A stretch of 22,323 nt of DNA from Acidimicrobiia bacterium (GTDB lineage Bacteria; Actinomycetota; Acidimicrobiia; Spongiisociales; Spongiisociaceae): assembly GCA_041576165.1 (NCBI GenBank), contig JBFGLM010000066.1, positions 1 to 22,323 on the forward strand, written 5' to 3'. Below are positions 1 through 22,323 of this stretch, one piece after another. Positions within the stretch are counted from its first letter, which is position 1, and each line of letters opens with the position of its first letter. A program made the position numbers and the translations under genes. A model generated the notes under the pieces. It made no database searches, was not told the DNA's origin, and saw nothing but the letters and a program-made list of their open reading frames with translations.

Positions 1-156
1 CACGACGCACCACCCACATCGGCAGCCGCCGAGGACGAACCGGCCCCCACCGCCGAGGACGAACCGCCCCCCACATCCCAACCCACCGACCAACCGGCGT
101 CGCAGCCCGGCCCGCACGACGCACCACCTACACCGGCAGCCGCCGAGGACGAACCG
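1..156 (+). repeat. Intragenic direct repeat of 42 bp (1-42 and 115-156, 40/42 identical) plus a partial copy at 51-66
   Basis: cacgacgcaccacc(c/t)aca(t/c)cggcagccgccgaggacgaaccg encodes HDAPPT(S/P)AAAEDEP; cgccgaggacgaaccg occurs three times. Confidence 0.9.
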
Positions 157-933
157 CAGCCCGGCATCGAGGAGGAACTCGCCACAGCCGGGTCGGCTCC
201 CGCGGCTGGTTCTGAGCAGTCAGTTGCCCCGCCGGGCGAAGCCACGAGCGTGACGTCGCTGAGCGAGTATCTATCCTTGCGCGCCTCGGGAGCGGCAGAC
301 GACGTGCCGACCACTGCGCCGAGCTGGGGGACCGCAGAGTCGGCTGACGTAGCTCCCGACCAGGAGCCAGCCCCGGACCGACACGGCAGCCACGGCCCGC
401 CGGCCCCCGAACCCGAGCCCCCGTACCAGCTGCGCGATCCCTGGGACACCATCACGCCCCGGCTGGTAGAGCTGCAACAGGCGGAAAGTTCGACAGAACC
501 GGACGTCTCCGCCGGAGCCGGCCAAACCGCCGACCGGCGTCGGGGCTTGAGCGACCGCGTAAAGGAGGCCCGGGCTGGCGCACCCGGCGATCCCACTTCG
601 TCGACCTCAGCCTCGGATCTGCGCCGGGTGATGGCGGAGGTCTCCACTCCGAGCTCCCGTTTGCTGACTGGCCTCCGGTCCTGGCTCAAGCGACCGGAAC
701 CAGCCGAAGCAGCGCCCCCAGAATGCGCCCACGTATGGGAGGGCCGTCCCGACGCCGCCGGCTCGGTCACCCGCTTTTGCGTCAAGTGCAAAGAGATTTC
801 GTTCGACCAAGGCCTACCCGGCGACACCGAAGCTGCCGAGCTGACCGACGACCAGCCACGGGCCCGGGCCCGGTCCGAGCTGCTCCACAGAGCGGCCGCC
901 CGCCGGCGCGATTTCCGCCCTCCGGGGGCCTGA
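1..933 (+). CDS. 5'-truncated Pro/Ala/Glu-rich low-complexity hypothetical protein with a C-terminal putative zinc-ribbon motif
   Basis: Frame 1 is open from base 1 (HDAPPTSAAAEDEP...) through ORF 250..933 to TGA at 931-933; motif CAHVW-x13-CVKC at 724-789. Confidence 0.7.
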   Translation, partial: HDAPPTSAAAEDEPAPTAEDEPPPTSQPTDQPASQPGPHDAPPTPAAAEDEPQPGIEEELATAGSAPAAGSEQSVAPPGEATSVTSLSEYLSLRASGAADDVPTTAPSWGTAESADVAPDQEPAPDRHGSHGPPAPEPEPPYQLRDPWDTITPRLVELQQAESSTEPDVSAGAGQTADRRRGLSDRVKEARAGAPGDPTSSTSASDLRRVMAEVSTPSSRLLTGLRSWLKRPEPAEAAPPECAHVWEGRPDAAGSVTRFCVKCKEISFDQGLPGDTEAAELTDDQPRARARSELLHRAAARRRDFRPPGA

Positions 934-950
934 CCGAATCCAGATCACTT

Positions 951-998
951 TCTGTGTGGAGATTTACCACTCTATGTGGTATTTTGGCCGTGAGGAGG
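951..998 (+). promoter_or_regulatory. Putative extended -10 promoter with overlapping palindromic operator and RBS
   Basis: TGgTATTTT at 977-985; inverted repeat TACCAC-tctat-GTGGTA at 965-981; direct repeat TCT(G/A)TGTGG at 951 and 971; GAGGAGG at 992-998. Confidence 0.5.
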
Positions 999-1002
999 CC
1001 AG

Positions 1003-1176
1003 GTGGCACAGCGCGGGCGGCTCTACCCGGAATCGGACCAACTCGACGCCAAAGCAACGCCCAGAGTGCTCGCGGTCTCGACCGAGCAACGACAAGGGCG
1101 GGTGGCTGCAGCGCCGCCCGGGGACGGGGCCGAGTGCCGGCAGGTCGACCTCTCTCGTCTGGAGGTCACATCGTGA
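1003..1176 (+). CDS. Small hypothetical protein, 57 aa (MAQRGRLYPESDQLDAKATPRVLAVSTEQRQGRVAAAPPGDGAECRQVDLSRLEVTS)
   Basis: GAGGAGG upstream of GTG at 1003; TGA at 1174-1176 overlaps the next start (GTGATG); absent from the ORF track, whose shortest entries are 60 aa. Confidence 0.45.
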   Translation: MAQRGRLYPESDQLDAKATPRVLAVSTEQRQGRVAAAPPGDGAECRQVDLSRLEVTS

Positions 1177-1442
1177 TGCATACGGGCACCGTACGGGCCG
1201 GCGACGGGCCCCGCGTGATTCAACTGTGCATCTCGGGCCGGCGGGTGCAGATCTCCTCTCCCGACGGCGAACGATGGTCGGCGCGGGTCCGTCGAGTCCG
1301 AGTGGTCTCATTGGAGGACGGGCTTCTGGTGCTGTCTCTGGCCGGACAGCAGTGGGTGATCGCCCTCGACGACCCGGACCGATTCCGCTGGCAGTTCCTG
1401 CCCAAACTGCGCCGGGCGATGGCCCGCCTGGGAACGTCCTAA
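1173..1442 (+). CDS. Small hypothetical beta-rich protein (about 89 aa)
   Basis: GGAGG at 1161-1165, 7 nt before GTG 1173 (alternative ATG 1176); the 3' part of ORF 723..1442 reads as a globular protein. Confidence 0.65.
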   Translation: MMHTGTVRAGDGPRVIQLCISGRRVQISSPDGERWSARVRRVRVVSLEDGLLVLSLAGQQWVIALDDPDRFRWQFLPKLRRAMARLGTS

Positions 1443-1445
1443 GTC

Positions 1446-2360
1446 CTAACGCTCCGCTACCGGAGCCCAGTCCCGCCCGGACAGAACGGACAGCGCCAGA
1501 ATCAGCGCCTGGGTGCCTTGCCGCCCCGCGCCTTGCGCTTGCAGCGCCACGTAGAGCTGGTGCGCGAGCGCCAGACCGGGGAGTGAGAGCTCCGAGGCAG
1601 CTGCTTCCGAGAGTGCAATTCCCATGTCTTTGACAAAGTGATCGACGTAGAAGCCGGGCTCGAAATCGCCGGCGAGGATCCTGGGCCCGTAGTTGGACAG
1701 CGACCAGGAACCGGCCGCTCCCCCACTGACCGACTCCATGACCGTTGGCAGGTCGAGTCCCGCCTCCGCGGCATAGAGCAGCGCCTCCGACACCCCGATC
1801 ATGCCCGTTGCTATCAGAATCTGGTTCACCATCTTCGTGTGCTGTCCGGCGCCTGGGCCACCCTGGCGCACGATCATTGAACCCATGATCTCGAACAACG
1901 GACGGACCCGGTCGAAGTCCTCAGGCTCGGCCCCCACCATGATCGACAGCGTGCCCTCGCGGGCACCCACGTCGCCCCCCGAGACCGGCGCGTCGATGGC
2001 TCCCACATTGCGCTGGGCGGCTGATTGGTGAATCTCGACGGCGAGCGAGGGCTCGCTTGTTGTCATGTCGACCACGACGGAGCCGGGGGACGCACCCGCC
2101 AGGATGCCGTCCTCTCCCAGAAAGACTTCCCGCACGTCGAGGGGGAAACCGACAATCGCGAACGTGACATCCGACTCGGCGGCAGCCTGCCGTGGCGAGT
2201 CGGCCCAGCTGGCGCCGTTCTCTATCAGACTTTCTGCCTTCGCCTTTGACCGGTTGTGCACACTGAGCTCATACCCGGCGTCGAGCAGGTGGCCGGCCAT
2301 GGCTGCGCCCATGACGCCGGTTCCCACCCAACCGATTCTGTTGGCACTTGTTTCACCCAT
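1446..2360 (-). CDS. NAD(P)-dependent oxidoreductase, 3-hydroxyisobutyrate dehydrogenase / tartronate semialdehyde reductase family
   Basis: Rossmann [21 protein letters not shown], catalytic Lys in [18 protein letters not shown]; GAAGGTGA upstream of ATG 2360. Confidence 0.92.
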
Positions 2361-2432
2361 GAACTCACCTTCCCCTCGCCGGCGGCCCGGCGCACACTCC
2401 AAGCCGGCTGAGGCTGCTGCCGTCCGTACCGG

Positions 2433-3341
2433 TCATTGCTGCTGTTGTATCTCTGCCACCGCCGGGTCGGGTGGACGTGGCTCGAACCGATACCGGCCCA
2501 GCGGGTCGCGGGACATGGATACCGATGCTTCCAGCCCCGAGTTGGAACTCGAACCGTGAAAGACGCCCCGAAAGGGAGTGACATCCTCGTAATCGCGCCC
2601 ATGGCCAATCTTGACGTGCCGTTCGCCGACCTCGAGCTGGTTGGTCGGGTCGAGGCCCCACCAGCCGAACCCGGGAATCCACACTTCGATCCAGGCATGC
2701 GTGCTGACTTCGATCTCGGCGTCCGGCGGCGCGTCGCCCGACGATGAGTCGAGGGCATACAAATAGCCGCTCACATAACGGCTCGGAACGCCCAGGCTGC
2801 GCAGCACCGCCAGTGCGAAATGGGAAAAGTCCTGGCATACGCCGACCCGGTCGCGGAATACATCCTCCACCGGCGTACCGACTTCGGTGGCGCCCGGTCG
2901 GTAGGTGAGATGGCTGCCAACCGCAGCCTGCACGCGACAGGCCGCATCCACCACGCCGCCGTGGCCGGCGACGGCGTCCCGCCCAAAGTCGGCAACCTCA
3001 TCGTCCCACTGCACATGAGGTGACGGGGCCAGGAATTCATAGTGATCCACGCCCTTGGGCCAGGGTGCTCCTCCCTGGGGAGAGCCGCCCGGCGACGTTT
3101 CCGCCGACGCCGCCGCCGCGACCGTCAACCGTGTGTGTGGCTCGACCACGGCGAAGACATCAACCCAAGTGCCCCAATAGTCGACATACGACCGGACCGA
3201 GGCCGGCGGATCAACCTCGACTCTGTAATCGTGAAGCCGCTGGCGCTCATTGTCGGCCGGCCTTGCCCGCAACAGATTGTGCGACTGCACGACCTCGCCG
3301 TCGTAGTCGAACCGTGAGACATAACGGATGTCCAACCGCAT
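2433..3341 (-). CDS. Transglutaminase-like family protein with bacterial transglutaminase N-terminal domain
   Basis: Catalytic triad GVCQDFSH, THAWIE, GLDPTN; GHGRDYEDVTPFRG; start overlaps the alpha-E stop (alternative GTG 3344). Confidence 0.92.
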   Translation of the reverse strand: MRLDIRYVSRFDYDGEVVQSHNLLRARPADNERQRLHDYRVEVDPPASVRSYVDYWGTWVDVFAVVEPHTRLTVAAAASAETSPGGSPQGGAPWPKGVDHYEFLAPSPHVQWDDEVADFGRDAVAGHGGVVDAACRVQAAVGSHLTYRPGATEVGTPVEDVFRDRVGVCQDFSHFALAVLRSLGVPSRYVSGYLYALDSSSGDAPPDAEIEVSTHAWIEVWIPGFGWWGLDPTNQLEVGERHVKIGHGRDYEDVTPFRGVFHGSSSNSGLEASVSMSRDPLGRYRFEPRPPDPAVAEIQQQQ

Positions 3342-4279
3342 CACACAGCCTCGTACGGATGAAGGGCTGTCGTGGAGCTACGGAATAGGTCACGGCGAAG
3401 GGTCTCGGACACGTCGCGAATGCCAATCTCCAGTTGCCGTATCAGATCCCCCAGCGCCGGATCACGAACATTGGGGACGTCGGCGAATTCGACGCCGGAC
3501 CTCACCCGACCCAGCACGCGCTGCGCCTCGGTCGCCTGGCTCCGTCCGTAGGCCAGCTGGAGATCGGCCTCACAGCGGCGTAAACAGAACTGCACGCTGC
3601 ACGGCGCGTCGGTGCCGGTCAGGAGAAAACGCACGACGTCGTCCGCCCGGGCCGAGGCGCCGTACAGCTGTGTGAACGCGTGCAGCCCGGAAACGGATCG
3701 GAGCACCCGAGTCCACACCTCGAAGGCTTCGCCACCCACCACTCGGTGCACGTCGACGTTGCGCAGCGTCATCTCGGCCCGTTCCAGGAACCGGCCGATC
3801 AGCAAGAACCGAAATCCGTCGGAGCGGACCATGGAATCGTGGACCACGCCGGCGATACGCTGAGACTGAATCCGCATCCAGTCGAAGAACTCAGCGGGCT
3901 GGTCGATCAGCTGTTCGGCGGTCCGAGGGCTCCGCAGGCGCAGATGCAGCTGATTGACAACCTCGAGAAGGTCGATCGGGACCAACTCCCGCACGTTGTG
4001 CAGACTCTCGCGCGCGGCGGCAGCGGACGACACAACCGAGCCCGCGTTGTCAGGGTCCGCAACCAGGAAGAAGACAATCGCATCGGAAGTGAACGCGGGA
4101 TTACCCACGGCAAACACGTCGTCCTGGTACAGGACGGCGAGCAGCTCCCGCAAGCGGTCCTCAGAGTCGGCCGTGCCGAGCTGCGACAGGCGGGCGACGT
4201 CGAGCAACCGGGCGGTCTGCATGGCTCGCTCCAGGTACCGTCCGACCCAGAACAACAGCTCGGCGTGGCGGGACAGCAT
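3341..4279 (-). CDS. Alpha-E domain-containing protein
   Basis: MLSRHAELLFWVGRYLERA and a second ER motif IGRFLERAEMT; lies between the ATP-grasp and transglutaminase genes. Confidence 0.92.
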   Translation of the reverse strand: MLSRHAELLFWVGRYLERAMQTARLLDVARLSQLGTADSEDRLRELLAVLYQDDVFAVGNPAFTSDAIVFFLVADPDNAGSVVSSAAAARESLHNVRELVPIDLLEVVNQLHLRLRSPRTAEQLIDQPAEFFDWMRIQSQRIAGVVHDSMVRSDGFRFLLIGRFLERAEMTLRNVDVHRVVGGEAFEVWTRVLRSVSGLHAFTQLYGASARADDVVRFLLTGTDAPCSVQFCLRRCEADLQLAYGRSQATEAQRVLGRVRSGVEFADVPNVRDPALGDLIRQLEIGIRDVSETLRRDLFRSSTTALHPYEAV

Positions 4280-4281
4280 TG

Positions 4282-5724
4282 TCAGCGTGTCTCCGCCAGC
4301 ACCCAGGTGTCCTTGGATCCTCCCCCCATGGATGAGTTGACGATCAACGAACCCTCCGGCAGCGCCACCCGGGTCAGACCGCCCGGCACCACACGGATCG
4401 ATTCGCCCGCAACCACGAACGGACGAAGGTCCAGGTGGCGGGGACGCAACCCCTGATCGATCAGCGTGGGGTGGGTCGAGAGGTTCACGACCTCCTGCGC
4501 GATGAAACTGCGCGGATGGCGCTCGACTTCGGCACGGACGGCGGATAGCTCGCTGTCGGTGGCTCGGGGGCCGATCACGATCCCCTTGCCACCCGCCTCC
4601 GCCACGGGCTTGACGACCACCCGATCGAGCCGGTCCAGCACCTCACGCCGCTGCTCCGGATCCCACATCAGATACGTTTCAACGTTGGGGAGGATCGGCT
4701 CCTCATTCAGGTAGTAGCGGACGAAGTCGGGTACGAAGGCGTACACGCCCTTGTCGTCCGCTACCCCATTGCCGATCGCGTTGGCCAGTGTGACCGTCCC
4801 AAACCGCACCGCCGACATGAGGCCGGGTACCCCGAGCACCGAATTGCGATTGAACGCAACTGGATCGAGAAAGTCGTCGTCGACCCGGCGGTAGACCACG
4901 TGCACTTGCCGCAAGCCGCTGGTCGTGTGCATATACAGTTTGTGGTCGTTGACCACCAGGTCCCGGCCCTCGACCAGCTGCACCCCCATCTTCCTCGCCA
5001 GGAATGTGTGCTCGAAGTAGGCCGAGTTGTACACACCGGGCGTCAGCACCACCACCGTTGGGTCGTGAATGCCGTTGGGGGCGAGCTCCTCCAGAGCTCG
5101 CAGCAAGAGGCTGCCGTAGTCGTCGACCGAGCGTACGGCGTGGCGGGCGAACACGACCGGAAACGCTCGCTGCATGGCGGCCCGATTCTCGAGAACGTAA
5201 GAGATTCCGCTCGGGACCCGTAGGTTGTCCTCCAAAACCCGGAAAGTCCCCTCTTCGTCCCGCACCAGGTCGATCCCGGACACGATGCAGCGCACCGAGC
5301 GGGCCACCGCAATCCCCTGTGCCTCGCGGCAGAAGCCGTCGGAGGAATGCACCAACCAGCGGGGAATCACACCATCGCCGATCACCGAGCCGTCGCCGAC
5401 ATACACGTCCTCCAGAAAGGCGTTCAGCGCCCGGACTCGCTGGGCGAGACCCGCCTCTATCGAAGCCCATTCCGGCGCCGAGATGATGCGCGGGATCAGG
5501 TCCATCGGCCAGGTCCGCTCGACCCCTTCGTCTGCCCCATACACTGCGAAAGTGATTCCGAGGTTGCGAAATGTTTCCTCGACCGTGCGCGCCCGCTCGT
5601 CAAGCTCCCGCGGGTCCATCTCCGACAGCCTCTGGACCAGCTCCCGGTAATGCAGCCGGGCGCCGTCGTCTCCAAACACCTCGCAGTAGCCGTCGACGCG
5701 TGGATAGTCGCTGAGCAGATTCAT
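4282..5724 (-). CDS. Circularly permuted type 2 ATP-grasp protein
   Basis: VLEDNLRVPSGISY, LTPGVYNSAYFEH, YRRVDDDFLDP, ANAIGNGVADDK, GGLTRVAL, VNSSMGGGSKDTWVL. Confidence 0.95.
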   Translation of the reverse strand: MNLLSDYPRVDGYCEVFGDDGARLHYRELVQRLSEMDPRELDERARTVEETFRNLGITFAVYGADEGVERTWPMDLIPRIISAPEWASIEAGLAQRVRALNAFLEDVYVGDGSVIGDGVIPRWLVHSSDGFCREAQGIAVARSVRCIVSGIDLVRDEEGTFRVLEDNLRVPSGISYVLENRAAMQRAFPVVFARHAVRSVDDYGSLLLRALEELAPNGIHDPTVVVLTPGVYNSAYFEHTFLARKMGVQLVEGRDLVVNDHKLYMHTTSGLRQVHVVYRRVDDDFLDPVAFNRNSVLGVPGLMSAVRFGTVTLANAIGNGVADDKGVYAFVPDFVRYYLNEEPILPNVETYLMWDPEQRREVLDRLDRVVVKPVAEAGGKGIVIGPRATDSELSAVRAEVERHPRSFIAQEVVNLSTHPTLIDQGLRPRHLDLRPFVVAGESIRVVPGGLTRVALPEGSLIVNSSMGGGSKDTWVLAETR

Positions 5725-5738
5725 CGGGCGGCAGGATA
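5725..5738 (-). promoter_or_regulatory. Putative -10 element for leaderless transcription of the ATP-grasp operon
   Basis: TATCCT (5738-5733) 8 nt upstream of ATG 5724; no SD sequence. Confidence 0.5.
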
Positions 5739-5758
5739 GGATCGCTGAGCCGACGAAT

Positions 5759-6376
5759 CTATCGGCCGGCCGACGGATGCAGCCCGACGTCGTATCCGGC
5801 GGTGATCACTGCGACCGTGGGCGGAGGTGTCAACAGCAAGGCATCCCCCGCCAGCTGCTCGAGCGGCCCGTACCCGGCGAAGGACCAAAAGCGAAGCCCG
5901 CCGGTCACCACGACTGCCGGGCTGTCGCCCACCTCGATCATCACCCCCGGCGGCAGCGTCGCTGGATCTACGGCGGGGTGGTCGGCCCACAGACGGGACG
6001 GGTGTAGCTCCCGATCCATCTCAGCCGCCCGAGCCCGGCCCGACCCGCGGGTCAGCCGGCCCGACCCCCGGGCCGCCACCCACAGCTCAGCGAAACGGAC
6101 TGCCTCGTCATGCCGGCAGAAGAAGCAGGGCCGATGACCGGCAGCCAGGCTTGTCGCCTCGTCCAGGAAGAACAGCTCGGTCCATCGACGCGGCGCCATC
6201 ACCTCGCGACGGACACCTCGATAATTCAACCGACACGCGATCCACCGCCGGGTTTGGTAGCTGCGGATGATCCGGCGATCGTCATCGTGCAGAATCCCCC
6301 GGTTGCCCGTCAACGTGCCGCGCGCCTCCACCGCTCGAAGCTGCCCGTAGGGATCAACTCGATTGCGCAGCGGCAG
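5759..6376 (-). CDS. Conserved hypothetical protein with an Ada-like metal-binding motif
   Basis: NRVDPYG, GNRGILH, WIAC, WTELFFLDEATSLAAGHRPCFFCR; start uncertain (CTG 6376 or TTG 6382, downstream of GGAGG at 6387-6383). Confidence 0.8.
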   Translation of the reverse strand: MPLRNRVDPYGQLRAVEARGTLTGNRGILHDDDRRIIRSYQTRRWIACRLNYRGVRREVMAPRRWTELFFLDEATSLAAGHRPCFFCRHDEAVRFAELWVAARGSGRLTRGSGRARAAEMDRELHPSRLWADHPAVDPATLPPGVMIEVGDSPAVVVTGGLRFWSFAGYGPLEQLAGDALLLTPPPTVAVITAGYDVGLHPSAGR

Positions 6377-6459
6377 ATCCAACCTCCCCGGACCAGAATG
6401 CCAGCCAGTAGCACGCCGGAAATGGCAGCATACGGAAAATACCGGAGGGTTGGGGATTC

Positions 6460-9400
6460 GTGTTGCGTCGTGTAGTACCGCCGCTCTTCGTTGTTGCTGC
6501 GTTGACGGGCGCCCTCCTCCCCGCCGGAGCCGCTGAGCCGACCACGGCCGAAGTCCCTCGGCCGCGTGCCGTGGAGGTAGGCCGGGGTCCGTCCGTCCAC
6601 CTGCCGGAGGATGCCCGCACCTCACTACGGCTCCGTTCGGGATCCGTCGACACTCGAACGCCGGCCGCCGCGGACAAACTACGAACGCTGGGCCCTGGAC
6701 CTCTGGTCCTGCAGTTCGAAGGACCGATCCGCCGATCAGATCTGGCACGGCTGCGGGAATCCGGTGCGGAGCTGCTGGCCATTCTCCCCGATCATGCCGT
6801 GCGGGTCCGGACCGACAGGCCGGACCGACTGGCGGGCATCGAACGCATTCGCTGGGCTGACCGGCTCCGACCAGAGCAAGTGATCCACCCCCAGCTCGAC
6901 GGGACCCAGCTCGTTCGCATCGTCTTGGACCCGGGATCCGATGTGGAAGCGGCCGCTGCCACCGTCGCCTCCGCCGGTTCTACCGTCGTCCGCAGTTATG
7001 ACTCCGGGCTGATCGCAATGGCAGATCGGGCCGCGTCGATCGAGATCGCTCGGGCTGTGCCGGCCCAGTGGATCGAGCCATGGTCACTGCCCGAGCCGCA
7101 CAACGAGTACGGCGCCGCCATCGTCGGCGCCGACATAGCCAACGATCTCGGGTATGACGGCTCGACCCAGATCGTGGCCGTAGCCGACACCGGACTGGGA
7201 GCCGGCACGGCTTCCAACGCACACCGCGACATCCCGGCCGACCGGGTGGCAGGCATCGCCGACTACCCCGGCTCCAGCGGCTTCAGCTGCTGGAATGCAT
7301 TCCCGGACGGGCCCATCGACGTCGATACCGGTCATGGCACCCACGTGGCCGGCAGCGTGTTATCGGGTGGCGGGCCCGCCGGAGAGGGAAGGGGAGCGGC
7401 CCCCGGTGCATCCCTCTACTTTCAGGCAGTGGAGGACTACGTCGACTACATCCTGCTCTGCGCCGGTCTGCAAGACGGGTATCAGTTGATCGGCCTCCCG
7501 GCCGATCTGGGGGATCTCCTGCAGGATGCGTACGACCAGGGCGCGCGGATCCACCAGGATTCGTGGGGCGCCAGCGCGGCAGGTGAGTACACCGCCGACA
7601 GCGCAGCAGTCGATAGTTTCATGTGGCAACACCAAGACATGCTCATGGTGGTATCGGCCGGCAACGACGGCAGGGATGGAGACGGCGACGGGGTGGTCGA
7701 CGATGGATCGATCGGCTCACCGGCTACCGCCAAGAACGTGCTGTCCATCGGAGCCTCAGAGAATGCCCGGTCCGACCTCTATCCGTGCGACGCTGCGCTC
7801 ACCTATACGACCTGCGGGCTGGACGGCGGCATCAACACCCTCAACACCTATGGTTCGTCCTGGCCGGCCGACTTCCCCGCGGCGCCGTTGTTCGGGGATC
7901 CTTCCGCCGGCGGCGCTCAACAACTGGCTGCGTTCTCCAGCCGCGGGCCCACCCAGGACGGCCGAATCAAACCCGACGTCGTAGCGCCCGGCACCTGGGT
8001 CCTGTCCGGCTACTCGGATCTCTACCAGGAACAGTACGACCCCGCACCCAACCCGCGGAACGGCGCGTATCAATCGGACGGCTGGGGATTCCCCTACGAC
8101 GAGCACTACAAATACTTTGGCGGAACGTCGATGGCGGCCCCGATTGCATCCGGTGCCGCGGCGATCGTGCGGGACTACTACACCAAGGCGCACGGTCTGA
8201 GCTGGATCAGTGGGGCTCTGGTCAAAGCCACACTCATCAATTCGGCGACGGATATCGCGGATGAAAACAACGACGGCGTCGACGACAACGCATTGCCGAT
8301 CCCGAATATGCACGAGGGCTGGGGCCGGGTGGACGTTGCCGCCGCGACCGACGAGTCCCATACCTGGTTTGACGACGGTTCGGTCGCCACCGGTACCCAG
8401 GTGACCTACGCCACTGCGCTCGAGACCGGCACAGTGCCACTGAAGGTCACCCTTGTCTGGAGCGACTATCAGGGTACCGGCTCATGTGGATCCTGCCTGG
8501 TGAACGACCTCGATCTGATCGTGACGGCTCCGGACGGCGAGCAGACTTACGTCGGCAACAACTTCTCCGGTGGCTGGACGCCCGAGGGAGCGGCCGCAAC
8601 CGATCAGGTGAACAATGTCGAGAACGTGTACATCGAGGTCCCGGAAGCCGGCGTCTGGACTATCACAGTCACCGGCTCGGACGTCCCCGTCGGCCCCCAG
8701 CCATTCGCCCTCGTCATCGATGCCGATTTCGACGAGAGCATCGACCTGGTGGCTCCCACCTGGACCAACCCCACGCTCGAGGCGGCCGGCATCACCAAGA
8801 CTTCGGCCACCCTCATCTGGTCGGGAGCATCGGACGACGTAGGGGTCGTTGCCTACGACGTCTATTCGGACGCGTCGCTGCTCGAGACGACGACATCGAC
8901 CAGCGCCGCGCTCGCCGGGCTGACGCCGGACACCGCGTACTCGATCAGTGTCCAGGCGCGCGATGCGGCCGGCAACGTAAGCTCCGGCGGTCCCAGCCTG
9001 ACGTTCACCACCATCGAAGATGACCCGCCCGACTGGTCCGGCGTGTTGCTGTCCCGATCCGACGTCGGCGAGACTCATCTGACGTTGAGCTGGGACGCTC
9101 CGGTCGACGCTTCGGGCATCGAGACCTATTTGGTATACCAGGATGAGACCCTGATCGGTCAGCCCGGCGGTTTGCAGCTCGCCGTGACAGGCTTGCGGCC
9201 TGCGACTGCGTACAGTTTCGTGGTGGAAGCCCGCGACGTCCACGGCGCGACCAGCACCGACGGTCCCGCGCTGAGCGTCACCACCGCCCGGGATTTCGCG
9301 GACACCAACGGTCACACCTTCGAAGCTGACATCGCCTGGCTGTCCGGAACCGGCATCACGCAGGGGTGTGACGAAGCAGGCAACTTCTGTCCTGACGACT

Positions 9401-9816
9401 CCATGACCCGGGCCCAGATGGCCTCGCTGCTCGCACGCGCGCTGGGCCTACCGATCCCGGCCGGCAATCGCTTCGGTGACGTCTCCGGTGTGCATACCGG
9501 CAACATCAACGCCATCGCCGAAGCCGGAATCACCATCGGGTGTAGCACCGACGGGACACGCTTCTGCCCGAACGACCCTGTGAACAGGGCGCAGATGGCG
9601 ACTTTCATCGACCGTGCCTTTGTCTTGCTAGGCGCAACGACCGACTACTTCTCTGACGATCAAGGCTCCGTCCACGAAACAGCCATCAACCGGGTGGCGG
9701 AGACGGGCATCACGCTGGGCTGCCGGCCGGGCTTGTTCTGCCCGTATGACAACGTGACCCGCGGCCAGATTTCGGCATTTCTCCACCGAACCTTCGTGAA
9801 CCTGGGCCTGGAATAG
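6460..9816 (+). CDS. Secreted S8 subtilisin-like serine protease (KP-43-like) with C-terminal beta domain, two fibronectin type III domains and three SLH-like repeats
   Basis: Signal peptide; catalytic VAVADTG, GHGTHVAG, GGTSMAAP; SAGNDG oxyanion motif; FSSRGP..DGRIKPD; LVNDLDL; FN3 motifs GLTPDTAY and GLRPATAY; SLH-like GITQGC..FCP..TRAQMA repeats. Confidence 0.93.
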   Translation: MLRRVVPPLFVVAALTGALLPAGAAEPTTAEVPRPRAVEVGRGPSVHLPEDARTSLRLRSGSVDTRTPAAADKLRTLGPGPLVLQFEGPIRRSDLARLRESGAELLAILPDHAVRVRTDRPDRLAGIERIRWADRLRPEQVIHPQLDGTQLVRIVLDPGSDVEAAAATVASAGSTVVRSYDSGLIAMADRAASIEIARAVPAQWIEPWSLPEPHNEYGAAIVGADIANDLGYDGSTQIVAVADTGLGAGTASNAHRDIPADRVAGIADYPGSSGFSCWNAFPDGPIDVDTGHGTHVAGSVLSGGGPAGEGRGAAPGASLYFQAVEDYVDYILLCAGLQDGYQLIGLPADLGDLLQDAYDQGARIHQDSWGASAAGEYTADSAAVDSFMWQHQDMLMVVSAGNDGRDGDGDGVVDDGSIGSPATAKNVLSIGASENARSDLYPCDAALTYTTCGLDGGINTLNTYGSSWPADFPAAPLFGDPSAGGAQQLAAFSSRGPTQDGRIKPDVVAPGTWVLSGYSDLYQEQYDPAPNPRNGAYQSDGWGFPYDEHYKYFGGTSMAAPIASGAAAIVRDYYTKAHGLSWISGALVKATLINSATDIADENNDGVDDNALPIPNMHEGWGRVDVAAATDESHTWFDDGSVATGTQVTYATALETGTVPLKVTLVWSDYQGTGSCGSCLVNDLDLIVTAPDGEQTYVGNNFSGGWTPEGAAATDQVNNVENVYIEVPEAGVWTITVTGSDVPVGPQPFALVIDADFDESIDLVAPTWTNPTLEAAGITKTSATLIWSGASDDVGVVAYDVYSDASLLETTTSTSAALAGLTPDTAYSISVQARDAAGNVSSGGPSLTFTTIEDDPPDWSGVLLSRSDVGETHLTLSWDAPVDASGIETYLVYQDETLIGQPGGLQLAVTGLRPATAYSFVVEARDVHGATSTDGPALSVTTARDFADTNGHTFEADIAWLSGTGITQGCDEAGNFCPDDSMTRAQMASLLARALGLPIPAGNRFGDVSGVHTGNINAIAEAGITIGCSTDGTRFCPNDPVNRAQMATFIDRAFVLLGATTDYFSDDQGSVHETAINRVAETGITLGCRPGLFCPYDNVTRGQISAFLHRTFVNLGLE

Positions 9817-9834
9817 CCCCCCAGGCCAACCCGA

Positions 9835-10191
9835 TCATCCGATCGTGCGAACCCCAAACGTGGCGAAGAGGATGGTGACGGCAGCAAGCATGGTCACGAC
9901 CGCCAGCACACCATATGACGCAATCGAACCGCCCCGCTTGGCTCGGGCGACGCCCAGCCGCAACGCCAGCAGCGAATAGGCCAGCGCTGGAATGAACACT
10001 CGAAAGTGCAACGCCCGCAGTTCAGTCGAGGTGAGAGGCGGCTCTGATCCGGACGGCAGCGACAGCCAGGCCGCAACCGAGTTCCAACCCAACAGAACCC
10101 CCAGCACTGCGAGGATCGCCGGGTGCCAATTGTCGCCCAACAGTGGCGGACGGGACCGCGCATCGACTCTCATGTCATAGTGGATCGACAT
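9835..10191 (-). CDS. Hypothetical membrane protein (about three TM segments)
   Basis: Three hydrophobic stretches; converges on the protease stop; alternative start ATG 10173. Confidence 0.6.
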   Translation of the reverse strand: MSIHYDMRVDARSRPPLLGDNWHPAILAVLGVLLGWNSVAAWLSLPSGSEPPLTSTELRALHFRVFIPALAYSLLALRLGVARAKRGGSIASYGVLAVVTMLAAVTILFATFGVRTIG

Positions 10192-10317
10192 TCGGCAGGT
10201 CGAAACCTGAGCGCCAACTTCCCGCCGCCGCGCGCACTAGTCACAACGTTGGTGGTAACCATCCCTCGCCTCCGTCCGGCGGCCGGCCCACCCCGCAGGC
10301 AGGCATATCATGCCGGT

Positions 10318-10716
10318 ATGGCCCCGGCTTCGAATCGTGCGCTGCCCGGCGTTTGGTTGCTACGCCGTGATGGGCTGATGAGCAGCCGGGGCGCGGCGGC
10401 CGCTCGGCGAGTGTGGGTGATCGTCCTCGCCGCATTGGTTACCGTTGCCTGCTCTGGCCCCGCCTCGGATGCCCCGCCCGAAATTCAGGAGCAATATCTG
10501 CAGGCAGCTCGGGCCGCGGGTCAGCGGGCTGGGATCGATATCAGCGATGGCGACTGGTTGGAGATCGCCGACCTCATATGCAGCCGCCAACTGACGAGCC
10601 AGACCGACTACGAGGAGTTTCTCGACGAGATCAACAGCGGCGCTCCCGACCGGGCCCGAGGCGAGGTGATGCTCGACGTGGCCCGCACGGCGATCTCCCT
10701 GTTCTGCCCGCCCTAG
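10318..10716 (+). CDS. Putative small lipoprotein
   Basis: RRVWVIVLAALVTVAC lipobox-like signal; two further Cys (LICS, LFCP); TATCAT 6 nt before ATG 10318; alternative start ATG 10378. Confidence 0.7.
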   Translation: MAPASNRALPGVWLLRRDGLMSSRGAAAARRVWVIVLAALVTVACSGPASDAPPEIQEQYLQAARAAGQRAGIDISDGDWLEIADLICSRQLTSQTDYEEFLDEINSGAPDRARGEVMLDVARTAISLFCPP

Positions 10717-10820
10717 CCCCGTCCGGCCACCCCCGGCCCTCACCGCTTCGACTCCCTGTGACCGGACCGGGCCCGCTGGCGCGAATCGGCGACGCTCGTC
10801 TGACAGCTAGGCTCGGGCGC

Positions 10821-11750
10821 ATGCGAGTCGCCGGCGTGCAAGCCGCCCCCGTCTTTCTGGATCGCAAGGCCACCATCGAAAAAGTCGTTGATCTCCTCGG
10901 CGAGGCGGCAGACGCCGGCGCCGACCTGGTCGCGTTCCCCGAGACGTTCGTGCCCGGCTATCCGGCCTGGGTGGAAACAACCGATGCAGCCGCGTGGAAC
11001 GATCCCGGCCAAAAAGCAGCATTCGCCTGGTACCTCGACTCAGCTGTCGACGTACACGGAGCCGACTTCGCGCCCGTCATCGAAGCCGTTCGCGACCTGG
11101 GCGTGTTTGCGTATGTTGGGGTGGCCGAACGCGCCGCTTCGAGCGGATCTGTCTATTGCTCGCTCGTGGCCATCCACCCTGATGAGGGCGTGGTTTCGGT
11201 CCACCGCAAGCTCAAGCCCACGTACGGCGAAGGGCTGGCGTGGGCGGACGGCGACGGCTACGGCCTGCGCGTCCACGACTGGCGCGGTTTTCGAGTGAGT
11301 GGACTGAACTGCTGGGAGAACTGGATGCCGCTGGCACGCACCTCCCTCTACGCCCAGGGCACACAGCTGCATATCGCCACCTGGCCCGGCTCGCCCTGGC
11401 TCACGCGTGACATCAGCCGGTTCATCGCGATGGAAGGACGGGTATATGTACTGAGCGTTGGCGCGGTGCTGCGGAGCGAACACATCGCCGAGGACTTCCC
11501 ACTCCGCCACAAGATGGTGGCCGCACAAGCCCGCTACGCCAGCGGCGGAACGATGATCGTTGCGCCAGACGGGACAGTGATCGACGGGCCGCGCAAATAC
11601 GAAGAGACCATTGTGTACGCCGACCTGGAGATCGAGACAGTGCTGAGGGAGCGCCAGAACTTCGATCCGACCGGCCATTACAGCCGGCCCGACGTTCTCC
11701 GGCTCGTGGTCGACCGGCGACGAAATCAACCGGCCGGATTCGAAGGGTGA
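10821..11750 (+). CDS. Nitrilase (carbon-nitrogen hydrolase family)
   Basis: E-K-C triad FPETFVPGYP, HRKLKPT, LNCWENWMP; FDPTGHYSRPDV; TAGGCT 7 nt before ATG 10821. Confidence 0.93.
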   Translation: MRVAGVQAAPVFLDRKATIEKVVDLLGEAADAGADLVAFPETFVPGYPAWVETTDAAAWNDPGQKAAFAWYLDSAVDVHGADFAPVIEAVRDLGVFAYVGVAERAASSGSVYCSLVAIHPDEGVVSVHRKLKPTYGEGLAWADGDGYGLRVHDWRGFRVSGLNCWENWMPLARTSLYAQGTQLHIATWPGSPWLTRDISRFIAMEGRVYVLSVGAVLRSEHIAEDFPLRHKMVAAQARYASGGTMIVAPDGTVIDGPRKYEETIVYADLEIETVLRERQNFDPTGHYSRPDVLRLVVDRRRNQPAGFEG

Positions 11751-11756
11751 CTGAAC

Positions 11757-12167
11757 ATGGACCGGGCTGAGCTGGCCGCCGTCCGGGAGGAACTCGCGGC
11801 GATCCAAGATCGCCTCATCGGGCTGCCGCCCGAGGCGTTCAGCGAGCGTATGGAGCTGCGTGCCCGGCAAGAAGAGCTCCGTGAGAAGGTCAGGTCGGAG
11901 GCGCTGGCCGGCGACCTCTTGAGCGCCGACCAGATCAAGCGACGGATCGCCGAACTAGAGAGCACGATCGCCGCGCATTCTGCCAACCGCCTCTCACACA
12001 GTTCAGGACCCCAGACCGGCATGGGCGGAGGCATCGATCCCAAACACCTGCACGAGATGAACCGGCGCATGGACGAGAGCATCGGACTCGACGATCTCAG
12101 GACGCAGCTGCGCCGGCTGCGGGACCGCCTCGCCGCGATGGAGCGAGCGAAACCACCAAGCGCCTAG
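11757..12167 (+). CDS. Hypothetical coiled-coil protein
   Basis: Starts 6 nt after the nitrilase stop; L/E/R-rich heptad-like helices around a GMGGGIDP turn; GC3-rich codons. Confidence 0.75.
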   Translation: MDRAELAAVREELAAIQDRLIGLPPEAFSERMELRARQEELREKVRSEALAGDLLSADQIKRRIAELESTIAAHSANRLSHSSGPQTGMGGGIDPKHLHEMNRRMDESIGLDDLRTQLRRLRDRLAAMERAKPPSA

Positions 12168-12520
12168 ACGGCTCGACTGAACTCGATTCGCTGTCGGGGC
12201 GAAGCCGGCTCCACCGGGCTGCCGTACGTGAGCTCCGTGTAGGAGCCGCTGGCCGCGTCGTAACCGGCCAGAGTGTCCGAAATCTGCGCGTAGAGCTTGG
12301 CGGCGTCAGGCCCGTAGCAGTAGAGCGCGCAATATCCCTCGCCGATGTCGTGGCCGGCGAAGAACATCTCTTCTTGCTCGGCCAGCACAGCCTGCAGCTG
12401 ATCCTCCAGCAGCGCCAGGCGGAAACGTTCCGAACGGCTCCCGGTGCGCTGGTCGCTCAAACGCAGGTTCACAACCACGGACTGGGTGTCGGTGGTAGGC
12501 AAGCTGGGTCCGATCGCCAT
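12164..12520 (-). CDS. Hypothetical small alpha/beta protein
   Basis: Strong RBS AAAGGGAG upstream of ATG; motif GHDIGEG-x3-LYCYGPDAxxL; stop overlaps the convergent gene (CTAG). Confidence 0.75.
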   Translation of the reverse strand: MAIGPSLPTTDTQSVVVNLRLSDQRTGSRSERFRLALLEDQLQAVLAEQEEMFFAGHDIGEGYCALYCYGPDAAKLYAQISDTLAGYDAASGSYTELTYGSPVEPASPRQRIEFSRAV

Positions 12521-12606
12521 CGTGTCTCCCTTTCGACGCTCGTACTTCGACGGATCGGCCCATTACTTGAATGTGCGGCGTGCACAATGGTTCGTACACT
12601 GCGCCG

Positions 12607-13404
12607 ATGCCGCGCAAAGACGCCTATTCCCACGGACACGCCCCCGCCGTCGTCGGACATCACGCCCTGCGCACGGCCCAAGACAGTGCCGCGTTTCTCG
12701 TCCCTCGCCTCAAGTCGGGCCAGACCCTGCTCGACGTCGGCTGCGGTCCCGGGTCCATCACGGCGGACCTGGCCGAGCTCGTCCACCCCGGCCAGGTGCT
12801 GGCCATCGATGTGTCCGAAACCGCAGTGGATAACGCCCGAGCCACCGTCCGGGATCGGGAACTCGACAACGTCGAGGTGGAAGTGGCGAGCGTTTACGAA
12901 CTGGGCGAACAGACTTTCGACGTCGTCTACGCCCACCAGGTGCTCCAGCACCTCAGCGATCCGGTTGCGGCTCTTCGCCGCATGCGCACGGCGCTCGCTC
13001 CCGGCGGCATCGTCGCCGTTCGTGACTCGGATTACGCGGGCATGTTTTGGGCGCCTCGGCCGCCGCAGCTCGATCGCTGGGTCGAGTTGTATCACCAAAT
13101 GAACGAGGCGCTCGGCCTGGAGTCCCGGGCCGGGCGGTGGCTTCCCACCTGGGTGGCCGAGGCCGGACTGTCCAACCCGACCATCACCTCTTCGACCTGG
13201 ACGCATGCAACCGCCGCGGCCCGGGCAGTCTGGGCTGGGGCGTGGGAGCGGCGGTCACTCGAATCCTCATACGCCGAACACGCACTCGAGCTCGGGCTGG
13301 CCGGCCGCGCAGAACTCGAGGAAATCTCCGCGGCTTTCCGCTGGTGGGCGGGGCAGCCCAATGCCATCTGGGTGGTTCCGCATGTCGAGGTGATCGCGGA
13401 GTAG
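12607..13404 (+). CDS. Class I SAM-dependent methyltransferase
   Basis: YSHGH..HALRTA N-terminus, LLDVGCGPGSIT, FDVVYAHQVLQHLSDP, LAPGG; TACACT 6 nt before ATG 12607. Confidence 0.93.
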   Translation: MPRKDAYSHGHAPAVVGHHALRTAQDSAAFLVPRLKSGQTLLDVGCGPGSITADLAELVHPGQVLAIDVSETAVDNARATVRDRELDNVEVEVASVYELGEQTFDVVYAHQVLQHLSDPVAALRRMRTALAPGGIVAVRDSDYAGMFWAPRPPQLDRWVELYHQMNEALGLESRAGRWLPTWVAEAGLSNPTITSSTWTHATAAARAVWAGAWERRSLESSYAEHALELGLAGRAELEEISAAFRWWAGQPNAIWVVPHVEVIAE

Positions 13405-13440
13405 CCGCCGGACGACTCGAGATGGTGCCCTAATCGGCCG

Positions 13441-16134
13441 TCAGGTGTTCCAGGGATCGGGGGCGTCAGGATCCAGTTCATATCGCTTGATCGCTTCCGC
13501 CACGATCGGGGGTTCGATGTGACCCTGTTCGGCGAGCGAGGACAACACACCGACCGTGACGTGCGGTCCGTCGACCTCGAAGAAGCGGCGCAGCGCATCG
13601 CGCGTGTCGGACCGGCCAAAGCCATCGGTGCCCAGCGACGCGTAAGGCTGGTCGATCCAACGGGACACCTGGTCGGGAACGGTCCGCATGTAGTCGGTCA
13701 CCGCCAGCACCGGCCCGTTGACCCCGGACAGGGCACGACGGATAACGGGCACGCGCCGGTCCTCATTCGGGTGCAGTCGGTTCCAGCGCTCGGCCGACAT
13801 TGCGTCCTCACGCAGGTTCTTGTAGGACGTGACGCTCCACAGGGACGCCCCCACCCCGTAATGCTCATAGAGCTCGCGTTGTGCCCATTGCGCCGCGGCG
13901 TGGAGCGGGCCTGAGAACAGGATCGCCGCCCCGAACCGGGAGTCGTCGGGTGCCGGCGACCACTGGTAGATGCCGTCGATGATCCCCTGATCGACGCCTT
14001 CGGGTTTGGCGGGCATCGGGTAGTTCTCGTTGTAGATGGTGATGTAGTACATGACGTCCTGGTTCTCGACGTACATGCGCCGCAGGCCATCTTCCACGAT
14101 GGTGGCCAGCTCGTAGGCGAACGCCGGGTCGTATGCCATCACCGTCGGCACGGTTGATGCGAGCACGTGGCTGTGCCCGTCCTGGTGCTGGAGACCCTCC
14201 CCCATCAGCGTGGTCCGTCCGGCCGTGGCGCCCATGAGGAATCCTCGGGCCCGGGCGTCAGCCGCCTGCCAGATCAGGTCACCCACCCGCTGGAATCCGA
14301 ACATCGAGTAGAACGTGAAGAATGGCACCATCGGCACGCCCCGATCGGCGTACGCGGTGCCCGCCGCAATGAAACTGCACATCGACCCGGCTTCGGTGAT
14401 GCCCTCCTCCAGGATCTGGCCGTCTTTGGCTTCCGCGTAGGACAGCAACAGCGAGGCGTCGATCGGCTCGTAGAGCTGGCCCATGGCGGCGTAGATCTTG
14501 AGCTCTTTGAACAGTGAGTCGAAACCGAAGGTGCGGGCTTCATCTGGCACGATTGGCACAACCCGCGGTCCGAACTCCGGATCACGCGCCAGACCGCGCA
14601 ACAGCCGGGCGAAGGCCATGGTGGTCGACGGCTCCTGGGTGCCGGTGCCGGCGTGAAACTCGTCGTAAACCTTCGGGTTGGGCAGGTGCAGCGGGCGCTT
14701 GATCCGGACCACCCGTGACGGCAGTGCTCCGTCGAGGGCCTTGCGCCGCTCCATCATGTACTCGTATTCGGGCGAATCGACCGGCGGCCGGTAGTACGGG
14801 GGTTCCCTGCCATCCTCCAGCGCCTCGGCCGGTATCTCGGCCTCGAGATGGATGCGGGTCCGCAGCTGACGCAGCTGTGCGTTGGACAGCTTCTTGATCT
14901 GGTGGGTGGCATTGCGGGCTTCGACATCGGGCCCCAGCGTCCATCCCTTCACGGTCTTGGCGAGGATCACGGTCGGCGCACCTTCGGCCTCGGTGGCTGC
15001 CTTGTAGGCGGCGTACAACTTCCGGTAGTCGTGCCCGCCCCGAGGCAGCCGCTCCAGCTCTTCATCTGACAGGTGCGCGACCAGCTGGCGGAGGCGGGGA
15101 TCGGGACCGAAGAACTCCTCCCGGATCTGGCTACCCGGCAGAGCCGTGATCCGCTGAAACTCCCCATCCACGGTGGTATTGACCTTGTTGAGCAGGACGC
15201 CGTCCACATCGCGCATGAACAGCTCGTCCCAACCCGAGCCCCAGATGACCTTGATCACGTTCCACCCGGCGCCCCGGAACACCGCTTCCAGTTCCTGGAT
15301 GATCTTGCCGTTGCCCCGCACCGGGCCGTCCAGGCGTTGCAGATTGCAGTTGACTACCCAGATCAAATTGTCGAGTTTTTCGCGAGCCGCCAACGAGATC
15401 GAACCCAGCGTTTCGGGCTCATCGGTTTCGCCGTCACCGAGGAAGCACCACACACGAGAATCCGACGTGTCGTCCAGCTCACGGTTGTGCAGATAACGGT
15501 TGAAGCGCGCCTGATAGATCGACGCGAGGGGGCCCAACCCCATCGACACGGTGGGGTACTCCCAGAAGTCGGGCATGAGTCGCGGGTGCGGGTAACTGGA
15601 CAGGCCGTCCCCATAGATCTCCCGCCTGAAGTTGTCGAGATGCTGCTCGTCGAAGCGGCGGGCCAGGTACGCCCGGGCATAGATGCCGGGCGCGGCGTGT
15701 CCCTGGATGTAGACGTGATCGCCTGGTAGACCGTCTTCTTTGCCGCGGAAGAAGTGGTTGAAGCCGACGTCGTACAGCGCGGCGGAGGACGCGAACGTGG
15801 ACAGGTGCCCGCCGATACCCTCCGCATGCATGTTGGCCTTGACCACCATGACCGCCGCGTTCCATCTCACGAAACGTCGGATCCGGCGCTCCAGGTGTTC
15901 GTCGCCGGGGAACCAGGCCTGCTCCTCAGGCGGGATCGTGTTCACGTATGGCGTGCTGATCGTGGCCGGGATCCCCACCTGAAGCTCCTTGGCCCGCTCC
16001 AGCAAGCTGGCCACCAGGAACCGGGCCCGGGTCTTGCCCTGGAAGTTGACGACCGCTTCTAACGAATCGAGCCACTCCTGAGTTTCGGTGGGGTCGATAT
16101 CGGGAAGCTGGTGGAAGAACCCATCAATAATCAC
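13441..16134 (-). CDS. aceE: Pyruvate dehydrogenase E1 component, homodimeric type
   Basis: DIDPTETQEW, GGHLSTFAS, SSYPHP, TVSMGLGP, TPP motif GDGETDEPE..NCNLQRLDGP, EGLQHQDGHS, GTDGFGRSDTR; GAGGTG 6 nt before GTG 16134. Confidence 0.97.
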   Translation of the reverse strand: MIIDGFFHQLPDIDPTETQEWLDSLEAVVNFQGKTRARFLVASLLERAKELQVGIPATISTPYVNTIPPEEQAWFPGDEHLERRIRRFVRWNAAVMVVKANMHAEGIGGHLSTFASSAALYDVGFNHFFRGKEDGLPGDHVYIQGHAAPGIYARAYLARRFDEQHLDNFRREIYGDGLSSYPHPRLMPDFWEYPTVSMGLGPLASIYQARFNRYLHNRELDDTSDSRVWCFLGDGETDEPETLGSISLAAREKLDNLIWVVNCNLQRLDGPVRGNGKIIQELEAVFRGAGWNVIKVIWGSGWDELFMRDVDGVLLNKVNTTVDGEFQRITALPGSQIREEFFGPDPRLRQLVAHLSDEELERLPRGGHDYRKLYAAYKAATEAEGAPTVILAKTVKGWTLGPDVEARNATHQIKKLSNAQLRQLRTRIHLEAEIPAEALEDGREPPYYRPPVDSPEYEYMMERRKALDGALPSRVVRIKRPLHLPNPKVYDEFHAGTGTQEPSTTMAFARLLRGLARDPEFGPRVVPIVPDEARTFGFDSLFKELKIYAAMGQLYEPIDASLLLSYAEAKDGQILEEGITEAGSMCSFIAAGTAYADRGVPMVPFFTFYSMFGFQRVGDLIWQAADARARGFLMGATAGRTTLMGEGLQHQDGHSHVLASTVPTVMAYDPAFAYELATIVEDGLRRMYVENQDVMYYITIYNENYPMPAKPEGVDQGIIDGIYQWSPAPDDSRFGAAILFSGPLHAAAQWAQRELYEHYGVGASLWSVTSYKNLREDAMSAERWNRLHPNEDRRVPVIRRALSGVNGPVLAVTDYMRTVPDQVSRWIDQPYASLGTDGFGRSDTRDALRRFFEVDGPHVTVGVLSSLAEQGHIEPPIVAEAIKRYELDPDAPDPWNT

Positions 16135-16290
16135 TTGTTGCACCTCATGTCGTTCACCGGGCTCATTCGCCGCGGCCCGCCGGGCCGACCGCACGCGCGC
16201 CACCTCGACCCGGATCTGCGCGCGATCACACCCGGCCCCCTGCGTCAGCTCAACTCTATCCTCTTCCGGCGCAAGCCGGAGTCGAGCGGA

Positions 16291-16944
16291 ATGCCACATC
16301 TAGTCGAACTCAGCCACGTCATAAGCGCCGGGATGGTCACCTACCCCGGCCTTCCGGGTCCGGTGATCACGGATCATCTCAGCCGTCACCAGGCAGCGCA
16401 GCACTACGGGCCCGGGGTGACGTTCCACATCGGGCGCATCGAAATGGTGGCCAACACCGGAACGTACCTCGACGTCCCGTCCCACCGGTTCGCCGACGGT
16501 GCCGACCTGGCCGATCATCCACTCGAATCGATGGCCGATCTCGCAGGCCTCTGTGTTCGGACATCCGGGCTCAAGGCCATCGGCGCGCAACACTTCGAGC
16601 GTCTCGACCTCACGCACAAGGCAGTGCTCGTCCACACGGGCTGGTCTGAGCATTTTGGAACGGAGCGGTACGCCGACGATGCCCCGTTCCTCACCGGCGA
16701 TGCCGCCCGGCTTTTCGTCGAGCAAGGGGCTTCCCTGGTTGGGATCGACTCGATCAACATCGACGACATCGGAGACATGACTCGCCCGGCCCACACCCAG
16801 CTGCTGGCGGCGGGGATTCCGATAGTGGAGCACCTGACCAACCTGGAGGCGCTGCCGGATCACGGTTTCCGTTTCTTTGCCCTGCCGCCCCGAATCGAGG
16901 GGATGGGAACATTCCCGGTCAGAGCGATTGCGCGAGTGGATTGA
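16291..16944 (+). CDS. Cyclase family protein (kynurenine formamidase-like)
   Basis: ELSH..GMVTYPG, NTGTYLDVPSH, LVHTGWS, VGIDS, PAHTQLL, IVEHLTNL, PVRAIA. Confidence 0.9.
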   Translation: MPHLVELSHVISAGMVTYPGLPGPVITDHLSRHQAAQHYGPGVTFHIGRIEMVANTGTYLDVPSHRFADGADLADHPLESMADLAGLCVRTSGLKAIGAQHFERLDLTHKAVLVHTGWSEHFGTERYADDAPFLTGDAARLFVEQGASLVGIDSINIDDIGDMTRPAHTQLLAAGIPIVEHLTNLEALPDHGFRFFALPPRIEGMGTFPVRAIARVD

Positions 16945-16957
16945 CCGCCGCCCGGGT

Positions 16958-17527
16958 TCAGCCCCCCATCGCGACCAGCTGATCGAGCGTCTGACGCAGG
17001 TTGTCCTCCCCGATGGCGCCAGGCCATCCTCCCAGCACCGTCTCGTCGGCCGACACCAGGACGGTCGTCGGCGTGCCGCGGGCGGCAAAGAACTGCCACA
17101 GTTGCTCGTTGGGATCAAAGGCCCATTTGATACGGCCCGACGGCATCCACTCCCTCGCTCGGGCGGAGGTGGTTGCCGCGTCGCTCCGGGCACCGATAGC
17201 CAGGAAGGCCACGTCGCCGGCGTACTCCTCGCTGAGCTGTTCGAGGACGGGCAACTCCCGCCGGCAATACGGTCACCACTCGGCCCAGAACACCAGCATG
17301 ACCGGAGTGGCGACCTGCCCGAAGTCGAAGGTAGACCCGTCCGCCAGGGTCAAGGAGATGTTGGGGATCACGACCCCGCCCGGTGTCGACGTGGGCGGCG
17401 TCGAGTCGATGATCGGTGCCGCCTCCGCCACGCCCGGCGCCGGCGCGACCCCGGTTGCCGTGCCGCCGCAGGCAGCCGCCACCAGGGCGAACGCAACGAG
17501 CGCCAGAATCCGGGACATGGGCGCCAT
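16958..17527 (-). CDS. TlpA/ResA-like thioredoxin-fold lipoprotein, probable selenoprotein (UxxC; TGA at 17275-17273)
   Basis: ORFs 17273..17527 and 16958..17254 are in the same frame; readthrough gives VFWAEW-U-PYCRRELP; lipobox LVAAAC; cis-Pro motif GTPTTVLV; alternative start 17518. Confidence 0.88.
17246..17262 (-). promoter_or_regulatory. Candidate bacterial SECIS hairpin
   Basis: mRNA GGCGGG-AGUUG-CCCGUC; loop begins 16 nt after UGA with G at loop position 2. Confidence 0.55.
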
Positions 17528-17602
17528 ACAACCAGCTCATGGGACACAGGGGAGATCAGTGTCGGGTGTACGTCGTTTCCCCGAGAGGGCGATGTCGGCG
17601 CA

Positions 17603-17637
17603 GCCGAGCCGCTATTGCTCCTGGCTAGCGGCTCGGC
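17603..17637. terminator. Perfect 12-bp inverted repeat, possible terminator or stabilising hairpin
   Basis: GCCGAGCCGCTA-N11-TAGCGGCTCGGC, about 50 nt downstream of the minus-strand stop at 17685; no U-tract. Confidence 0.4.
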
Positions 17638-17684
17638 AGGCTACAGCGAGCCACTACCCTCGACCGTTGCGTTGCGCTGGCCAC

Positions 17685-18092
17685 TCAGTCGAGGGATATT
17701 TCCAACTCCGGGTGGCCCAGGGCGCGGGCGGCTGCACTGACCACGCGGGCGTCGTCGTCGAGGCCCTTGTCGCTGTTCAAGTCGTCGGAGGCGTCGCCGG
17801 TCAGAGTGAAGTAGTCGACTGCGCCTCGAATGAGCGCCCGGCATTCGGCGTCGTAGGGACCGAGGGCGATCAGAGCGTGGAGGGTCTGGGCGATGCGTCC
17901 CGCCAGAATCAGATTCACGTCCTGATTGATCGTCTGCGCTCCCTCTAGGTAGTCGAGGTGCGCGCTGACCTGTTCCAGCGACCGCTGTAAGCCGTCGAGC
18001 GAGGTCTCGTGGCAGAGGTTCAAGAAGCGAACGCGCTCTATTGGTGACAGGGCAGCATCGGCGACGTCGCGGGCAAGCGCATGTATGTCCAT
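17685..18092 (-). CDS. Hypothetical helical protein with an acidic YF-x4-DA-DD-x5-GLDDD motif (reminiscent of YkvA/DUF1232)
   Basis: GAVDYFTLTGDASDDLNSDKGLDDDARVV; TATCCT 8 nt upstream of ATG 18092. Confidence 0.75.
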   Translation of the reverse strand: MDIHALARDVADAALSPIERVRFLNLCHETSLDGLQRSLEQVSAHLDYLEGAQTINQDVNLILAGRIAQTLHALIALGPYDAECRALIRGAVDYFTLTGDASDDLNSDKGLDDDARVVSAAARALGHPELEISLD

Positions 18093-18186
18093 GCGGCGGC
18101 AGGATAGATCGCGCGGTGCGCGGTATGTGGCGACAGGGCGGTCGGATCTCGTCACCTTCTTGATTTGGGGGTACGATGCCTGCTTC

Positions 18187-18267
18187 ATGCCACGTCCCAT
18201 GCAGTGCTGCCGGTGTCGTTGCGCTCGGGTGAGTCGCCCGGGCACCGCCGCTGTGTGCGCTGCCTGA
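18187..18267 (+). CDS. Putative Cys-rich leader peptide MPRPMQCCRCRCARVSRPGTAAVCAA
   Basis: TACGAT -10 at 18172-18177 just upstream; four Cys in six codons (18205-18222); lies ahead of a sulfur-metabolism operon. Confidence 0.65.
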   Translation: MPRPMQCCRCRCARVSRPGTAAVCAA

Positions 18268-18331
18268 TCCCGACGCCCTCACCCCGAGCGCACCAGCTCC
18301 GGCGTCGACCCCGTTATCCCCCCATCAGGAG
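18221..18331 (+). promoter_or_regulatory. Putative attenuator with alternative stems
   Basis: GCGCTCGGGTGAG (18221-18233) pairs with CTCACCCCGAGCGC (18278-18291); alternatively CGACGCC 18271-18277 pairs with GGCGTCG 18301-18307 and CCTGAT 18263-18268 with ATCAGG 18324-18329, the latter overlapping SD AGGAG. Confidence 0.5.
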
Positions 18332-18337
18332 ATTGTC

Positions 18338-18448
18338 GTGATCAACCCCGTCATCGGAGATTCACCCGTTCCGCCCGCCGCCGGCGGCGCAGAGCCGCAG
18401 CAGCCGCACCACCGTGCAGTTCACCGCCGCGGGCACCCACATGTCTGA
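18338..18448 (+). CDS. Putative 36-aa coupling ORF (MINPVIGDSPVPPAAGGAEPQQPHHRAVHRRGHPHV)
   Basis: AGGAG at 18327-18331, 6 nt before GTG 18338; stop overlaps the rhodanese start (ATGTCTGA). Confidence 0.5.
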   Translation: MINPVIGDSPVPPAAGGAEPQQPHHRAVHRRGHPHV

Positions 18449-18851
18449 GCGTGTGCTCGAGCTGGGGCTCGAGCAGGCTTGGGAAATTCTGGCCGCAGAA
18501 CCGGATGCCGTACTGATCGATGTCCGTACCGAACCCGAATGGCAGTTCGTCGGGCTGCCCGATCTGTCCTCGTTGGGCAAACAGCCCCTACTCGTGCCGT
18601 GGGTGCGATATCCGGGCACACCCAACGAGCACTTCGTCGACGACGTGCGACAGGCTGGCGTACATCCTGATCAGCCGGTGCTGCTGTTGTGCCGCTCGGG
18701 GCAGCGCTCGCGAGTGGCGGGGGCAGCCCTGGTGGAAGCTGGTTACAGCCGCTGCGTCAACATCACCGCCGGCTTCGAGGGGCCGATTGATCACGATGGT
18801 CATCGGTCCGGCGGATGGCGAAGCCACAGCCTCCCGTGGAGGCAGTCATGA
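18441..18851 (+). CDS. Single-domain rhodanese-like sulfurtransferase
   Basis: LIDVRTEPEWQFVGLPD, active-site loop LCRSGQRS, GFEG..GW...LPWRQ. Confidence 0.93.
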   Translation: MSERVLELGLEQAWEILAAEPDAVLIDVRTEPEWQFVGLPDLSSLGKQPLLVPWVRYPGTPNEHFVDDVRQAGVHPDQPVLLLCRSGQRSRVAGAALVEAGYSRCVNITAGFEGPIDHDGHRSGGWRSHSLPWRQS

Positions 18852-20017
18852 TGCGAGAGGCCACGATCATGGTTCGAGGCGGCCTGGACCGCAGCCAATT
18901 CGACGAGACTGCCGAGGCGATCTATCCCACATCAGGGTATGTGTACGCCTCGGCGGCCGAAGCTGAGGCCGCCTTTGCCGGGGAGCTGGATCGGTTCATC
19001 TACTCCCGGTACGGCAATCCGACGGTCTCCATGTTCGAAGAACGATTGCGTCTCCTCGAGGGGGCCGAGGCCTGCATGGCCACCGCCAGCGGAATGGCGG
19101 CCGTCTACGCCGCACTTGCGAGCCACTTGGCCGCGGGAGACCGGGTGGTTGGCTCCCGCGCGCTGTTCGGCTCTTGTCACGTGATCCTGACCGAGATCCT
19201 TCCGCGGTTTGGCGTCGAAACCGTTCTGGTCGACGGAACAGATCTGGATCAATGGTCGGCGGCCCTGTCAACGCCCGCCCAAGCGGTCTTTGTCGAGTCG
19301 CCCTCAAACCCCGGCCTGGAGATCATTGACTTGGCGGCGGTGGCTGAGCTGGCCCACGCCGCCGGGGCGATCGTCATCGTCGACAACGTCTTCGCCACCC
19401 CGATCCTGCAGAAGCCGCTGACCTTCGGCGCGGATGTTGTGGTGTACTCCGCCACCAAGCACATCGACGGACAAGGACGGACGCTGGGGGGCGCGGTGCT
19501 CGCAACCGAGCAATACATCAGCGACACGCTGATGCCGTTCCTGCGCCATACCGGGCCCAGTTTGAGCCCGTTCAACGCGTGGGTGCTCCTCAAAGGGCTG
19601 GAGACACTCCGGTTGCGGGTAGACGCGCAGAGTTCGGCGGCGGCGACGATCGCAGCCAAGTTGGCCGGGCATCCCAAGCTGGCATACGTCCGATACCCCA
19701 CGCAGGCCGATCATCCTCAGGCCGAACTGGCAAAGGCGCAGATGGAGTTGGGCGGCACGGTCGTCACTATCGGGATCGACGGCGGCCGCGACGATGCATT
19801 CCGGTTCGCAGACGCGCTCGAACTGTTCGACATTTCGAACAACCTCGGCGATACCAAGAGCCTCGTCACTCATCCGGCCACGACCACCCACCGCCGAATC
19901 GGACCCGACGCTCGGGCTGCCTTGGGGATCGGCGATGGAATGGTCCGGCTGTCGATCGGGCTGGAGGCCCCGTCCGACCTCCTCGAGGACCTGGAGCAGG
20001 CGCTCCGGGCCGTGTAA
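18848..20017 (+). CDS. metZ: O-succinylhomoserine sulfhydrylase
   Basis: RSQFDETAEAIY, YSRYGNPTV, PLP Lys in YSATKHIDGQGR, ISNNLGDTKSLVTHPATTTH; ATGA overlap with rhodanese and GGAGG RBS at 18838-18842. Confidence 0.93.
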   Translation: MMREATIMVRGGLDRSQFDETAEAIYPTSGYVYASAAEAEAAFAGELDRFIYSRYGNPTVSMFEERLRLLEGAEACMATASGMAAVYAALASHLAAGDRVVGSRALFGSCHVILTEILPRFGVETVLVDGTDLDQWSAALSTPAQAVFVESPSNPGLEIIDLAAVAELAHAAGAIVIVDNVFATPILQKPLTFGADVVVYSATKHIDGQGRTLGGAVLATEQYISDTLMPFLRHTGPSLSPFNAWVLLKGLETLRLRVDAQSSAAATIAAKLAGHPKLAYVRYPTQADHPQAELAKAQMELGGTVVTIGIDGGRDDAFRFADALELFDISNNLGDTKSLVTHPATTTHRRIGPDARAALGIGDGMVRLSIGLEAPSDLLEDLEQALRAV

Positions 20018-20087
20018 CCCTGCGCCCAGGCCCGGCCGGGGTGCAGTGTCCGTAGTTGAATACAGCTACCCGACGAAGGTGGTCGAG

Positions 20088-21455
20088 ATGAGTGCGCTCT
20101 TGGAGGAGCTGAGCTCGCGGCTCCCCGCCGAGTGCATCCAGACCGACACGGACGTGATCGCCTCCTATTCACAGGATCGCGCCCTGTTCGTCTCCGCCGG
20201 CTCTGCAGCGGTGCTGGTTATGCCCAGGTCGACGGATGAAGTGGTGGCCGCGGTTGCCGCCGCCAATGCCGCCGACGTGCCGATCGTTCCTCGGGGGGCC
20301 GGGACGGGACTCACGGGCGCCGCCAACGCAATCAACGGCTGCATGATGCTCTCGCTCCACCGGATGGACCAGATCCTCGAGATCGACACCACCAACCGGA
20401 TGGCCCGCGTGCAGCCCGGGGTGATCAACGCAGACCTCAAGAACGCCGTGGCCGCGCACGGCCTGTTCTATCCGCCGGACCCGGCGTCCTTCGAGATATC
20501 GAGCATTGGCGGCAATGTCGCAACGAACGCCGGAGGCCTGTGCTGCGTCAAGTACGGGGTGACGCGTGACTACGTGGTGGGGCTCGAGGTGGTGCTGGCC
20601 TCCGGCGACGTGATGCGGACCGGCCGGCGTACGATCAAGAACACCGCAGGATTTGATCTGACCGGGCTCTTCGTCGGGTCGGAGGGTCTGCTCGGCATCA
20701 TCACTGAGGTCACGGTCAAGCTGGTTCCGGCGGCCCCGCCTGCCGCGACGGCGGTGGCATATTTCGACGCCTTGCCCCCTGCCGGGGCGGCCATCGCCGA
20801 GGTTTTTCGCGAGGGCCATCAACCGAGCCTGATGGAGATCCTCGATCAGGCCAGCCTCCGGCAGGTGGAATCGGTGTACCGAATGGACCTCGACGTGGAC
20901 GCCGCCTGTCTGCTGCTGGTCCAGACCGCCGGAGACGAAGCCGCAGGCTCTATCGCAGAGATCGCCGAGATCTGCCGGAACAACGGTGCCACGTTTGTCT
21001 ATCACGTCACCGACCCCAACGAGGGCGACATGCTGGTTGAAGTCCGCCGGCGGGTGTGGCCGGCGTTCGAGAAGCTCGGCAAACCGTTGCTGCCAGAAGA
21101 CGTGGCCGTGCCTCGCGAGCGGCTGCCAGAGTTGCTGGCCTCCATAGTCGAAGTAGGGGAACGCAACGACGTCACGCTGGCAACGATTGGGCACGCCGGC
21201 GACGGAAACATGCACCCGTTTTTCATCCTCGACCCCACCGACGAGGCTGAGGTTGGACGAGCGAAGAAGGCGTTTGCCGAGATCCTCTACATTTCATTGG
21301 AGCTCGGCGGTACGATCGCCGCCGAGCACGGAATCGGCACCCTGAAACGGGACTACATCGAGGATGAGCTCGACCCCATCCAGCTGTCCGTCCAGCGCCA
21401 GATCAAGCAAACGCTCGACCCCCACGGACGGCTGAATCCGGGCAAAGCGCTGTAG
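20088..21455 (+). CDS. FAD-linked oxidase, GlcD / D-lactate dehydrogenase family
   Basis: PRGAGTGLTG, YPPDPAS, GGNVATNAGG, GSEGLLGIITE, GHAGDGNMH, AEHGIG, LNPGK; GAAGGTGG upstream of ATG 20088. Confidence 0.93.
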   Translation: MSALLEELSSRLPAECIQTDTDVIASYSQDRALFVSAGSAAVLVMPRSTDEVVAAVAAANAADVPIVPRGAGTGLTGAANAINGCMMLSLHRMDQILEIDTTNRMARVQPGVINADLKNAVAAHGLFYPPDPASFEISSIGGNVATNAGGLCCVKYGVTRDYVVGLEVVLASGDVMRTGRRTIKNTAGFDLTGLFVGSEGLLGIITEVTVKLVPAAPPAATAVAYFDALPPAGAAIAEVFREGHQPSLMEILDQASLRQVESVYRMDLDVDAACLLLVQTAGDEAAGSIAEIAEICRNNGATFVYHVTDPNEGDMLVEVRRRVWPAFEKLGKPLLPEDVAVPRERLPELLASIVEVGERNDVTLATIGHAGDGNMHPFFILDPTDEAEVGRAKKAFAEILYISLELGGTIAAEHGIGTLKRDYIEDELDPIQLSVQRQIKQTLDPHGRLNPGKAL

Positions 21456-21938
21456 ACGCGCTGCGCCGGATGGACCGGACCGGCCGAACGTATGGTCGAT
21501 ACCGGTTTGCTCGACCCCGGCGAACGCAAATGCTTCGAACTGATGCGCCGGCCGATCCTCCACGTCGGAGTTGCGCCCGATCCGAGACAGCGTGGTGTCC
21601 GCCAACAACATGCGGTCGGGCAGCGGTCGACTCACGACCGGGGGCGCGTGGCGGCCGCCGCGGTGGGAGCGCGCATGAGCGCCCGCGATGGTGGAGCAAC
21701 CGTAAGGAGGGTCCCGGCGTCGGGCGGATGGACGTAGGCTGTCGAAATGACGTTGTGCCCCGGTCACCGCTCTGAGTTCGCCAGGAACGCCCGTCGCGCC
21801 CTCATTCCGAGATCCGAGCCGGATCAGAGCGGCGTCGCCGAACGCGCGCCGACGCGGGCACCGAACGCCGGGACTCCAGCTTGATTTACTCTTTCCGTCG
21901 GGCCCGACTCCGGCGGCTCGGCCGGTGATGGCCGGCAG

Positions 21939-22323
21939 GTGACGGACGCAAGCTTCCGGGGTGCGCCAAGCCTCGACATTGCCCGCATCAGGGCCGACAC
22001 GCCCGGCGCGGGAGATCACATCCACCTCAACAATGCCGGTGCGTCGCTGCCGCCCCGGCCCGTGCTGGACACGCAGCTTCGGTACCTGCACGAGGAAGCG
22101 GTGAGAGGAGGCTACGAAACGGCGGATGCTCACCAGCGCGAGATCGCTGCGGTCTACGGCGCGATCGCGTCTTTGATCCGCTGCGAGCCCGACGAGGTAG
22201 CTATCACGTCAAACGCTACCGAGTCCTGGCAACTGGGTTTGCACAGCCTGGCGTTGGAGCCGGGCGACCGAATCCTCACCGGCGAGGCCGAGTACGCCTC
22301 CAATTTCATCTCCTTTCTCAAGC
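21939..22323 (+). CDS. 3'-truncated aminotransferase class V-fold PLP enzyme (cysteine desulfurase / C-S lyase-like)
   Basis: Manual translation: LDIARIRADTPGAGDHIHLNNAGASLPP...RGGYE...EVAITSNATESW...GDRILTGEAEYASN; open to the window end; start codon uncertain. Confidence 0.88.
   Translation, partial: MTDASFRGAPSLDIARIRADTPGAGDHIHLNNAGASLPPRPVLDTQLRYLHEEAVRGGYETADAHQREIAAVYGAIASLIRCEPDEVAITSNATESWQLGLHSLALEPGDRILTGEAEYASNFISFLK

Follow-up and report, generated by a model that had tools for sequence, protein, structure and literature searches.

An in-frame UGA codon, almost certainly read as selenocysteine, in a predicted TlpA/ResA-type lipoprotein gene of an actinobacterial metagenome bin

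Introduction

Does a TGA codon at the active site of a thioredoxin-like gene break the gene, or is it read as selenocysteine (Sec)? The question is raised by a locus on the minus strand of the window, i.e., the whole 22,323-nucleotide stretch of DNA analysed here (contig JBFGLM010000066.1 of assembly GCA_041576165.1), for which an earlier note had proposed a hidden selenoprotein. The first position of the UxxC motif is the catalytic Cys site that is replaced by Sec in many known selenoproteins, as listed in the table of a review (PMC13188914). At the present locus, the in-frame TGA almost certainly encodes Sec, a reading that is strongly supported by Sec machinery in the assembly, conservation of the codon, a co-varying hairpin, and coding constraint past the TGA. 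The locus very probably is a single intact gene, whose product would be exported, anchored by a lipid, and act as a thioredoxin-fold oxidoreductase similar to TlpA, ResA, and DsbE, with Sec in the place of the attacking Cys (U85-P-Y-C88).

Results and Discussion

Reading frame and parts of the gene

When the TGA is translated as U, a single 189-codon frame occupies 17527..16958 on the minus strand (translation of 16955-17527), and its recoded product is MAPMSRILALVAFALVAAACGG...FWAEW-U-PYC-RRELPV...GTPT...VAMGG. All gene features given below lie on the same strand. The TGA, codon 85 (17275..17273), is the sole internal stop of the 189-residue frame. Under translation table 11 it leaves two ORF fragments, 17273..17527 (84 aa, with FWAEW at the end) and 16958..17254 (98 aa), which are halves of one domain, because several Pfam families match across the TGA: Redoxin (residues 54-164, E 4.4e-13), AhpC-TSA, and Thioredoxin_2. 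Redoxin and AhpC-TSA exceed their gathering thresholds, and Redoxin (PF08534) is the best match of the window protein. Two same-frame ORFs split by a single TGA within a 189-aa frame, as described in the earlier note, are borne out by the translation and the ORF list. The coding sequence was placed at 16961..17527 (189 codons including Sec85) from the ORF list, translation, and Pfam matches, and the AlphaFold2 model of its product has a mean pLDDT of 86.3. An alternative start, the ATG at 17518 instead of the ATG at 17527, agrees with the metagenomic fragment P0030 (59% identical to the N-terminal part), which starts MSRK....

The N-terminus is hydrophobic in all 31 aligned proteins, and in the window copy a putative signal peptide with a lipobox-like VAAAC at its end may be read at 17468..17527. 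Its last residue, the presumably lipidated Cys20 (17470..17468), does not vary in the alignment (31/31), and conservation of Ala19 is 90% or more. The textbook lipobox has Leu at position -3, where the window protein has Ala. A low-complexity linker rich in A/P/T/G (residues 21-50, 17378..17467), whose length differs between orthologues, joins the presumed lipid anchor to the folded domain. The UGA codon (17273..17275) occupies the nucleophilic position of U-P-Y-C and is followed by the TGC codon of Cys88 (17264..17266), the resolving cysteine of UxxC, and further downstream by the codon of Pro153 (T152-P153, 17069..17071) at the place of the thioredoxin-fold cis-proline. W84, U85, C88, E91, P93, and P153 are invariant in 31/31 aligned proteins; the invariant residues of the family number 16, nine of which are downstream of the TGA, and all 16 are intact in the window copy. 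The lipobox-like Cys20, the A/P/T-rich linker, and the T152-P153 of GTPT are all present as previously claimed.

The frame closes with another TGA (16958..16960), which is read as a stop and stands without SECIS-like context. Genome-wide reassignment of UGA was rejected, because UGA is the ordinary stop of the window gene and likewise ends 23/33 orthologue copies; long table-11 ORFs throughout the window also argue against it. A promoter and terminator scan of 16700..17900 found 0 and 0, respectively.

Conservation of the TGA codon and Cys forms

The aligned codon is TGA in 33/33 gene copies from 30 loci in about 12 families of one order, so its presence at codon 85 is beyond chance. An in-frame TGA was also found in 57/57 matches at E <= 2.5e-21, located in the window's assembly and in 50/60 related genomes, and a class-wide sample of 201 genomes had it in 41/44 matches at E <= 6.5e-41. 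The codon, for which comparison with relatives had been suggested, is thus not private to the window's assembly.

That the TGA arose in this one assembly through faulty sequencing or assembling could be suspected from the nature of the source, a metagenome bin of 161 contigs with 7.5% contamination, yet it appears vanishingly improbable. The TGA recurs in orthologues of the 50/60 related genomes mentioned above, and a contig from a different sample, which is only partly independent because it stems from the same study, spans 17240..17599 including the TGA with 0 differences. Independent metagenome gene calls also break at this place, since P0030 and P0035 (59-60% identical) stop at ...FWAEW and P0015 and P0026 start just past the motif. 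This bears out the prediction that gene callers would split the gene, as does a homologue search of 5.8 billion predicted proteins, which returned a single match of full-length size (E <= 1e-10, among 900 candidates). Runs of three other studies contain identical contigs over parts of the stretch, and among the contigs listed none bridges the TGA. In all four runs, short contigs that are 85-95% alike are piled exactly over 17234..17296, which is taken as many relatives having the UGA-hairpin stretch in common, that is, as likeness and not as a TGA in each contig.

Cys forms were detected at several levels. Neighbouring paralogues have TGC at the codon aligned with codon 85, as do three orthologues of the same order, which confirms that the TGA sits at the nucleophilic Cys of the TlpA/ResA motif. 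Full-length Cys forms of the family were found among metagenomic proteins (P0003, P0007, P0009, P0011, P0014, and P0022). A loci search with the Cys-codon pattern FWAEWCxxC returned distant Cys proteins only (Streptomyces and others; <=37% identity, residues 74-187), and 0/5 Actinomycetota/Acidimicrobiales MAGs reached via these distant loci matched at E <= 1e-12.

The existence of the six metagenomic Cys proteins and three TGC orthologues, a frame that is broken under table 11, and the single base between TGC and TGA would all suit a pseudogene, namely a TlpA-like gene broken by a TGC/TGT to TGA change at its active-site Cys. This explanation is most unlikely, considering that the same codon is TGA in every one of the 33 copies across about 12 families, that the co-varying hairpin described below vanishes exactly where the codon is TGC, that no invariant residue has been lost from the window copy, and that dN/dS downstream of the UGA is 0.05-0.29 in six close pairs of the family. 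Selection past the UGA, which the earlier note had singled out as informative, is therefore not relaxed in the family. Purifying selection is assigned to the family and not to the window copy alone, because dN/dS between the window copy and L023, its nearest DNA-level relative (46% identical downstream of the UGA), is saturated (0.64).

SECIS-type hairpin

The intact gene with Sec at codon 85 has a SECIS-type hairpin at 17246..17262, which starts 10 nt past the UGA and is composed of GGCGGG (17262..17257), the loop AGUUG (17256..17252), and CCCGUC (17251..17246). The hairpin is embedded in codons 89-95 (90-94 whole, 89 and 95 partial), which specify R89 R90 E91 L92 P93 V94 L95, and its stem has 6 bp in the window copy and 7 bp in most relatives. 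The published bSECIS model, as given in PMC13188914, has a loop of 3-9 nt, a G in the first two loop bases, a distance of 16-37 nt from the UGA, and an MFE <= -7.5; the window hairpin satisfies it with its 5-nt loop, a spacing of 16 nt, and an MFE of -8.6 kcal/mol.

In the hairpin alignment, 93.9% of 231 cells are paired and 5/7 pairs have changed on both sides. The observed covariation was reached in 0/500 shuffles, and slid controls were 38-70% paired. Synonymous sites are constrained: Leu at U+7 is UUG/UUA in 32/33 copies vs 106/570 Leu codons in the rest of these ORFs, and Pro at U+8 is CCC in 31/33 copies vs 191/607 elsewhere. The hairpin is lost in natural Cys forms. The three TGC orthologues of the same order keep 2-4 of 7 pairs (MFE -0.6 to -1.3), with RRELPV relaxed to RLELPI, NKELPV, or NVEMPI, and nine neighbouring Cys paralogues keep only 1-4 of 7 pairs (MFE 0 to -3.0). 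Part of the RRELP conservation reflects protein constraint and not the SECIS element, because E91 and P93 are also kept in the adjacent Cys paralogues (CxxCxxExP). The support for the hairpin is of a purely comparative kind, since the 61 nt past the UGA, when folded as one sequence, did no better than shuffles (z = -0.84; 36/200 shuffles at least as good). Rfam SECIS models (E <= 10, 17100..17400) gave no match at the hairpin site, and the sole Rfam matches in 17100..17400 were SECIS_3 (E 5.5, opposite strand, 17125..17177) and 'skipping-rope' (E 5).

The absence of an Rfam SECIS match at the site, together with the fact that Sec is read here from sequence alone, could be taken to favour UGA decoding without Sec (by near-cognate Trp or Cys) or termination that yields a functional lipopeptide of 84 residues; the hairpin would then have another role, for example in pausing or mRNA stability. 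Either reading is very unlikely: the thioredoxin fold requires both halves of the protein, the first position of UxxC is the usual Sec site in the review table (PMC13188914), the hairpin fits the published bSECIS rules, selA is present in 57/60 relatives, and UGA is still an ordinary stop for the window gene and for 23/33 orthologue copies.

Sec machinery of the host assembly

The sel genes, for which the earlier note had proposed a search, are all present in the assembly, which has two tRNA-Sec genes with anticodon UCA, two selA-selB pairs, and one selD, each above curated cut-offs. The selD gene has its own in-frame TGA. The two selA-selB loci are divergent (about 69% nt identity), and, in view of these two loci and the contamination of 7.5%, the contig with the TlpA-like gene may belong to either of two organisms. 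The 'aerobic actinobacterium' that had been proposed as host agrees with the gene content of the assembly, which includes six genes for WhiB proteins and two for subunit I of haem-copper oxidases.

Fold and relation to thioredoxin-fold reductases

The AlphaFold2 model predicts a thioredoxin fold of the TlpA/ResA type. The pLDDT means of 10-residue blocks are 51-71 for residues 1-40 and 81 for residues 41-50, Sec85 lies between strand 76-81 and helix 86-101, and P153 is placed directly before strand 154-158. Foldseek top matches were 4nmu, M. tuberculosis DsbF (3ios), ResA, MPT53, Etrx1/2, TlpA, and CcmG, with E values of 7e-11 to 5e-8 for ResA, DsbF, MPT53, Etrx, TlpA, CcmG, and StoA. The modelled fold resembles those of ResA, TlpA, CcmG (DsbE), M. 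tuberculosis DsbE-DsbF, and pneumococcal Etrx (TM-score on target 0.62-0.89). These extracytoplasmic thiol-disulfide reductases are membrane-tethered and have the motif W-[C/U]-x-x-C-x-x-E-x-P in common with the window protein, including a Glu three residues past the second Cys, which we take to be the counterpart of Glu80 of ResA; an E80Q entry of ResA was among the Foldseek matches, as were TlpA-ScoI (4txo) and TlpA-CoxB (4txv). All solved ResA/TlpA-type relatives use Cys, whereas the window protein has Sec, and identity is just 16-26%. The window protein scores far under all cut-offs of the NCBIfam models of ResA, TlpA, and DsbE.

Two other assignments were tried and rejected. In peroxiredoxins, the peroxidatic Cys/Sec has a T/S-x-x-C(U) context, given as TxxU in the review table (PMC13188914), whereas the window protein has W-U-P-Y-C with Sec first; the AhpC-TSA Pfam match reflects the common fold. 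The NCBIfam model NF041054 (WAxxUGC_long), a ResA/TlpA-like selenoprotein model of 354 positions vs the 189 residues of the window protein, gave 25.1 bits vs a cut-off of 300, and its motif is UGC vs U-P-Y-C here. Its existence shows that annotators recognise this kind of selenoprotein. The name 'WAxxUGC' had no occurrence in the literature searched.

Known relatives among catalogued selenoproteins

The novelty implied by the earlier note was overstated, for the catalogue of the GOS selenoproteome published in 2008 (Zhang & Gladyshev, PMC2398784) already contains the family. Dataset S1 of that paper includes 'Trx-like 1' predicted selenoproteins (COG0526, UxxC), whose reads have a lipoprotein-like N-terminus, FWADYU-G[IV]C-RRELPVV[ED], and ...GQPIS.... 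Near-identical FWADY-U-G[IV]C-RRELPV... genes were found in 5/5 genomes of about 1 Mb from the same class, all with TGA at the aligned codon, the same hairpin (loop AGUUG, 6/7 pairs), and family profile E values of 5.7e-17 to 4e-13. The window family thus appears to belong to the 'Trx-like 1' selenoproteins, a broad COG-level bin in Dataset S1 whose reads were matched to the present loci by eye. The window protein differs from the reads shown there in being of high G+C and much diverged, with FWAEW-U-PYC and with GTPT for GQP, and the strings FWAEWU and WAEWU are absent from the supplement of PMC2398784. The window gene accordingly adds a diverged member to a family catalogued from ocean metagenomes, and its kind is not new.

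Rows of prokaryotic catalogues are also related, namely 'Thiol:disulfide interchange protein', 'Redoxin family protein' (PF08534, UxxC), and 'Prx-like thiol:disulfide oxidoreductase' (review PMC13188914; Zhang et al. 2006, PMC1794560; Sargasso Sea 2005, PMC1088965). According to the table of PMC13188914, these have a thioredoxin fold with Sec first in UxxC and were predicted, as here, from a Cys-aligned UGA and a bSECIS element; the Redoxin row corresponds to the best Pfam match of the window protein, by table description and not by sequence. Literature on selenocysteine and TlpA yielded no paper on the window family, and in the deep-Sep paper TlpA, redoxin, Actinobacteria, and lipoprotein go unmentioned in the main text. 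A 2026 Actinomarina preprint, in which the words 'thioredoxin' and 'TlpA' do not occur, reports the machinery for Sec and, by deep-Sep, some 5 selenoproteins in each genome.

Gene neighbourhood and proposed mechanism

The window copy is located between cyclase/AceE and an ORF without assigned function, with no conserved gene neighbourhood and no CcdA gene close by, and one can therefore only guess at its partner and substrate. On contig C2 of the same assembly, a ccm operon for cytochrome c maturation has a Sec paralogue as its convergent neighbour, directly beyond its border, and the ccmG place in ccmA..C-E-F-H-TPR is taken by a separate Cys-type Redoxin gene. CcmG proper was rejected as an identity for the window copy, which is not inside a ccm operon. 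For the paralogous branch, the favoured guess is that the client belongs to the maturation of cytochrome c or of an oxidase.

In the proposed mechanism, SelB and Sec-tRNA(Sec) would bind the hairpin 10 nt past the UGA in the cytoplasm, and Sec would be inserted without termination. The preprotein would then be exported, acylated at Cys20, and held by the flexible linker on the outside of the cell membrane. There, the selenolate would attack disulfides (or other oxidised sulfur/selenium species) of exported clients to form a mixed selenenylsulfide, which Cys88 would resolve into an internal Se-S bond. A membrane electron carrier of the CcdA/DsbD type would probably reduce this bond again, and the assembly has two DsbD_TM/CcdA-type genes. 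The analysis shows an intact gene, a UGA and hairpin that are conserved and co-vary, the presence of Sec machinery, and a fold of this type; that the protein is lipidated, works in the direction of reduction, and is linked to CcdA, and which client it serves, we infer.

A broader proposal is tentative and rather doubtful: these proteins might be order-wide, nearly universal surface-tethered selenoenzymes of aerobic, probably acidimicrobial, actinobacteria, with System I ccm/oxidase assembly or Fur-controlled Co/Ni uptake as partners, acting on the oxidising side of the membrane, and Sec might be kept there since a selenol survives the over-oxidation that kills a thiol. If so, exported Sec-reductases would be standard in the respiratory-chain assembly of a major marine/soil lineage, which would contradict the view, expressed in a 2026 review, that aerobic bacteria seldom keep selenoproteins.

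Implications for annotation and SECIS rules

A specialist would be unsurprised by the locus, since this kind of selenoprotein is already known. Gene callers halve the gene wherever it is present and no NCBIfam model captures the family, so annotations and metaproteomic databases lack what is predicted to be a conserved surface redox enzyme present across an entire actinobacterial order. The family also provides a compact case in which to test SECIS rules among Actinomycetota of high and of low G+C, and to ask what an exported reductase in an aerobe gains from Sec. It amounts to a natural experiment, in which Sec forms keep a hairpin of 17-19 nt through the RRELPV codons and Cys forms of the same order have lost it.

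Gene Structure and Predicted Fold

Translation of window positions 16955..17527 on the minus strand with TGA read as Sec yields a single 189-residue frame, which runs from MAPMSRILALVAFALVAAAC-GG through an A/P/T-rich stretch to VMLVFWAEW-U-PYC-RRELPVLEQL, ARGTPTTVLV, and finally LVAMGG. Its sole internal stop is the TGA at 17275..17273 (residue 85), and the terminal stop is also a TGA (16960..16958). Translation table 11 divides the region into an 84-aa ORF (17273..17527) and a 98-aa ORF (16958..17254). Pfam Redoxin matches residues 54-164 (E 4.4e-13), and the Redoxin, AhpC-TSA, Thioredoxin_2, and Thioredoxin matches all span or touch the TGA. The earlier note had described a hidden TlpA-like selenoprotein in this frame, and both its description and its coordinates are correct.

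In all 31 aligned proteins of the family, a hydrophobic N-terminal signal ends in an invariant Cys and is followed by a Thr/Pro/Ala-rich linker of variable length, so the selenoprotein is predicted from its sequence to be a lipoprotein.

An AlphaFold2 model based on the 31-row alignment (mean pLDDT 86.3, pTM 0.75) has a thioredoxin fold, in which Sec85 follows strand 76-81 and precedes helix 86-101, and strand 154-158 starts right after Pro153. Foldseek matches in the PDB are exported, membrane-tethered reductases, including a Bacillus thiol-disulfide oxidoreductase (4nmu, TM on target 0.89), Mycobacterium tuberculosis DsbF (3ios) and MPT53/DsbE (1lu4), Bacillus subtilis ResA and StoA, pneumococcal Etrx1 and Etrx2, CcmG, and Bradyrhizobium TlpA, the last also in structures where it is trapped with ScoI or CoxB. 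Among solved chains, the one closest in sequence is 3hdc (E 3.3e-10), a thioredoxin-family protein of Geobacter that has a WCPYC motif. No NCBIfam model scored above its cut-off for the window protein; the ResA-like selenoprotein model NF041054 (WAxxUGC) gave 25 against a cut-off of 300. The window protein shares GTPT with its nearest relative (locus L023) and with a metagenome-derived Cys form (P0003), whereas YQP or GQP is usual in the family at this place, and by this sequence feature the three look like a side branch.

Conservation of the UGA Codon

A six-frame search of the window's own genome and 60 relatives (a set that includes two unpublished genomes, G032 and G043, as does the selA tally below) gave a match in 59 of 61 genomes at E <= 1e-10. 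An in-frame TGA is present in each of the 57 matches at E <= 2.5e-21; they come from 50 of the 60 relatives and from the window's assembly, which contributes this gene and a paralogue on contig C2. The best match without a TGA has an E-value of 2.2e-19. Across 30 loci, TGA occupies the position of codon 85 in 33/33 gene copies, within FWA[ED]W-U-xx-C; tandem copies occur in two genomes (three in one, two in the other), and five additional HSPs in these loci are neighbouring paralogues with TGC. The TGA is thus not private to this assembly, and 17240..17599 is reproduced with 0 differences by a contig from a second sample of the source study. With the family profile, a class-wide sample of 201 genomes gave 44 matches at E <= 6.5e-41, all from the same order or the own assembly, with TGA in 41 and absent in 3. 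In a phylum-wide sample of 401 genomes, eight of them unpublished, matches stronger than E 1e-30 were limited to the same order. None of the conclusions depends on sequences of the unpublished genomes.

Selection on the sequence past the UGA codon can be judged from the 31 aligned proteins, in which nine of the 16 invariant columns lie downstream of residue 85 (C88, E91, L92, P93, A110, W135, P153, W168, and G170). Nei-Gojobori dN/dS downstream of the UGA was 0.18, 0.05, 0.06, 0.19, 0.29, and 0.17 in six close family pairs, similar to the values for the 45 codons upstream, which speaks against relaxed selection after the TGA. The comparison of the window copy with L023 (46% identical, dN/dS 0.64) is little informative because dS is saturated.

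The expectation that gene callers split the frame was borne out in metagenome-derived proteins. Among 5.8 billion clustered proteins, one full-length-sized match was found at E <= 1e-10, and a HMMER search of 1.84 billion representatives yielded 2 matches at E <= 1e-30. N-terminal pieces end in FWAEW (P0030 and P0035, 59-60% identical, as well as P0087 and P0132), and C-terminal pieces start inside RRELPV (P0015, P0026, P0063, P0074, and P0135). True full-length Cys forms (P0003, P0007, P0009, P0010, P0011, P0014, and P0022) belong to clusters of 1-2 members, some labelled 'thiol-disulfide isomerase/thioredoxin' by JGI.

In four metagenome runs from four studies, labelled marine, soil, and sediment, the summed depth of contigs climbs from about 5 to 55-190 precisely across 17234-17296 (FWAEW-UGA-xxC-RRELPV). 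The pile-up is made of many short contigs that are 85-95% alike, and this 60-nt element appears to be a nucleotide sequence common to many organisms.

SECIS-like Hairpin and Cys-containing Controls

A hairpin, GGCGGG-AGUUG-CCCGUC (17262..17246, MFE -8.6 kcal/mol), begins 10 nt past the UGA. Its loop, with G as the second base and U next, its UGA-loop spacing of 16 nt, and its energy all fit the bacterial SECIS model as given in section 5 of a 2026 review (PMC13188914). The 33 copies align without gaps over 65 nt. A seven-pair helix joins columns 13-19 to columns 25-31 of this alignment; 93.9% of its 231 cells are paired, and both-side changes occur in 5/7 pairs (23 cells). The observed covariation was reached by 0/500 shuffles, and sliding the 3′ arm by 1-3 columns lowered pairing to 38-70%.

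The hairpin is embedded in the codons for R-R-E-L-P-V and constrains their synonymous sites: the Leu at the seventh codon after the UGA is UUG/UUA in 32/33 copies, compared with 106/570 Leu codons elsewhere in the same ORFs, and the Pro at the eighth is CCC in 31/33, compared with 191/607 elsewhere. Of the 33 Sec forms, 32 have 6-7 pairs, with MFE values of -7.4 to -15.2 in the set. In contrast, nine adjoining Cys-type paralogues in the same register form 1-4 of 7 pairs (MFE 0 to -3.0). A stronger control is provided by three same-order orthologues with TGC at the codon (G607, G524, and G497), which form 2-4 pairs (MFE -0.6 to -1.3), use CUG at the Leu position in two cases and Met (AUG) in the third, and have relaxed peptides (RLELPI, NKELPV, or NVEMPI). 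The hairpin therefore tracks the UGA rather than the protein. On the other hand, Glu91 and Pro93 are kept in Cys forms and neighbouring paralogues, and their conservation therefore reflects protein constraint; they form the CxxCxxExP pattern of the ResA/TlpA group, in which the Glu corresponds to Glu80 of ResA.

Sec Machinery in the Assembly

The window is contig C66 of the assembly (5.1 Mb, 161 contigs, 96.5% complete, 7.5% contaminated), which contains the Sec machinery: two different tRNASec genes with anticodon UCA (C1:33376-33466 and C145:1292-1382; 79.9 and 72.9 bits, cut-off 47 bits), two selA-selB pairs, each followed by a WhiB gene (C24:55512-58925 and C100:605-3957), and a single selD (C1:171385-172317, minus strand), which is probably a selenoprotein gene itself because it has one in-frame TGA. 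A selA gene was found in 57/60 relatives (58/61 with the own genome), one per genome in each of the 57, compared with two selA-selB loci here. As these loci share only about 69% DNA identity, the bin may mix two related organisms; alternatively, selA-selB may be truly duplicated. Given selA in 57/60 relatives, possible mixing is immaterial to the selenoprotein conclusion. The organism had been called apparently aerobic, and six WhiB and two COX1 genes in the assembly fit an aerobic member of Actinomycetota.

Relationship to Known Selenoproteins

Predictions of UxxC selenoproteins with a thioredoxin fold date back to 2005, with rows such as 'Thiol-disulfide isomerase-like protein', 'Prx-like', and 'Thioredoxin' among those of PMC1088965, and 'Thiol:disulfide interchange protein' and 'Prx-like thiol:disulfide oxidoreductase' among those of PMC1794560. 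By eye, the closest match to the family in the material compared is the '#Trx-like 1' reads in Dataset S1 of the 2008 GOS selenoproteome paper (PMC2398784), which read KKTIIIFWADYU-GVC-RRELPVVE and, further on, GQPISIVLD; 'RRELP' occurs 71 times in that file. Corresponding genes were present in five of five same-class genomes of about 1 Mb from one genus (family profile E 5.7e-17 to 4e-13), with TGA at the aligned codon and a hairpin AGACGGG-AGUU[GA]-CCUGUC that keeps 6 of 7 pairs (MFE -7.7 to -8.7) despite the A+T-rich genomes. In Actinomarina, the Sec machinery is universal according to a 2026 preprint. On the strength of these reads and genes, the family is already catalogued as a predicted selenoprotein. 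Our literature search on selenoproteins found neither experiments on it nor an account of the branch with high G+C that spans the order, of that branch's hairpin, or of its ccm neighbourhood.

We consider the window protein very probably a genuine selenoprotein, in support of the reading in the earlier note, which corrects its annotation and offers a clean test case for Sec/Cys exchange and SECIS elements.

Gene Neighbourhood and Possible Role

On one side of the gene in the window is a putative cyclase (16111..16941, plus), followed by pyruvate dehydrogenase E1 (13444..16299, minus); on the other is a 186-aa ORF with no assigned function (17688..18245, minus). The nearest relative's copy (G039) lies between G6PD and a sigma factor, so the window copy lacks a conserved neighbourhood. 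On the opposite strand, about 0.9 kb upstream, lie two genes with a 34-nt overlap (18414-20014, plus), one for a rhodanese-domain protein and one for a Cys/Met-metabolism PLP enzyme, which places sulfur (possibly selenium) transfer chemistry beside a selenoprotein; this layout was not seen beside the gene in the relatives examined.

The second Sec paralogue belongs to the main branch (C2:21071-21733, plus, one TGA, 42% identical to the window protein; loci L132 and L147). Its gene directly follows trpD and faces a System I operon for cytochrome c maturation, transcribed convergently, in which a Cys-type Redoxin takes the ccmG position, alongside a TPR protein, ccmH, ccmF, ccmE, ccmC, and, further on, ccmA (ABC ATPase); the trpD/ccm layout recurs in two further genomes (G019 and G039). 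Among loci of 29 relatives, neighbours include trpD (12 loci), a Cys-type thioredoxin/Redoxin gene (10; seven by Pfam and three by tblastn), CbiM for Co/Ni uptake (6), acyl-CoA dehydrogenase (5), a Fur-family regulator (4), and Lgt (4). Both CcdA/DsbD-type genes of the assembly are on C2.

The protein would act as a surface-tethered selenol/thiol reductase, probably recharged by CcdA. A main-branch client in cytochrome c or oxidase maturation is plausible, if rather doubtful. Sec at such sites is usually explained by its greater nucleophilicity at low pKa and its ready recovery after over-oxidation; this chemistry is established, and by analogy the rationale may apply here.

In L027, L029, L032, and L044 (also L026 and L047), the Sec gene has a Fur-family regulator on one side and CbiM-PDGLE/CbiQ, an ECF-type cobalt/nickel uptake system, on the other, an arrangement that hints at metal-regulated expression or a metal-linked role. 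Long ORFs with an Lgt (prolipoprotein diacylglyceryl transferase) domain adjoin the Sec gene in L031 (2073-3521, minus) and L049 (1998-3503, minus), and also in L025 and L045; the first two contain a Cys-type thioredoxin-like stretch (tblastn) and may encode thioredoxin-Lgt fusions. C2 also has an uninterrupted ORF for a DUF3179 protein (PF11376; C2:16088-17440, plus, equal to L132:4089-5441), with genes for a CcdA-like and a Cys-type TlpA-like protein nearby; DUF3179 is a family with Sec-containing members according to the 2026 review (PMC13188914).

Other Features of the Window

A three-gene cluster on the minus strand (2436-5724) encodes a circularly permuted ATP-grasp protein (4285-5724), an Alpha-E domain protein (3344-4279), and a transglutaminase-like protein (2436-3344). 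At 6460-9813 (plus), a subtilase of 1118 residues carries S-layer homology and fibronectin type III domains and is likely a cell-surface protease. The last 141 bases (22183-22323) are identical, in reverse orientation, to C65:22366-22506, probably an assembly-graph junction, and bases 26-178 have three matches to a repeat on C31.
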